The notes beneath the pieces are model-generated. The model did no database searches and was not told where the DNA came from. It saw nothing but the letters and a program-made list of their open reading frames with translations. This document shows positions 1 through 64,000 of a DNA stretch of 64,000 nt, piece by piece (position 1 is the stretch's first letter; each line of letters begins with the position of its first letter). The translations under genes and the position numbers were made by a program. Location: NCBI GenBank assembly GCA_046482545.1, contig JAWOEX010000039.1, positions 1 to 64,000 on the forward strand, written 5' to 3'. The stretch is from Candidatus Thorarchaeota archaeon. Lineage in GTDB: Archaea > Asgardarchaeota > Thorarchaeia > Thorarchaeales > Thorarchaeaceae.

Positions 1-3000
1 ATTTCATTACCGCTTGAAGAGATGTAGAGTGCCGTACCAGAGATCTGGCCAAATATGTTGTCTTCGATAATATTGCTGCTCGATGCGTCATCAATGGACA
101 GCCCGTAGTCATTGCATCCCGTGAAGTCGTTCATGGAGACTGTGCAATCGCTAGACGAATTCAGCTGCAAACCGCTGTCAACATTGCTGAAAGTAAGACC
201 ACTGATGTTACAAGAAGAACATTCCCTGACGAGAAGGCCTACTCCGCAATCCGTGAATCTAACATTCGAAACATTCAGGCTTATTTGGTAGAGCTCCATT
301 CCGATGCTGGAATCTCCTACCCTCAAGTTGTTGAATGAGACCGTAGTGATGTTGACAAGGAATCCTGGATTCCCCGCTCCGTAGCCGCATCGATAGATCG
401 AGGCATTGTCCATTACTAGTCTGGCGCCACTTCTGAGACCAAACCCATAGGTTGCTTGAGTGTTGTTGGCTGTAATGGTCGCTCCACCTATTAGTCTAAA
501 CTCACATCCGTCTTCTACGACTACGTATTGTATCGTGGATGAATCAGACTGAAACTCAACTGTGGTGCCTACCAGGGTAAGATTCCCGTTCTCCCACAGA
601 TACATGTGCTTTTGTGGGAATAAAGTTGTGTTGAGGACGATGAGCCGAAAGTTGATTGCAAATATGTCATTGCTAGTATTGGGCTCGTTCAGGAACAACG
701 GTTGGTTGTGTAGAAGCGGGTAATTATCATAATTCCCAGGAGCTACTTCGTAAGGAACATCGCCAATCCAAGGATTGCCAGTCCCATCATCATAGCCATG
801 ATAGTAATCATTGCCATCGGGTCCTGATGGACCCCAGAAATTCCCAAGGGTGCCATTATCGAAATGCATCCCTCCGGCACCATCTATGTTGCCAGCATCG
901 TTTTCATAGAGTATGTTCATCCAGAAAGCCGCGTCACCACACCTAGTAGGCACAACACCAAAACCACCATTCATGGTGAGTGTGTTGTTGAAAATCATGC
1001 TGTCGTAGAGTTCAGTAATCTCTAATCCATTGCCATTACAGGATTTCACCACATTGTGGGTAACGTTGCTGAAGTAACCATGGACTCCGACGCCATAATC
1101 AGCGTTGATTCTGATGCCATAGCTTCCTGCCAATTCCACGTAGTTTTTACTCACAATGGAATGATTGCTTACGTGCCGAGCTCGAATTCCAAAACCTGAG
1201 CAATTGAATATCCGGTTCCAACTCAGTTGCACTTGCGAAGCCTCTGTTAGAATATCAATTCCATTTCCAGTGATATTCACTATCTCATTCTCATTGACCA
1301 CCGGGGTATAGGCATTAGAACTAGCGCCAATGACTATGGCGTTAGTGGAATTGACGATGTAGTTTCCGGTTACTGTAGCATTATCACCCTCGATACCAAT
1401 AGCCGTTCCTCCATTCAGGTAGAATTCATTGTTTAGTACACTCACATTGTGTACGGCCTGCAGAGTTGCATCAAAACCGCTGTAGAATGTGCTTTTCTTC
1501 ACGGTAATGAACTTGCAGTCAGCAAATAGAGCCCAAGAGACACCATCAAATGTACAGTTATCGAAGGTGATATAGTGGACATCACGATTAGCTGTTGTCG
1601 CACTGGTGATGGTCAGTGAATCAAAAGTGGAATCCTGGAATGTTAAATGGTTCGAAGGGCCATCTATTCCCAAATCACCTTTGAGACTCGCGTTGGAGAA
1701 TGTGCAATCAATCGAATCATCAATCAATAGCTGATCATTGAAGGTATTGTTGTCTGCGATACAATTCGAAATATACTGCAAATCGGTGGTACCATTCAGG
1801 TAGTTGTCATTCATCATGAAATCATCGATATGGTGGATAATGGAATTACCCGTTACGGTGGAGCCTTCGATCTGCTGGGTGATATCATGTCCATTGAAGG
1901 TCAAGTCACCTTGAATCAGGGAAATCTGCAACGTAGTGCTAACATAAGTATCGATAGAAAGCCCCTTCGTGAATGTTGCATTCAGGAACCCAGCTACAGT
2001 ATTGTTTTCAATTGTCACCTGGGTTGGGTTATTGGCAAGATTTACAGTCGTGTTGAGAACACCAAAAGCACCGAAAGTAGAGTTGACTACAGCAATATCC
2101 GCAGGTACTGATATGCTGTTCCACTGAAATACGGTCGGTATTTCGATTTCCCAGACTCCACTTGACGGCGGTAGTTCTCCTATTCTGAAAACAGGGTGGT
2201 TGTCGGTAATGTTCTCGTCATAATTGAATGGTGTTGTATCGCCTAACCAATCGTTGTTGGAGTCTTCTTCTTGGTAATCATTAAACCACAGGTTGCCATA
2301 GGCTGAATTGTTCCAATCGTTGCGCGTATGATTGTAATCCCTCGCAGCTAAATCATTATTGATGAATGCGTTCTGGTAAAACGTGTTATCCGAGCCATTC
2401 TGGATAAAAATGCCTATGGAATTCTCAAAGAACAAGTTTCCGTAGGTCTTCCCAAAAGAGCCATAGTCAATACTTCCCTCATCGCCAAATCTTAGCGCGG
2501 AACCATTACAGTACGAGAAGGTGTTGTATCTGACCGTGATGTTGTTTGACTTTTCTTGGAAAATCCCGGCACCAGCTACATTGTCTATCCGATTGTGTTC
2601 GATTATGATTCCAGTTCCGTTGTAATAATCAGTTATTCTAACCAGAATTGCCCCGCTTGACTCATATTCATTTTGCGACGTCTCTGTAATTCCGGTCATA
2701 TTTCTGAAGAGGTTGCCTGTAACATTGAGGTGCTCTGTCCCATAGATTTTGATGCCAAAACCCCGTATATTGGAAAAGACATTGGAATCTATTGTGAGAT
2801 TATCACTATTAGCGTTAATGCAGTAGAAACCCCCACTGCCAACTCTACCGAGGTTTTCGAAAGTATTGTTCGCAATAATAGCTCCGTCATCAGCATCTAT
2901 GAGTCCTCTGTACCAGTCGGCCCAAGCTGTGCCTCGCTCTTTAATTCCAAAATCGTGAAAGCTGTTGTCAACAATAGTTGCGTTTGGAGAGTCAATTAGA

Positions 3001-3674
3001 TAGATAAGATTGTAAAGTCGTTCATCGCCAATATTGGTAAATTCATTTGCCGATATATTTACCTCTGCTGTACCCTGCACCTCAATCGGTTGCAGCGCAC
3101 TCCAATCATCAAACTCGTTGCCATGCAATGTGAAGCCATCTGAAGCCAGATTGCCGATATCAAGTTTCGTGAAGTTGAGTATCTTCGAATTGATGATGCC
3201 TCCGTCCGATCCGTCGAGATACCTTATGCCGAAAGCAGTATCATCAGGATAATGCCAGAGTGTGCAGTTATCGAATACAAGGGTGGATCCTGACTCTACA
3301 TTGACCCATGCTGAGTCATGGTCCCCATCATTCAACAATATGCTACAGTTTCTGAATACAACATCTGCTCCGCCGGAGACATTAATCCCCCTCTGAGAGT
3401 TCCAACTATCATCATCCTCGATGGTTCCACTAGTAGTAATGTTTACATCTCCAGATGAACTAAGTTTGGATCTTCCAATGGGGCCAGCATCTGTATCATT
3501 AACGTCTAATGAATCATGCTCAAAATGGTCTTGGGAATCCATCGTTACTCCGTTATTAGAAATAGAAATAACTAACAGAATTCCAATTGCTACAATCAAC
3601 AAGATTCTCAAATGTGATGCGCGGCTACTCAAAAGGCGTTTCGACTCCTTACACCCCTCAATGGTCGGAGTCAT
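1..3674 (-). CDS. Large secreted right-handed parallel beta-helix (NosD/CASH-like) surface protein, partial (>1220 aa, runs off window start)
   Basis: Not in ORF track because truncated. ATG at 3674 (MTPTIEGCKESKRLLSSRASHLRILLIVAIGILLVISIS, signal/anchor helix); the same frame reads SNIIEDNIFGQISGTALYISSSGNE at the window edge. Asn/Ile/Gly-rich beta-helix repeats, GNFW...IGDVPY and GNLW...LGDTTPF motifs, many NxS/T sequons. Confidence 0.88.
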   Translation of the reverse strand, partial: MTPTIEGCKESKRLLSSRASHLRILLIVAIGILLVISISNNGVTMDSQDHFEHDSLDVNDTDAGPIGRSKLSSSGDVNITTSGTIEDDDSWNSQRGINVSGGADVVFRNCSILLNDGDHDSAWVNVESGSTLVFDNCTLWHYPDDTAFGIRYLDGSDGGIINSKILNFTKLDIGNLASDGFTLHGNEFDDWSALQPIEVQGTAEVNISANEFTNIGDERLYNLIYLIDSPNATIVDNSFHDFGIKERGTAWADWYRGLIDADDGAIIANNTFENLGRVGSGGFYCINANSDNLTIDSNVFSNIRGFGIKIYGTEHLNVTGNLFRNMTGITETSQNEYESSGAILVRITDYYNGTGIIIEHNRIDNVAGAGIFQEKSNNITVRYNTFSYCNGSALRFGDEGSIDYGSFGKTYGNLFFENSIGIFIQNGSDNTFYQNAFINNDLAARDYNHTRNDWNNSAYGNLWFNDYQEEDSNNDWLGDTTPFNYDENITDNHPVFRIGELPPSSGVWEIEIPTVFQWNSISVPADIAVVNSTFGAFGVLNTTVNLANNPTQVTIENNTVAGFLNATFTKGLSIDTYVSTTLQISLIQGDLTFNGHDITQQIEGSTVTGNSIIHHIDDFMMNDNYLNGTTDLQYISNCIADNNTFNDQLLIDDSIDCTFSNASLKGDLGIDGPSNHLTFQDSTFDSLTITSATTANRDVHYITFDNCTFDGVSWALFADCKFITVKKSTFYSGFDATLQAVHNVSVLNNEFYLNGGTAIGIEGDNATVTGNYIVNSTNAIVIGASSNAYTPVVNENEIVNITGNGIDILTEASQVQLSWNRIFNCSGFGIRARHVSNHSIVSKNYVELAGSYGIRINADYGVGVHGYFSNVTHNVVKSCNGNGLEITELYDSMIFNNTLTMNGGFGVVPTRCGDAAFWMNILYENDAGNIDGAGGMHFDNGTLGNFWGPSGPDGNDYYHGYDDGTGNPWIGDVPYEVAPGNYDNYPLLHNQPLFLNEPNTSNDIFAINFRLIVLNTTLFPQKHMYLWENGNLTLVGTTVEFQSDSSTIQYVVVEDGCEFRLIGGATITANNTQATYGFGLRSGARLVMDNASIYRCGYGAGNPGFLVNITTVSFNNLRVGDSSIGMELYQISLNVSNVRFTDCGVGLLVRECSSCNISGLTFSNVDSGLQLNSSSDCTVSMNDFTGCNDYGLSIDDASSSNIIEDNIFGQISGTALYISSSGNE

Positions 3675-3743
3675 AAAAGGATAGTGTTTCTCTGATAAAG
3701 ACTTGATAAAATATATGCATATGCTAGAATATTGGAAAGGTGA

Positions 3744-4691
3744 TTGGACACACCCATAACGAAAGCTCTGAAAGGCATGGCCACCATTTCTGACTCGGTG
3801 AGAAAGCCTGTGCTGCAGTACGAAGGCAAGATTTGGAGACCTCCGAGCGAAGCCAAGAGCCTAATTCTTCAGGCTACAGTTGGCTGTTCACATAATGCCT
3901 GTATCTTCTGTGTGTCCTACAAGAACAAGCGATACCGAGTACGAGGAGCATCAGGTATATCCCAAGACGTCGACCAATTATCAAATAACGTAAAACAGTA
4001 TACAAACAGAGTCTTTCTAGCGGACGGTAATGCACTGACCATGGATACAGATGAGATGGCAAATACCCTGAAGGCGCTGGACAGAGAACTCCCAAGTCTA
4101 GAGCGAGTCGGGACGTATGCCTATGCCGGAGATGTTGAAGATAAATCCGTTGACGATTTGAAGAGGCTCCGAGAGCTCGGACTTGGACTTGTCTACTTGG
4201 GCCTAGAAACGGGAGATGATGATCTTCTGAAATGGGTGCGAAAGGGCGTAACAAACGACGAGAATATTGAGGCTTGCAAGAAGATACGGGCTGCTGGCAT
4301 TCCGCTTTCTCTGACAATTATCCTTGGGCTTGGTGGGCTTGAAAACTCAGAACAGCATGCCAGAGCAACGGCGAAAGCACTCAATCGGATTAACCCGGAA
4401 TACATAGGTGCACTCACTCTGATGACTCCACCAGGAACTCCAATCCATAGGATGGTGCAAAAGGGTGAGTTCCAACCGATGAAACCCTTTGATATTCTCA
4501 AAGAGATGAAGATACTAGTCGAAGGTCTAGAGCTAACCCAGTGTATATTCCGAACCAATCACGCCTCCAATTATCTATCTCTAGGGGGTACTCTCAACAG
4601 AGACAAGGAGAATATTCTGAATACCTTGAAGGAAGCTCTCACGCGGCAAGACAAGGGGAACTTGAAGCCGTCGTACATGAGGGGGCTCTAG
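3744..4691 (+). CDS. Radical SAM protein, function unknown
   Basis: RPPSEA-SLILQATVGCSHNACIFC (CxxxCxxC), FLADGNAL, YLGLETG; start may be ATG 3777. Confidence 0.9.
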   Translation: MDTPITKALKGMATISDSVRKPVLQYEGKIWRPPSEAKSLILQATVGCSHNACIFCVSYKNKRYRVRGASGISQDVDQLSNNVKQYTNRVFLADGNALTMDTDEMANTLKALDRELPSLERVGTYAYAGDVEDKSVDDLKRLRELGLGLVYLGLETGDDDLLKWVRKGVTNDENIEACKKIRAAGIPLSLTIILGLGGLENSEQHARATAKALNRINPEYIGALTLMTPPGTPIHRMVQKGEFQPMKPFDILKEMKILVEGLELTQCIFRTNHASNYLSLGGTLNRDKENILNTLKEALTRQDKGNLKPSYMRGL

Positions 4692-5175
4692 CAATAACCC
4701 AAAACAAATACGGCCGATAGGAATTGGCTCTTGAGAGGATTATTGCGGCAAAAATCGTCACAAAGAATAGAATTCCAGCTGCAAACCATAGAGGGGGTAT
4801 TCCGAGGGCGTCAATGACTGCCTCCGTCAGAAGAAGCAGGGAAACAATGAACAAGAATGATAGAAATGCCAGCAGAAGATTGGTATCAAAAATGGACATT
4901 CCAGTGATACCGGGGTAAAATACCGTATGAAGAAAAAGATGCAGGAATGGCCATGCAATGCCGAAGAAGGGCACTCTGGCAACGGCCCATACCAAATAGT
5001 CCCGACCGTAGTTATCCTTAGAAAACGTCAGTGCAACTGAGATTGCTACCAAGGTTAGAGTCCCTAGAACAAACCAAAAGGGATAGATCCCCACAACAAC
5101 TGTCGTCTGCATTATGAAAAAGTATCTCTCAATGGTTGCAAGCGATAACAGGTGTTCTTGTATACTAACATTCAT
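4639..5175 (-). CDS. Hypothetical membrane protein
   Basis: About 4 hydrophobic helices and an internal repeat; 3' end overlaps the convergent radical SAM gene by 53 nt. Confidence 0.55.
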   Translation of the reverse strand: MNVSIQEHLLSLATIERYFFIMQTTVVVGIYPFWFVLGTLTLVAISVALTFSKDNYGRDYLVWAVARVPFFGIAWPFLHLFLHTVFYPGITGMSIFDTNLLLAFLSFLFIVSLLLLTEAVIDALGIPPLWFAAGILFFVTIFAAIILSRANSYRPYLFWVIARAPSCTTASSSPCLAA

Positions 5176-5340
5176 TCCAAATTTTCTTTATACCTTTTAT
5201 TGATTTAATTGTTGCCTTTGATTTTAGCTTTCTTTTGATGTGATAGTGTTCACTCATAGCCGAATGTGGTGAATCAAATTTGATGGAAAAAGAAGAATCA
5301 CCAAGCACCCCATGTTTAGGGCGCTTGGCATGAGTTGGTA

Positions 5341-6789
5341 CTACTCTCTGTGCAGCGGACAGAAGGCACAATCCTGACCCGGCCCGCCAAACTTCTTCTG
5401 GTAGAAGGCATCATAGGTAACAGCTCTGCACCCATGTTCCTCCAGTGATTCAATCGTCTTGGGAGCCCTAGATGACATCAGGACGACTCCGGGTTTCAGA
5501 CACTCAGCAATTTCAACCTGAGCAGCAATCTCCATAGCAATGACTCCAAGATGCTCAAGTGTGTTCTCATACTGATTCGGGTCGCCGCCATACCAGATTA
5601 TGCCGTCAGGGTCCATGACGCCGTCATCGATCAGGGCCTGCAGATAGCTGTTCCTAGTAGAAACCAGTTCTCCAGCCTCATAGGTGTATACTTTGCCAAT
5701 ATCTTGCAGCAGCGCGATGTTCTCATCTGTTAGATCCTGTAGGGCTTGAGACTTGATGCGGTCTCGCTCCTCCTCAGGTATATCGACCTCTTCCTCCCTT
5801 AGCTTCTGGAGCAGGGGATGGTATTCTTCAATATCACGCTTGAGAGCCTTTACCCACTCGATGTACTTCTTGCGGCCGCCCTTGGGATAGTCCATAATGT
5901 ATGGCATGAACATGCCTTTACCCTCGTCAACCTCACAATGAAACGTTTCAAAGTGCCAACAGAAAGAGTAGACTATATCATTGAAACCCTCAGCCAGAAT
6001 GGGCATCTTCTGCACTGCGTATATCGTTTTCTCAGGCAATGCCTCTGAAAGTTGACGCATCCCCTCGCGGCTTGTGTGCCACCCAACTCCAGCAGCAATT
6101 GTATCTTCGCTCGGAGCCCGCATGTCACCGCCTTCTAGATACGCAGGAGGTTTAGGATCAAGAAGAACCTCAACATTCTCAATCATCTCAGGATGGTGTT
6201 CGATGATAGCATGAGTAATCTCATCTTCGCGTGAACGCCACCATGTCTTCTTGTTGTTGTAAACAAAACCTTGGTCGGTCATCCAACCCTCTTCGGAGAT
6301 GTTCTGGACCCAAGGAGTGGGACGAATCCCAATCTTCCATTCATCGCCGTCTTTGTATAATGGCGGATCATTACTTCCAATGAGCTGGTCAGCAGTTACG
6401 CTCTTGTAGTCCTCTCCCAGCAGCTTCTTGATCCGGGGTCGATCCCACTCATGGAAACAGGTCAGCACAACCTCCTCAAGACGCTTTGGATCGTCACGCC
6501 ACGCATCGAGAGTCTCCTGCAAAAGTTCACGGTAGCTTAGAAGTCTGACACCGGGTATTTCATCCTCTACTGCTTTCTGCATTTTGTTCTTCAGGTCACG
6601 TCGCTGTAGCTCTGACTCACGCTTAGTGAAATGCGTATGATAGGGCTTATCAACCGCACCCCAGGCAAGCGGGTATTCACCGTACCCGGGTATTGCCCAC
6701 CATCTTTCGAGCCTTCCTGGCTCAACGATTGCGACTCTTAAGGTGTCATATCTTGCTTTAACGCTCCACATATTCATCACACTCTCCAT
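5341..6789 (-). CDS. Arginine deiminase/amidinotransferase (pentein) family protein, probably catalytic
   Basis: YLEGGDM, WHFET, C-terminal GGPGQDCAFCPLHRE with candidate nucleophile Cys; true start probably 6777 (TGATG overlap with upstream stop) or 6771. Confidence 0.8.
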   Translation of the reverse strand: MESVMNMWSVKARYDTLRVAIVEPGRLERWWAIPGYGEYPLAWGAVDKPYHTHFTKRESELQRRDLKNKMQKAVEDEIPGVRLLSYRELLQETLDAWRDDPKRLEEVVLTCFHEWDRPRIKKLLGEDYKSVTADQLIGSNDPPLYKDGDEWKIGIRPTPWVQNISEEGWMTDQGFVYNNKKTWWRSREDEITHAIIEHHPEMIENVEVLLDPKPPAYLEGGDMRAPSEDTIAAGVGWHTSREGMRQLSEALPEKTIYAVQKMPILAEGFNDIVYSFCWHFETFHCEVDEGKGMFMPYIMDYPKGGRKKYIEWVKALKRDIEEYHPLLQKLREEEVDIPEEERDRIKSQALQDLTDENIALLQDIGKVYTYEAGELVSTRNSYLQALIDDGVMDPDGIIWYGGDPNQYENTLEHLGVIAMEIAAQVEIAECLKPGVVLMSSRAPKTIESLEEHGCRAVTYDAFYQKKFGGPGQDCAFCPLHRE

Positions 6790-8210
6790 AGTGGTAGCAC
6801 AAAGCTACCAAGACCTGTTTCATGTATCATCTTCACATACCTGGCATCTTTCTCGATTACTTCGACGCCATTGTACTCAAGTATTTCATTCGTCTTCACC
6901 ATGTCGTGATAGCTCATCACCACACCGGGCTTCAAGACAGTCAGGGCACAGGCCCAGCCTCCTTCTCTGATGGAGGTAATCCAGTGTTCGTATTCATTGC
7001 GGTATTCCACGTCGTTCGGATCTCCGCCAACCAGGATTATGTTCTCGGGGCTCAGTACAGCATCCTCGATGAGCTGGTCAACGAAGCTAGAGTTCTTTGA
7101 CTTGGATTTCCCATCTTCAAGGACTTCCACACTTCCAACGCCATCAAATCCCTTCAGGCGTTCCTTCGAAAGTGAACCGTATACTCTTGACTTGATCCGC
7201 GGTTTCACTCTGTCAGGAATCTCAGCCCAATTTTCTTCTTGGAAGTCAGATTCCTTCCGCACCGGTTCCCATCTGTACAAATCATCACTGAGAGTCTGCA
7301 GCATGTTCATCAGGACTTTGCGGCTTCCCGTTGGATAATCAAAAATGTATGGCTGAATTAGCGCCTTATCTCGGTCAATCATGTTGAACATGTAGTTCAA
7401 GCGCTCACCGTAGTGATCCACCCACGAGTGGCTCATCAGATGTTCAGGATACTTCTTGACAACATACACTTTCTTATCAGGAAGGGCTTTCGATATCTCT
7501 GTAGCTGCTTTCTTAGTTGAATAAGACCCTACACCGATTGCCAGAGTGTCCTCATTGATGTTGACGATGTCACTGCCCGCCAGGTAGGCTTCACCATCAA
7601 GGTTTGCCACAACGTTCATGTTGTCAATGAATGTTGGATGATTCTCAATAATGACATTCATTATCAGATTTTCTCGGGACCTGCTCCATGAAGACATATT
7701 TCCAGCGATGAAGCCTTCAGAAGTCATGTGTCCCAAATCGGCAACTCTCGGCATGGCTTTCACAGGTCTGATACCGAATTCATATTTCTCATCGTCAATC
7801 AATGGACACTTCTCACCGAAAATCTCCCCGGCGCTTACGTCAGCCCAGTAACGTTCCTTGATTAGATTCTCAATCCGATTACGTTCAAACTCTGGAAAAC
7901 AACCAAGAATGATTTCCTTGAGTCTTTTCTTGTCTTCTCGCCAAGCTTCGAGTGTCTGTGCTAGGAGCTCCTTGACATCGAAGACAGTAGCGGAAGTGTT
8001 TTCTCGAATGGTACGACTGTAGTCTTTCAAATCAGAAATCATACCATCATAGTCAGCTTTCACAAAGCTGTTTCCTGACAGCGGATGGTCTCCAATTGGA
8101 CCGAAAGGCAGCCAAGTGCCTTCCTTGCCGCCGCGATAGGTAATTGCAGCTTTGATTTTACCATAATCAGCATTAACACTCCACATGTGCGAATTCCCTG
8201 CGCATATCAC
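6777..8210 (-). CDS. Arginine deiminase-fold paralog with degenerate active site
   Basis: Colinear with downstream paralog (MWSV, ELL..TL.AWR.D, GIRP, PYI.DYP.G.RK, LKPGVV) but has YLAGSD, ERLNY and GLGSFVLPL in place of catalytic motifs; start probably ATG 8186. Confidence 0.78.
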   Translation of the reverse strand: MICAGNSHMWSVNADYGKIKAAITYRGGKEGTWLPFGPIGDHPLSGNSFVKADYDGMISDLKDYSRTIRENTSATVFDVKELLAQTLEAWREDKKRLKEIILGCFPEFERNRIENLIKERYWADVSAGEIFGEKCPLIDDEKYEFGIRPVKAMPRVADLGHMTSEGFIAGNMSSWSRSRENLIMNVIIENHPTFIDNMNVVANLDGEAYLAGSDIVNINEDTLAIGVGSYSTKKAATEISKALPDKKVYVVKKYPEHLMSHSWVDHYGERLNYMFNMIDRDKALIQPYIFDYPTGSRKVLMNMLQTLSDDLYRWEPVRKESDFQEENWAEIPDRVKPRIKSRVYGSLSKERLKGFDGVGSVEVLEDGKSKSKNSSFVDQLIEDAVLSPENIILVGGDPNDVEYRNEYEHWITSIREGGWACALTVLKPGVVMSYHDMVKTNEILEYNGVEVIEKDARYVKMIHETGLGSFVLPLWRV

Positions 8211-8323
8211 TGACGGACTGATAAAAGAGATTGTGGTACTGTCAAAAACAAGTTTTGCGCTCTAGGTTCATTAGGAGCGCTTTGGACGAAATCTGCTTTT
8301 GCTTGCTTGTAGGTAGTTCAGAA

Positions 8324-10147
8324 TCATGCAAGTAGATTTCTGGCCAGAAAATTTACCGTCTCATCCCAAGCTAATAGAGAGTTCTTACGTTTGATGAATT
8401 CATGGCCGACGCCTGGAAGCACCCGGTATTCGACATTGGTACCTCTAATGCTTAGCTCTTCCACGAATTTGTCCATCGTATTAAGAGAGATTAACTGATC
8501 TTCAGCCCCTTGAATGATTAAGCATCTCAAATCTGTATTTTCCACATGACTGACTGGCGAACGGTCAATTAGCAGATGTCTTTCAGATTCAGGGTTGCCG
8601 ATAAGCCTCAAGGCTACATTCCTTGAATCAGATGGCAGGGATTCAATGTAGTCCAACAAGTCACAGGGTCCTTGCATGCTGACTGCCGCCGCAAAATGAT
8701 TTGGAAGTAGAAATGCACTGATTAATGCTGCATACCCTCCGAAGTGGCGACCAACAATTCCCAATCTGTTGCCATCAACCCAGTCTAGCCGGGTCAAGTA
8801 TTCTACCCCTTGCTTGATATCCTCAACCATCTCGCCGCCCCAGTCCCCCAAGATCAGTGATTCATAAGTTCGGCCATACCCACTACTTCCCCTAATATTT
8901 GGAGCTAGAATCCCCATTCCTCGATTCAGAAGATACTGAAACGAAGCATTGTATTCTGGACGTGCTTGTCCTCTTGATTTTGAATGAATGCTGATAACGA
9001 CTGGAGCGGCACCACGCGTAGAATCAACCATCAGAGGTCTGTAAAGAAACGCTGGTATTTTCAAACCATCCTCGCTTTCATAAAATATCAAATTTGGTTC
9101 CACAAGCTGTTCTTCATCCAGCCTACCCAAGAACCCGTTTGTTATAGGCCTTGCAACTCTGTTCTGTCCCCAATCAGAAATATAGAGGGAGATAGGCCTC
9201 CTAGGAGTGCGCAATGTGAAAACTAGGGAAGCCCCATCTTTGCTAAAACTAGGCTGACCCATCACACCATCCGGCAGAGGGGGCGAGTAAACACGATCAC
9301 GCTCATAGTCTTTAACGCAAAGCCTGCTATATCCGTCTTCATTGGATACCCAAGCCAGATATGAACCATCATTCGAATGAGCTATATGTTCGATATCCCA
9401 GTTCGATCGCTGAATCCATTCGAATGATTCAGTTTCAAGGTCGAAGAATCCTAGTCCCATTGATTCCAACCCTTCTTCTGATAATAGGTAGAATCCGGTA
9501 CTATCGGAGGACCAAGGTCCTGGCTTGATTCGACATGGTTCTTCAGTCTGCCATGGAATCATATTCTTGGTATTATTGACATTAATGAGGTGGATTTCTG
9601 AATATCCAGGCTCAATCTCTTTCGTTGCGGTGACCCAATTACCATCAGGACTGAAATAGCCCATGCGGTATATTCCGTCATCTGTTAGATGCCTTTTCTT
9701 TCGTGTATCAAAATCTAGAAGAATCAAATCCATGCGGGCTTTGTCCCTTTCATTGGAGCTGTAAATAGCCCCCCTTGAATTTGGAGTGAGGATTTGACTT
9801 CCCCATGAACGGTGAATTTCTTCTTGCGAACTCAATGGTATGGGCCAAGATTCGATTCCTTTCATTGAGTAGAGCTTGTATTGTCCGGTTCCACTTTTTT
9901 CTGTAAACAGAACCAATTGGTCGTTGCTGAAGTCATAGCTTACAACTGCTTCTTCCTCAAAAGCTGTCACTTGCTGAGGTGAAAGAACAGGATCAATTGG
10001 TCTTATCCAGAGATTGAACTGCCCACTTAGGTCGCTTAGGTACAGGATACGGCGGTCATCAGCTGTGAATCGAGGGTAGCGACTATCTCTAAATGCCGCA
10101 AATCGTCTGAAGGGAAATGTATCCCATCTGATTGTTGGCTCCGCCAT
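8324..10147 (-). CDS. S9 (prolyl oligopeptidase/acylaminoacyl peptidase) family homolog lacking the catalytic Ser
   Basis: N-terminal beta-propeller repeats, PNIRGSSGYG, GDWGG, QGAED, GVGHEF; nucleophile elbow reads GRHFGG instead of GxSxGG. Confidence 0.85.
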   Translation of the reverse strand: MAEPTIRWDTFPFRRFAAFRDSRYPRFTADDRRILYLSDLSGQFNLWIRPIDPVLSPQQVTAFEEEAVVSYDFSNDQLVLFTEKSGTGQYKLYSMKGIESWPIPLSSQEEIHRSWGSQILTPNSRGAIYSSNERDKARMDLILLDFDTRKKRHLTDDGIYRMGYFSPDGNWVTATKEIEPGYSEIHLINVNNTKNMIPWQTEEPCRIKPGPWSSDSTGFYLLSEEGLESMGLGFFDLETESFEWIQRSNWDIEHIAHSNDGSYLAWVSNEDGYSRLCVKDYERDRVYSPPLPDGVMGQPSFSKDGASLVFTLRTPRRPISLYISDWGQNRVARPITNGFLGRLDEEQLVEPNLIFYESEDGLKIPAFLYRPLMVDSTRGAAPVVISIHSKSRGQARPEYNASFQYLLNRGMGILAPNIRGSSGYGRTYESLILGDWGGEMVEDIKQGVEYLTRLDWVDGNRLGIVGRHFGGYAALISAFLLPNHFAAAVSMQGPCDLLDYIESLPSDSRNVALRLIGNPESERHLLIDRSPVSHVENTDLRCLIIQGAEDQLISLNTMDKFVEELSIRGTNVEYRVLPGVGHEFIKRKNSLLAWDETVNFLARNLLA

Positions 10148-10453
10148 CTGACCACCATTTACAAATTACTAGTAGTTTGAAGGTAAAAACCCTTACTAAA
10201 ATGCTCCTGAACATTTTGGATACCTCCATTGTGCTAGTGAAAAAGGTACATTCAATCTGATTTCTTTCTGCCATTCGGAAGTAGTAATAATTACCAGAAA
10301 AATGCATCATATCTCTTGGCCACTGTATGAGTGCTCGAAATGAATCGATGTCGTCATAGCGGCACTGTATAACCTGCACGATTCTCTAACTCGGTGTTCA
10401 TACTCCAACAATTTGTACAAACGTGCACATTCATCATATTTATGAGTTGAAAA

Positions 10454-10885
10454 ATGAAATATGTACCCGCTAGGTGGCCAAGAATGGTATTTGTAAGATT
10501 TGTGCTAATTGTCATGCTTGCTCTTTCAATCAGTAGCATGTTATCTGGATTTCTCATTGCAAGAAGAATGGGATATTACTTGATGAAACAGGTGATGATT
10601 CTGTTCGTAGGAACGATTGTAAGCATTATTGCTGCGGTTCTTGGCTACATTTTCCCCCCTAGTCCAGCCGGAATGTTTGACATTCTGCATTTGACAATAG
10701 CGCTGCATTTCGTTTTGTTCCTAGTAGGATTACTGATGCAGCTTACTCAAATAATGCCAGTTTTGCTGAAAACAATGCAAGGAGCACCAATTCATAGTTC
10801 ACACATTACCAATGTTATTTTGACGACATTTGTCTCTCTGGCGCTTTTGCTGACTTACGTGGACCTAGCTTCAATAACTATTTAG
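10454..10885 (+). CDS. Hypothetical 4-TM membrane protein
   Basis: Four hydrophobic segments; 12 nt upstream of the DsrE gene. Confidence 0.55.
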   Translation: MKYVPARWPRMVFVRFVLIVMLALSISSMLSGFLIARRMGYYLMKQVMILFVGTIVSIIAAVLGYIFPPSPAGMFDILHLTIALHFVLFLVGLLMQLTQIMPVLLKTMQGAPIHSSHITNVILTTFVSLALLLTYVDLASITI

Positions 10886-10897
10886 AAGGTGTAGAAT

Positions 10898-11260
10898 GTG
10901 GCTTCGATTTACATTGTTGGACAAAGTGGTCCTGAAGTGGCTGAAAGATGCTTTGCACCATTTATAACGGCTACAACTGCCCAAGCTCAAGATGTTAAAG
11001 TAAAGATATTCCTAATGATGGATGGAGTAGAGTTGGCCAAGAAAGGTGTTGCCGAGAAAGTGCAGGCGCCAGGTTTTCCCCCTCTACCGGAACTAATCAA
11101 TATGTTCCTCGAATCTGGAGGCGAACTGGAGCTCTGTTCCAATTCAGTTAAATTCAGAGATATCTCTAAGGATGATTTGATGGATGAAAGAATAACGATT
11201 GCAGGTGCAGCGACAATGGTTGATGACGTCCTCGTATTTGATAGGACTCTCTTCTTCTAG
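10898..11260 (+). CDS. DsrE/DsrF-like (sulfur relay/peroxiredoxin-like) protein
   Basis: IFLMMDGVELA, LELCSNS conserved Cys, IAGAAT; GAAGGTG RBS. Confidence 0.85.
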   Translation: MASIYIVGQSGPEVAERCFAPFITATTAQAQDVKVKIFLMMDGVELAKKGVAEKVQAPGFPPLPELINMFLESGGELELCSNSVKFRDISKDDLMDERITIAGAATMVDDVLVFDRTLFF

Positions 11261-11490
11261 CGATATCCAGGAGTCATCAACCGGAAAATAGTACAAAAAG
11301 GCCTCCTGTAATTTCGGCGCATATTGCTGTACTCACCCTGTGTGACCAATCTTGCTCTTCTTCTGTGTCTTGTCTTGATTCAATGTCAGCGCCGAATATA
11401 GGAATACATTAAAATGTTAGTTCCGGAATATATAAGCTCGATTTAATAACGGATATGCCTTTCATCCGAGAATCGTGGTGAAAATCAGAT

Positions 11491-11979
11491 ATGTCCAATG
11501 TACTGCTCGTAGACATGGAAAAATGTACGGGTTGCAAACAGTGTGCCTTGGCTTGTTCTTTAACCAAGGAAGATCTTTTCGACCCATTGCGCTCTAGGAT
11601 TAAAATCCTGAAACGAGAAAAAACAGCGATGGCAGTGCAATTGCTCTGTGAGCAATGTAGCGCTCATCCCTGCACCGATGCGTGTCCCGTGGATGCGCTC
11701 ACCAGAAATGAGACAACTGGCGTCATTACCGTTGATGCGGATGTATGTACGGGCTGTGGTGAATGTGCCAAGGTCTGCCCATATCATGCAATCAGATTAC
11801 ATCCGCAAACAGAAGTACCGCTCATATGCGACCTCTGCGGTGGCGATCCATACTGCGTACAACACTGCGTTCCAGAAGCCCTGATGTGGGTTGAGGAATC
11901 GGATGAGAGAATCAAGGAGAAGAGAAGGCTTCGAGCTACTAGAATGGCTGAATACAAGAATATCATGGAGGAGTCGTGA
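11491..11979 (+). CDS. 4Fe-4S dicluster electron-transfer subunit (AOR-associated)
   Basis: CTGCKQCALAC, CEQC..HPCTDACP, CTGCGECAKVCP, CDLCGGDPYCVQHC. Confidence 0.93.
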   Translation: MSNVLLVDMEKCTGCKQCALACSLTKEDLFDPLRSRIKILKREKTAMAVQLLCEQCSAHPCTDACPVDALTRNETTGVITVDADVCTGCGECAKVCPYHAIRLHPQTEVPLICDLCGGDPYCVQHCVPEALMWVEESDERIKEKRRLRATRMAEYKNIMEES

Positions 11980-11985
11980 TAACCA

Positions 11986-13911
11986 ATGTACGCACATCAA
12001 GGTTCTATACTACATGTCGATTTGACAGAAGACAAGATTTGGCAAGAGCCTCTGCCAGAAGATTGGCGGAAACTGTATATTGGCTCTAGAGGTATTAACG
12101 CAAGAATTCTATGGGATTATTGCAAGGAACCGGACATAACATGGGACGATCCTAGGAATGTATTAATCTACGCTCCTGGTGCGGTCACTGGAACAACTGC
12201 TCCAGCCTCCGGAAGGACTTCGGTCACAACCGTTGGCTGTACTACTGGTTTGTATTTGAAGAGTAACATGGGTGGCCACTGGGGAGCTGAGCTCAAATTT
12301 GCTGGCTATGATCACCTCGTTGTTCACGGTGAAGCTGACCATCCGTCATACATAGAAATCGAAGATGATCATGTTGAAATCCATGAGGACACTGAACTCT
12401 GGGGCAAAGACATTCTAGAGACGGATAGTTATCTCAAGAGAAGGCATGGAGAAGACTCAAAGGGGCTATACATTGGTCCCGCTGGAGAGAAGCTCGTTAG
12501 AGGTGCAGCCATCATGGGGTCTTGTTACCACGCTGCTGGAAGAGGTGGGGGAGCAGCTGTTATGGCGAAAAAGAATCTTAAAGCAATCAGTACGAAAGGA
12601 AGTAAACCTGTTCGTGTTGAAGATCCTCAGAGATTTGCAGAAGTAGCCAAGGAGATGAGAGAACTCCTCAAAGCAGATAGCGGTGCTCAGTCTTTGCATG
12701 AACACGGAACTGCTGGTTCAATGGCGGGAGTGAATGAGCTACATGCTCTTCCAGGGAAGAATTGGCAGACCGGTCACACAGAAAATGTCTATCCTATTAC
12801 AGGACAAGCAGTAACTGAGCAAGGATATCTCAAAAGACGGGTCGCGTGTTTTGGTTGTACAATCGGATGTCATCGATACACAGAGATAGACGAAGGACCA
12901 AAGGCAGGCATTGCTAGCGGAGGACCTGAATATGAGACTTTAGGTGCCCTAGGCAATGGTCCACAATTAGTTGATACAGAAGCAGTACTTGAACTGAATG
13001 AAATCTGTAATCGCTTGGGCCTTGACACAATAACCGCGGGCACAGCAGTGCAGTGGGCTATCGAGAGTTACGAACGAGGTGTTCTCACCAAGGAAGACAC
13101 AGGTGGTCTAGAACTCGGCTGGGGTAAGCTTGAAGAGACAGTGGAAGCTATCAAGAAGATGGCCAAAAGAGATGGCACTCTCGGAAACCTGATGGGAGAT
13201 GGCCTGAAAATTGCCACGGAACGAGTTGGACAGGAATCCTATAAATGGGCAATCATGAATTCCAAAGGTCTAGAACAATCCAATGTCGAAACAAGATCTG
13301 CTAAGGCCTATGCTCTGGCGTTTGCTGTGAATCCACGTGGCAATGATCACCTCATGACTGAGACGTTCGCCGAGTTCGGAGCCAGTCCTGAAGCGGTAGA
13401 AGTCATAGAGGAAGTCACGGGTAACAAGAAATATGCTACCCCTCATAGTACCGAAAAACGTGCCGAAATCGTTCGATGGCATGAAGATTGCTATGAGATT
13501 ACCGAAGCACTCGGCTTCTGCGTATTCACATCAACAGCAGCATATGGTGTTAATCCAGATAATATGGCCCGTCTGTACGAAGCAGCAACAGGAATTGAAA
13601 TGGACGAAGAGAGCCTGATGCGGACTGGAAGGCGTGTAGTGACGCTTGAGAAGGCGTTCAACGTCACTCGAGGAGCTACACGGAAACATGATGATTTGCC
13701 CTATCGGTTGATGCATGAGGGGGCTGCTTCTGGTCCACTCGAGGGTGAGATGAACAATCCAAAAGAGCTGTCCCAGATGCTCGATGAGTACTACACCCTT
13801 CACGAGTGGGATCTCAAGACAAGCTGGCCATATAGGAGCACCTATGAGAAACTACATCTCAAGGATGTAGCAGAATACTTGCATGCACTAGGGAGACTAC
13901 CGGAAGAGTAG
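11986..13911 (+). CDS. aor: Tungsten-dependent aldehyde:ferredoxin oxidoreductase family protein
   Basis: SNMGGHWGAELKFAGYD, AAGRGGGAAVM..KNLKAI, CFGCTIGC, GPEYET, CNRLGLDTI, GFCVF. Confidence 0.93.
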   Translation: MYAHQGSILHVDLTEDKIWQEPLPEDWRKLYIGSRGINARILWDYCKEPDITWDDPRNVLIYAPGAVTGTTAPASGRTSVTTVGCTTGLYLKSNMGGHWGAELKFAGYDHLVVHGEADHPSYIEIEDDHVEIHEDTELWGKDILETDSYLKRRHGEDSKGLYIGPAGEKLVRGAAIMGSCYHAAGRGGGAAVMAKKNLKAISTKGSKPVRVEDPQRFAEVAKEMRELLKADSGAQSLHEHGTAGSMAGVNELHALPGKNWQTGHTENVYPITGQAVTEQGYLKRRVACFGCTIGCHRYTEIDEGPKAGIASGGPEYETLGALGNGPQLVDTEAVLELNEICNRLGLDTITAGTAVQWAIESYERGVLTKEDTGGLELGWGKLEETVEAIKKMAKRDGTLGNLMGDGLKIATERVGQESYKWAIMNSKGLEQSNVETRSAKAYALAFAVNPRGNDHLMTETFAEFGASPEAVEVIEEVTGNKKYATPHSTEKRAEIVRWHEDCYEITEALGFCVFTSTAAYGVNPDNMARLYEAATGIEMDEESLMRTGRRVVTLEKAFNVTRGATRKHDDLPYRLMHEGAASGPLEGEMNNPKELSQMLDEYYTLHEWDLKTSWPYRSTYEKLHLKDVAEYLHALGRLPEE

Positions 13912-13931
13912 AGGGAGATCCCTCCTCTTCC
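13902..13931 (+). terminator. Stem-loop at AOR 3' end
   Basis: ggaagag-ta-gaggga / tccctc-ctcttcc inverted repeat with a T-rich tract shortly downstream. Confidence 0.4.
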
Positions 13932-14001
13932 ATACTCATCTTTTGGTTCGAATCGTCAAGAGCAGGATTTTGATAATGATACACAAAGGAGATATTGAAA
14001 C

Positions 14002-15009
14002 ATGGAAGGATTCAAGGAATTCGGAGTAGCTATGACAGGAGTATTCCCAGTTGGAGAAGCTGTTGATATGGCTCAACAGGCGGAGAAACTGGGGCTGGGT
14101 TCAGTGTGGTTCGCAGAGGATTATTTCTTTCGGGGTGGTATTCCCTATATGTCTGCGGCCGCAATGGCCACAGAGAGAATAAGAATTGGCCTTGGTGTGG
14201 TTAATCCCTTTTCACGGCACCCTGCGCTCATCGCAATGGAATTTGCTACTCTGGATGAAATGTCGAACGAGCGAACCGTGTTTGGTCTTGGTTCTGGTGT
14301 TCCATTTTGGATGAAACAAATGGGATACGATTTCAAGAAACCACTGACACGGACACGTGAATGCGTAGATTTGATTCGGAAAATCTTAACGGGCAAGAAA
14401 ATAAATCATGAAGGGGAATTCTTTGAAGCTAACGATATCCAGTTGGTTTTCGAGCCGGTTCGCATTGACCCTCCAATATTCCTAGCTTTTGAAGGAAAGA
14501 TGGGATTGAAACTCTCCGGCGAAATTGGAGACGGTGTGATACTCTCCATCTTTAATACACCCGACTATATCGAATACGCATGGAAGAGAATTGAGAAAGG
14601 TGCAAGGAAAGCTGGAAAGAGCTTGGACGACTATGAAATGGTTTCATATCTGCCAATGGTAATCGAAGATGATTTGGATCAGGCCATAGAAACCGCAAGG
14701 CAATTCATGAAGATGTACCTTCCCCACTCAGCAGCAGGCGGACCTTTGATGACCCACGCCGGAATAAGTGCTAACCAAACCAAGGAATTCCAGAAAGCAG
14801 CTGAAAATGGCGAAGATGTTGCGGAACTGATCACCGACGATATGGTCAAGCGATTGGGAATCGTTGGCGGTATTGAATCAAGCATAAAGCAGCTTCAAGC
14901 TATTATCGACGCGGGCGCCAACACACCAGTGCTCTTCCCTGTGCCTGGTACAGATGTAATTGACACTACAAGAACTATCTCAGAAGAAATCATTCCACAT
15001 CTTGAGTGA
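14002..15009 (+). CDS. LLM-class (Mer-like, probably F420-dependent) oxidoreductase
   Basis: AEKLGLGSVWFAEDY, TERIRIGLGVVNPFSRHPA, GLGSG, GEIGDG. Confidence 0.88.
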   Translation: MEGFKEFGVAMTGVFPVGEAVDMAQQAEKLGLGSVWFAEDYFFRGGIPYMSAAAMATERIRIGLGVVNPFSRHPALIAMEFATLDEMSNERTVFGLGSGVPFWMKQMGYDFKKPLTRTRECVDLIRKILTGKKINHEGEFFEANDIQLVFEPVRIDPPIFLAFEGKMGLKLSGEIGDGVILSIFNTPDYIEYAWKRIEKGARKAGKSLDDYEMVSYLPMVIEDDLDQAIETARQFMKMYLPHSAAGGPLMTHAGISANQTKEFQKAAENGEDVAELITDDMVKRLGIVGGIESSIKQLQAIIDAGANTPVLFPVPGTDVIDTTRTISEEIIPHLE

Positions 15010-15048
15010 TGAATACCTAGAGAGATTCATCGGTAGGCAAGTGAGACT

Positions 15049-16260
15049 ATGAAAGGTGACATGCTATCAGATTCAGACAAACGTCAGATTAGAATAGTGG
15101 GATATATACTAACATTCATGGCAACGTTCTCTCTGGGAGTCACAGAGATTTTTGCTCCGTGGTATGCAGGAGTGCTAGGGGCAACTCAGTTCGAAATCGG
15201 ATGGGCTATGGGTTCTTTCGGTATAGTTTACATGTTTTCCCCAATTATAGGCGGAAAATTTTCAGACCGCATTGGGCGACAAAAATCGCTTGTTGGAGCG
15301 ATGCTTTCCTATGTAGCGATCCTAGCCATATACCCACTGCCCTTCATCATCCCGCTACATCTGATTTTGATTAGAGCACTTGAGGGTTTCTTCTTCGGGC
15401 TATTCTATCCCACAATTGAAGCAATGGTTTCAGAGCTTGCACCGGAGTCTCAGGGTGCTGTTTTAGGTAACTTCTCCACCGCATGGAGCGCTGGCATGAT
15501 TATGAGCCCGTTTGTAATTGCATACATGGCTGTCAATTATGGAAATGTAACCAGTATCTATGTGGTTATTGCAGTGGAGTTGATTGCACTTGCACTTGTT
15601 GGCACTACCGTACGGGATTACGTTTTGGATGAAGCTCTGAGTGAAGAAGAAAGGGAACAACTTGCAGTTATAGCGGACGAAGATATCCCCGGAGACGTAC
15701 GCACAAGCCGTCGATTCATAGGAGCAAGTCTAGCGCTGATGCTATTTGGATTCGTCTCTACAGTGTTAATCGGTCTTTTTCCAACATATGTAGAATGGCT
15801 TCCGGGATTCACTACTGAGGACTTCGGTAATCTTCTTCTAGTGTGGAATACTACAAGGACAATAGGATTTCTTCTGTGCACCAGACTTCCGCATAAAGAG
15901 ATGGGAAGTGTGATGTTGCTCGGGACGCTCTTCCTGACTATTGGTATGGCCATTTTGACTTTCTATGTTGATTTCATGCTCTTCGCTGTAGCCATGATCC
16001 TAAGTGGAATAGGAGTTGGATTCAGCTATCTTGGAGGCCTTTACACGGTTGTATCTGCCACTAAAAGCGAAAAGGGCTCCTTCGCTGGAATCGGTGAGAG
16101 CTTAGCAGGAATAGGGTTCTTCATAGGTCCAATTGTAAGCGGGTGGTTCGCTGATTTCAATATGTCTTGGCCCTATCTCGTCTGCATGATTGTTGCAGTA
16201 GCCGTCCTCATTCTCAACATACCGCTACTCAGAGACTACAAGAAGACTCACAAAGAATAA
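15049..16260 (+). CDS. MFS transporter
   Basis: About 12 TM helices; motif A GKFSDRIGRQ. Confidence 0.92.
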   Translation: MKGDMLSDSDKRQIRIVGYILTFMATFSLGVTEIFAPWYAGVLGATQFEIGWAMGSFGIVYMFSPIIGGKFSDRIGRQKSLVGAMLSYVAILAIYPLPFIIPLHLILIRALEGFFFGLFYPTIEAMVSELAPESQGAVLGNFSTAWSAGMIMSPFVIAYMAVNYGNVTSIYVVIAVELIALALVGTTVRDYVLDEALSEEEREQLAVIADEDIPGDVRTSRRFIGASLALMLFGFVSTVLIGLFPTYVEWLPGFTTEDFGNLLLVWNTTRTIGFLLCTRLPHKEMGSVMLLGTLFLTIGMAILTFYVDFMLFAVAMILSGIGVGFSYLGGLYTVVSATKSEKGSFAGIGESLAGIGFFIGPIVSGWFADFNMSWPYLVCMIVAVAVLILNIPLLRDYKKTHKE

Positions 16261-16264
16261 CCCT

Positions 16265-17026
16265 CTATTCACGGAGGATATCATCAAAAGATTCCTTGAG
16301 ACAGGGGGCCTCAACAATAGGTTTTCTTGGCGGAGTTGGATATGCGACTTTGCTATGTGACAGATTCGACTCAATCAGCATAACTACTGTGCCTATCCCA
16401 ATTACAAGGGGATCAATCACAGGGACATTAGTGGCCGTCATTATCCGCTCCAAATCAACTTCATGCGACAGAGCTGTGCAACCAAGCACTATAACATCCG
16501 CTCCCTCACTAATAAGCAACTTGGAAGATTCAATCAAGTCGTCTTCAGCTTCTCTTTGTTTCTGAGCTATCTGAAGCACAGGCACTTCAATCGCTCTGGA
16601 ATCAACGAAGAATGCATCCAATCCTTCACTCCTAACCTTGGACTCCATACACTTCGCCAAAGAAGCTCCTTCAACGGTAATAATACCGAATTTTCGTCCC
16701 AATGCAAGGGCCAAGTGAAGGGATGCCTGCATTGGACCCACAACAGGAACACTGGTTACTTCTCTAGCTGCACCAAGTACAGGGTCACATGCGCAGTCCA
16801 GCACCATGCCATCAAATCCTTGGCTGCTGGCAGCCACTACTTGCTCGAGTATAAACGGAGAATTGTATGCTTCGTCCGCATGCGATTCTACACTGTGGGT
16901 ACCGTAATTGCAGAAGAAATTGGCGATTTCATAACCTTCAGGAGCAAGTGCTTGCACAAACCGCTGTTTCTTGTCAGATTTCCACCAGTTAATTCCGGTA
17001 ACACCTATCAGTGCAATTCTTTTCAT
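16265..17026 (-). CDS. Asp/Glu/hydantoin racemase family (allantoin/hydantoin racemase-like)
   Basis: VLDCACDPVLGAARE and IVLGCTAL two-Cys motifs; VPVIDP, LSHSKVAYP. Confidence 0.88.
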   Translation of the reverse strand: MKRIALIGVTGINWWKSDKKQRFVQALAPEGYEIANFFCNYGTHSVESHADEAYNSPFILEQVVAASSQGFDGMVLDCACDPVLGAAREVTSVPVVGPMQASLHLALALGRKFGIITVEGASLAKCMESKVRSEGLDAFFVDSRAIEVPVLQIAQKQREAEDDLIESSKLLISEGADVIVLGCTALSHEVDLERIMTATNVPVIDPLVIGIGTVVMLIESNLSHSKVAYPTPPRKPIVEAPCLKESFDDILRE

Positions 17027-17077
17027 ATCTAATCGAAGCCTCCACTTCTTGAGTGGTGGATACTTCGTGTTTTATTT

Positions 17078-18196
17078 CTAGTGGAGGTTCTTGAGCAGGT
17101 TCTCCATCGGTTCATATTCAAACTCTGGATGACCATAACGCGAGGGGCTGAATGCTTTCTTCCCAATCTCAGTATTGGCCGCATAACGCAACCTTTCATG
17201 GGCGGGGATTGCAGTTACGACCAACTCCATACCTTCCTCAAGATCGGACGACATTATTCCATGACCCGTATCCGGATAATGAAGACATATCAGGTCGGGA
17301 AACATCACCACAGGATCGTCACTACATGTAGCCATCATGTATTCGTTCTTTACTACGATTTGAAGATCGCCTTCAAGGTCATCTGCTTCAAGGTCAACTA
17401 CGACGTGCCAGTGGCCAGCTCTGTCTTCACTTTGAACATTCTCTATGGTAGCGTGAGCAAGGTACTTCCCATCCATAACGTCCAGATAAGCATCAATGGG
17501 GTTCTCACCGTTTTCATTTGCATCTCTTACAGCTTCGCCCAACGCAATTGACTTGCTAATGCTATTTGGAATCACAGCTTCCTTTAGCTGTTTGCCCGAC
17601 TGAAAATAGTGATTGTTCGCTCCGGCTCCGCCATCTTCAACCACCGTGAAGCGACCAATCTCGTCTGCCAGTGCAGGACTGCTAGTTTTGTCAACTATTA
17701 TCCTGCTACCATTCTTACTCACAACGGGCATAGGACAGAGGTCAATACCATATCCCACAAACGATATCATTTGGGTCTCCGGAGCTGACCTTCCTAAGCC
17801 ATCACCATCAACACTTGTGATTCCTGCACGAGCTGCAAGGGAGAGCATCACGGTTGTATTCGTACCGCCAAGCTCGAAGGGAACCAGATGATTGACTTTC
17901 TTTCCGGTGATTTGCTCTGACATTCTCATAGCTTCATGGAGCTCGTATCGTTCTTCCCAAGTCTCAAGCATATCACCTATGGATTTGAATGCAGTAACAG
18001 AACCCATGTATCCACCGCATACTATGAAAGCGTCGTCATCAATATGCGTTGGGTCAGTGAGTTCATAGACTCTATCACGGTCGTAATCCCAATCAACCAT
18101 TGGTTTGCCGAAGCCTACGGGATCACCTCCGCCCCCAGTTCCAAGAATTCCTACACCAGTCAGCATGTCATAGGCATTTTGTCGTGATAATTCCAT
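17078..18196 (-). CDS. DUF917 family protein (thiohydantoin desulfhydrase-like)
   Basis: LGTGGGGDP, PFELGGTN, VDGDGLGRSAPE, KNEY, FPDLI. Confidence 0.88.
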   Translation of the reverse strand: MELSRQNAYDMLTGVGILGTGGGGDPVGFGKPMVDWDYDRDRVYELTDPTHIDDDAFIVCGGYMGSVTAFKSIGDMLETWEERYELHEAMRMSEQITGKKVNHLVPFELGGTNTTVMLSLAARAGITSVDGDGLGRSAPETQMISFVGYGIDLCPMPVVSKNGSRIIVDKTSSPALADEIGRFTVVEDGGAGANNHYFQSGKQLKEAVIPNSISKSIALGEAVRDANENGENPIDAYLDVMDGKYLAHATIENVQSEDRAGHWHVVVDLEADDLEGDLQIVVKNEYMMATCSDDPVVMFPDLICLHYPDTGHGIMSSDLEEGMELVVTAIPAHERLRYAANTEIGKKAFSPSRYGHPEFEYEPMENLLKNLH

Positions 18197-18235
18197 GTTT
18201 AGACAGTCTCCTCACTAGGTGTTATGATGTATTTT

Positions 18236-19051
18236 CTAGTCGGCCTTTCGCTCCCCGTCCATGGCGTGTACATGCTTGTACCATCGCTTCTTTGTCCCGA
18301 TTTTAGCTCTCAATTTCCAACCTATTGACTTGGGTTTATCTTCTATAAGTTTCCGCAGTTTCTCAGCACGACTAATCACTAACTCAGCTTGATTCTTATC
18401 AATCTCTTCGACGGTTGCCACAAATCTCTTGAATTTCTCGATATTCTGAGTCACCGTATAGTAGAAACCCCAATCTCCAGAAAGCCTCTCGGCTATCAAC
18501 CGGCCGTTTATCATTGAATCATCGAAATCCTCGCTAACATCATGCGCCAAGAACAATACAACCAAATCCTTGAGATCCTTTGCATTAATCTGTACAATCT
18601 GTGTCTTCTCGAGAAACAGCTCAGCAAGTGGAATCGTCGGCTTATCTACTGATAATCTATCATCATCCTTGAAGTCAATCTTATGACAGAAGTCCAAATG
18701 ATCGTAGAAGACGTCTACCTTTCGCTTCCTTTCTTTGTCAATGAACAAGTCTCGCAATGTTGAAGCTCGAGCAAATCCAGCAGAAACCCACTTGTATCCA
18801 AGCTCATCACGAAACAAATCAATTGCATCACGCTGATATTTATAATAGCTAACGTAGTCAATATCGGTGACTTCTCTTCCCATTGCCATGTGTAAGTCCA
18901 CATAGTCTGGACATTGAATTCGAAAAGCCAGGCAGCCAATAATGCGAAGGGGTATTCCGTTTTCCGAACCAGCTTGTTCAATTCGTAGCGCTTCTTCTAA
19001 GAAATCATCCTCTATGGAGCCATATTTATCGGACATCTGAAGCTCTCCCAT
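18236..19051 (-). CDS. Putative nucleotidyltransferase-fold protein
   Basis: IIGCLAF...VTDIDY (G..A, DxD), KVDVF, LFLEKTQIVQINAKDLKD. Confidence 0.65.
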   Translation of the reverse strand: MGELQMSDKYGSIEDDFLEEALRIEQAGSENGIPLRIIGCLAFRIQCPDYVDLHMAMGREVTDIDYVSYYKYQRDAIDLFRDELGYKWVSAGFARASTLRDLFIDKERKRKVDVFYDHLDFCHKIDFKDDDRLSVDKPTIPLAELFLEKTQIVQINAKDLKDLVVLFLAHDVSEDFDDSMINGRLIAERLSGDWGFYYTVTQNIEKFKRFVATVEEIDKNQAELVISRAEKLRKLIEDKPKSIGWKLRAKIGTKKRWYKHVHAMDGERKAD

Positions 19052-19176
19052 ATCATGGTTTACCAGTAAAGCTTTATGTGACTTTAATATGTTTTTACTC
19101 CTGCGCCCGCTATAAGTTAAGCTTTAAATCTTCAGTGAGATGTTACAAGATTAATATTCGAGAGGGAAGACAAAAG

Positions 19177-20112
19177 ATGAGAATTTTCCACGCCTGCGAC
19201 CCACACGGTTCACAAGGTACTTGGGAGAAGATGTGTCGTGCTCCTAAGGCCTTTAAAGTTGATGTCGCGATGATGTGCGGAGACCTTACCGGGAAGGCGA
19301 TAATGCCAATCATCAAAGAAGGTGAAAACCGTTGGTATGCAAAGCCTTACGGCGGTAAGAAAACATTCAAGAAAGAGAAGGATCTCAACCGTTTTATTGA
19401 GTACAACAAAACGCAGGGCTTCTATCCAAAGATATTTACCCCTGATGAGCTAGAGGCTATTCGCAACGAAAAAGGTGCGATTCGCGAGCTTTTCCAAGAG
19501 CTCATGACAGAAAGGCTACAAGAATGGCTTGAAATGGCTACAGAGAAGATTCCCGAGGACGTCGATATCATTGTTAATCCGGGAAATGACGATGATTGGG
19601 TCATAGACGATATCATCAAGGAACATGATAGGATAATTTACCCGCTCAAGAAAGTTGTAGACGTACATGGCTATCCTCTGATCAGCTTAGAATGGGTTAA
19701 TTGGACGCCATGGGATACCCACCGGGAATGTAGCGAGGAGGAAATGTGGGAGAAGCTGGAAGAGGAATTCGGCAGGGTCGATGATTATGATAACTTGCTC
19801 TGCAACTTCCACGATCCACCTTTCGATTCAGGATTGGATACGGCACCTAAGCTAGAAGATGATCATGCAATCTCTAAAGCAGGAGGAACGACTCTCCACG
19901 CTCCGGTCGGTAGCAAGTCAGTCAGGAAAGCGATAGAGGAATATCAGCCTCTTCTGGGTATGCATGGACATATCCACGAATCAGTTGGATTCACTAGGAT
20001 TGGACGCACATTCTGTTTAAACCCAGGCTCCGAATATCGTGAGGGCATTCTGAAAGGCTTTGTCATAACTGTCGAAGACGGGGAAGTTAGAGCCGGAAGA
20101 GTGGAGTTGTAA
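19177..20112 (+). CDS. Metallophosphoesterase (calcineurin-like, Icc-related)
   Basis: DPHGS, GDLTGK, PGNDD, HGHIHES, NPGSEY; start moved to ATG 19177. Confidence 0.88.
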   Translation: MRIFHACDPHGSQGTWEKMCRAPKAFKVDVAMMCGDLTGKAIMPIIKEGENRWYAKPYGGKKTFKKEKDLNRFIEYNKTQGFYPKIFTPDELEAIRNEKGAIRELFQELMTERLQEWLEMATEKIPEDVDIIVNPGNDDDWVIDDIIKEHDRIIYPLKKVVDVHGYPLISLEWVNWTPWDTHRECSEEEMWEKLEEEFGRVDDYDNLLCNFHDPPFDSGLDTAPKLEDDHAISKAGGTTLHAPVGSKSVRKAIEEYQPLLGMHGHIHESVGFTRIGRTFCLNPGSEYREGILKGFVITVEDGEVRAGRVEL

Positions 20113-20133
20113 TTCAGCCTCATGGATACGAAC

Positions 20134-20155
20134 GGTGGAGCATGGCTTCTCCACC
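20134..20155 (+). terminator. Stem-loop terminator candidate
   Basis: ggtggag/ctccacc stem followed by tctttcacttttctt. Confidence 0.5.
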
Positions 20156-20282
20156 TCTTTCACTTTTCTTATTGATATCCAGCTATTCAAAATAGTGGGT
20201 TTAATATCCTTTGGCAATGCCTTCGGAAATTAAAAATATATTAACAAGGATGGCACTCCTTAGAAAGGAGGAAAGCTGTACA

Positions 20283-21401
20283 ATGGCACTGATTTTACGG
20301 AATAGAACGGACGTAGAAGACTTAGCTCTTGGCTGTACATTCTTTGGTACAGGTGGCGGCGGCGATATGGAGCTCGGTCTGAAGATGCTCTATCCGCATG
20401 TTGATAATGGAGTTGAAATCGAAATAGTCGATGTGGATAACATAGGAGACGACGATTGGCTAGCATGTCCTTACTACTCTGGAACAATCGCTCCACCTAC
20501 ACAGGAGATTCAAGAAAGGAGAACCCGTTTCCCTTGGGATTACTATGAGAAAGAGCTTGCCGAGGGCCTTGCTGCTCTTGAAGAACATATGGGACTCTCA
20601 TTCGCAGCAACCGTTCCCTTTGAGCTCGGTGGAGTAAACACCCCGGCTCCCATAGATGCAGCAGTTAAACATGGCATACCATGTGTTGACGGCGATTATA
20701 CGGGAAGAGCAGTTCCTGAGATTTGCCAGAACACGGTATGCTCAAAGGGATTTTCAATGGCACCTCTTGCTCTGGTCGATTGGTACGGAGACAAAACCAT
20801 CGTTAACGAAATCGTGAATTACGAAATGGGCGAAAGGATATCAAAAGCGGTCAGCGAGGCCGCTTGGGGCCGCGTCGGCAACGTGGGATTTCCAGTTAGA
20901 GGATCTGCGTTCCATGAAGCAGTCATCCCTCGTACATTATCGAATAGCTACAATGTCGGAAGAATCATCCGAGAATCTCGAGAATCTGGAGATAACGCCG
21001 CAGATAGGATAGTCTCTGAGGTAGGCGGATGGATTCTATTCGAAGGCGTCGTCAAGAAGAAGCACTGGGAAAACAGAGAGGGTTACATGTGGGGAGAGAC
21101 AACCATTGAGGGAGAGAGCAGTCTCAAGGATGGATCTACCCTTAAGGTATGGTTCAAGAATGAAAATCACGTAACTTGGCTTGATGGAGAGCCGTGGGTG
21201 ACCAGTCCCGACATCATCGAAATCATAGATAGAAAAACAGGAGAACCAATAACCAATACAGATCTCAAAAAAGGCGACAAAGTCAGCGTAATCGGAATGA
21301 AAGCGCCCAACAGACTTAGGGAACCAAATGCAGTTAAAGTGCTTTCACCGAAATATTTCGGATTTGACATAGAATACAGGAGAATAGAAAACATAGTATA
21401 A
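20283..21401 (+). CDS. DUF917 family protein, second paralog
   Basis: FGTGGGGD, PFELGGVN, VDGDYTGRAVPE, FKNEN, SPDII; AAGGAGG RBS before ATG 20283. Confidence 0.88.
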   Translation: MALILRNRTDVEDLALGCTFFGTGGGGDMELGLKMLYPHVDNGVEIEIVDVDNIGDDDWLACPYYSGTIAPPTQEIQERRTRFPWDYYEKELAEGLAALEEHMGLSFAATVPFELGGVNTPAPIDAAVKHGIPCVDGDYTGRAVPEICQNTVCSKGFSMAPLALVDWYGDKTIVNEIVNYEMGERISKAVSEAAWGRVGNVGFPVRGSAFHEAVIPRTLSNSYNVGRIIRESRESGDNAADRIVSEVGGWILFEGVVKKKHWENREGYMWGETTIEGESSLKDGSTLKVWFKNENHVTWLDGEPWVTSPDIIEIIDRKTGEPITNTDLKKGDKVSVIGMKAPNRLREPNAVKVLSPKYFGFDIEYRRIENIV

Positions 21402-21462
21402 GATGAACTGGGATTCAATGCAGCGGTATTCGCTGCGCTCCCAGCTTTTTTCTTTGCACCAT

Positions 21463-22167
21463 TCAGCTTGATTTCAGCAATACTTCGTAATGTTTGCGAT
21501 GCCAATTTGGTTCTTTCACAACTGTGATTCGGGGGTAGTCATTCATGAAGAATTTCACGGGGTGCTCTTCAGGATCTTCGCCTTCTTTCCGCATAATCCT
21601 CTTGGCATGGCCAATCAGCTTCGTCACCCATTCCTTCAAATGCCGGCGTTCCCGCTCAAGATTGCCTTCATGATTCTCAATGTAATGCTGAATCTTCCAA
21701 GCTATTTTCCTATTATACCAAGCACCAACAGTCCATGCTCCAAACAAGAATGCCCCAGCACCTATGGCAAATGGAAACGCAATCCATTCCAAATGACTCC
21801 AGTTGAAAACCCATGTAAGAACAAGAAGAGGGAAGGCGATGGTTATTGTTATCAGTGCGGTTGTCTGAATGATTTGACGCCTTGTCAAAAGCTTCTTGAC
21901 TCCGGGAACTTGTGGACCAACACCAGCAAACTTGTGTAGCACAGCACGGATTACCTTGTACTGCTTCATGAAGCTTCTAGGCAGTTCGCCCTCACCAATT
22001 CCCTTCTCAATGAATGATAGATCGTAGGTTCGATGAATTCGATATCCATCAAGAACCGTGATTAGGTCCTTGGTCCATTTGAGATCAAGACCACTGGGCG
22101 AGAATTCAAAGTCATCGAGATTGATTTTCACCTTTTTTGCGGGTTTCTTCTTTATCGAATGACTCAT
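21463..22167 (-). CDS. Hypothetical protein with two TM helices
   Basis: 234-aa ORF with a central hydrophobic hairpin. Confidence 0.7.
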   Translation of the reverse strand: MSHSIKKKPAKKVKINLDDFEFSPSGLDLKWTKDLITVLDGYRIHRTYDLSFIEKGIGEGELPRSFMKQYKVIRAVLHKFAGVGPQVPGVKKLLTRRQIIQTTALITITIAFPLLVLTWVFNWSHLEWIAFPFAIGAGAFLFGAWTVGAWYNRKIAWKIQHYIENHEGNLERERRHLKEWVTKLIGHAKRIMRKEGEDPEEHPVKFFMNDYPRITVVKEPNWHRKHYEVLLKSS

Positions 22168-22304
22168 AGTAGAAGCCTCAGAAGCTACTCAGAGGTATTT
22201 TCGTATTAATCCTTCCGATTAAGGTTATGCTGAGAGCTTATTGTATAGCGAAGGTCTAAAAAGGAATATAGATGCTCCAAAGGAATAGCGGTTAGGTCTA
22301 CAAG

Positions 22305-23231
22305 ATGCCAGTTGATGAATCAAACGAAGGATACGAATACGTTGGAAAACACCCATATGAGCCATCAAAAGACGAACTTCAAATCTCTCCTAACGCAATT
22401 CATTTTTCATTGGAAAGAGAAAAGCGATTTCGGACGTACACCACAGAATACGACGTTCTCTGGAATGATATAATATCTTATGAGAGTTGCGAAGTAATGC
22501 TCTGTGAGGATGACAAGAGCTGGCCGATTGATGAACCTCTTCCCGAGAATTTTGAGCCAATAAATCCCGCCAGTATGCTTTTCATTTTTCTACTGCCTGC
22601 TGAAGATGAGTTTTTCCAGATTTGGGCATACTTCTCCAAAGAAGATACAGCTAGAGTCCGAGACATAGTTGAAAGATATCTTGGAAGGCCGCAACTCCCA
22701 AGATTAGCACATCACGCTACAGCAGCAGCAGTGAGATACATATTGGATCGCTCTACAATCATTCACTCATTTGATGCCAAATGGCATGATTGGTTAAGGA
22801 AAGGACCAAACAAGAAACCCAGAGGCGGTAAGTGGCGTGAGCGGGGGCCAACATACATCTTCGCTCAAGAGGGTATGGCGATTGACTTCTATGGTGCTGG
22901 ATCCCAGCTAGAACAAATGTCTTCCTTTTGGCCTTGGCGATATATTGAGGAAATCTACCTTGACGGGGATTTCATTTGCTACCAATGGTACGATGAAATC
23001 TATACATTTAGACAACAGGTATTTGATGAGAAAGCTAGACGCGAAATCCTTGAAGCAGCACAGGATACACTTGGAATATATGAAGAAAAAACCGAGGTAG
23101 AACAATTTCTCTTGATTAGGCCTTGGTCCTTCCCTTCTAGATTTCACCGCACTTGGGATAAGCTAGAGCCTTTTGCTTCAAAAGCAAGCCGCAACGGTTT
23201 CCCCCCAATCTATGATTTTGAGGAAGAATAG
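22305..23231 (+). CDS. Hypothetical protein, possibly tandem PH-like domains
   Basis: 308-aa ORF; two segments with PH-like pattern (LQISPNAIHF...VLWNDI; YIFAQEGMAI...WPWRYIEEI). Confidence 0.65.
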   Translation: MPVDESNEGYEYVGKHPYEPSKDELQISPNAIHFSLEREKRFRTYTTEYDVLWNDIISYESCEVMLCEDDKSWPIDEPLPENFEPINPASMLFIFLLPAEDEFFQIWAYFSKEDTARVRDIVERYLGRPQLPRLAHHATAAAVRYILDRSTIIHSFDAKWHDWLRKGPNKKPRGGKWRERGPTYIFAQEGMAIDFYGAGSQLEQMSSFWPWRYIEEIYLDGDFICYQWYDEIYTFRQQVFDEKARREILEAAQDTLGIYEEKTEVEQFLLIRPWSFPSRFHRTWDKLEPFASKASRNGFPPIYDFEEE

Positions 23232-23424
23232 ATGTTAAGGCCAAACTGAAATCCATTCCTTCTCACAATGGAATGATGCCAGTAGACTAACTCTCTTTGT
23301 TCAATTTCTGCTACTCGGGCTTATAGAAGTACCAGTAATATGTGGTCCTTCACATGGTACATCTTAGGAGTTTTAGAATAGGTCCTTGATTGAAGAGAAA
23401 CCATTCTTGAAAAAATAAAGGGAC

Positions 23425-23449
23425 GAAAGAGAGCTTGCTGCTCTCTTTC
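23425..23449 (-). terminator. Terminator-like hairpin after APC permease
   Basis: Perfect 10-bp stem gaaagagagc/gctctctttc with a T-rich tract downstream on the minus strand. Confidence 0.6.
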
Positions 23450-23458
23450 TTAGACTGT

Positions 23459-25000
23459 TTACTCTGGTGGAAGTTGTCCAAATATGGCGGCCATGTCAAT
23501 GCCGTCTGCTTTCAACTGCCTACCGTAGTAGATGTACATTATCTGCGCGAATATATAGAGTCCCACAGTAAATAATGTCTCAAACGCTACGCCTGGTGAA
23601 GGCACGAAGCTGACAACGGCATAGAAGAAGACTGCACCACTGACCAAACCGGCTATAGAGACGACTGGTATGCCTGCAATCTCCCACGCTCCGCTTCTCT
23701 CCCAGAGATGTGGCCTATAATATGGTAGCGACACTTCTACAAGTGCAAACTGCCATCTGATGAACACGTAGGTGAATGCGACACCAATGGCAACATAGAT
23801 GTCGAAGACTAGCGACATAACTACCATTACAATCTGTACTATCAGCCAGAAATAGAGAGAGATGTGCGGGACATGGTATTTCGGATGTACCTTGGCGAAA
23901 GCCTCGGGACAGAGCCGATCCATTGCCATAGCATGGAATGGTCTTGTTACCCACAATGCATTGCTGGGGGAGTCAAGAACACTCGCATACAATGGCGAGG
24001 CCACAACGAACCACGCAAGAGGAGTGTTACCAAGAATCACTGCTGCGAAATTGCCAAAACCTGGGAACATCACGCCTGAGGCATTAACTGCATAAAGGAA
24101 ATTACCCATGCACTGCTCTAGCGCGATTGTTGAAAACAGGAATGTGGCACCGATTCCAATAACACCACCGACTGTACTTAAGGGGATATTCTTGCTCGGC
24201 TGTGAAACTTCTCCAGCCACGGGCATAATGAGATACGGCCACATGATACCGACCGCAGTAGTAAGCGCAGCGCCTACTGCTGTCCAATCCAATGTTTCAA
24301 ATGCAGAAGTATCAATAGCACTAATCGTATCCCATTGATTCTCTGTAGCATCAAACACTCCATTCCATATTGTTTCTGTCATTGGATTCATCAACATAAC
24401 TATGTCCGATATAATGAGTGCTCCAATGTTGACAATTCCGAGAATGACAAAAAAGTAACCGAGGTGTTTCACGCTAAGGTATGAGAATATGAAGCCCACA
24501 AAGGTCAAGACTAGCGCAACTATCACCAGCCATAACTGTCCTTCAAAAGTGTCAGACAGCAATAGCCCCCCGATATTGATAAGCATCTCGCTATCAGAGG
24601 CATTACCCATGACAACGACACCGCCTGCGAAGACCTTCGTAGCAAAGAAGCTAGACGATCCTCTAAACACGGGGTTGGCAATTACGCTTCTCCAGCCTTC
24701 CATAACACCAAATATCGGACTCAATCCTCTACCTGCAAAGTGGTACGAGGCTCCAGACCGAGGCATTGAGAGCATCAGGCACATAGTGCCGACACCCTCA
24801 AACAGAATTGCGAACGTTCCAACAGCGAACGTTGGCGTCAGGTGTGCTCCTGGGAACCAGGTGCTAATCTGTGGTGCTACATAATGGAAGTACGGCCCTA
24901 ATGTAAGCGCAATTGGTAGAATCAACGCGAACGCAGAACCGACTTCCTTCACGAGGCCGGAAGATTCCCTTACAAAAAGTAGCTCTTCCTCTTCGCTCAA
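23459..25000 (-). CDS. APC family amino acid/amine permease
   Basis: FVRESSGLVKE, SMPRSGASY, AGEVSQPSKNIP, AMAMDR..P..FAKVHPKYHVP; about 12 TM. Confidence 0.92.
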   Translation of the reverse strand: MSEEEELLFVRESSGLVKEVGSAFALILPIALTLGPYFHYVAPQISTWFPGAHLTPTFAVGTFAILFEGVGTMCLMLSMPRSGASYHFAGRGLSPIFGVMEGWRSVIANPVFRGSSSFFATKVFAGGVVVMGNASDSEMLINIGGLLLSDTFEGQLWLVIVALVLTFVGFIFSYLSVKHLGYFFVILGIVNIGALIISDIVMLMNPMTETIWNGVFDATENQWDTISAIDTSAFETLDWTAVGAALTTAVGIMWPYLIMPVAGEVSQPSKNIPLSTVGGVIGIGATFLFSTIALEQCMGNFLYAVNASGVMFPGFGNFAAVILGNTPLAWFVVASPLYASVLDSPSNALWVTRPFHAMAMDRLCPEAFAKVHPKYHVPHISLYFWLIVQIVMVVMSLVFDIYVAIGVAFTYVFIRWQFALVEVSLPYYRPHLWERSGAWEIAGIPVVSIAGLVSGAVFFYAVVSFVPSPGVAFETLFTVGLYIFAQIMYIYYGRQLKADGIDMAAIFGQLPPE

Positions 25001-25328
25001 TTTGCGTTCTTCTCCTTTTCCTTGTTCTCTTTCACGTTGTCGACGTGAATCGACACCTTACGACTCTTTACAAACTAGGTTAAAAACCTTCGCCAGAATT
25101 GCTTATATACGACTTTAACAAAGACTAATCTGTTTTCTTTAAGATTATTGAATCTACAAGGCGGTTCCTCAAGGAAGAAAGGTCGTTCAGGCATATGCTA
25201 GTTGGAGTGTATTAAGACCCTACAGACAAAGAAAGAGCCCGCGGATATGGCCTCTAGGTTAGGAATCCATAACTAATTTACATAGCATGCTGATTTGTAG
25301 CTGGAACATTACAAATTCAGCTGCACCC

Positions 25329-26567
25329 TCATAGTGTTCTAGGTTCCATTGAAATCCTTTCATCTACGTAATCCTGCCACTCAAGACCAGTGGTTTCCTC
25401 TAGTGTAGCAACAAGGTCCGATGTGATGATCTTCTCAGCCTTGATTTCCTTCTGAGCAAAACTATAAAGAAATTCAAGAAAGCTTTCCTTCCCAATTTTC
25501 TCACGAATTTCATGAAAAATCAATGCACCATATACATAGAATACTGTCTTAGCCTTGGGATGCTGTCTTCGAATCTCTTTAATCGGGGGTAGCGATTCCT
25601 CCTCTCTTAGAGCATCTCTGAGACCTTGAATCGAGTCTTCAAAATACTCTTCACCCAAGATATTTTCACATGCCAACCGAGCCGTGTATTCAGCAAGAGC
25701 CTCATCAATCCAATTATGATAGTCCTCGACAGTGGTTTTCCTCCACCAGAAATGAGCATACTCATGGGCCCAGTATTTGAGGATCGATTTTTTCTTGCTT
25801 TCCGTTATATCATCACCAATATCGTCCTGCAGAACAACTAATCCGCTTCGAGAATACCCGCCGCCAAAATCTCGAGATACAAGCACGATTTTCAAATCAT
25901 CGTTGTCAGTTGGTCCCAACCAATTTCTAATCAGCTTCTTGAACGGTTTGAAATCAGCTTCAAGTGGGCGAAGCGATTTAAGATTGCGTGGGGATCCCCA
26001 GAACAAATCACTATCATCTGGTGAAATGGCATCCTGCGCGGGTCTTCCGTGAAGAGTAATGTCTATTCGCGGAGATTTCGATTGCCAGATAAGCAGGTCG
26101 TCTGAAACTTGCGGAGCATTTGCAATCCAAGTCCAGTCCTCAGGAGCATTGAGATGTAAACGGTAGGATATGCGATCACTAAAAGAAGTTATGGGATACC
26201 AAAGGCCGTATATCGCTAACTCGATAAACTTTTCCCGTATTCTGCTTGTGTCAAAGAAATATCTGTAAAGGCGTCCCTGATATTCAACGCGAATATCAAT
26301 AGAATTCTGCTGTTGAAGTTCCTCTGGAATTCTAATCTCGTAAGACGCTGCAGGCATGAAAACATCATCAGGAGGACGCTGCTCGGTGAACTCTAATTTC
26401 TGAAAGCCATTATCGGAGGTGTATTCTATGTTGAGCAATTCAAAACAGGGATTGAGCAACAGGTCCACTGTATCATCAAACCCTGAAGCAACTACAAGCC
26501 CCTCTACATGCAAGAATGAATCCTCCGGGCGAATATCGGCTTTCAAATCCAAGTGCTTTACTGGCAA
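25329..26567 (-). CDS. M1-family (gluzincin) metallopeptidase
   Basis: HEYAHFWW...NWIDEALAEY, FYVYGALIF. Confidence 0.88.
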   Translation of the reverse strand: MPVKHLDLKADIRPEDSFLHVEGLVVASGFDDTVDLLLNPCFELLNIEYTSDNGFQKLEFTEQRPPDDVFMPAASYEIRIPEELQQQNSIDIRVEYQGRLYRYFFDTSRIREKFIELAIYGLWYPITSFSDRISYRLHLNAPEDWTWIANAPQVSDDLLIWQSKSPRIDITLHGRPAQDAISPDDSDLFWGSPRNLKSLRPLEADFKPFKKLIRNWLGPTDNDDLKIVLVSRDFGGGYSRSGLVVLQDDIGDDITESKKKSILKYWAHEYAHFWWRKTTVEDYHNWIDEALAEYTARLACENILGEEYFEDSIQGLRDALREEESLPPIKEIRRQHPKAKTVFYVYGALIFHEIREKIGKESFLEFLYSFAQKEIKAEKIITSDLVATLEETTGLEWQDYVDERISMEPRTL

Positions 26568-26656
26568 TGCAATACCACTTCCAGAGCTTTGTAGAGGGTA
26601 TCTCTAATTTTCGAAATGGAAGTAAGGAAACAACTGATGTCGAATGTATTTGAGAG

Positions 26657-27439
26657 TTACTTCGCTAATGTGTCAAAGAAATTCTCGTCAAGAAGGAGAA
26701 CCTCAACTTTGCGTGATTTAACACCTGTTCTGCTTTCAATTAGTACGTTCAGGATGATTTCAATATCCATTAGGTGAACCGGTGGAACCGAAATTTTACA
26801 TCCTCCAGGCTCATAACCAAGAGCTTCATCTCGCCCCTCCTCGTTGACAACACCATTAGTTATCAGCACACCCTGATTCGCTTTGTACTTGGGTAGCATT
26901 CCGCGAATCTTCTGAATGGTATCAGGACCAATTTCCTCATTAAGATTGCACTTCTTAACATGAAATACAACTGTTGACTCGCCAGAATCGTCACGCCATG
27001 AATTAAGGAATACCACAGTATTATCATATCGTTCTACTGGCGACAGTTCCTCATCGTGTTCCACTCTTGCTCGAATGTTGACCATTACAATCTTGGCCAA
27101 CTCAACGAAGCCCTCAAATGAAAGCTCAGCAATTCTCTTACGAATCTTCGCACGTGTAGCCTTGTTGAAGTCTTCAGCTCTACTACTAACTTCCGAGATT
27201 AACTCTTCGTCTATCGCACCCTCACAAAGATCATTGTACCTATAGAGCCCAGGCGCAACCCTAACGAAATAAGCGGGCCTGTTCTCTTCCTGTGCATTCC
27301 GTTTCTCGATGGAAAGCGAAGCAGAAACCGATCTTGGGTCTCTACCCATCTCCTCAGCTATGTCTCTGTAGTGAATAGGATCGTCTCTTGCATTCTTTGC
27401 GAGCCATTCTTTCAATGTTGTTCGATTACTTTCGGTCAT
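26657..27439 (-). CDS. HARE-HTH plus Mrr-like restriction endonuclease-fold protein
   Basis: PIHYRDI...SVSASL...FVRVAPGLY (HARE-HTH); LSFEGFVEL, IGPDTIQKIRG, QGVLITNG, VHLMD (Mrr_cat-like). Confidence 0.75.
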   Translation of the reverse strand: MTESNRTTLKEWLAKNARDDPIHYRDIAEEMGRDPRSVSASLSIEKRNAQEENRPAYFVRVAPGLYRYNDLCEGAIDEELISEVSSRAEDFNKATRAKIRKRIAELSFEGFVELAKIVMVNIRARVEHDEELSPVERYDNTVVFLNSWRDDSGESTVVFHVKKCNLNEEIGPDTIQKIRGMLPKYKANQGVLITNGVVNEEGRDEALGYEPGGCKISVPPVHLMDIEIILNVLIESRTGVKSRKVEVLLLDENFFDTLAK

Positions 27440-27634
27440 TTAACTCACTCGCCAGAGCCGGTTTCTGCATAATTTAGCTAATCAGGAATCAGAAGATTAC
27501 ACATTAATGTTTGCAATCAGTATATTTACGATTCTTCCGCCTAGATTTTTATCGTACATACGACCAGGATGCCCAATCTACAGCTTAATATATTTTAATC
27601 GACAAATATATCCAAAAGCAAAGGAGAATCATCA

Positions 27635-27928
27635 TTGCCGGAAATGTTCGTAAAGCTTCTCAATAAAGGCTTGAAACCCCATGAGCATAATAGGTTCAGC
27701 TTTGAAACAAAAGAGAACGCAACTGTGAGAGAGCTAATGCAGGACCTGTATGAATCGTATCAAGACAGGTTCGAGGTTTATCTAGACGAGCAGGATAACA
27801 CCACTCTTCGAAGAGAAGCAATTGTTCTCGTTAATGGTCAAAATATGGTTGCACACCAAGGTTATGATACACAGCTGAAAGATGGTGATGTTGTCGTCTT
27901 CATGATAGCCGCTGTTGGCGGGTCTTAA
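27635..27928 (+). CDS. MoaD/ThiS/SAMP ubiquitin-like protein
   Basis: ATVRELM, VLVNGQN, TQLKDGDVV, C-terminal AVGGS. Confidence 0.88.
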   Translation: MPEMFVKLLNKGLKPHEHNRFSFETKENATVRELMQDLYESYQDRFEVYLDEQDNTTLRREAIVLVNGQNMVAHQGYDTQLKDGDVVVFMIAAVGGS

Positions 27929-28000
27929 GGCATTGAATCGTACTAAAACTCAACCCTAAGGTACTGACTATTCAGTTCTGATCTAGGATGGTAATTCACA

Positions 28001-28618
28001 CTAGGGGTTAGAAGGCAGGTCATTGCGGCCGACCCGGTTTTCCAACTGTTTAAGAAAGAACCGGACATAGTGGAGCGGAAGATGTAGGTCAAGCAGGTCT
28101 TGTTCAATATCCTTAAGTGAATCGTCCTCCCCTGCAATCTGCGAAGCATAGGTAAACACGAATTCTTTCAGTTCCCAAGGGTAAACAATCCAAGAACGCG
28201 TCTTTTCGACGTAGAAATCAGGAACTAAGTCAGTTCCGGGTTTCATGTGTAAGCAAGCTGTCTTCATGTTGCTAAGGCCCCTGCCACGAAGATGCTCCAG
28301 TGCAGCTATCATGCTTTCTCCAGAATCGGATACATCGTCCACAACCAAGGGATTTGTCCAATCACGACCCTCTGGAATCGACTGGCTCACTTTAGGACCT
28401 TCGTCTTGAGCGAAGATTCCTCGGTAGAGGTCCACCTTCACGTTTGCTGTTTGATTCATGAAGAATAGATCTGACAGGACTCGTGCTGGAACCCAACCAC
28501 CCCGAGCAATCCCGATTATGACATCAGGGACGAAATCCGATGAGTGGATTTTTTCATAGAGCCTAAAGCAGAGCTCGTAGAGCCTTTCCCACCAAACGAA
28601 TGAAAAACTGGTCTCCAT
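28001..28618 (-). CDS. Type I phosphoribosyltransferase (purine PRT-like)
   Basis: IIGIARGGWVP, LVVDDVSDSGES, WIVYPWE. Confidence 0.9.
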   Translation of the reverse strand: METSFSFVWWERLYELCFRLYEKIHSSDFVPDVIIGIARGGWVPARVLSDLFFMNQTANVKVDLYRGIFAQDEGPKVSQSIPEGRDWTNPLVVDDVSDSGESMIAALEHLRGRGLSNMKTACLHMKPGTDLVPDFYVEKTRSWIVYPWELKEFVFTYASQIAGEDDSLKDIEQDLLDLHLPLHYVRFFLKQLENRVGRNDLPSNP

Positions 28619-28686
28619 ACTTTGACATCTGAACGCTGAGTATAAACTTTATCGACCAAACTCACGAAGTTGTACAATTCGAAATC

Positions 28687-29883
28687 CTAGTCCTCAGGGA
28701 AGTAATAGGGATCCAAGATCTCTTCGTCTTCAAGCCCAGCAGAAACCGCCAGAAGCTCAGCCACATCAAGGACTCTCATATGAACATCTTCAAGGTACGT
28801 AGCGTGAGTGAGATTGAGTTCGCAAGCGGGACATATAGTGGTAAGCAATTCTGCTCCCGTTTCTAATGCATCTTCGAGGCGCTCTACCGCTATTTGGTTT
28901 GAGGCATCTTCATCCATGATTTTAATTGCACCTCCACCACCACAGCAGAAAGCTTCCTCTCGGTTTCGACTCATTTCTACAAGCTCAAGACCTGGTATTG
29001 CCTTCAGGGCATTTCGAGCCGGTTCATAGATATCTCGATATCTACCTATCTCGCAAGGGTCGTGGTAGGTTACAGACTTGTTTATTTCATTCTTCAACTT
29101 GAGCTTATTCTCATTGACTATCTCTTCAAGCACTTCGCTTGTATGTCTAACCTTGATTGGAAATTCCTCTAGACCAAGTAGCTCGGGATATACCTCATCA
29201 AACGCCCTGAAACAGCTCGGACACGGTGTAATGATTTCTTCTACTTCGCGTTCCTCAAGCCTTTCCATTAAGTTTTCAGCCCATTCTTCGGCCCTTGCAT
29301 CTTTTCCAGTCACCCAGAAAGGTGTCCCACAGCAAGTTTTCTCGTCATTGAGAAAATCCAGTTCATATCCAGATGCTTGGAGTACTCGCACTAGGATTCT
29401 TGTTTTCTCCTTGAAACGATGACTTGCAAGACAGCCAGGGAAAAATAGTACTCCAGAATCTTCTGTAAATTCAAGGCCTTCTGCCCACTCGGTATGGGAT
29501 TCAGCGGTATCAGCGAAGATGTTGCCGCGTTCTAATGCGGTTTCAGCCATGTTATCTCCGCCTTCAGGAATTGCAATACCCTCATCAACGAAGTCAGCGC
29601 GCATAGCTTTTGTGATAGCAAGTATGTCAATTTGAGCAGCTTTCTTGCATTCTTCAGCACATCGACCACACATGAAACACCCGAATATTCGTGGAATCAA
29701 ATCTTCAGTGTACTCCAATTCACCTTCTAAGAGCCCACGGGCAATAGCCATTTTTCCTCGCCCAGTAGATGATTCCCATCGCTGTAGCGCGAGCTGGGGA
29801 CACCTATTGTCGAAATCAAAACCCCGGCAGAAATTGCATCGGCCGCAGGCATAGATCATATCAGTGTAATTCTCGATTCTCAA
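28687..29883 (-). CDS. GlcF/HdrD-like Fe-S oxidoreductase with two CCG domains
   Basis: CGRCNFC, CFMCGRCAEEC, FPGC..TCCG..CPSC, YHDPC..CCGGGG..CPAC. Confidence 0.9.
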   Translation of the reverse strand: MRIENYTDMIYACGRCNFCRGFDFDNRCPQLALQRWESSTGRGKMAIARGLLEGELEYTEDLIPRIFGCFMCGRCAEECKKAAQIDILAITKAMRADFVDEGIAIPEGGDNMAETALERGNIFADTAESHTEWAEGLEFTEDSGVLFFPGCLASHRFKEKTRILVRVLQASGYELDFLNDEKTCCGTPFWVTGKDARAEEWAENLMERLEEREVEEIITPCPSCFRAFDEVYPELLGLEEFPIKVRHTSEVLEEIVNENKLKLKNEINKSVTYHDPCEIGRYRDIYEPARNALKAIPGLELVEMSRNREEAFCCGGGGAIKIMDEDASNQIAVERLEDALETGAELLTTICPACELNLTHATYLEDVHMRVLDVAELLAVSAGLEDEEILDPYYFPED

Positions 29884-31263
29884 CTATAGGTCCTCCTGTG
29901 CAAAGAAGATACCCCGTTGCAGTATGTTATTCGGGTCCACAGTCCGCTTGATTTCTATCAGAAGCCGATAGTAACCAGTTTCACGAGCCCTAATGAAGGG
30001 ACGAAGCCCGTGTTTGCCTCCAATGCCATATGGAACCACAGGCCCTTCCAGCACGATTTCGTTAATCTCATCAGCGATTTCCATCATCTCGTTCCATTCA
30101 TCAGGCTCCTCATAATTCGCAACCATGAATGCAAGCCAATTCCGCGGAAGCACTTGGCCACCAAATACCGCTTTTTTGTATCCGCGTTTCTCGATGAGTT
30201 CCTCTTTCCATACTTTGTATAGAAATTTGATGTCATCAATTCTACATGATCCAGATCCAAAGAAATGCCAGACACCAGTAGCGAATATGTCGGTAAGGCC
30301 AGTAAGAATTCTATCGTAGTAATCATCAGCGGGAGCGCTATCTTGCATCTCTCCGCCTAGTTCTTCAACCTTCTCGATTATTTTCTTCTTCCGATGCTCA
30401 ATGAGTTCTTCTTCATAGCCGAAGATATCCATCATAACTGCGAATACGTTTGGAGCTGAGGGATCGACAGCCAGATAGAAACCATCAAGGTATTCATCGC
30501 CAACATGATAATTGATAAAATGCCCAATCTCAACTACTTTGTCTAGTGTTGGCATTATCATAAAAAGTCGTTCTTTGTAGTCTGAAACTGGGCGCACTCT
30601 CAAAGTAAGCTCAGTACATACACCGAGGGTACCTTCAGCGCCTATGAACAATCCGGCCAAATCTGGCCCCAAGCATTGTCGTTTGAACTTGCCGGCACTA
30701 GGCCACGCAGCCGATCCGGTCTTGACTATTTCGCCGCTTGGCAGAACCATTTCGAGGCTAATGACATCAGAGTTGCCATGAAATCCAAATTTCGCGGTCC
30801 CTTTAGGACCTCCACCCGCTTTCATAACAGAGCTACCAACCGTCATAGCAGGCCCACCCGCTTCGCTACACAGGTACGTTAAACCATGCTTGCGTAGTTC
30901 CTGGTCCAACTTTGCCCAAGTAACATTTGGCTCGACAACCACAGTCAGGTCGCGCTCATTGATATCCAGAACTTCATTCATCAACGCCATATCAAGCAGA
31001 ATTCCTGGTTCCTGAGGTAGGAATGCATCCCAATGTGATGTCCCTCCACCGCGAAGATAAATCGGAATATCCTGCGTGTTTCCCAAATCCAAGATCCTCT
31101 GGATTTCTTCTCTAGATTCGGGCATCACAATATGTGTGGCTTTTTTCGGCTTTGCAGGACTTAAATCACGGGAATATGCAATAATATCATAGTCTTTGTC
31201 AGTGACCCTATCAGAACCGACAATTTCGCTAAGGAGTTCTGTGACCTTCTCTGTATCGGCCAT
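29884..31263 (-). CDS. FAD-binding oxidoreductase (GlcD/VAO family)
   Basis: RGGGTS, FIGAEGTLGVCTE, IKRTVDPNNIL; start adjusted to MADTEK; abuts the GlcF-like gene. Confidence 0.88.
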   Translation of the reverse strand: MADTEKVTELLSEIVGSDRVTDKDYDIIAYSRDLSPAKPKKATHIVMPESREEIQRILDLGNTQDIPIYLRGGGTSHWDAFLPQEPGILLDMALMNEVLDINERDLTVVVEPNVTWAKLDQELRKHGLTYLCSEAGGPAMTVGSSVMKAGGGPKGTAKFGFHGNSDVISLEMVLPSGEIVKTGSAAWPSAGKFKRQCLGPDLAGLFIGAEGTLGVCTELTLRVRPVSDYKERLFMIMPTLDKVVEIGHFINYHVGDEYLDGFYLAVDPSAPNVFAVMMDIFGYEEELIEHRKKKIIEKVEELGGEMQDSAPADDYYDRILTGLTDIFATGVWHFFGSGSCRIDDIKFLYKVWKEELIEKRGYKKAVFGGQVLPRNWLAFMVANYEEPDEWNEMMEIADEINEIVLEGPVVPYGIGGKHGLRPFIRARETGYYRLLIEIKRTVDPNNILQRGIFFAQEDL

Positions 31264-31538
31264 GGCATCCACGATTTTGCATGATTGTATAAACCACAAT
31301 TAAAGCCTACGGTGTAGTTTAAGACTTAACTTGTCATTAAGAGATTGCAAGGTTTAGTGGTGCCCACTGGAATAGTGATCAGCGAAAATGCCTATGGCCA
31401 AGCTCATTGCAACTTGGGAGCCTCTGCAAGGAGAATAAAAACAAATAGAAGTATTGTATAAGCATTCCGAAGGGCTAGATACGTACGCTGATAGCATTGT
31501 TAAGGAGAAATTAAAAAAGACTACTACAGAGAGAAGTA

Positions 31539-32681
31539 GTGAAACATGCTATGAAGTCCCGAGAGAGATTCTACAAAGCCTATAATCATGAAGAGCCTGA
31601 TCGTGTGCCTCTGGACATGTGGATCACTCCTCAAGCTCACAAGAGCGTCCGAGAATACCTTGGTATTACTGCGGAGCAAACGCAAGAGTGGGGTATTATG
31701 AGCAGCTGGAAAATATCTGAAGAGATGCTCAAGCGATTGCACGTAGACTTCAGGCGTGTATACATGAAACCCGGTTCGGACTTCGAACCAACTAGGTACC
31801 CTGATGGAACCGTTGATACCGAATTTGGTTTCCGTGGAAAGTGGGTCGGTCTGTATTGGGAGATTCTTCATCACCCTTGGGCGGACTTGACCGAAGTCGA
31901 ACAGGTCGAAGACTACGAATGGCCGGATCCTGAAGACCCAGCCAGAATGGAAGGAGTAGTGGAGCGAGCCAAATATCTGTGTGAGGAAACGGACTATGCT
32001 GTGGTGGGAATGGTTGGGGGCCCCTGGGGTGTCTTTGAAATCTGCGCCCACTACATGCGAGGCTTTGAGAAGTTCCTAATTGATTTGATGTCACGACCAA
32101 AACTCGCAGCAGAGATGATGGACAAGTCAATGAATCTCGCCTTGGACATGAACAGGGTCCTTCTTGATGAGGTGAAAGACTATCTTGACATCGTATTGGT
32201 TGGAGATGACCTAGGCCATCAAAACGGATTGATAATGAGTCCGAAGATGTATAGGGAGCACATCAAGCCCCGACACAAGAAGATTTACCAAGATATCCAC
32301 AGACGTGCTCCAGATGTAAAGGTCATGTATCATTCGTGTGGCGCCGTTGAACCAATGATAGACGACCTGCTTGAAGTCGGTGTCGATATTCTCAATCCTA
32401 TACAGCCCCTTGCAAAAGGAATGGACTCGTTCAATCTAAAGGAAGAATATGGTCACCGTCTGACATTCCACGGTGGAATCGACTTACAGGAAGCGATGTC
32501 TGCAGTAGGAACGATAGATGATCTTGAGGAGGAGATAGAGACCCGTCTAAAGGCGCTCGCTCCAAACGGGGGGTACATTCTTGCTCCTGCTCACAACATA
32601 CAGCCTGACTCGACGCCTGAGAAAGTTGTGCACATGTATGACTACGCGAAAGAGAAAGGAACCTATCCGATAGATCTCTAG
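31539..32681 (+). CDS. Uroporphyrinogen decarboxylase-fold (MtaA/CmuA-like) protein
   Basis: EPDRVPLD, GDDLG, YHSCG, ILNPIQP, FHGGID, LAPAHNIQ. Confidence 0.88.
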   Translation: MKHAMKSRERFYKAYNHEEPDRVPLDMWITPQAHKSVREYLGITAEQTQEWGIMSSWKISEEMLKRLHVDFRRVYMKPGSDFEPTRYPDGTVDTEFGFRGKWVGLYWEILHHPWADLTEVEQVEDYEWPDPEDPARMEGVVERAKYLCEETDYAVVGMVGGPWGVFEICAHYMRGFEKFLIDLMSRPKLAAEMMDKSMNLALDMNRVLLDEVKDYLDIVLVGDDLGHQNGLIMSPKMYREHIKPRHKKIYQDIHRRAPDVKVMYHSCGAVEPMIDDLLEVGVDILNPIQPLAKGMDSFNLKEEYGHRLTFHGGIDLQEAMSAVGTIDDLEEEIETRLKALAPNGGYILAPAHNIQPDSTPEKVVHMYDYAKEKGTYPIDL

Positions 32682-32693
32682 TACCGTTACTGC

Positions 32694-33365
32694 TTATGGA
32701 ATAGGCTTCTCTTCATGAAGGTCGTGAGGATCGTCACCATCCTCGAGTTTGCTAGCCCACCAGGTGTCCGTTCCTACCACTTCCTCTGCAGCTGCAATCA
32801 CATCTTCCACTCGATCCTGTGGAATTGCTACGACCCCGTCACCGTCGGCGAAGAGAAGGTCTCCAGGTCGAACCACAATACCGCCGCAGACTATTGGTTG
32901 GCCAACTGATTCCATATCAAGGCGCCCCCTCATCGTTGCAGGATGCCTACCACGGGCAAAGACTGGGAAATTCATTCGATTTATGTCGTGAATGTCACGG
33001 GAAGTTCCGTCTACAACAGCCCCTCTCAGCCCTTTTGGTTTCCCTATTCGAGTCAATACCTGTCCCCATACAGAACACTCCCTTGCCCCTGAGCTGGTAA
33101 TGGCTACGATATCTCCTTCTCCAGCTTCTGTCGCAAGACTCATGAAATCATGTAGCTGTTCTTCATCGTATGGCCTTTGCACAGGTGCTCGAACCAGTTT
33201 TCCAGTCCGAGCAAATCCAGCCATTCGAGTATTCGAGGTAACAGGGTGGATTTGTCTATCCATGCATACGGGAGAGAGTTCAAGCTCATCAGCTGCATCT
33301 GATACAGCCGCAACATAGAGATTCAGAACACGGTCTATAAGGTCCGTCTTCTTGTTTGTCAACAC
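32694..33365 (-). CDS. RraA family / HMG-CHA aldolase-like protein
   Basis: AVSDA, VWGQVL, GAVVDGTSRD, FPVFARG, VRPGDLLFADGDGVV. Confidence 0.88.
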   Translation of the reverse strand: MLTNKKTDLIDRVLNLYVAAVSDAADELELSPVCMDRQIHPVTSNTRMAGFARTGKLVRAPVQRPYDEEQLHDFMSLATEAGEGDIVAITSSGARECSVWGQVLTRIGKPKGLRGAVVDGTSRDIHDINRMNFPVFARGRHPATMRGRLDMESVGQPIVCGGIVVRPGDLLFADGDGVVAIPQDRVEDVIAAAEEVVGTDTWWASKLEDGDDPHDLHEEKPIP

Positions 33366-33389
33366 ATCATCTCCTACAAAAAAGTGGTC

Positions 33390-33863
33390 CTATTCTACCT
33401 TCCATTGATAGATGCAATAATCGTCACCGCGCATCATGCACTTCGGTATTGTCATTTCCAACTTGGGATCCACGGCTTGAGCAATGCCTTCATCCATCTT
33501 ACATACCCATTGGCAAATGTCATCTTTTGCCCCCTTAGACTTGAAAGTGGCAACCCATGGACAAGCGTTTACTTTCAGTCTTAAAGAAGCACTATCGACA
33601 TCCAATAATTCGAGTTCGAACCCAAAAAATGGATGTCCGGCCTGAAAGAACTCGTATATCGACCTAAGATCACCTTCTCGTAACGATCCAGCTTCTATGG
33701 CTGCTTTACCTAGTTCGAGTCCATGAAGACGATTTGCTTCACCTATTCTCTCTAGGCCCTCTTCACCCGCGAAATCCCGTACTGCTTCGACATACACAGC
33801 ATGAGCTGCGGCAAGAGTCTCCATATTGGCCTTCCTTACATCGTCAGCTGTGGGTTTTGACAT
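33390..33863 (-). CDS. L-2-amino-thiazoline-4-carboxylate hydrolase-like / V4R-like protein
   Basis: VNACPW, ICQWVCKMDEG, CMMRGDDYC. Confidence 0.7.
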   Translation of the reverse strand: MSKPTADDVRKANMETLAAAHAVYVEAVRDFAGEEGLERIGEANRLHGLELGKAAIEAGSLREGDLRSIYEFFQAGHPFFGFELELLDVDSASLRLKVNACPWVATFKSKGAKDDICQWVCKMDEGIAQAVDPKLEMTIPKCMMRGDDYCIYQWKVE

Positions 33864-33956
33864 ATGCCTCGCCTTCTTTGCTTTAGCTTATTCTAACGAG
33901 ATATATGCAACTTTAACGAGATATAAAAGACTCGGCTAGGGAATAAAGTCACGTCG

Positions 33957-35126
33957 GTGCAAGCAATGCTGGCAAAAAGGAATCAGAATGTTCCCGCGAG
34001 CGAAATCCGCAAGATGTATAATATGGCTCTTGAGCGAAGCGATGTCGTAGATTTAACTGCCGGAGTACCAGATTTTGACACGCCTAATCATATAAAAGAA
34101 GCCGCCAAGGATGCAATAGACCAAGGCTACACGAAGTATACCCACAATGCGGGATTCATGGATGTCAGGGAATCTTTTGCCCAGAAAGCCAAGAAAGACA
34201 ACGGTATCGATGTAGATGCATCAAGCCAAGTGGTTTGCACGGCCGGAGGAATGGGAGGGCTGATGCTTGCAAACATGGTGTTGGTCGAACCTGGCGACGA
34301 GGTCATGTATCCAGACCCGGGATTCGTCAGCCATCATGCACATGTGAAGCTGGCCGAGGGAAAACCAGTTCCAGTTCAATTGAAGCAAGAACACAATTTC
34401 GGGATGTGTGCAGAAGACATTGAGAAGCTCATTACTGAAAGAACAAAGCTTCTTGTAATCAACAGCCCAAATAATCCTACGGGCGGCATCACAACAGAGG
34501 GGGAACTTCGGAAAATTGCGGATCTGGCAATCAAGCATGACTTCTATGTGCTTTCCGATGAAGCTTACGAGAAGTACTACTACACAGACGAGGCACCGGT
34601 TTCCATAGGTTCACTGCCAGGTATGGAAGAACGTACCATATCTATATTCTCGCTATCCAAGAGCTATGCAATGACTGGATGGCGAATCGGATTTGCAACT
34701 GGACCCGAGAATATCATCGACGCTATGACTCATCTCCAAGAGCATGTAATCGCCATGCCTACATCGATATCTCAGAAAGCAGGTCAAGCGGCGGTTGAAG
34801 GCCCGCAAGATTGCATAGATGAGATGCTTAAGACATTCACTAAAAGACGCAAAATCATGATCGAAGGGCTCAGGCAAATCGAAGGAATCAAACTGGCCGC
34901 ACCTGGAGGTGCATTCTATGCATTCCCCGACGTACGAGCTTATGGCGGGAAGTCTTGGGACCTTGCCATCGACATTCTTGAAAATACGAAAGTGGTACTC
35001 GTTCATGGATCTGCTTTCGGCCGCTATGGTGAAGGTTTCTTACGACTCTGTTATGCAACTTCTACGGAACGCATCAACAAGGCTCTAGACCTCTTGGCTG
35101 ATTATCTTCCAACACTACTCAGCTGA
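33957..35126 (+). CDS. PLP-dependent aminotransferase class I/II (AspAT-like)
   Basis: GVPDFDTP, NSPNNPTG, SDEAY, SLSKSYAMTGWRIG. Confidence 0.93.
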   Translation: MQAMLAKRNQNVPASEIRKMYNMALERSDVVDLTAGVPDFDTPNHIKEAAKDAIDQGYTKYTHNAGFMDVRESFAQKAKKDNGIDVDASSQVVCTAGGMGGLMLANMVLVEPGDEVMYPDPGFVSHHAHVKLAEGKPVPVQLKQEHNFGMCAEDIEKLITERTKLLVINSPNNPTGGITTEGELRKIADLAIKHDFYVLSDEAYEKYYYTDEAPVSIGSLPGMEERTISIFSLSKSYAMTGWRIGFATGPENIIDAMTHLQEHVIAMPTSISQKAGQAAVEGPQDCIDEMLKTFTKRRKIMIEGLRQIEGIKLAAPGGAFYAFPDVRAYGGKSWDLAIDILENTKVVLVHGSAFGRYGEGFLRLCYATSTERINKALDLLADYLPTLLS

Positions 35127-35163
35127 AACGCTATAGATTGCTCGACAAAGGTGATTTCCGAAA

Positions 35164-37503
35164 ATGACCGAAAGAACCCAGCGCATGAAGCAGAGAATGC
35201 TTAAGGCTTCACCAACTCTCTCTGCAGAGCGAGCCAAACTTTTCACCGAGTATCTAAGGGAGCACGAGAACCAAACCCAGATGCTCAGACTTGCTAATGC
35301 TTTCGCACATGTCCTAGACAATATGAGGATTAGGATAGAACCTGAAGAGCTGATTGTCGGTAATATGGGTCCTACTCCGCGTTCTTGTCAAGTGTTTCCA
35401 GAATACAGCTGGACCTGGATCCATGAAGAGCTCGATACTCTCAGCCAACGAGAGACCGAACCATTCCAAATCTGTGAAGAGGACAAAGACACCCTGAGAA
35501 ACGTTTTCCAATACTGGGAAGGGAAGAGTACAGCAGAAATCTGCAATGAGAAAATGCCTGAAGAATCAAAAAAAGCTGCAAAAGCGGGTTTGTTCACTAT
35601 TGGTGCCCCGGGGACTGGCATCGGTCATGTTACTGTTGATTACAGGACTGTGTTGAATGAGGGGTTAGAGTCAATCCTTCAGCAAATAAATCGACTAAGA
35701 CGAAGGAACGAAGATTACAGCGATAAGCTTCAGTTCTACGAGGCTGTTGAGATAGAAATCAAAGCTGTCATTCGGTTTGCACATAGATTCGCTCACCGAG
35801 CAGAAGAATTGGCCAACGTAGAGACTGATTCTAATCGAGTAGAAGAACTGAGAAATGTAGCAAGAATTTGCAGAAGAGTGCCCGAGAAACCTGCGCGGAC
35901 ATTCAAAGAAGCCCTACAGTCATTTTGGTTCATACACCTTCTTGTCCAAACCGAATCCAATGGACACTCGATATCAGCAGGTCGTTTCGACCAGTACATG
36001 CTTCCATTCTATCAGCAGGATGTCGAATCAGGCAGGCTTACAGCAGAAGAGGCGACCGAGCTTATCGAAATGCTGTGGATTAAATTAACTTCTCTAATCA
36101 AACTCCGAGATAAATACTACAGCAGGGCATTTGCCGGTCATCCCATGTTTCAAAATCTAACCATCGGTGGCCAGAATCCAGCTGGTGAGGATGCTTGCAA
36201 TGAACTTACCGATTTAGTAATCCAGGCCACTGGAAACATCCACCTAACACAACCCACTGTTTCTTTTCGCTGGCACACTGATACCCCTGAATCCTACAAG
36301 CTCAAAGTTACGCATCTCATCTCAAAAGGGCTGGGTATGCCTGGCCTGTTCAATGATGAAATAATCATACCAATGATGGTGGAAAAGGGTGTTGACAAGA
36401 ACGAGGCTTACGATTACTCCATTTTAGGCTGTGTCGAGCCAATAATTGAGGGAAAATCCGATGTTCGGCCGAATATCGGCTATGTCAATCTGCTGAAAAT
36501 CCTTGAGGTAACGCTCAACAACGGAACTGACCCACTAACTGGCATGAAGGTTGGCGTCGAGACGGGAGACCCCCGTGAATTCGAATCACTTGAGGAATTA
36601 TGGGAAGCCTACGCAGCCCAGTTAGAACATGCAATTGACCTTCTTACTCAAGCCGACAGGATAGCAGCCGGGGTGCTAGCCTCTGAGAAACCAACACCAT
36701 TCATTTCTGCCCTTCTTAAGAATTGCATTGAAGAAGGCATGACCATGCAAGAGGGTGGTGCAAAGTACAATAGTGGAGGCATTATGGGAGTTGGAATCGG
36801 AAATGTGGCTGATTCACTGCAGGTAATTCGTGAATTTGTGTTCGAATCAGATGAGCTTGATATGGATGAATTGCTCAGCGTTCTCGCTAAGAATTTTGAA
36901 GGCAATGAATCATTGAGAGTAAGATTTGAGACTGATGCATCCAATTACGGCAATGACATTGACGAAGTAGATGAATTGGCAAGAAGAACAGGTAGGGCCT
37001 TTTGCACGACAATTCAGAAGAAGATGACCACCAGAGGCGCACCGTATCATGGAGCGCTATTCTCGGTCTCGATGTATATACCGATGGGCGAGCGAGTCGG
37101 TGCTACACCTGATGGCCGTAAAGCTAGAACAATGCTATCAGATGGTGTTTCTCCGACGCAGAATAGGGATGTTAAAGGCCCTACTGCAGCGATGAAGTCT
37201 GTTTCAAAGTTGGACCATGGTTGCTGCTTTGATGGGACACTCTACAATATGAAGTTCACAACAAGGATGTTCAAGAACAGGGAAAACAAGAAGAAGTTTG
37301 TCTCGCTCCTCGATGGCTACTTTGAACTAGGGGGCTTCCATGTTCAGTTCAATGTGGTTGACCGAGAGACGCTAGAGGCGGCGAAAGTGAAACCTGAGCA
37401 ACATAGGAATCTCATAGTTCGAGTAGCGGGATATAGCGCATACTTTGTCGAACTTGATCCTTTCGTGCAAGATGAAATTATTACGCGAACCGAATTTCGA
37501 TAG
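35164..37503 (+). CDS. Glycyl radical enzyme (PFL2/diol dehydratase-like clade)
   Basis: Cys loop LGCVEP, Gly loop IVRVAGYSAYF, ESNGHSISAGRFDQY, GATPDGRKA. Confidence 0.93.
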   Translation: MTERTQRMKQRMLKASPTLSAERAKLFTEYLREHENQTQMLRLANAFAHVLDNMRIRIEPEELIVGNMGPTPRSCQVFPEYSWTWIHEELDTLSQRETEPFQICEEDKDTLRNVFQYWEGKSTAEICNEKMPEESKKAAKAGLFTIGAPGTGIGHVTVDYRTVLNEGLESILQQINRLRRRNEDYSDKLQFYEAVEIEIKAVIRFAHRFAHRAEELANVETDSNRVEELRNVARICRRVPEKPARTFKEALQSFWFIHLLVQTESNGHSISAGRFDQYMLPFYQQDVESGRLTAEEATELIEMLWIKLTSLIKLRDKYYSRAFAGHPMFQNLTIGGQNPAGEDACNELTDLVIQATGNIHLTQPTVSFRWHTDTPESYKLKVTHLISKGLGMPGLFNDEIIIPMMVEKGVDKNEAYDYSILGCVEPIIEGKSDVRPNIGYVNLLKILEVTLNNGTDPLTGMKVGVETGDPREFESLEELWEAYAAQLEHAIDLLTQADRIAAGVLASEKPTPFISALLKNCIEEGMTMQEGGAKYNSGGIMGVGIGNVADSLQVIREFVFESDELDMDELLSVLAKNFEGNESLRVRFETDASNYGNDIDEVDELARRTGRAFCTTIQKKMTTRGAPYHGALFSVSMYIPMGERVGATPDGRKARTMLSDGVSPTQNRDVKGPTAAMKSVSKLDHGCCFDGTLYNMKFTTRMFKNRENKKKFVSLLDGYFELGGFHVQFNVVDRETLEAAKVKPEQHRNLIVRVAGYSAYFVELDPFVQDEIITRTEFR

Positions 37504-37654
37504 CATTACCGGGGTTCGATTTTGATTAAGGACCTGCGATGTAAGTTACAGCCTGTCTCCCGGTATTAGGACTTATCTGCACGAATAATCGGACAATAGC
37601 ATACATACCTATTTACACAACGAATATTCATATTAATTATATTTAGTAGTTTGA

Positions 37655-37702
37655 ATGATGACAGTGGAGTCATCTCAATCAGTGCTAATCCGGGGTAGAT
37701 GA
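37655..37702 (+). ncRNA. Candidate box C/D guide sRNA
   Basis: Box C ATGATGA 37655-61, 12-nt guide, degenerate D' CTCA, C'-like AGTGCTA, 11-nt guide ATCCGGGGTAG, D-like ATGA 37699-702; AT-rich TATA-like element upstream. Confidence 0.45.
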
Positions 37703-37770
37703 ATGGTGTTTCTCGGGAGGTAATCCGCGGTTCACAATAAGTGTGTCACTCGTATTAATGGGGTGTTGTA

Positions 37771-40700
37771 ATGGGAATTAAACGAACAGGAAAATCAGAA
37801 GAGAGACAAGATACCCCCGCACAGGCATTCGATAAATGGCAATCTTTGATTCATCAAATCTCCGGAGTGCTATACGAGTGTGCATTCGATCAGCATTGGA
37901 CAATGTACTGGATTACCGAAGGGATTGAGGAGCTGACTGGTTATCCCCCATCGGATATCATCAACAATAACGTTCGCTCCTACAATAGCATAATTCATCC
38001 AAATGATCGAGCAATAGTAAGGGAAATAGTTGGAAAAGCTGTAAGACAAAACGAATATTTTTCGACAGAATATCGGATTATTGACTCTACCGGTACAATC
38101 AAATGGGTAGAAGAAAGAGGGATGGCAGAATATGATGATCAGGGAAACCCGGATTACCTACGTGGCATAATAATAGATGCTACAAGAGCGAAAGAGGCCA
38201 AGAGAATAGCTAGAGAGTCACAGCAGAAATACCGTGCATTATTTGAAAGCAGCATGGATGGTATCGCTTTTTCAGATTTAGATGGGCACTTCCAAGAAGT
38301 GAATCCTGCATTTGCTGAAATGACTGGATATACTGAACAAGAACTCAAGAAGTTAACCCATCAAGACATCACCCCCTCGAAGTACCAAGAAATGGAACGT
38401 GAAGTCTATCATCCCCAGCTTGTTAAGAGGGGATATTCTGATTTTTACGAAAAAGAATACATCCGAAAGAATGGAAGTACATTCCCAGCCCGAATACGAA
38501 AATGGTTATTCACAAATCTTGAGGGGAATCCGTTCCACGTAGCAGCAATTGTACAGGATATATCTGAGGAGAAATCCGCTGCTAAGGCTTTGGAGCGTAG
38601 TCAAGAGCAGTTTCGCTTGCTGTTCAATGAATCGCCTATTGGTATTGAAATTCTAGATGAAAACGGGCGAATCATTAGAACAAATCCATCAGCGCTTGAG
38701 ATTTTTGGAGTTAAAGAAGAACAGCAAGTCATTGGGTTTAGTTTACTTACTGATCCTAATACTCCGGATTTCGCTAAGGAGAACATACGAAATCATGAAT
38801 CATGTATATACGAATCCCAATTTGACTACTCACTCATACGGAAGCACAATCTTTACGAAACGAATAGAACCAGAGTTGTACATCTAGAAACAAAGATTAC
38901 ACCACTGGGTGCTGGCGATGACTCCACTTTCAGAGGGTTTATGCTTCAAATTGAGGATGTGAGTGAACAGAAGAAGGCACTGGAATCACTCAGACAGAGC
39001 GAGGAACGGTTCTATGCCTTGTTTCGAGACTCACCAATTGGTATTGAGATACTGGATAAGAAGGGTCAGATAATTAGAGCCAATTCTGCGGCACAAGAGA
39101 TATTTGGTGTATCAACTGAAGAGGAAATAATCGGATTCAATATACTTGAGGATCCTAATACACCAGAACAGGTTAAGAATAAAATACGAAATCGAGAGGC
39201 TTACAGATTTGATTCAAAGTTCGACTACTCACGGGTGAAGGAACAGGGACTTTACACCACATCGAAGAGTGGAATAGCGTATCTTGAAACATTAATTACC
39301 CCCCTGGGCAAGGGTAACGATTCCGATTTCAGAGGTTTCATGATTCAGCTGCAAGATGTGACAGAAAGGAAGAACATGCTCAAGGCGCTTCAAGATAGCG
39401 AGGAGCAGTATAGAACAACATTGGAAGCATTGGATGACCCGATGTATGTTGTAGATAAGGATTTGCGAATCAATCTCACGAATCCAGCACTAACGAAGTG
39501 GGTAAACAAACTGGGTTTGGATGGTAATATTGTAGGCAAGCACATCACGGATGCTTTCCCGTTTATCAGTGAGAAAGTCCTAGAAGAGTATCATCGTGTC
39601 TTCACAGATGGCATTGTGTTTCGAACTCGGGACGAAGTGCACCTGCATAGAACGACCGTTCATGCTGAGACTACGAAAGTACCAATCATGAGCGGAGGAC
39701 GAACGGTTCAGGTTCTAACTAAAATTCGAGATATTACTAGTCAGTATAGAAACCGAATGGAGCTTGAACGCAGCGAAAAAAGATACCGTACACTCATCAA
39801 ATCTATAGACTTGGGATTCCTATTCCACGATTCAGCAGGAAGAATCAGGTCTGTGAACCCCTCTGCTGAGAATATCTTGGGAGTAAGCGAAAAAGACGCT
39901 AAGAATCATAGGTTTGAGCAGCTAAGCATAGAGCTAAGGAATGAAAATGGTACTGAAATATCCCCAGATGAGCTTCCCTTAACCACTTCTCTTAGAACTG
40001 GACAGCAATCTGAATCCTCCATTTTACAAATATTCAACAAAGAAAAAGGTAAACGGAGATGGGTGAAGATGAAGGCTGTTCCTCTGAAGTACGGAGAACA
40101 TGAGAGTCCTGTAGAAGCATACAGCATTATTGATGACATTACAGAGGAATATAGGGCACAGCGGGCTCTTCAGAAAGAACGTGACCGGGCTCAGAATTAT
40201 CTTGACATCGCTGGAGCCATAATTGTTGTCATCGATTCGGACGGTTTTATTCAAGAAATCAATGAGAAGGGCTGCACGGTTCTAGGCTATTCGCACGAAG
40301 AGGTTGTTGGAAAGAATTGGATAAGAGATTTTATTCCACAACGGCTTCAATCGGAAATCAGATCTATCTTGGATGACTTATCACGGGGCGACATGTCTGA
40401 ATTCAGTGAATTTGAAAACCCCATCATTAACAGAGATGGCGAGGAGCGAGTAATAGAATGGCACAACTCACCTCTTACAGATGATGAAGGAAGTATTGTG
40501 GGAGTGCTATCCTCAGGTGTTGATATCACAAAGCGAAAGGAAATGGAGGAGAATCTTCGAACCACAGCTGAAACAGCCAATCTCTATCTTGATCTCATGG
40601 GCCACGATATTAGAAACTACCTTCAGTCCATAATAATGGCTGTTGATATCATCAGCGAACGAAGTGAAGACCACAAAATCACTTCATTCTTGGACATAAT

Positions 40701-41214
40701 CATAGAGGCCACTAAAAATGCTACACACCTAATCCAGAAGGTGGGGAACACCAAAGGATATCTTTCTGCACCATTGCAGAAGTTGTCTCTTACCAATGTG
40801 ATTAGAGTGGCGCTATCTGAGTTCAAGCAAAAGTACCCATACATGGATATTGAACTCGTTGAGAAAACAGACGATCCGCTAGTATATGCGGACAAATACC
40901 TCTTCAACTTGATTGCTAATTTGTTAGAGAACTCGGCTATTCACAACAACAATGACCAACCATTCGTTCAAATCGAAGTCGAGAGATGCGGGGAAAGGTA
41001 CGAGATTTCGATAATGGATAACGGACCGGGGATTCCCCATAGCGAGAAGGAAGCCATTTTCGACCCTAATAGGCGTTATGGAGGAGTTGGAATCCCTCAG
41101 GCATTGAAAATCGCAGACAAATATGGAGCAGAAATATCAGTTCATGATAGGGTCAAAAATTGTCCAGAATTGGGAGCGGACTTCCGCATCTGGTTACCTA
41201 AAGCACCAACTTAG
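37771..41214 (+). CDS. Cytoplasmic multi-PAS (7 PAS) sensor histidine kinase
   Basis: Seven PAS/PAC units; H-box DLMGHDIRN, N-box NLLENS, DNGPGI, GGVGI. Confidence 0.92.
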   Translation: MGIKRTGKSEERQDTPAQAFDKWQSLIHQISGVLYECAFDQHWTMYWITEGIEELTGYPPSDIINNNVRSYNSIIHPNDRAIVREIVGKAVRQNEYFSTEYRIIDSTGTIKWVEERGMAEYDDQGNPDYLRGIIIDATRAKEAKRIARESQQKYRALFESSMDGIAFSDLDGHFQEVNPAFAEMTGYTEQELKKLTHQDITPSKYQEMEREVYHPQLVKRGYSDFYEKEYIRKNGSTFPARIRKWLFTNLEGNPFHVAAIVQDISEEKSAAKALERSQEQFRLLFNESPIGIEILDENGRIIRTNPSALEIFGVKEEQQVIGFSLLTDPNTPDFAKENIRNHESCIYESQFDYSLIRKHNLYETNRTRVVHLETKITPLGAGDDSTFRGFMLQIEDVSEQKKALESLRQSEERFYALFRDSPIGIEILDKKGQIIRANSAAQEIFGVSTEEEIIGFNILEDPNTPEQVKNKIRNREAYRFDSKFDYSRVKEQGLYTTSKSGIAYLETLITPLGKGNDSDFRGFMIQLQDVTERKNMLKALQDSEEQYRTTLEALDDPMYVVDKDLRINLTNPALTKWVNKLGLDGNIVGKHITDAFPFISEKVLEEYHRVFTDGIVFRTRDEVHLHRTTVHAETTKVPIMSGGRTVQVLTKIRDITSQYRNRMELERSEKRYRTLIKSIDLGFLFHDSAGRIRSVNPSAENILGVSEKDAKNHRFEQLSIELRNENGTEISPDELPLTTSLRTGQQSESSILQIFNKEKGKRRWVKMKAVPLKYGEHESPVEAYSIIDDITEEYRAQRALQKERDRAQNYLDIAGAIIVVIDSDGFIQEINEKGCTVLGYSHEEVVGKNWIRDFIPQRLQSEIRSILDDLSRGDMSEFSEFENPIINRDGEERVIEWHNSPLTDDEGSIVGVLSSGVDITKRKEMEENLRTTAETANLYLDLMGHDIRNYLQSIIMAVDIISERSEDHKITSFLDIIIEATKNATHLIQKVGNTKGYLSAPLQKLSLTNVIRVALSEFKQKYPYMDIELVEKTDDPLVYADKYLFNLIANLLENSAIHNNNDQPFVQIEVERCGERYEISIMDNGPGIPHSEKEAIFDPNRRYGGVGIPQALKIADKYGAEISVHDRVKNCPELGADFRIWLPKAPT
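38611..39408 (+). repeat. Tandem 399-nt internal duplication (PAS3/PAS4) in the kinase gene
   Basis: Two 133-aa units sharing SPIGIEILD, EIFGV, DPNTP, FDYS, ITPLG.G.DS.FRGFM. Confidence 0.8.
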
Positions 41215-41327
41215 AACTCAAACAATTTTTCTCTTTAGATTTCCCCACTGTGAGATGGTAACGAAAGCTTAACATATCCATAGTCTCAGTATTTTAATGA
41301 TAATTTAACAACAGATGGTGATGCGAA

Positions 41328-42323
41328 ATGGCGTACGACGTTGTAACATTCGGAGAGGTTATGCTAAGGCTATCGCCACCCGATTTCCAGCGCTTCGAGC
41401 AAACTAATAGCTACGATGCGCATGCGGGAGGTGCAGAGATGAATGTGGCAGTCGCATGTTCGCGACTTGGACTAGATTCAACCTATGTGACCAAGCTCGG
41501 AGACAATTCGATTGGTCACTTCATCAGAAACAAGGCACGTGAACATGGAGTGGATACTTCACATATTCTATGGGATCCTGAGAATCGCTGTGGTGTGTAC
41601 TTCGTTGAGTTTGGTGCAGCCCCCAGAACGAACAGAGTGATTTACGATAGAAAGCATTCTGCCATAAGCAAAATCCAAACTGGTGAGGTTGAATGGGACA
41701 GAGTATTTGATGGAACTAAATTGTTCCACACTAGTGGCATTACTCCAGCCCTAAGTAATAGCTGCGCAGATGTTACCATGGAGGCGTTCAAGGCAGCCCG
41801 GAAACATGATGTCAAGGTGTCATACGACGTTAACTACAGAGGAAAATTGTGGACTCCAGAAGAAGCTAATAGATTCACTGAACCAGCTTCAGAATATATT
41901 GATGTCCTAATTACAACGGAAGAGGATACCAAGGTAGTATACGGAATAGAGGGTGAAAACTATGAGGACGTTGCACAGAAGCTGTCCGACAAGTTCGGTT
42001 TCGAAGTAGTTGTAATAACTCTCAGAGAGACACCGTCAGTTTTGAAGAATAAATGGTCTGTTTTCGCCTATAGCGATGGTGAGGTCGTTAGAAGTCCGAA
42101 GTATGAGATAGAGGTTGTTGACCGCCTTGGCGGTGGCGATTCCTGCAGTGCAGGCTTCATCTATGGTTATCTTGAATTGGATGACCTCCAGCAGGCTGTG
42201 AATTTCGGATCTGCATTTTCAGCCATCAAACAGACACTGCCAGGTGACTTAGCTTTCGTAGACAAATCGGAAGTAGAAGACCTAGTCGAAGGATATGAGA
42301 GAGGCCTTCGGATTAAACGATAG
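41328..42323 (+). CDS. kdgK: 2-keto-3-deoxygluconate kinase (PfkB family)
   Basis: FGEVMLRLSPP, GGAEMNVA, HTSGITPAL, DVNYR.KLW, VDRLGGGDS; directly upstream of eda. Confidence 0.82.
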   Translation: MAYDVVTFGEVMLRLSPPDFQRFEQTNSYDAHAGGAEMNVAVACSRLGLDSTYVTKLGDNSIGHFIRNKAREHGVDTSHILWDPENRCGVYFVEFGAAPRTNRVIYDRKHSAISKIQTGEVEWDRVFDGTKLFHTSGITPALSNSCADVTMEAFKAARKHDVKVSYDVNYRGKLWTPEEANRFTEPASEYIDVLITTEEDTKVVYGIEGENYEDVAQKLSDKFGFEVVVITLRETPSVLKNKWSVFAYSDGEVVRSPKYEIEVVDRLGGGDSCSAGFIYGYLELDDLQQAVNFGSAFSAIKQTLPGDLAFVDKSEVEDLVEGYERGLRIKR

Positions 42324-42336
42324 GATGGTGTGAACT

Positions 42337-42984
42337 ATGTGGAACAAACAGGATGCTCTAAATCTGATACATGACACCGCTCTAATCCCCATTATCAGAG
42401 TGGAATCCGCTGATACTGCATTCAAAGTTGCAGACTCATTTCTCGAAGGGGGCGTAAATATCATTGAGGTGACGTTCAGTGTGCCAGGCGCTGCGGAAGT
42501 GGTTGAAGAGCTCACTGAAGAAATGGGCCAAGATGTACTCATCGGGACAGGGACTGTGCTAGACGCTCAAACAGCTAGGAAAGCTATACTTGCCGGTAGC
42601 GAGTTTATCGTCAGTCCGATATATTCGAAAGAACTCATTGAGATTTCTAGGCGATATGCCAAGGTATGCATCCCTGGAGCTTTAACCCCGACCGAAATCC
42701 TGGAGGCTTATACCATGGGAGCCGATGCAGTGAAAGTCTTTCCTAACAAGAATGTTGGAGGACCTTCGTACATACGAGCAGTTCGGGCTCCTCTACCGCA
42801 GGTACCACTTGTGCCAACGGGCGGCGTTAATCTGGAAAATGCCGGACCATTGCTGGAAGCTGGTTCTTTTGCCCTAGGGGTTGGAAGTGCAATCACAGAC
42901 AAAGAAGCAATTAATCAGGGCAACTTTGATGCCGTAACTCAGAATGTGAAGGATTTCCTTGAAATAGTCAAAGAATACAGGTAA
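42337..42984 (+). CDS. eda: KDPG/KHG aldolase (bacterial-type Eda)
   Basis: IIR, IEVT, IGTGTVL, FIVSP, PGALTPTE, VKVFP, VPTGGV. Confidence 0.9.
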   Translation: MWNKQDALNLIHDTALIPIIRVESADTAFKVADSFLEGGVNIIEVTFSVPGAAEVVEELTEEMGQDVLIGTGTVLDAQTARKAILAGSEFIVSPIYSKELIEISRRYAKVCIPGALTPTEILEAYTMGADAVKVFPNKNVGGPSYIRAVRAPLPQVPLVPTGGVNLENAGPLLEAGSFALGVGSAITDKEAINQGNFDAVTQNVKDFLEIVKEYR

Positions 42985-43202
42985 TGGTCTATTGCAGACT
43001 CGGACATACTCCCCGAGTACCTTAGCTCAGAGATAGACCATTTAGTCGGGAATACGTCCGTGTTCGAGCGTGATTTACCTCAATAGCAAATCAGCAGAAG
43101 AACATCGTTGTATGAGATAAGAAAGAGAAACAGAACGGCATTTTCCTACCACCATGATGTTCGTGTGGGAGTTACCGCTTCCTCAGCAATGAACGGATTT
43201 TC

Positions 43203-43502
43203 TCATTCCTCGACGGGAGTATTGAAGGCCACATACACGCTCTGGTCACGGTCGTCAATGACCACGTGGTGAGTTACGTTGTCCTTCATATCTAGCTTCA
43301 TCTTGAGCTCCTGTATCGCGTCATCATCTTGGGGGCGGAGACGTAGATAATCTTTGAGGAAATCCAAACTCACTGCATTCCCAGTATCCTTGATATCATT
43401 TAGCATCTCATCAAGTCGTTGCGCTGTGTCCATATCCAACTTCCTATTACTCTCTCGAATCTTCGAGACTTCCTTGAGGTGTTTCGTCCATTTTGCCATC
43501 AT
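43203..43502 (-). CDS. Hypothetical protein
   Basis: 99-aa ORF with GGTGA RBS and plausible composition. Confidence 0.7.
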   Translation of the reverse strand: MMAKWTKHLKEVSKIRESNRKLDMDTAQRLDEMLNDIKDTGNAVSLDFLKDYLRLRPQDDDAIQELKMKLDMKDNVTHHVVIDDRDQSVYVAFNTPVEE

Positions 43503-43715
43503 TGTCTCACCTTATTCTACAAATTTCGCGTTACTCATCAAGAGTTTTCTTCGGTATTGAATCTTTCCACTGTCATTGATATCGCTATCTGAATCAAATC
43601 GTTGACTTTTCGTATGCACCAGAATGAGGAAACCAGTGACAGAAGAATGCATTTCATCAGAAGTAAGGCTGAAATAGCCCCGTTAAGAGGAGTTGTAATA
43701 GTAGGCTTAGGTTGA

Positions 43716-44795
43716 GTGGATATAGGATTGACAAAATGTACAATTTCGTACACAACGACTGATGGAGTTTCTGAGAGAGCCACTATTGAAAATGGTTCTA
43801 TTGACTTACGAAAAAAATCCATCGAGACCATCAATTTGACAGGATTTGAAGGCTGTGATGCTCTGAAGAGGTTAAAACTCGATGGTAACAAACTCACCAA
43901 GATTAATCTGGAACCCTTGAGTACTTGTCCGAACCTCCGAGTCCTTGACATATCGAAGAACAGCTTCACCGAGTTGGATATTTCTCCTCTTGAGAAATGT
44001 GAAGAACTCGAGAAGTTGAACATTGGAACGAACATCATCGAAGAAATTAATCTCTCGGTTTTGGAAAATTGCGAAAATCTTCGCAGTTTGAGATTGTTCA
44101 ACAATAAACTAAGAGAAATCAACCTAGAAGCTCTTTCCAATTGCTCACATTTGACTCGCCTTGAGCTGGCCAACAATTTGCTCGGTAGCTTGGATTTGTC
44201 GCCGCTTGACAATTGCGAGGAAATCGAGCAACTGAATGTGATGTATAATGAACTGCGTCACCTTGATCTTAGCCCACTCTCCGCTGCAAAAGGACTGCGT
44301 TTTCTGTATTTGCATCACAACTATCTCGAATCGCTTGATTTGAGCCCTCTTCGGAACTGCCCTGAATTACACATTCTCCGACTCGGAGGCAACGAACTAC
44401 AGGAAATCGATCTTGCACCCCTATCTAAATCTAAGAATCTGGTTAGAATAGGTATTGCAATGAATAACCTCCGGGAAATTGATTTGACGCCCCTAGCTGA
44501 GTGTTCGGCTCTTTATAGTTTGGACATTTCACGCAACAAACTAACCGAGATAGACCTTGAGCCTCTTTCCAACTGCAAGAACCTTGAGGAACTCTATATT
44601 TACAGCCATCACGAGCAGGAAGAAAATAGGTTTGAAGAAATTGATCTGACGCCTCTTTTTGAATGCCCAGAGCTCATAGACATGATTCTGCCAGAGAAGG
44701 CCGAACTTGTGGCAGATAAGGAGTATAAGGATCATGAAGATATACCCACAGCAATGGACAGGCTAAAAGAAGACGCCAGGATTACTTGGATCTAA
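43716..44795 (+). CDS. Leucine-rich repeat protein (22-aa repeats)
   Basis: About 12 repeats of LxxLxLxxNxLxxI(D/N)LxPLxxCxx; no signal peptide or TM. Confidence 0.92.
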   Translation: MDIGLTKCTISYTTTDGVSERATIENGSIDLRKKSIETINLTGFEGCDALKRLKLDGNKLTKINLEPLSTCPNLRVLDISKNSFTELDISPLEKCEELEKLNIGTNIIEEINLSVLENCENLRSLRLFNNKLREINLEALSNCSHLTRLELANNLLGSLDLSPLDNCEEIEQLNVMYNELRHLDLSPLSAAKGLRFLYLHHNYLESLDLSPLRNCPELHILRLGGNELQEIDLAPLSKSKNLVRIGIAMNNLREIDLTPLAECSALYSLDISRNKLTEIDLEPLSNCKNLEELYIYSHHEQEENRFEEIDLTPLFECPELIDMILPEKAELVADKEYKDHEDIPTAMDRLKEDARITWI

Positions 44796-44959
44796 GCCAA
44801 CGCTAGATTTAGGTAATCAAATTAAACAACATATTTTCGGACAATGGGATATAAAGTCATTCTATCCAGTTTGTATCTTCATGGTTCTTAGTGTTCAATT
44901 CTTCACAGATGGGTAGTGTATCTCCTATCATAACGAGGAATGGGGAGGTGATGTATTGC

Positions 44960-44980
44960 ATGCATGATGAGATTGTGTGA
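44960..44980 (+). CDS. Candidate micro-ORF MHDEIV
   Basis: GGAGGTGAT at 44944-44952 precedes ATG 44960; TGA at 44978-80; in-frame upstream ATGs at 44951 and 44909. Confidence 0.3.
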   Translation: MHDEIV

Positions 44981-45007
44981 GCAATGCAGTGAAGGAGGTG
45001 AAAAAGT

Positions 45008-45040
45008 TTGATACCTGACTGGCCCGACGTTCCTTGGTAA
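45008..45040 (+). CDS. Candidate micro-ORF MIPDWPDVPW
   Basis: AAGGAGGTGA at 44992-45001, 6-nt spacer, TTG start, TAA stop, then GC-rich hairpin. Confidence 0.45.
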   Translation: MIPDWPDVPW

Positions 45041-45059
45041 CTGATTTATCAACCAAATG

Positions 45060-45081
45060 GGGGGTCAGCCTCGTGACCCCC
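45060..45081 (+). terminator. GC-rich hairpin closing the micro-ORF unit
   Basis: gggggtca/tgaccccc 8-bp stem, 6-nt loop, pyrimidine-rich tail. Confidence 0.6.
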
Positions 45082-45231
45082 TTCCTTAACTATTTCTCCA
45101 AACTTCTAGAAAAGCTGACCTCCTCCTGAAGGCTGTGAATGCACCACTAGTTCACTTGAATATCTCATTACCAAGAAAATTGAAAACGAATATAATAGAT
45201 AAACAAGATAAGTTTCAAGAGTTGATCAAGC

Positions 45232-45879
45232 ATGGTCATCGAGATGGATGAAGAAACAAGGAAACAAGTTGAAGAGAGATTCCAAACATTGGATGGGAAG
45301 GTTTCGATGCACCTGTTTGTCGAGAGCCAAGATTGTTTGTACTGTAGTGATGCCAAGGAACTCGCCAGCAAGATAGCTGAACTCTCAGAGAAAATCGAAC
45401 TGACTGAACATGATTTGCCCGAAGCTAATGATGTTGCTTCTGAAATGGGAATTCGTTTCACTCCTGCTATTGTTCTACATGGTAAAGAGGAGTACAACCT
45501 ACGTTTCTATGGTATACCCGCAGGACATGAATTTGGTGCCCTCATTTCTGATATAGTTGACGTGTCAACGGAATCAGTTCAGCTACCCGAAGAAATGATC
45601 GCAGATATCGAAGCAATAAATCAGAAGGTGCACATTCAGGTTTTCACAACACCGCAGTGTCCCTATTGCCCCAACGTGGTTCGTTTAGCGCATCAAGCGG
45701 CCATAATCAACCTGAAGATAGAAAGTGATATGATTGAGGCGCTCGAATTCAAGGATTTGGCTCAGCGATACGAAGTATTCGGTGTTCCCAAAACAATATT
45801 CAATGAGGTTTTGTCTGCGGAGGGGAATATCACACCAGAAGAATTTGTTGACAAGCTGTACGAAGCTACTGAAACATGA
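45232..45879 (+). CDS. Protein disulfide oxidoreductase (PDO, two thioredoxin folds)
   Basis: CLYC and CPYC motifs, FYGIPAGHEF, GVPKT. Confidence 0.92.
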   Translation: MVIEMDEETRKQVEERFQTLDGKVSMHLFVESQDCLYCSDAKELASKIAELSEKIELTEHDLPEANDVASEMGIRFTPAIVLHGKEEYNLRFYGIPAGHEFGALISDIVDVSTESVQLPEEMIADIEAINQKVHIQVFTTPQCPYCPNVVRLAHQAAIINLKIESDMIEALEFKDLAQRYEVFGVPKTIFNEVLSAEGNITPEEFVDKLYEATET

Positions 45880-45981
45880 TTACGGGAATCTACAGAACTG
45901 AGTCTAAATTGAATAGGATAGAAACACAAAATTGCAAATATTCTCCAAGTCCGCAGCGAGTATCACCACACTCTGCAACGA

Positions 45982-46929
45982 CTATTCCTTGTGCTGACGG
46001 GCATAGATGAATTCATTCTCATTGACATAGAGGTAGGCTTGGTATGCTGCATGTACCCCTTCGGCCACTCCCGTGATGGCCTGCTTGAAATCCGTATCGA
46101 CAACATCACCTGCTGCTAAAACAGCCTCAACATTAGTTTCGCTGTTTCTGTTGATAGCAATCTCGCCCTTGTCGTTAACTTCGACACCTACTTTCTTCGC
46201 AAGTTCGGAATTGGGAATACCTCCGATAGCAACGAAGACACCCTCGACATCGAGTGTGTCAGAACCACCGTAGGGATTATCTAGTTTCACCCCTGATACG
46301 CTCATTTCTCCTAAAATCTCTGTCACATTCGTGTTCGTAACCACTTCTATCTTATCTGACTTGGCAACTCTTTGGGCGTTAATAGGCTCAGGGCGAATCT
46401 TGTCCCCTCTATAAATCATATAGACCTTCCTGCAGTAGTTAGTTAACAGGAGAGCTTCTTTTGCAGCACTATCGCTACCACCAACCACCGCTACGTCCTT
46501 ATCTCGGAAAATCGGACCATCACATAGAGCGCAGTAGCTCACGCCTCTGTTTCGAAACTCGTCGTGCCCCTGAACATCCAGTTCCCTATCTTCCATTCCT
46601 GTAGCAATGAGCACAGTCCGAGACAAATACGTCTTTGATTTGGTCACAAGATAGAAACATCCTTCTTCATACCTAAATAGATCAACTACTCTAGCAGTTT
46701 CTAGATGGACAGGATAGTCGAGCGCATGTTCCTTCAGTTTCTCAGCAAGTTCCGTACCTGTCAATTCTATGAATCCGGGGTAGTTGGAAACCTCATCAGT
46801 GAGAGTAATCGTACCCCCGTCTTCATCTCCGACGACAACTGTACGCATCTCAAGCCGGGCACCGTACATAGCCGCACTATATCCTGTGACTCCAGATCCA
46901 ATGACTGCGAAGTCGTACAAGCAAGTCAC
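45982..46929 (-). CDS. trxB: Thioredoxin-disulfide reductase
   Basis: IGSGVTG, VSNYPG, GVSYCALCDG, VGGSDSA, AAGDV. Confidence 0.9.
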   Translation of the reverse strand: MTCLYDFAVIGSGVTGYSAAMYGARLEMRTVVVGDEDGGTITLTDEVSNYPGFIELTGTELAEKLKEHALDYPVHLETARVVDLFRYEEGCFYLVTKSKTYLSRTVLIATGMEDRELDVQGHDEFRNRGVSYCALCDGPIFRDKDVAVVGGSDSAAKEALLLTNYCRKVYMIYRGDKIRPEPINAQRVAKSDKIEVVTNTNVTEILGEMSVSGVKLDNPYGGSDTLDVEGVFVAIGGIPNSELAKKVGVEVNDKGEIAINRNSETNVEAVLAAGDVVDTDFKQAITGVAEGVHAAYQAYLYVNENEFIYARQHKE

Positions 46930-47177
46930 CTGTTGCTTTCTAGGGCTTTGCTTAGTCGTCGCTTGACACGGTTGTCAAAGCCGACGAAAATGTCTCCTTC
47001 AACAATGCAAGCAGGAACTGCACCTTGTCCAGTTCTCCCAACAAGCTCATCAAAGAGTTCTGGCTCGATAACGACATTTTTCTCCGTGTAGCTTACACCC
47101 CGGCTCTCCAGAAAATCTTTCAACTTGTCAGAATTTGGATCTTCAGACGCTGTGTATACTTCGACTTTCATGTTCAA
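46926..47177 (-). CDS. Glutaredoxin/NrdH-fold protein lacking CxxC
   Basis: VEVYT...LKDFL..RGVSYTEKNV, TGQGAVP, FVGFD; CxxC site reads DPNS; overlaps trxB start by 4 nt. Confidence 0.78.
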   Translation of the reverse strand: MNMKVEVYTASEDPNSDKLKDFLESRGVSYTEKNVVIEPELFDELVGRTGQGAVPACIVEGDIFVGFDNRVKRRLSKALESNR

Positions 47178-47266
47178 TCGTGTTTTTTCTCAGTTTTGAT
47201 AAGAAAAAGTTTTGCTAAATGCCCTTGCTCATTCTGGGACGTAGCGAAGAATATTAAGGATGATAC

Positions 47267-47776
47267 TTGATTATTATGAAAGCGGAAGGTGTGAAACCCG
47301 TGGATGAGAAAGAAACGTTACACTTCATAGATGACCAGATAAAATTGGAAGAGAGGATAATCGAAATAGTTGAAGAAACAACTTCAAAGCTCGGAAATGC
47401 CTTTGTCAAGCAGATGCTGCTCGGAATCGCCCAAGATTCAAAGAAACATGCAGCACTCTTGACTTCACTGAGGAATGCAGTTGAAGGTCCTACCCCATTC
47501 ATCAGTGAAGAAGAACGTGATGACATTGCTGACGGAATAGAAAAACACATCGAACTAGAAGCAAAAGCAATCGAAACATACGACCAACTAACGAAGGAAA
47601 GTGATGATCAGCAGGTGAAGTCCATAGCATCAATGATCCATGAAGATGAAATTCGACATCACAGCTTGCTGAAGGAACTCCACAAAACCATGATAGAGCC
47701 AGAGACACTTACTGAAGATATGATTTGGGACGCGTTCTGGAAGGATAGCCCGTGGCACGGAAGCCCTGGCGGTTGA
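47267..47776 (+). CDS. Ferritin-like (rubrerythrin-type four-helix) protein
   Basis: E...DSKKH and E...EDEIRHH di-metal motifs; C-terminal tail WKDSPWHGSPGG. Confidence 0.8.
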   Translation: MIIMKAEGVKPVDEKETLHFIDDQIKLEERIIEIVEETTSKLGNAFVKQMLLGIAQDSKKHAALLTSLRNAVEGPTPFISEEERDDIADGIEKHIELEAKAIETYDQLTKESDDQQVKSIASMIHEDEIRHHSLLKELHKTMIEPETLTEDMIWDAFWKDSPWHGSPGG

Positions 47777-47828
47777 CTGTAGGTCGGGTAATTCCGGGTG
47801 GGTTTGCTGTCTCCAAAATAATAATCAG

Positions 47829-48371
47829 CTAATCGAGAAATTTGTCCGCGATTTTCGTGAATTCATAATCAAGTGACTCGAACCCCACCCCGGTCTTTGC
47901 AGATATCAGTTGTGTCGCCATTTCGTATGGTGCTGCCATCCGATTCATTTCGGAGATGATATCGTCGAACGGTGGTGTAAGCAAGTCAATCTTGTTGCCA
48001 ACAACGATGAAGCGCTCTCCGTCTCCATTTTCTAGATCGAATCTGCTGTTCTCACTAATGGCGGGAACCCAATAATGGAAGAGATTATCCAAGGTGGCTA
48101 GCTTACTAACATCGAAGAAAAGAAGCCCGATTTTGGCCCCTCTAATCATGCTCTTCATGGTTTCGATGAATCGTCGCTGACCGCCAAAATCCCACAGAGA
48201 GAGTGTGGCATCACGACCACTTGGCAGAGTTACTTTCTTGGTATCGAAACTTGCTCCTACTGTGGTCTTAAGCATCTCAGGATCGGGAAATGTGCCGGTG
48301 GTCCACCGGGTAGTGAAAGAAGTCTTACCGCATTCAGTATCTCCTAGCACTACGGCCTTCATTATTGCCAT
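47829..48371 (-). CDS. Rab-like small GTPase (Ras superfamily)
   Basis: G1 GDTECGKTS, G2 TTVGASF, G3 WDFGGQ, IRGA, FFDVS, G4 NKID, G5 SAKTG. Confidence 0.93.
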   Translation of the reverse strand: MAIMKAVVLGDTECGKTSFTTRWTTGTFPDPEMLKTTVGASFDTKKVTLPSGRDATLSLWDFGGQRRFIETMKSMIRGAKIGLLFFDVSKLATLDNLFHYWVPAISENSRFDLENGDGERFIVVGNKIDLLTPPFDDIISEMNRMAAPYEMATQLISAKTGVGFESLDYEFTKIADKFLD

Positions 48372-48429
48372 GTTAGCACCTTTGTCTGAATGGTCAGATG
48401 CTCGATATATAATTGATTCTGAGTTGAAT

Positions 48430-49764
48430 TCATTCAGTTAGGAATGAGAACCGTCGGGGGCTGCTTTGGTAAACCATTATTGCTGCAACAAGGAGCAAAA
48501 TCAATGTGACAATTAAGGGGAGATTATCTGAGTATTCTATAACAAAGGCGGTTGCAAGCGTCCCCGTCATGAGACCGGTGAAATTAATCGCAGCACTCGT
48601 GTTACCTGACTTGCGGAGGGTTCGTACCACATTTACGTAACCAACAACGCCTACAGCGATGAAAGCGAGCAAAACGGGAAACAGATTATCGTACACCCAT
48701 CTCCCGTTTTTCACATATTCGTTTCCCAAGATAATCATGATTGACATGAATACAAGTACAGCTCTTCTCGCATATTTCCTGAATTCTGCGGACATTAATG
48801 GCTGAAAGGCTATCAGAACGTATGCGCCTGCCGCAAGCACACCAATTACCCATTCTAGATAAAGGAGATTCCAATCGTTGTAGCCGTAAGTCTGGAATAT
48901 TCCAAAGTAAATAGTGTGGTTTGCAATCAGTAGCGCGAGTCCAATCAGAAGAGCTGAGATATAACCCGGAATCTTGGCTCCCGTTTCCATAAACTCCTCA
49001 ACAAAGAAATCGGTTGCGCCAATAGCGGACAGCGATGCGATGAGAGCGAAAATAGTAAACAACCATATTTCATAATCACCCGCTAGGAATGCCGCACCAA
49101 ATATGGACATGCCGATAGTAATTGCCAAGAAGAAAATGAGCAAAGTAATCATTCTTCTCCAAGGTTTTAGCATGGCACTAAGAATGGCAGCATCTATCAG
49201 TGCAGGAAGATAGATAATCAAAAAGTACTCAGGATTTCGTTGTACAATTCCTGTGATTATGGAGAACCAAGAAAACAAGAAAGCACCAAGCAATACTAAC
49301 GTTCCCGCGGAGAACGGCGAGGGTGAATCCCATAGTAGGTAGCATGATAACACTAATGCGACAGCTGCAGAAACATATAGTGCAAACCCTAAGATAGGGG
49401 ATATCTCTGTAGGGCTCGTGAGAGCAACCAAAATTGCCCCGCCGGAAGCTATGACACCAGTTGCATATGTTGCATAATGAATCTTTTTTTCATCAGTAAT
49501 CACCTGCACCAGAGAGACAATGAAGAATACAAAAAAGAGAATAACCCATGGCCTGGTGGCAATGGTTCCGGTATAGAATGCCGAAGTAATAGCCATTCCG
49601 GCAAGAGAGACTCCGGCACCCCCAAACAATATGAGAGCGTATAACGTGTCGGAGCTAACTTGTTCTCTTATACTTAGAACTGATCGGCCATAGATAATCA
49701 GTGAGGAGCCAAGAAATACAGATGTGGCAAGTGCTGCGATGAAAGTTGCAACTGTGAAATCCAT
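48430..49764 (-). CDS. Polytopic membrane protein (~15 TM), paralog B
   Basis: About 15 hydrophobic helices; AGGAGGT RBS; starts 1 nt after paralog A stop. Confidence 0.85.
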   Translation of the reverse strand: MDFTVATFIAALATSVFLGSSLIIYGRSVLSIREQVSSDTLYALILFGGAGVSLAGMAITSAFYTGTIATRPWVILFFVFFIVSLVQVITDEKKIHYATYATGVIASGGAILVALTSPTEISPILGFALYVSAAVALVLSCYLLWDSPSPFSAGTLVLLGAFLFSWFSIITGIVQRNPEYFLIIYLPALIDAAILSAMLKPWRRMITLLIFFLAITIGMSIFGAAFLAGDYEIWLFTIFALIASLSAIGATDFFVEEFMETGAKIPGYISALLIGLALLIANHTIYFGIFQTYGYNDWNLLYLEWVIGVLAAGAYVLIAFQPLMSAEFRKYARRAVLVFMSIMIILGNEYVKNGRWVYDNLFPVLLAFIAVGVVGYVNVVRTLRKSGNTSAAINFTGLMTGTLATAFVIEYSDNLPLIVTLILLLVAAIMVYQSSPRRFSFLTE

Positions 49765-49765
49765 T

Positions 49766-51112
49766 CTACACGACCTCCTTAAGACTTAGCCCTTTTGGAC
49801 GATAGGGACTTGCTACCACTAGCATGAGTCCAGGAATGACAAGGAGAATCAGTGTAAGAGGGAACGGAAAACGGTCGGAAAACATTGCGACAATACCAAC
49901 GCTCAGAGATGCAAAACTGAAAAGAATAAACCGTGAAGCCGCACCTCCAGAACCTGCTCGTCTTAATTTGTATGCAACCACAAAGAAACCGATAATACCT
50001 GCGGCTATGAGAAATGACAATGGTATGTAAAGCGGAGAAAGCTGATATCGGCCGTCGGATACAAATGGATGGCCGAGAGCAAGCAACGCAGTCCCACCAA
50101 AAATTAAACCGTCAATAATCAGATTTGTTATTCGTTCACTGTATAGCAGGGAGATAGAAGAAAGAGTAAACGAAATCACCGCAACCACTCCGATAATCCA
50201 GTCAACATATAGGAGATTGAGATCCCATGCCCCTTGTTCAACCGCAATAGACCAGGCATTCGAATGAGTTATCGCCAGCAGTGCAACAGAAATGAGAGTA
50301 AACGAGACATATAGCGGGGTTCTTGTGCCTGTATCGACCGCCTGCTTGATGAAATAGTTCAATGGAAAGACACATGCAAGACCCGCGAATACTGCACAAA
50401 TAACGTAAGGCCATATGAAGATATCACCAGCAATAATCGCAGGTATGATAAGAGCAATCGCTGTCACAATTCCCAACAAAGTGAGAAACACTGTGACAAT
50501 AAGACGCCAGGGCTTTAGAATCGTTCCTAGGACGGCTGCAGTAAGAAGAAGAGGTGCAGACTCCATCATGAAATATTCCGGATAAGCAGGAACATCGCCC
50601 AAGTTTGCAGACAATAAGGTCCCCACAAAGATGATAATCAAGACAACTATAGAGCCGGTGAACGGTGATGGACTTTCCTTCAGAAGATATATGCCAAGTG
50701 CGGCAGCCGAAACTAGCAAAGAGCCAAGACCCGCAATGAGAGCGATAGGAGTCAGTTCTCTTTGTGTGCGAAGCAAAGTCTCTACAATCACTGTGAATGC
50801 AACAAGAAATGCTGCACTCACTCCAATCCTGAGGGTTGTTAAGGATTCAGCGTACAAGTATAGCTCTGAAGTGATCAGCGAACTGAGGAATGCTGTGAGC
50901 CACACGGGAACTAACGCAGGATAGACTATTGCTTGTATAGGGACTAAACCTAAGAAGACTCCACTTATTCCGAAAGCTACTAACGATCTTTTCGTGTTCT
51001 GGGTAAGCGTATGATAAATAGAACGCAGCCGATTTCCAAAAACTATAACTGAAGCAATAAGGACTGCAAAGGAAACAGCCCCACTAAGATACAATGTCAG
51101 CATGAAATCCAA
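49766..51112 (-). CDS. Polytopic membrane protein (~15 TM), paralog A
   Basis: Start reassigned to TTG 51112 (MDFMLTL, matching MDFTVAT of paralog B; GGCGGTG RBS); shares SPSPF, PEYF, LKPWR, NLLY..W.IGV with paralog B. Confidence 0.85.
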   Translation of the reverse strand: MDFMLTLYLSGAVSFAVLIASVIVFGNRLRSIYHTLTQNTKRSLVAFGISGVFLGLVPIQAIVYPALVPVWLTAFLSSLITSELYLYAESLTTLRIGVSAAFLVAFTVIVETLLRTQRELTPIALIAGLGSLLVSAAALGIYLLKESPSPFTGSIVVLIIIFVGTLLSANLGDVPAYPEYFMMESAPLLLTAAVLGTILKPWRLIVTVFLTLLGIVTAIALIIPAIIAGDIFIWPYVICAVFAGLACVFPLNYFIKQAVDTGTRTPLYVSFTLISVALLAITHSNAWSIAVEQGAWDLNLLYVDWIIGVVAVISFTLSSISLLYSERITNLIIDGLIFGGTALLALGHPFVSDGRYQLSPLYIPLSFLIAAGIIGFFVVAYKLRRAGSGGAASRFILFSFASLSVGIVAMFSDRFPFPLTLILLVIPGLMLVVASPYRPKGLSLKEVV

Positions 51113-51128
51113 ATCAAACACCGCCTTC

Positions 51129-51503
51129 CTAGCGCCACAAATCTCCGATTTCTTTTCCTCTCTTTTGAACAACCCGTTCAATGCTATCTTCAATATCATT
51201 GACTGAAACCGAATCACTTGACATGACGGCTTTTAGTGCATCTTCAGTCTCCCGTTCTGTATCGCCCTCACAGATGATTACATAATCATCAATTTGACAA
51301 TACCCAACTACTCCCCCTTCAGACTTCATGAACATCGGTGCGGACGGATTGGAGGAATTGTTCCTTTCGAGTGCATGAGATACAAGTTGGATTATCCCTG
51401 TCAGCTTCGCTATCCGTTCTTCGTCCGGATCTGTGGCAGGATGAACAACTTCAAAATCCATCTGATCCAAATCTACCCGAGCCATCAATCGTAGGACCAT
51501 CAT
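51129..51503 (-). CDS. Small alpha/beta protein, possibly longin/roadblock-like
   Basis: 124 aa with predicted beta-beta-alpha-beta-beta-beta-alpha-alpha pattern; ATGA overlap with upstream gene. Confidence 0.7.
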   Translation of the reverse strand: MMVLRLMARVDLDQMDFEVVHPATDPDEERIAKLTGIIQLVSHALERNNSSNPSAPMFMKSEGGVVGYCQIDDYVIICEGDTERETEDALKAVMSSDSVSVNDIEDSIERVVQKRGKEIGDLWR

Positions 51504-51790
51504 TTAGTTCCCCCAAAAGTTTTCTTAACCCATTCAATTTCAGATGGTTTTTCTTGTCCGGTTGTCTTGGATGTACCGGATCTCACTGGAACCATAACGT
51601 CCCGGACACCTAGTTTGCCACCGTTCATGTAAAGAGTTACAAGAAGCTCATGCCCTTCAGAGCAGTTGACAATCATAGTAGGCGATCTCCCCTCCTCTGT
51701 TATCCGCTTCTTGACATCCTCAGCTTCGGCTTCTTCCATTTCTACTGTAGCAGGTTTTTTACACTCGGGACATTGGAAAACGATATGCAG
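51500..51790 (-). CDS. Small Zn-binding protein (CxxC...CxxxH), probable CTG start
   Basis: Frame upstream of the ORF-track ATG (51739) encodes HIVFQCPECKK; no ATG/GTG/TTG before the upstream in-frame stop; GAGGAGTG lies 8 nt before CTG at 51790; second half-site CSEGH. Confidence 0.72.
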   Translation of the reverse strand: MHIVFQCPECKKPATVEMEEAEAEDVKKRITEEGRSPTMIVNCSEGHELLVTLYMNGGKLGVRDVMVPVRSGTSKTTGQEKPSEIEWVKKTFGGTK

Positions 51791-51890
51791 GTCGGTTACA
51801 CTCCTCTTATCCTGTTGAGAGGAGAGGGAGCAGGCAGGCTTGATTAAGCTTATGTGGCTGGATGCATGTTTACAGAGCTAGGTACTTCAT

Positions 51891-52901
51891 ATGTCCTCAG
51901 GTATTTTCGATACAATAGTAATTGGCGGTGGTCCAGCTGGATGTTCGGCAGGATTGCATCTAGCATATCACGACAGATCAGTGCTCATCCTAGACCGGGG
52001 CACATCACCCATGCATTTCCATACTAACAGCATCATGAATTTTGCTTCTGAGGGGACCTACCATGAAGGAAGGTCCTTGCTCAGAAAGCTACAGGGGGTT
52101 GCTACCTCAGCCGGTGCGGAGTACAAGGCAGGAAATGTAGTTGAAGTCTCCGGAGAGTATCCGAACTTCACAGTTAGGACAAAACCCAGCTACAGAACCC
52201 GTAATGAGAATGAATATCATTCAAAAACCCTGATTTTTGCAACTGGTACTGCCCGCAAGCATCCCAAAGTTGATGGAAGATGGAAAAAGTGGCTGCCTGT
52301 CGCCAACGTAGGAAACGCCGCTTTCTATTGTCCTGATTGTGAAGCTCCTTTGTGCAAAGATAAGGATGTACTTGTAGTAAATACAGGAACCACAGGAAGC
52401 GCGTTACATGTGGCACATGCAATAACGAGGTTTACTGACAAAGTCAGGATACTGATGACAGAGGACGCCTATATGCCATTCGAGGAGCAGGATTTGTCCA
52501 AACTGGATGATAGCCCGTTTGAGTGGACGCATGGAAAAATCAAAGAGATGGACTTCCCCCTTCCCGGCAATGTTCAGCGGATAGTTCTTGAGAGTGGTGA
52601 GACACTCCGCTCAGAGGTCTTCTTCGTAGCTCACGTGGCAGAGCCAAGATCAGAGCTTGCAGTTGAGCTTGGTGTGGAAGTTGGTGAGAACGGAAATATC
52701 CTGACAGATAAACGGGGAAAAACAAACATGGAAGGCGTTTGGGCTGCGGGTGATGTACGGCCGATTACTCAGCAAGTATCCATGGCAACGGGCACAGGAA
52801 ACTATGCAGCTTTGATGATTAACCAATTTCTAGGGAATGAATTCGAGAAAGAAGAGCAATTCGATCATCCAGATTGCAGAGAAATTGTTCATCTCTACTA
52901 G
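51891..52901 (+). CDS. Thioredoxin reductase-like FAD-dependent oxidoreductase
   Basis: IGGGPAG, FATG, FYCPDCE, WAAGDV. Confidence 0.85.
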   Translation: MSSGIFDTIVIGGGPAGCSAGLHLAYHDRSVLILDRGTSPMHFHTNSIMNFASEGTYHEGRSLLRKLQGVATSAGAEYKAGNVVEVSGEYPNFTVRTKPSYRTRNENEYHSKTLIFATGTARKHPKVDGRWKKWLPVANVGNAAFYCPDCEAPLCKDKDVLVVNTGTTGSALHVAHAITRFTDKVRILMTEDAYMPFEEQDLSKLDDSPFEWTHGKIKEMDFPLPGNVQRIVLESGETLRSEVFFVAHVAEPRSELAVELGVEVGENGNILTDKRGKTNMEGVWAAGDVRPITQQVSMATGTGNYAALMINQFLGNEFEKEEQFDHPDCREIVHLY

Positions 52902-52918
52902 GCCAAGGAGACTAAGAA

Positions 52919-54229
52919 ATGCCAGATGGTGAAGACAGACCTAATGTCGTAATCTTCACCAGTCATGATTCAGGAACGCAATTCGGTTGCTATGGAGCCC
53001 CTGTAGAAACCCCCGAAGTTGATGAGGTAGCAAAGGAAGGAGTGGTGTTCACAAACAACTTCTGTACAGCTCCACAATGCACCCCGTCACGGGGTAGCAT
53101 CATGACTGGAAAATATCCTCATAGTAATGGTCTGATGGGTCTGGTCAACTACGGCTGGAAGCTCCCACCCAAAAACACGACTTTGCCTGATATCTTCAAG
53201 AAAGCGGGTTATTCAACTCATCTCATAGGGCTGCAGCATGAGACAAATGACCCGTGTAAACTTGGATATGAAGAAGTGAGTAATCGCACAGATTTTCCGT
53301 ATCTGGCCCAAACTGTGGTCCCTAAGGCTGAAGATTTCTTCGAAGAAATGAGAGATGCGAAAAAACCATTCATGGCTTCAGTAGGTGTTTTTGAAACCCA
53401 CAGACCGTTTCCCCACTTCGAGAAGGATGATGGCCTTGCTAATCTCCCATCATTCCTCCTTTCTCACCCAAGAATGAAGAGGGATTTCACCAGATTCAAG
53501 AAATCTTTGAGGGCACTTGATGAAGCAGTTGGTGACGTGTGGAAATCTATTGAAGAGAATGACTTGAAGAATGATACGCTGTTCATATTTACTGTTGATC
53601 ATGGCATTGCATTCCCACGAGCAAAATGCACGTTGTATGACCCAGGCATCAGAACAGCTCTCATCATGGTTTGGCCTGAAAAGCTTCGAGCTGGGCGTAG
53701 AATTGAACAGATGGTATCCAACGTTGACATCCTTCCAACTCTTTGTGAGCTTCTCGATGTGCCAAGGCCTGAAGAAGTCGAGGGGAAGAGCTACACATCG
53801 TTGGTTCTTGACCAGGAATCTGCAGGACGTGAGTTCATCCACGCCGAGCTGACATACCACGACATTGGCTATAATCCAATGCGGGGCATCCGCAGCAAAC
53901 GGTACAAGTACATCAAGAATCTTGAGGAACTTCCGTTTCTATTTGAAATGCCCGATGATATCCGCACCTCAGATTCTGGAGAAGCTTTCCTTGAAGCTTT
54001 TGGGAAAGACAAGTACAACCAACCTCGTCCGGAAGAAGAGCTCTATGATCTTGCCGAAGATCCTCTCGAAAGAAATAATCTTGCAGATAATCCTGAATAC
54101 GCAGAGACCAAACAACGGCTCAAAAAGGAAACTCTCGATTGGATGAAGCGAACTGGTGATCCTGTTCTTGACGGAAAAATAGAAGCAGACGAAAATAAGC
54201 AAGCTTCTCTGTTCTACGAGGTTATCTAG
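52919..54229 (+). CDS. Formylglycine-dependent sulfatase (Cys-type)
   Basis: RPNVV, CTPSRGSIMTG (CxPxR), DHG, ELYDL..DP.E..NL. Confidence 0.93.
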   Translation: MPDGEDRPNVVIFTSHDSGTQFGCYGAPVETPEVDEVAKEGVVFTNNFCTAPQCTPSRGSIMTGKYPHSNGLMGLVNYGWKLPPKNTTLPDIFKKAGYSTHLIGLQHETNDPCKLGYEEVSNRTDFPYLAQTVVPKAEDFFEEMRDAKKPFMASVGVFETHRPFPHFEKDDGLANLPSFLLSHPRMKRDFTRFKKSLRALDEAVGDVWKSIEENDLKNDTLFIFTVDHGIAFPRAKCTLYDPGIRTALIMVWPEKLRAGRRIEQMVSNVDILPTLCELLDVPRPEEVEGKSYTSLVLDQESAGREFIHAELTYHDIGYNPMRGIRSKRYKYIKNLEELPFLFEMPDDIRTSDSGEAFLEAFGKDKYNQPRPEEELYDLAEDPLERNNLADNPEYAETKQRLKKETLDWMKRTGDPVLDGKIEADENKQASLFYEVI

Positions 54230-54241
54230 GGAGTCAGAAAA

Positions 54242-55324
54242 TTGTGGCCTTTTCAATTACTGGTTAAACCAGTGTCTGGAAGCTGCAATCTCAGGTGTGA
54301 TTACTGTTTCTATCTTGATGTCCCTAACCGCTGCTATCCCGATGCAAAGGAAACTGTGATGTCAGATCATATCCTTCGCAAATTGGTACGAAGTTACTTG
54401 AAATTAGGTTTCAGCACTAGCGTATTCTCCTGGCAAGGCGGCGAACCAACGCTTGCTGGACTTGATTTCTTCAAAAAAGCAGTAAGACTTGAGACTGAGT
54501 TTGGAAACAAGGGTCAGAGAATCGGTAATGCGTTACAGACCAATGGCACTAGAATTGATCGGGGGTGGGCGGAGTTCTTGGCGAAGTACAGATTTCTCGT
54601 AGGACTGAGTATTGATGGTCCAAAAGACATTCATGATTCAGCAAGAGGCGAAGGTTCATGGAGTAAAGCAATAGATTGCGCCGATTTGCTCAGGCAATAC
54701 GGAATAAAATTCAATATTCTCACGGTTGTGCATCAGGGCAATGTAACAAAAGCTCGCGAAATCTATCAATTTCATAGGCAACAGGATTTCAAGAATCTTC
54801 AATTCATTCCAGCAGTCGATGTCAATTCCGAGACCGGGAAACTGAAGAAGCATTCGATTAAATCAAAAGATTATGGGAAATTCCTCTGCAACCTATTTGA
54901 CCAGTGGATGGAATCCGGGGACAAGAATAGTGTAAGTATCCGCCTGTTCGATGCGATATTTGAGAATCTAGCCTCTACCAAGGCAAGTTCACTATGTACA
55001 GTATCAGAGCAATGTGGTAGGTATCTTGTTGTTGAGCACAACGGCGATATCTACTCCTGCGATTTTTTCGTCTATCCCGAGCACCTGCTTGGTAATCTAA
55101 ATGACACTACATGGAAAGAATTGTTTGAGCGGAGAAGCAATTTTGAGGAGCAAAAAGTTGCTTCAGAAAAAGCATGTGGGACTTGTCCCTGGTGGGATCT
55201 GTGTCACGGTGGCTGTCCCAAGAATAGACTCAGCAGCAATCGTACGCACCTTTGTCAAGGCTATAGAATGTTCTTTTCACATATCCAAAATTGGTTTGAA
55301 ACTATAGGACATTCCCTCGATTAA
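54242..55324 (+). CDS. Anaerobic sulfatase maturase (radical SAM/SPASM)
   Basis: KPVSGSCNLRCDYCFY, WQGGEPTL, QTNG, GDIYSCDFFV, C..C.....C.GGCPK; adjacent to sulfatase. Confidence 0.92.
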   Translation: MWPFQLLVKPVSGSCNLRCDYCFYLDVPNRCYPDAKETVMSDHILRKLVRSYLKLGFSTSVFSWQGGEPTLAGLDFFKKAVRLETEFGNKGQRIGNALQTNGTRIDRGWAEFLAKYRFLVGLSIDGPKDIHDSARGEGSWSKAIDCADLLRQYGIKFNILTVVHQGNVTKAREIYQFHRQQDFKNLQFIPAVDVNSETGKLKKHSIKSKDYGKFLCNLFDQWMESGDKNSVSIRLFDAIFENLASTKASSLCTVSEQCGRYLVVEHNGDIYSCDFFVYPEHLLGNLNDTTWKELFERRSNFEEQKVASEKACGTCPWWDLCHGGCPKNRLSSNRTHLCQGYRMFFSHIQNWFETIGHSLD

Positions 55325-55394
55325 CTTTCAAATCATTGGTACAAAACGATTGATTTATTAAGTTGGATTCACTTAACGATAGTGAATTAACCAT

Positions 55395-55886
55395 ATGAGG
55401 TGGAAAGGTTTGTCGAACCAACAAAAACTAACAACAATACTCGAAAGCCAGATTGAGGTAGAAAAACACGCACTGGAAGAGCTCTCAGAATATGAGGGTG
55501 GGGCCAAACAAGCGGTTGTGCGTTTGGTATTCCTGTTCATGCGCCTCGATACATGGAAACACCAGAAGTTCCTAGAGGGTGTCTTGGAAATGCTCGACGA
55601 AACTCCGTGCGACCAATGGAGCGCAAAGGCTGACCGCTATACTGAGCGCATCCAGCTTGATAGACGCCTCCAGTCTTTATTGGAACAAGAGAAACAAATG
55701 ACAGAATATCTGAAAGGCGCAATTGAAGAAATGGATAATCCGGTAGGCAAGAAGCTGCTGACTCATCTCCGGGAAGATGAGAAGAGGCATCAGAAGGATA
55801 TCAAGGATCTTGTGACCCTTGTAAAGCAGTATCCACTGCAGCCAAAGAAGGCCGAGAAAGGCAGTGATATCACCTGTGAAGAATAG
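55395..55886 (+). CDS. Ferritin-like protein
   Basis: QIEVE...DTWKH and EQE...EDEKRH motifs. Confidence 0.75.
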   Translation: MRWKGLSNQQKLTTILESQIEVEKHALEELSEYEGGAKQAVVRLVFLFMRLDTWKHQKFLEGVLEMLDETPCDQWSAKADRYTERIQLDRRLQSLLEQEKQMTEYLKGAIEEMDNPVGKKLLTHLREDEKRHQKDIKDLVTLVKQYPLQPKKAEKGSDITCEE

Positions 55887-55901
55887 TACCTCTAATGGAG
55901 T

Positions 55902-56393
55902 GTGACTAATGTGTCAAATCTAGAAGATGTGCAGGAGGGATGCCCCACCTGCACCAACTACATCAAATCAATGAATCCACGATATAGAGGAATGTACAAT
56001 AGAACACGAGAAAGATATCAACTTGATACAGAAGCAGTTGAGAAGCTAAAGGAGTATGCTGACGCCTATACTCTTGTCGTTCTATTCGCGGATTGGTGCG
56101 GCGACGCAAGGAAAGCCGTACCGGTCCTTTCTCTCCTTGAGGACGAAATAGGGCTGGAAATCAAGGCTCTTGGGGGGATGGAGAAACCAAAGAGGCGATC
56201 TGACAAGCACTGGGCAGTTCCTCCAAGTCCGGAAGAAGTTGAAATCCTTGATATTACCAGCAGTCCCACCATAATCATTTTCGATGAAAGGGGCGAAGAA
56301 GTTGATAGAATCAGAACAAGACCTCGAATCACTCCTACGATTGAAGAAGAAATCCTTACCATCATTGAACGTGACCGCGGATTAAACAAGTAA
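55902..56393 (+). CDS. Thioredoxin-fold protein (monothiol WCGDA) with N-terminal CPTC
   Basis: FADWCGDARKAVP, cis-Pro SSPTIII. Confidence 0.8.
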   Translation: MTNVSNLEDVQEGCPTCTNYIKSMNPRYRGMYNRTRERYQLDTEAVEKLKEYADAYTLVVLFADWCGDARKAVPVLSLLEDEIGLEIKALGGMEKPKRRSDKHWAVPPSPEEVEILDITSSPTIIIFDERGEEVDRIRTRPRITPTIEEEILTIIERDRGLNK

Positions 56394-56482
56394 CATCCAT
56401 TGGATATCAAACCTTCTGAGCAGCTGTGCCATTATTGCTTTGGAGATACTAGAGCTTTCACAGAAGACGGTCAACGGATGAT

Positions 56483-57358
56483 TTAGAAATCAGGTTTCAT
56501 CGAATTTAGAATGATTCTGGGCCCCTCCAAACACAGAGCCACAGGCATGTGAAGAGTATCAAAATCTATTCCAATTTCCCCAGTTGAATCAACTATGATA
56601 AGACCGGCCTGACCAGCAGTTTTTTCTCTCAGGATACATACTGACTTATCAGCCGCATCAGCAGGTGACATTCCGTTTTCCACATATGAGACTGCCATTC
56701 TCGCCATGCACAAACGCAGAATCTGTTCCCCCTTCCCGGTACAAGCAACTCCTGCAGCCTCGTTTGCATAAACACCGCTTCCAATTATTGGTGTATCACC
56801 CACTCTGCCGGGTAACATGCCGGGCCAACCGCTCGTCGAAGATCCTACGGCTATTCTCCCATGCTTGTCAACAGCTATACACCCGACGGTGTCGCAGGGC
56901 TCTGCTAGTGGCGGTAGCTTGGATTCTCCGGCTGTCTCTTCCCCTCTATAGCCGTCGGTTATCATCTTGCCATAGAGCTTTTTCGCTCCCTCACCAGCTA
57001 CTTGAGTGACAGGGGTCCGATCCAGAACATATCTCGCCAAGGATATAGGGTGCAGGACATCACTTACAGCCATAACAGCTCCACTCTCAAGACGATGTCC
57101 GTCCATGATTATTGCATCCAACTCAACGACACCTTCACTGTTCTTACAACCACCTTTTCCTGCGGTGAAAAGATCTGTTTCTTCCAAAAGCCATATGGCT
57201 GATTCAATAGCATCAATTGGCGACCCGCCTGAGTCAAGAACACACATGCCCCGTTCTGCTGCTTTGGAAACTGCCTCAAGCACAGCACTGTGTGACTTCT
57301 TCTTGAAAGTGGTAGCTCCGCCATGGACAAGTACAACGGGAAGGCTCAGTTCAGACAC
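56483..57358 (-). CDS. Isoaspartyl peptidase/L-asparaginase (Ntn hydrolase)
   Basis: VHGGA, ELDAIIMDG, DTVGC (Thr nucleophile), GRVGDTP, TGKGE. Confidence 0.92.
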   Translation of the reverse strand: MSELSLPVVLVHGGATTFKKKSHSAVLEAVSKAAERGMCVLDSGGSPIDAIESAIWLLEETDLFTAGKGGCKNSEGVVELDAIIMDGHRLESGAVMAVSDVLHPISLARYVLDRTPVTQVAGEGAKKLYGKMITDGYRGEETAGESKLPPLAEPCDTVGCIAVDKHGRIAVGSSTSGWPGMLPGRVGDTPIIGSGVYANEAAGVACTGKGEQILRLCMARMAVSYVENGMSPADAADKSVCILREKTAGQAGLIIVDSTGEIGIDFDTLHMPVALCLEGPRIILNSMKPDF

Positions 57359-57412
57359 CGAGACTTCTGTGTCTCCGTTAGTTCAAAAATCTATGCGAAA
57401 TTAGCACGTCAC

Positions 57413-57532
57413 CATCTGTAATGATGAAGCCGCGGAGAATCTGAGGGATGTGATCCTTGCGAAGGGGGCCTCATATTTGCCGCAGCGGACTTGTCAGGAT
57501 GATGATTTCCTGAACAGCGATATTCTGATGAA
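57413..57532 (+). ncRNA. Candidate structured K-turn/box C/D-type ncRNA
   Basis: ATGATGA at 57421 and 57499; CTGA at 57441, 57510 and 57525; terminal ctgt/acag stem; internal hairpins. Confidence 0.5.
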
Positions 57533-57546
57533 GCGAAATGTGGAGT

Positions 57547-58332
57547 TCAGAGTTTTTCCAGTCGTGCGTGGATAACAGAGCCGCAATATCTGCACTCGGC
57601 CTCTAGAGGTCCGGTCCAGCTGATATTATCCTTGTTTAGCGAAGCCCCACAGGAAGGGCATTTCAGAGGCAATCGTACAGTTCGGATATCTGAGGTTTTT
57701 GGTTCTGACCGGTATTTCTCAGGTAAGGCGCGATCTGGTGCTTGTAGTTTGAAGACCTCTTCCAGACTCGGTGTTAACCTTTTCATTTGATAGGCAAAGA
57801 GGCCTATGATTACAAGTGCTATAATTGCAGCAGCGATTGGAATTATTAGGATATTTGAAAAAGGCATATCAATTTCTGTCGGAACCATAGGCCCACCATT
57901 TGTTGTCATTGTTGGGTCTCCGGTGTGTTGCTCGTCGTAAACTCCTATCTCGTAATAGCCCGAATTTCCACCTATTTCTTCCAGCTGGATGTATACTAAC
58001 TCTGCCATATCAAGGGTGAATTCAACAGATACGTTTTCATCGCCAGCACCTTCTCCTTCGGCAATAACATCACTCATAGTGCTATTGAATGAAACCTGAA
58101 TCCGAAACTGCATATCCCAAAATGAATCACATGACGCAATGACAGTCCAATTTCCGGCTTCCAGGTTGGATGAATACAAATTTTTTCCATTCCCAGTGAT
58201 GTACTGATTGCTGGTGGGATCATTTGGTATCAGATTATCCGCTGCCTGTGCATTTGCAGTGGCGATTGAGACTAGAAGTATGAAGCCAATCAACAAGTGA
58301 AGGAAACGTTTGTAACCCATTGTATCCCACAA
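57547..58332 (-). CDS. Single-pass membrane protein: signal peptide, extracellular beta domain, TM, cytoplasmic Zn ribbon
   Basis: N-terminal hydrophobic helix, TM ILIIPIAAAIIALVIIGLFAY, CPSCGA...CRYCG. Confidence 0.8.
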   Translation of the reverse strand: MWDTMGYKRFLHLLIGFILLVSIATANAQAADNLIPNDPTSNQYITGNGKNLYSSNLEAGNWTVIASCDSFWDMQFRIQVSFNSTMSDVIAEGEGAGDENVSVEFTLDMAELVYIQLEEIGGNSGYYEIGVYDEQHTGDPTMTTNGGPMVPTEIDMPFSNILIIPIAAAIIALVIIGLFAYQMKRLTPSLEEVFKLQAPDRALPEKYRSEPKTSDIRTVRLPLKCPSCGASLNKDNISWTGPLEAECRYCGSVIHARLEKL

Positions 58333-58555
58333 TCTGCTCTAATTACATTGTCTTCTTTGTAAATAAGGGCTTCTAGTGAAGTCAGACTAAGTTGATTTCT
58401 TTTGGACAGCACTTTTGCATGGTTGCAGGAATAATCAGGAAACTCTCAATGGATTGACGCCTGATATTTCGGCTTTCAGAACCCTTTAATTATCCCAAAG
58501 AAAACTATGAGAGTAGCAAAAGCACGCAGAATTGTTCTAATCACTCTATCATAAG

Positions 58556-58840
58556 GTGATAAGGATGAAAAGGAGAGCTCACGTTTTCATCAGCGGAAGA
58601 GTACAGGGTGTTTTCTTTAGGGCCACTACGAAACGAAAAGCTCGGAGGAGAGGAGTCAATGGTTGGGTTAAGAACCTACGAGATGGCCGTGTAGAGGCGG
58701 TTTTTGAGGGCGAAGAAGAAAAAGTCAAAGAGATGATACAGTTCTGCCATCACGGGCCTCGTTCGGCTAGAGTTGAGAATGTTGAAGTAAGCTGGGAGGA
58801 TTACACCGGCGTCTTTGAAAACTTCTCAATACGATACTGA
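58556..58840 (+). CDS. acyP: Acylphosphatase
   Basis: [27 protein letters not shown]. Confidence 0.93.
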
Positions 58841-59049
58841 TAGAGAATCAAATTGTAAGAATCAGAGATAGGTATATCCCGTTCCTCAAGAAAACCACTC
58901 GCTTGCGATGGAGCCATCTAATTCTTCTTGATACTTTCCGCAACGAGGGGAACACAAAGATGATTGTTATTAGCCAGTATTCTAAGACAGAGTTGGCAAA
59001 GATATCATTGAAGAGGCATTGAACATCTTGCAGGGGGAAGGGATGCAAT

Positions 59050-59739
59050 TCAGGACCAAATACGCCCTTCTACTCTTTCTATATCTTCATCTTCCAGCCC
59101 GTCAACACCATCCAACATATCCTTTGGAATTCCCCAGATTTCATCAGCCTTGCAATCAAAATGATGCCACTTGTACGTAAGGTGATCTTGGAAGTATCCC
59201 GGTTCGCCAAGCCTAAGTCGGCCTTTCTCTATATTTGACCCACATGTTCGACATTTAGATCTGCTGCTCTTCGCAGGCTCGACTTTCCAGACCTCAGATG
59301 GCGTAAATCTAGTCTCTGGTTGTTGTCCCAATGTTTGAAGAAAGCGTTCAACATTTTTTCCTACTTCCTGAGGCGTCAATCGAATGGAGAAGGAATCATA
59401 TTGTGATGGACTATATCTGAGCTTGGCATTGCCATTCTTGTATATCTGTTCGATAGTGGTATTTGGCGGCATCTTACCTCTGTCTTTCATGAACTGCAGG
59501 AGAAGTTTAGCAACATATTCGGTAGCTTGTGTTTTTCCCGGAAGATAGTGAAGACCTGATTCCTTGGCAATAGCATAGTAAGTAGATATCCAGCTCTGGC
59601 CTGTCTCCTCATCTTCTTCTTTTTCTTTCTCCATTATCAAGGCACCGACAGGCACACGCCTCTTAACGCGTTGCATCTCGAGCGTGGTTTTGCTTATGAA
59701 ATATGCCCAATCCAGTTCAGCTTCAGTCCATTTTGGCAT
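59050..59739 (-). CDS. Protein with C-terminal PARP-type zinc finger
   Basis: VEPAKSSRSKCRTC...IEKGRLRLG...WHHFDC...LDGVDGLEDED; start moved to ATG 59739 (GAGGTG RBS). Confidence 0.85.
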   Translation of the reverse strand: MPKWTEAELDWAYFISKTTLEMQRVKRRVPVGALIMEKEKEEDEETGQSWISTYYAIAKESGLHYLPGKTQATEYVAKLLLQFMKDRGKMPPNTTIEQIYKNGNAKLRYSPSQYDSFSIRLTPQEVGKNVERFLQTLGQQPETRFTPSEVWKVEPAKSSRSKCRTCGSNIEKGRLRLGEPGYFQDHLTYKWHHFDCKADEIWGIPKDMLDGVDGLEDEDIERVEGRIWS

Positions 59740-59824
59740 ACTTCTATGCACCTCATTATTATCAACGCGCTTGGAATATTTAAAGTACATAGGTGTAAAA
59801 GGTCCTAGTCGTTAGGAATCCGTT

Positions 59825-60709
59825 CTACAAGCCTAGTCGGTGCAATTCCTTTTCAAATAGGTTTAACCTTTGCTCCAAGTCTATTCGTTCCCTAGCGAAT
59901 ACTGCAGGATCGATTTTCCCTTCTCTCATTTGCGTATCCAGAGCACTAAGTTCTTGCTTAATTTCACTGACCCGTTCCTGCACAACATCAATACGAGAAA
60001 CAGCATGGCTCTCCTGATCCGATGTAGGCCTTTGCGCGGAAACAATTTGCCCATCTTGAATTCTTAGGATACGATCACACTGCCTAGCCTGACTGGGGTC
60101 GTGCGTTACCATTAAGACGGTCTTTCCGAGTTCCTTGTTCACGGTATGAAGATGATCAATTACAACTGCACCTGTTCCCGTATCCAAGTCACCCGTGGGC
60201 TCATCTGCAAGGAGAACCTGTGGGTCATTTGCTAGCGCAGCGGCAATTGCAACCCTCTGCCTTTGTCCACCAGAAAGCTCGTCGGGTTTGTGCTTCATTC
60301 GTTCCCCCAGGCCCATGATGGATAACAGATGAGTCGCGCGCTCCTTCCGATGTTTTGAAGACCTATTTGCGGCAAGCATCGGTAGTTCGACATTTTCATA
60401 GGCAGTTAGAGTTGGAATGAGATTGAGTTCTTGGAATATGTGTCCGACAACATCCCTTCTTAGCCTACCCAAATCTCCAGGGCTTGAGTTGGTGACATCA
60501 TGGCCAGCAACTATCGTCTGCCCTGCAGTAGCTCTCGTTATACCGCCAAGTATGTTCAGCAGGGTGGTCTTTCCTGAACCACTCGCACCGACAATGGCCA
60601 CCATCTCTCCTTCGTCAACCTTCATCGACAAACCTCTCAGGGCTTGTACCTCGACCTCTCCAACCCTATAGACTTTCACAAGGTCTTTAGCTTCAATGTA
60701 CGACTTCAT
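59825..60709 (-). CDS. ABC transporter ATP-binding protein (LolD/MacB type) with C-terminal helical extension
   Basis: GASGSGKT, LSGGQRQR, LLADEPTG, VTHD. Confidence 0.93.
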   Translation of the reverse strand: MKSYIEAKDLVKVYRVGEVEVQALRGLSMKVDEGEMVAIVGASGSGKTTLLNILGGITRATAGQTIVAGHDVTNSSPGDLGRLRRDVVGHIFQELNLIPTLTAYENVELPMLAANRSSKHRKERATHLLSIMGLGERMKHKPDELSGGQRQRVAIAAALANDPQVLLADEPTGDLDTGTGAVVIDHLHTVNKELGKTVLMVTHDPSQARQCDRILRIQDGQIVSAQRPTSDQESHAVSRIDVVQERVSEIKQELSALDTQMREGKIDPAVFARERIDLEQRLNLFEKELHRLGL

Positions 60710-60715
60710 TTTTTG

Positions 60716-63499
60716 TCACCTAAGAACATCTACCTTTGCTTCAGGTTTCCTTGACTCCCAATATACAGGCAGTGCCGCAGCCAATATCACAGCAAGTACT
60801 ATCAATATCATGTACAACCCTGCTAATCCTCCAAGCACGACTCTCGGTTGTATTAATCCACTAATGTTTTGAGACTGAAGATTCGTATTTCCAAATATCT
60901 GAATCACACCTACAGCAGATCCAAGGAGAAGTGAGAATCCAACCATCACCATGACTTCTGCGAATAAAGTCTTGAATAACTGCCATTTGCTGAATCCTCT
61001 CACAGTGAGAAGAGCTATTTCTGATTCCTTCTCTCGGAGCGTAAGTATGATGACCAAACCTGTTCCAACTACTGCAAGTATCACGGCAAAAACAACCGCA
61101 ACCCATTGAATCTTCGTCGTTCCACTTTCGATTGGTTGCTCATAATGATTCTTGATCTCAGATGTGTATGAGTAGCTTCGATAGATACTTTCTGGAAAAT
61201 AAGACATGAACTCCTCCTGCAACTTCGTTCCGTTGGTTGTGGCCGGATTGTCTATCAGGATGTTGGCAGTAGCAGCATCAACTAATCCAGTATCATTGAG
61301 GAACGAATAAGAAACATACGATGGATAAGAGCCCGCCGCTGAGACAGCAAAATCCTCCACGTATCTCTCTAGGAATGACTGGTATCCAATTAAACCGACA
61401 ATCCTTAACCTATGCGAGGAAGAGCTCAAAGGCCCCTTCACGTAGATGTCATCGCCAACCTCCAGACCTAGAACATCTGCCATTCTAACGGAGAGAATGA
61501 TACCGTCACCCCTTTCGAGCTCGGACATTACATCCTTTACATCCCCGATGAACCATTGAGATTCATAGAACGCGGTTTCCAGCCATTCTTGGGGTTTTAT
61601 TCCCCGTGTGGAGATATCTCGCTCTCCAGAAGTCAAACTAAGCCGATACTCGGGTGTCGCTGAAAGAACGCCTTCTTCAGCTGTTATATTTTCGAGTATG
61701 CCCCCAGTATTGACCCCATCTTTAAGCTCCAAGCGAATATCCGCACCCACATCATACTTTGCCTCCCTATCAACCCGATCATATTCGGAGAAAAGACTAC
61801 CTATGGAGAATACACCGTATGAGACAATGAGAGAAACAATGAAAACGAGAGCGGCATTTCTTGCAGGATTTCGCTTCACATTCCGAGTTGCTATCTTTCC
61901 AAATGCTCCAAAGAATCGTTTTCCAGCATTTACAACGGTTTCTTGAAACTTGGTCGATCCACGCATGAATATCTTGGTTGCACCATACAAGAAGAACAGG
62001 GGGCCTAGAGTGTTTAGAACTCCATCAACAGCAAGCCAAGCTATGATGGCAATAGCCAGTATCCAGTTGCCCGGACTCAAGCCTGTAAGAAGAACGTTCA
62101 TATCGATACCGAGTAACCAGACAATTATCTTGTAAGTACCGAGCACAAACGTGATTGTAGGGAGGAGTCGCTTGTATTCGGAGGTTTCTTCAACATACAC
62201 GTAATGCTTGAGAGCATCGAGGAGCTCCAATCTAGACGCCCTGTTAGCAGGTCTCCAGACTGATATCAGAGCGAGAACCATGCCGAGGATAACCGATATT
62301 ACTATGGATATGGGGTTGTTTGTTATCACGGATAGGTAGCTCATTCCAGATGGTGCTATAACGAAGAATGATATCGCTGTTCCAAGGAATGTCGACACAG
62401 CGCCGGCGAGTGCCCCAACTACAACGCCTTCAATCAGAAACATATTCCGAATAGTTCCTCTTTTGTAGCCCTTCGTGAGGAGAAGTCCGATTTCCCGTCT
62501 CCGAAGATTGTAGCCCACATCGCTCACCATAGTTCCGGTGAAATAGGCCATGAAGAAAATGGGCAGAGAAAGGCCCATGAAAGTGATATTCATCATCAAG
62601 GATATCATTAGGTACATCTGTAAAGGCAAAGTCAGACGCGAATCAACAGTTGCACCAAAGCGTTCTATCCGGGATAAGAGTGCTTGGCGCGTATCTTGAA
62701 CCCTGGTAATCGATGCATCGATGTTGTATGGATCAATAAGTGTATCCCTGTCGATTCTGCAATGTATGCTATTGAGAACGCCATATAAGGTCGAATTGTT
62801 GACAGTTGAACATGCATCCAACACTGGGGCCATAGTCAAATCCCAATCTGCAACGAATGCGTTATACACGAAGGGCTGTCCAAGGCCATATGCTTCAAGA
62901 AGCAGGTTCATATTCAATCTCTGAGTAAGCGCGTAAAGATGGTCCTCTGAAACAGAAACATAGCCTGCTACTGTCATATTCCAGTTGATTGTCTTTTCGT
63001 AAGGTGGAGTAGATAGCTGAACCGATATCGGAACGGTAATTTCCTGCCCAATCTCAAAGAGAGATTCGTTTTGTGAGCCTTGAATGACATATGTTTCATT
63101 AGGTCCCAAGGATGTCGCCCCTGAAACTACTTGGATTCCCTGAGCCATGTTGCTATCCCATTCGAGTCCATAGACCTGAAACTGAGTTCCCGAATTATTG
63201 TAATCCCAAGAGATTTCAGTCGTTCTTGTATGTGAAACGATGTGTGAGACTGCTGATATTTCCGCCTCCACCTTCTCAAAGGTGTCAGCAGTCCAGTTGG
63301 AGCCTTGTCGATCGTTAGCGACAAAATCATAGACCACGCCTTCAATAGCACCATCTAACGCATCTCGTGCCAGGAGATCAGCTGATACATTAGTACTAGC
63401 AAAAAAGGTTGTAGCTACGAGGACACCGATTGTTAGAGCAACAAATAATCTATAGCTCCGTACTACTCGTTTGAGAGCATATTTGAACATGATGCCCAC
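60716..63499 (-). CDS. FtsX/MacB-like ABC permease (double repeat)
   Basis: RRREIGLLLTKG and EKESEIALLTVRG FtsX motifs; two large extracytoplasmic domains. Confidence 0.9.
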   Translation of the reverse strand: MGIMFKYALKRVVRSYRLFVALTIGVLVATTFFASTNVSADLLARDALDGAIEGVVYDFVANDRQGSNWTADTFEKVEAEISAVSHIVSHTRTTEISWDYNNSGTQFQVYGLEWDSNMAQGIQVVSGATSLGPNETYVIQGSQNESLFEIGQEITVPISVQLSTPPYEKTINWNMTVAGYVSVSEDHLYALTQRLNMNLLLEAYGLGQPFVYNAFVADWDLTMAPVLDACSTVNNSTLYGVLNSIHCRIDRDTLIDPYNIDASITRVQDTRQALLSRIERFGATVDSRLTLPLQMYLMISLMMNITFMGLSLPIFFMAYFTGTMVSDVGYNLRRREIGLLLTKGYKRGTIRNMFLIEGVVVGALAGAVSTFLGTAISFFVIAPSGMSYLSVITNNPISIVISVILGMVLALISVWRPANRASRLELLDALKHYVYVEETSEYKRLLPTITFVLGTYKIIVWLLGIDMNVLLTGLSPGNWILAIAIIAWLAVDGVLNTLGPLFFLYGATKIFMRGSTKFQETVVNAGKRFFGAFGKIATRNVKRNPARNAALVFIVSLIVSYGVFSIGSLFSEYDRVDREAKYDVGADIRLELKDGVNTGGILENITAEEGVLSATPEYRLSLTSGERDISTRGIKPQEWLETAFYESQWFIGDVKDVMSELERGDGIILSVRMADVLGLEVGDDIYVKGPLSSSSHRLRIVGLIGYQSFLERYVEDFAVSAAGSYPSYVSYSFLNDTGLVDAATANILIDNPATTNGTKLQEEFMSYFPESIYRSYSYTSEIKNHYEQPIESGTTKIQWVAVVFAVILAVVGTGLVIILTLREKESEIALLTVRGFSKWQLFKTLFAEVMVMVGFSLLLGSAVGVIQIFGNTNLQSQNISGLIQPRVVLGGLAGLYMILIVLAVILAAALPVYWESRKPEAKVDVLR

Positions 63500-63593
63500 G
63501 CTATTAACTCAGCTGAGGACAGAGAGAAATAAAAAGTCAACGTATAAAGCATCTATCGATTCTAGATTCCCGCCTGAGTTTCTACTGGAATCC

Positions 63594-64000
63594 TTAGGTA
63601 CCCGACATTCTTCGATCATAGAAACATGCCAGTAGAATGACTATGACGGCTACTACAGAACTCGATAGAACAACAGGCAAAAATGTGATGTGGGGGTCGA
63701 CTTGAGTAGTAGTAAGAATCCTCAGATCAATAGAACGCGAATAGCTTGTGGCTGAGTTGTTTGCCTTGTCGAAAGCCTGTATGAACAAGTTGTATGTCCT
63801 GTTCATTTGCAGAGCCGGGATTTCAGAGATGTAAAGTGAACCATTGAAACCCAGCGGATGTTTGATTCTGTCAGCTGATGACGGGTTCACAACCAATGAC
63901 ACATTTCTAACACCAGAATCTCTATCAGACACTTCGGCCCATGCTTCGAAATCCTCACCTCTTTTTGCTTCCAGACTGAAGTTCCAACTGGAAATCTCAG
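63594..64000 (-). CDS. C-terminal part of a membrane-anchored surface protein (partial)
   Basis: Frame open to the window end; Ig-like VSDRDSGV..V and QAFDKANN motifs, C-terminal TM helix. Confidence 0.75.
   Translation of the reverse strand, partial: EISSWNFSLEAKRGEDFEAWAEVSDRDSGVRNVSLVVNPSSADRIKHPLGFNGSLYISEIPALQMNRTYNLFIQAFDKANNSATSYSRSIDLRILTTTQVDPHITFLPVVLSSSVVAVIVILLACFYDRRMSGT

Follow-up and report, generated by a model that had tools for sequence, protein, structure and literature searches.

A ten-codon gene for the peptide MIPDWPDVPW lies in an intergenic gap of the window, the 64,000-nt stretch of Candidatus Thorarchaeota archaeon DNA analysed here. Comparison with related genomes indicates that this micro-gene is a stray 'orphan' paralogue of a micro-ORF family of Thorarchaeota-type Asgard archaea. 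We are highly confident that the ORF is a real translated gene, and assign it to the family with good, if somewhat lesser, assurance. Our best explanation of the unit as a whole, to which we give a probability of roughly 0.4, is that it is an orphan family copy whose product would serve as a free peptide ligand of wHTH regulators.

A predicted expression unit between the LRR and thioredoxin-like genes

A gap of 436 nt separates the LRR gene (43716-44795) from the thioredoxin-like gene (45232-45879; Pfam). A preliminary description of this DNA had listed a TATAAA box, two Shine-Dalgarno (SD)-like sites, two short ORFs, a GC hairpin and a pyrimidine tail in the gap, and all of these features are present there, on the forward strand. 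TATAAA (44850-55) is probably the TATA box of a promoter-like element, GATATAAAGTCAT (44848..44860), and the same motif occurs upstream of all three copies of the unit in this genome (see below). The first SD-like site, GGAGGTGAT (44944-52), and the hexapeptide ORF MHDEIV (ATG CAT GAT GAG ATT GTG TGA; 44960-80) were read directly from the sequence, and neither is conserved. A small leader hairpin (ATTGTGT, loop GAGCA, ATGCAGT; 44972..44990) stands just 5' of the second SD site, AAGGAGGTGA (44992-45001), which has a 9-base match to 16S rRNA and lies 6 nt 5' of the TTG start of the decapeptide micro-gene.

The micro-gene (45008-45040) has 10 codons and a TAA stop, with the letters TTG ATA CCT GAC TGG CCC GAC GTT CCT TGG TAA, and its reading is backed by the family conservation described below. 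An SD at proper spacing, a start and an in-frame stop are thus all found together, and a TGA stands in frame two codons 5' of the TTG. The decapeptide was noted earlier to be internally repetitive, which is evident on direct reading as (P-D-W)(P-D-V)(P-W), with proline at every third residue. Downstream, an 8-bp GC hairpin (GGGGGTCA and TGACCCCC, 45060-67 and 45074-81, loop GCCTCG) runs into a pyrimidine tail (45060..45099, from direct reading and folding), and hairpin and tail together are a terminator and/or stabiliser. We predict from these features a small self-contained expression unit with a TATA-like promoter, a leader of ~130 nt, an exceptionally strong SD and, 3' of the ORF, the GC hairpin with its pyrimidine tail. 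A Pfam scan of the neighbouring genes bore out the earlier remark that no modifying enzyme adjoins the unit.

Shine-Dalgarno sites and the host 16S rRNA

The host genome is archaeal (SSU_rRNA_archaea model, 903 bits); source names and taxa in the ESM Atlas fit an Asgard origin. Its 16S rRNA 3' end reads ...GGATCACCTCCT, so that the two SD-like sites in the gap, 48 nt apart, are both true anti-16S sites, each matching over 9 contiguous bases. We compared their strength with that of the long ORFs, taking for each ORF the strongest SD of any candidate start in its first 30%, a measure that favours long genes. None of the 43 window ORFs of at least 200 aa exceeds 7 contiguous anti-16S bases, as against 9 here, in agreement with the earlier impression that these matches are stronger than those of most real genes. 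Genome-wide, 11 of 1946 ORFs of at least 200 aa reach at least 8 bases and a single one reaches 9, placing the decapeptide SD within the top 0.1% of the genome. The string GGAGGTGA is not enriched across the genome (76 sites observed, 75 expected), and only about ten of the 76 sites stand before long ORFs. By a rough estimate, two sites of this type within 50 nt of each other are expected ~0.05 times per genome.

The SD of the unit recurs with its spacing. GAGGTGA precedes the start by 6-7 nt in all three copies of this genome and in five copies from genomes G001 and G002, and in the metagenome copy L144 a GGAGGTG stands 5 nt 5' of the ATG, giving an SD 5-7 nt 5' of the start in 8/8 genus copies and in L144.

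Paralogues in the genome and selection on the peptide

BLASTN of the gap against its own genome led to a second copy on contig C9 (G000:C9:236289-236321, minus strand), which encodes the identical MIPDWPDVPW from an ATG start and was the sole match when the 436-nt gap was compared by BLASTN with 40 relatives. Copies 1 (the window copy) and 2 are similar over ~90 nt only, comprising the leader hairpin, then GAGGTGAAAAA and the ORF, with a few bases after it. Codons 2-10 contain 6 differences, all within the 7 synonymous third positions and with 0/20 elsewhere (hypergeometric probability 7/296010, about 2.4e-5), and the start codon is kept, as TTG in copy 1 and ATG in copy 2. A 1-nt SD-to-start indel shifts the upstream frame and, with the TGA of copy 1, limits the reading frame common to both copies to exactly ten codons. 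In a strain with 94% protein identity copy 2 is unchanged codon for codon, and its hairpin changes are compensatory, preserving pairing. These comparisons show the decapeptide to be under purifying selection at the amino-acid level.

The leader hairpin of copy 2 (ATTGTAT / ATACAAT) differs from that of copy 1 at three positions, and each difference turns a G-U into an A-U pair with no loss of pairing; drawn from two sequences only, this covariation is weak evidence. A covariance model made from copies 1 and 2 had no significant match in 86 family genomes, and a weak match in this genome (E 0.08) led to copy 3 on contig C22, which consists of AGAGGTGA, 7 nt, a TTG start, MIPEVPELPWIY and a GC hairpin of its own. 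The pattern IP[DE].P[DE].PW has exactly three matches in the six-frame translation of the 3-Mb genome, namely the three micro-ORFs, all behind GAGGTGA; by our own estimate from typical residue frequencies, ~0.005 matches are expected by chance.

All three genome copies also have the motif GATATAAAG[TG]CAT (CATAAAAGGTCAT in copy 2) 143-162 nt 5' of the start. Because this promoter-like motif is common to the three copies, TATAAA is probably a TATA box and the leader roughly 120-135 nt long, and we infer transcription from the TATA-like element. The seven other genus copies checked have GC hairpins different from that of the window, each 17-22 nt past the stop and followed by a T-rich or pyrimidine-rich run. 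At the copy 2 locus there is no same-strand gene downstream, only a convergent one, as befits a gene that stands alone.

The proposal of an unannotated unit for tiny peptides thus holds for the decapeptide ORF, through its paralogues, its orthologues and the family distribution, and fails for MHDEIV, which is unconserved. The check suggested in the preliminary description, conservation in relatives of the SD-to-start spacing and of the peptide, likewise favours the decapeptide. At the position of the MHDEIV start copy 2 has no ATG, and at that of its SD-like site no SD; the ATGATGA that overlaps this stretch is also absent, which removes the support both for the hexapeptide and for a C/D-box RNA. 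The first SD-like site and the MHDEIV ORF probably have no coding role.

A micro-ORF family in CRISPR-cas loci

The pattern P[DE]xP[DE]xPW followed by a stop gave 13 matches in 12 of 86 family genomes, against 1 control match. Most of the matches outside the genus were a micro-ORF between csa1 (PF06023) and a csa3-like CARF-wHTH gene. We also fetched every csa1 locus in the family with no peptide pattern used (16 loci in 15 genomes), which removes the ascertainment bias. A micro-ORF of 12-26 codons with an ATG start is present in 16/16 loci (12 genera; among 85 other species genomes), on the strand opposite to csa1 and the csa3-like gene, convergent with the former and divergent from the latter. 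The encoded peptides have the core P-x-x-P-[DEV]-W-P-W in common (as in MFEDYHPPDEPEWPW, MYVVVFDPEDPDWPW and MKAYSWPPDDPDWPWNPKAPKEPKPE), and the 16 cores have entropies of 0.26, 0.31 and 1.36 bits at codon positions 1, 2 and 3. Four cas-locus copies extend 3-13 residues beyond WPW, and in these the proline spacing mostly continues (e.g. ...PDDPDWPWNPKAPKEPKPE). Most cas-locus copies are without an SD and have a TCGATAAC-like sequence 5' of the ATG instead, so that expression signals differ among sub-groups. Between the csa3-like gene and the micro-ORF, the divergent promoter region contains 2-3 GCAACTT(G) motifs.

An antisense gene as the cause of the conservation was excluded. The sole antisense frame sharing the wobble positions is open for a short 12-81 codons and, at 9 or more of the 16 loci, has no start codon 5' of the core; its translation alternates between H and Q and between Y and H opposite synonymous proline codons and alternative stops.

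Scanning of metagenomes with P[DE][DE]P[DE]WPW returned 50 matches, mostly chance occurrences in long frames of GC-rich contigs. In four metagenome contigs the match is a true micro-ORF with csa3 beside it, and in three of these csa1 adjoins as well. Two viral-contig matches were rejected as chance.

The host genome is without csa1 and has CRISPR arrays on contigs C36 and C44. Contig C44 carries a type I-D locus (HD-domain protein, Csc2, helicase), and between its array and a divergent 499-aa double-wHTH gene are found GGAGGTGAAAAATC, a TTG start and MYHPPDDPHPIPPW. A divergent micro-ORF of this kind, encoding PP[DG]DPxP[IV]PPW, also accompanies homologues of the 499-aa regulator in three other genera (four genera in total), and these micro-ORFs constitute a sister sub-family beside the double-wHTH regulator. 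In a third set, from this genus (C9-type), the micro-ORF is convergent with a 528-aa wHTH-like gene (P0002). Pfam gave no match for P0001 or P0002, and the homologue clusters are only four. In the ESM Atlas P0002 is similar to the large HTH_24-type wHTH proteins that are frequent in Thorarchaeota (feature score 0.92, TM 0.59-0.69), which is no more than a lead to its putative identity. No regulator adjoins the window copy or the C22-type copies.

Beyond the family, the narrower family pattern had no match in the 314 remaining genomes of a sample of the phylum. Exact PDWPDVPW had 13 matches in 185,579 species genomes, none of them a micro-ORF ending in W-stop; we read these matches as chance, most being in longer bacterial frames and two in frames of 23-30 codons. 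The family is previously undescribed as far as a full-text search of open-access PMC papers and bioRxiv preprints extends, in which no paper mentions the motif as a peptide.

The window unit as an insertion

Two same-genus species have loci syntenic with the C9 and C22 copies, with GAGGTGA, 6 nt, a TTG and the peptide M[DA]PEMPDQP[WF], which differs from the decapeptide at four positions. Copies in G001 are identical from the SD onward, and metagenome contigs L165 and L166 carry a G001-type unit. The orthologous LRR-to-thioredoxin gap measures ~125 nt in both congeners; it is without the unit and keeps AATATAAT, the thioredoxin promoter. The window unit as a whole is accordingly an insertion of about 310 nt (roughly 44830-45137; boundaries approximate, from the congener comparison), specific to this species. 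A mobile-element signature was sought in the insertion and rejected, there being no target-site duplication or direct repeats and no terminal inverted repeats.

Alternative readings of the unit

Three readings other than a translated, independently acting peptide gene of this family were weighed and found improbable to differing degrees. That the unit is a leader peptide or attenuator of the downstream thioredoxin-like gene might be suggested by its place 190 nt 5' of that gene on the same strand and by its two Trp codons followed by a terminator-like hairpin. This role is scarcely credible: the congeners have the thioredoxin gene with its promoter and no unit, and copy 2, like the cas-locus copies, has a convergent gene on its 3' side; the absence of the insertion from the congeners and the convergent gene 3' of copy 2 exclude it. 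A non-coding RNA, whether an archaeal C/D-box sRNA or a sponge for 30S subunits acting through the two 9-nt anti-16S matches 48 nt apart, is very improbable. A C-box-like ATGATGA (44963-69, inside the MHDEIV stretch) and a CTGA (45015-18) are present, and an Rfam search of the window, which had no match at the gathering threshold, gave at permissive E-values sub-threshold matches to the archaeal C/D-box RNAs sR11 (17.4 bits, E 0.9) and sR33. The 17.4 bits compare with a gathering score of 39, copy 2 has neither the C box nor the first SD, copy 3 has no CTGA, and the folding z-scores (-1.4 and -1.0) are unremarkable. Moreover, the substitutions are synonymous, with three-base periodicity; this is the pattern of a coding sequence, not of an RNA, and it counts against the 30S-sequestering RNA proposed earlier. 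Improbable too, although to a lesser degree, is a RiPP-like or pheromone-like precursor whose species-specific 'pherotypes' are sensed by the neighbouring regulators. The peptide does differ between species and is uniform within the genome, regulator genes adjoin, one copy lies beside an ABC-2 transporter gene, and precursor genes can be very small, with 7 codons in mccA and 5 in the biarylitide gene bytA, both being RiPP precursors with adjacent modifying enzymes. Here, the peptide has no signal or leader sequence, the sole ABC-2 neighbour is not conserved, and no modifying enzyme, peptidase or dedicated exporter stands beside the copies examined. The earlier suggestion of a RiPP-like precursor is thus not supported: a leader-core organisation is absent, and no modifying enzyme was detected by Pfam scans next to any copy examined.

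A CreT-like RNA is a more serious rival, though still a doubtful one, and it is in this form that the ribosome-arrest peptide suggested earlier stays in contention. Efficient translation of the proline/tryptophan-rich mini-ORF would stall or tie up ribosomes, aIF5A or tRNAs and arrest growth. It is possible, but again unlikely, that such an RNA is silenced by the neighbouring regulators or a CRISPR effector, guards or serves the cas locus, and in the window is represented by an escaped or domesticated copy. CreTs require an SD, a mini-ORF and a GC hairpin, and the Pseudomonas aeruginosa I-F CreT, a 'proline-codon toxin' whose 15-nt mini-ORF closes with two proline codons and a stop, blocks translation in vitro (bioRxiv 10.64898/2026.06.02.729485). 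Archaeal CreTs need efficient translation signals, and haloarchaeal CreTs sequester tRNA (PMC8501985); PPW and WPPP are among the hardest-to-translate EF-P/eIF5A-dependent motifs (PMC8705083; PMC4176338). The unit has the same composition, an SD in the top 0.1%, a mini-ORF and a GC hairpin 17-22 nt 3' of the stop on a small predicted transcript, and the family occurs in 16/16 csa1 loci and here beside the type I-D locus and its array. The family motifs WPP[DE] and IPPW resemble PPW and WPPP, and the N-terminus varies while the C-terminal 8-10 residues, in most cases directly before the stop, are conserved, a pattern typical of arrest peptides. With regard to location, family members lie in or beside cas loci, and the window copy lies between the LRR and thioredoxin-like genes. 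Several observations stand against a CreT-like RNA. In a CreTA module the adjoining creA has one or two degenerate CRISPR repeats around a spacer with partial identity to the creT promoter. Smith-Waterman comparison of the CRISPR repeat with the micro-ORF gaps (G008 and four loci here) remained at background level, so that no adjacent creA-like repeat was found, although published creA repeats are highly degenerate and a very degraded one could escape such a comparison, and no array spacer has at least 11 nt in common with the micro-ORF loci. The proline codons vary freely with no rare-codon logic, the genus copies are without consecutive prolines, four cas-locus copies continue for 3-13 residues after WPW, most cas-locus copies are without an SD, and each genome has three to four copies with no recognisable antitoxin nearby. 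Finally, ten residues are fixed in two old paralogues and are different in the sister species, which is hard to reconcile with a target as invariant as the ribosome.

A proposed peptide ligand

The free-peptide-ligand mechanism, to which we ourselves give somewhat less than even odds, starts from the character of the product, a short acidic peptide with a proline at every third residue. This spacing would fit a polyproline-II helix with one acidic and one aromatic/hydrophobic face, the acidic residues following the prolines and the third position being aromatic or hydrophobic, a polyproline-II-like amphipathic pattern. The peptide may act as a free intracellular ligand or co-regulator of the neighbouring wHTH and CARF-wHTH regulators, the non-proline positions would provide species-specific matching, and the window copy may add extra dosage under its own promoter.

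A free ligand is favoured by the selection on the peptide itself, copies 1 and 2 keeping all ten residues when nearly all synonymous sites differ, and by the repeated pairing with regulators (csa3-like CARF-wHTH, 499-aa double-wHTH and P0002), for the most part in cas loci. Since the residues fixed in copies 1 and 2 are different in the sister species, matching to a partner is easier to envisage than action on the ribosome, and this tips our preference to the ligand. Against it, the window and C22-type copies have no adjoining regulator, and most cas-locus copies have no SD. The very strong SD, the mini-ORF, the GC hairpin, the cas association and the PPD and PPW motifs fit a translation-dependent RNA toxin just as well. 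The likeness within the genome could in part be gene conversion, as the G001 copies are identical from the SD onward. Free peptides of 10 residues that have neither a processing nor an export signal also have few known precedents.

Mimicry of a ferritin-like tail was considered and is not supported: the tail, MIWDxxWKDSPWHGSPGG, is strongly conserved and is absent among the best 12 BLASTP matches listed. The best BLASTP match of the micropeptide to the proteome scores 25.2 bits, inside the range of shuffled sequences (20-26.5 bits), and W.[DE].PW occurs 12 times against 6.5 expected.

Discussion

The family consists of small-ORF or CreT-like units, conserved at the level of the peptide and, in three sets of its members, with protein-regulator neighbours. 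RRNPP and arbitrium pairs likewise combine a tiny, lineage-specific peptide gene with a neighbouring transcription regulator, but their peptides are exported and processed and their regulators are TPR proteins, whereas here the peptide has no signal sequence, the regulators are of the wHTH and CARF-wHTH type, and binding is only proposed. mccA and bytA are precedents for functional genes of 10 codons or fewer, in those cases with the adjacent modifying enzyme that is absent here.

CreT toxins are likewise small stand-alone units of strong SD, mini-ORF and GC hairpin, with proline codons near the stop; they are associated with type I cas loci, as are members of the family other than the window copy. 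In contrast to CreTs, no creA-like repeat or promoter-matching spacer was found for the Asgard units; an 8-10-residue peptide is conserved with free synonymous variation, rather than particular codons; the ORF has 10-27 codons as against 4-6 in the CreTs of two papers (bioRxiv 10.64898/2026.06.02.729485; PMC8501985); wHTH or CARF-wHTH genes are the neighbours; copies also occur outside cas loci; and toxicity is here only hypothetical. Conserved regulatory uORFs and arrest peptides with Pro-Pro-Trp or a similar motif at their end, such as the AZIN1 uCC (reviewed in PMC8705083) and the WPPP stallers (PMC4176338), share a variable N-terminus and a conserved Pro/Trp-rich C-terminus at the stop or close to it, and belong to the EF-P/eIF5A-dependent class. 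They differ from the present case, which concerns an archaeon, in that there is no downstream ORF to regulate here and the genus copies have no consecutive prolines.

We tentatively propose, as one possibility among those considered, a regulator-coupled micropeptide module in Thorarchaeota-type Asgard archaea, embedded in CRISPR-cas loci, in which a wHTH or CARF-wHTH regulator would be paired with an acidic peptide of 10-27 residues, a proline at every third, and the peptide would be either a specific ligand of the regulator or a regulator-controlled arrest toxin. The element would be new either way, as a CreT-like toxin under protein regulators with no guide RNA or as a peptide ligand of archaeal transcription factors. 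The fixed position between csa1 and the csa3-like CARF-wHTH gene makes the family a testable addition to the archaeal CRISPR parts list, and the position of other members beside further wHTH regulators is in line with this.

Ten-codon genes are invisible to gene callers and, to our knowledge, very few are under demonstrated selection. Selection on the decapeptide can be demonstrated from sequence alone and leads on to the whole family. If this reading is true, the decapeptide gene would be among the smallest selected genes known in archaea.

A ligand would act inside the cell as a pherotype-like signal, by which CRISPR adaptation or defence is tuned. A toxin would instead mean a regulator-controlled peptide arrest that shuts down translation during infection. 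In either case, if true, this would be a new wiring of CRISPR loci to cell physiology, in a host lineage close to eukaryotes.

Flanking sequences of the micro-ORFs

At cas loci of many genera (for example, L080-L095), a motif like GCAACTT(G) / TGCAAGTTGCA occurs two to three times in the divergent promoter region between the gene for the csa3-like CARF-wHTH regulator and the micro-ORF, and is probably the operator of the csa3-like regulator. On the other side of the micro-ORF, the interval up to the stop codon of the convergent csa1 gene holds a CTAGTTCAAT / TAGTATAA-like motif at these loci, together with a T-run and a long hairpin whose arms covary. The window's own genome has two CRISPR arrays, in regions of contigs C44 (L096, 1-9574) and C36 (L097, 1-993); their repeats are 37 nt long and read GTTGCAAAAG...ATTGAAAC. 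The array on C44 is followed by a type I-D-like cas locus encoding an 895-aa HD-domain protein, Csc2 and a DEAD helicase.

Downstream of the terminator of the window micro-ORF, and still inside the insertion, lies GCTGACCTCCTCC (45114-45128), which is complementary to the hairpin's 5' arm (45060-69) and, with imperfections, to the SD. The same stretch resembles the 3' end of 16S rRNA.

A ferritin/rubrerythrin-like protein (window 47267-47776, + strand) ends in the C-terminal tail ETLTEDMIWDxxWKDSPWHGSPGG, which hardly varies within the Thorarchaeota-type family and can also be recognised in Asgard genomes outside it. The likeness of the micropeptide to this tail was without statistical support.

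Genomic context and variation of the micro-ORF copies

The micro-ORF of the type found on contig C9 is bracketed by a conserved pair of large proteins, P0002 (528 aa) and P0001 (639 aa). The pair occurs with this micro-ORF on C9 itself (L008, 8355-12255), in the same-genus species G001 (L158, L160) and G002 (L159), and at L164-L166. Neither protein has a Pfam match, and only four homologue clusters were found among 5.8 billion proteins. Because the P0002 gene and its micro-ORF are present twice in G001, both times at the start of a contig, we suggest that they form a repeated element there.

From the SD onward, a genome's micro-ORF copies are almost the same at its separate loci (L158, L160 and L161 in G001; L159 and L162 in G002), whereas copies differ between the two species. 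This pattern of near-identity within a genome and difference between species suggests that the copies evolve in concert or undergo gene conversion with one another.
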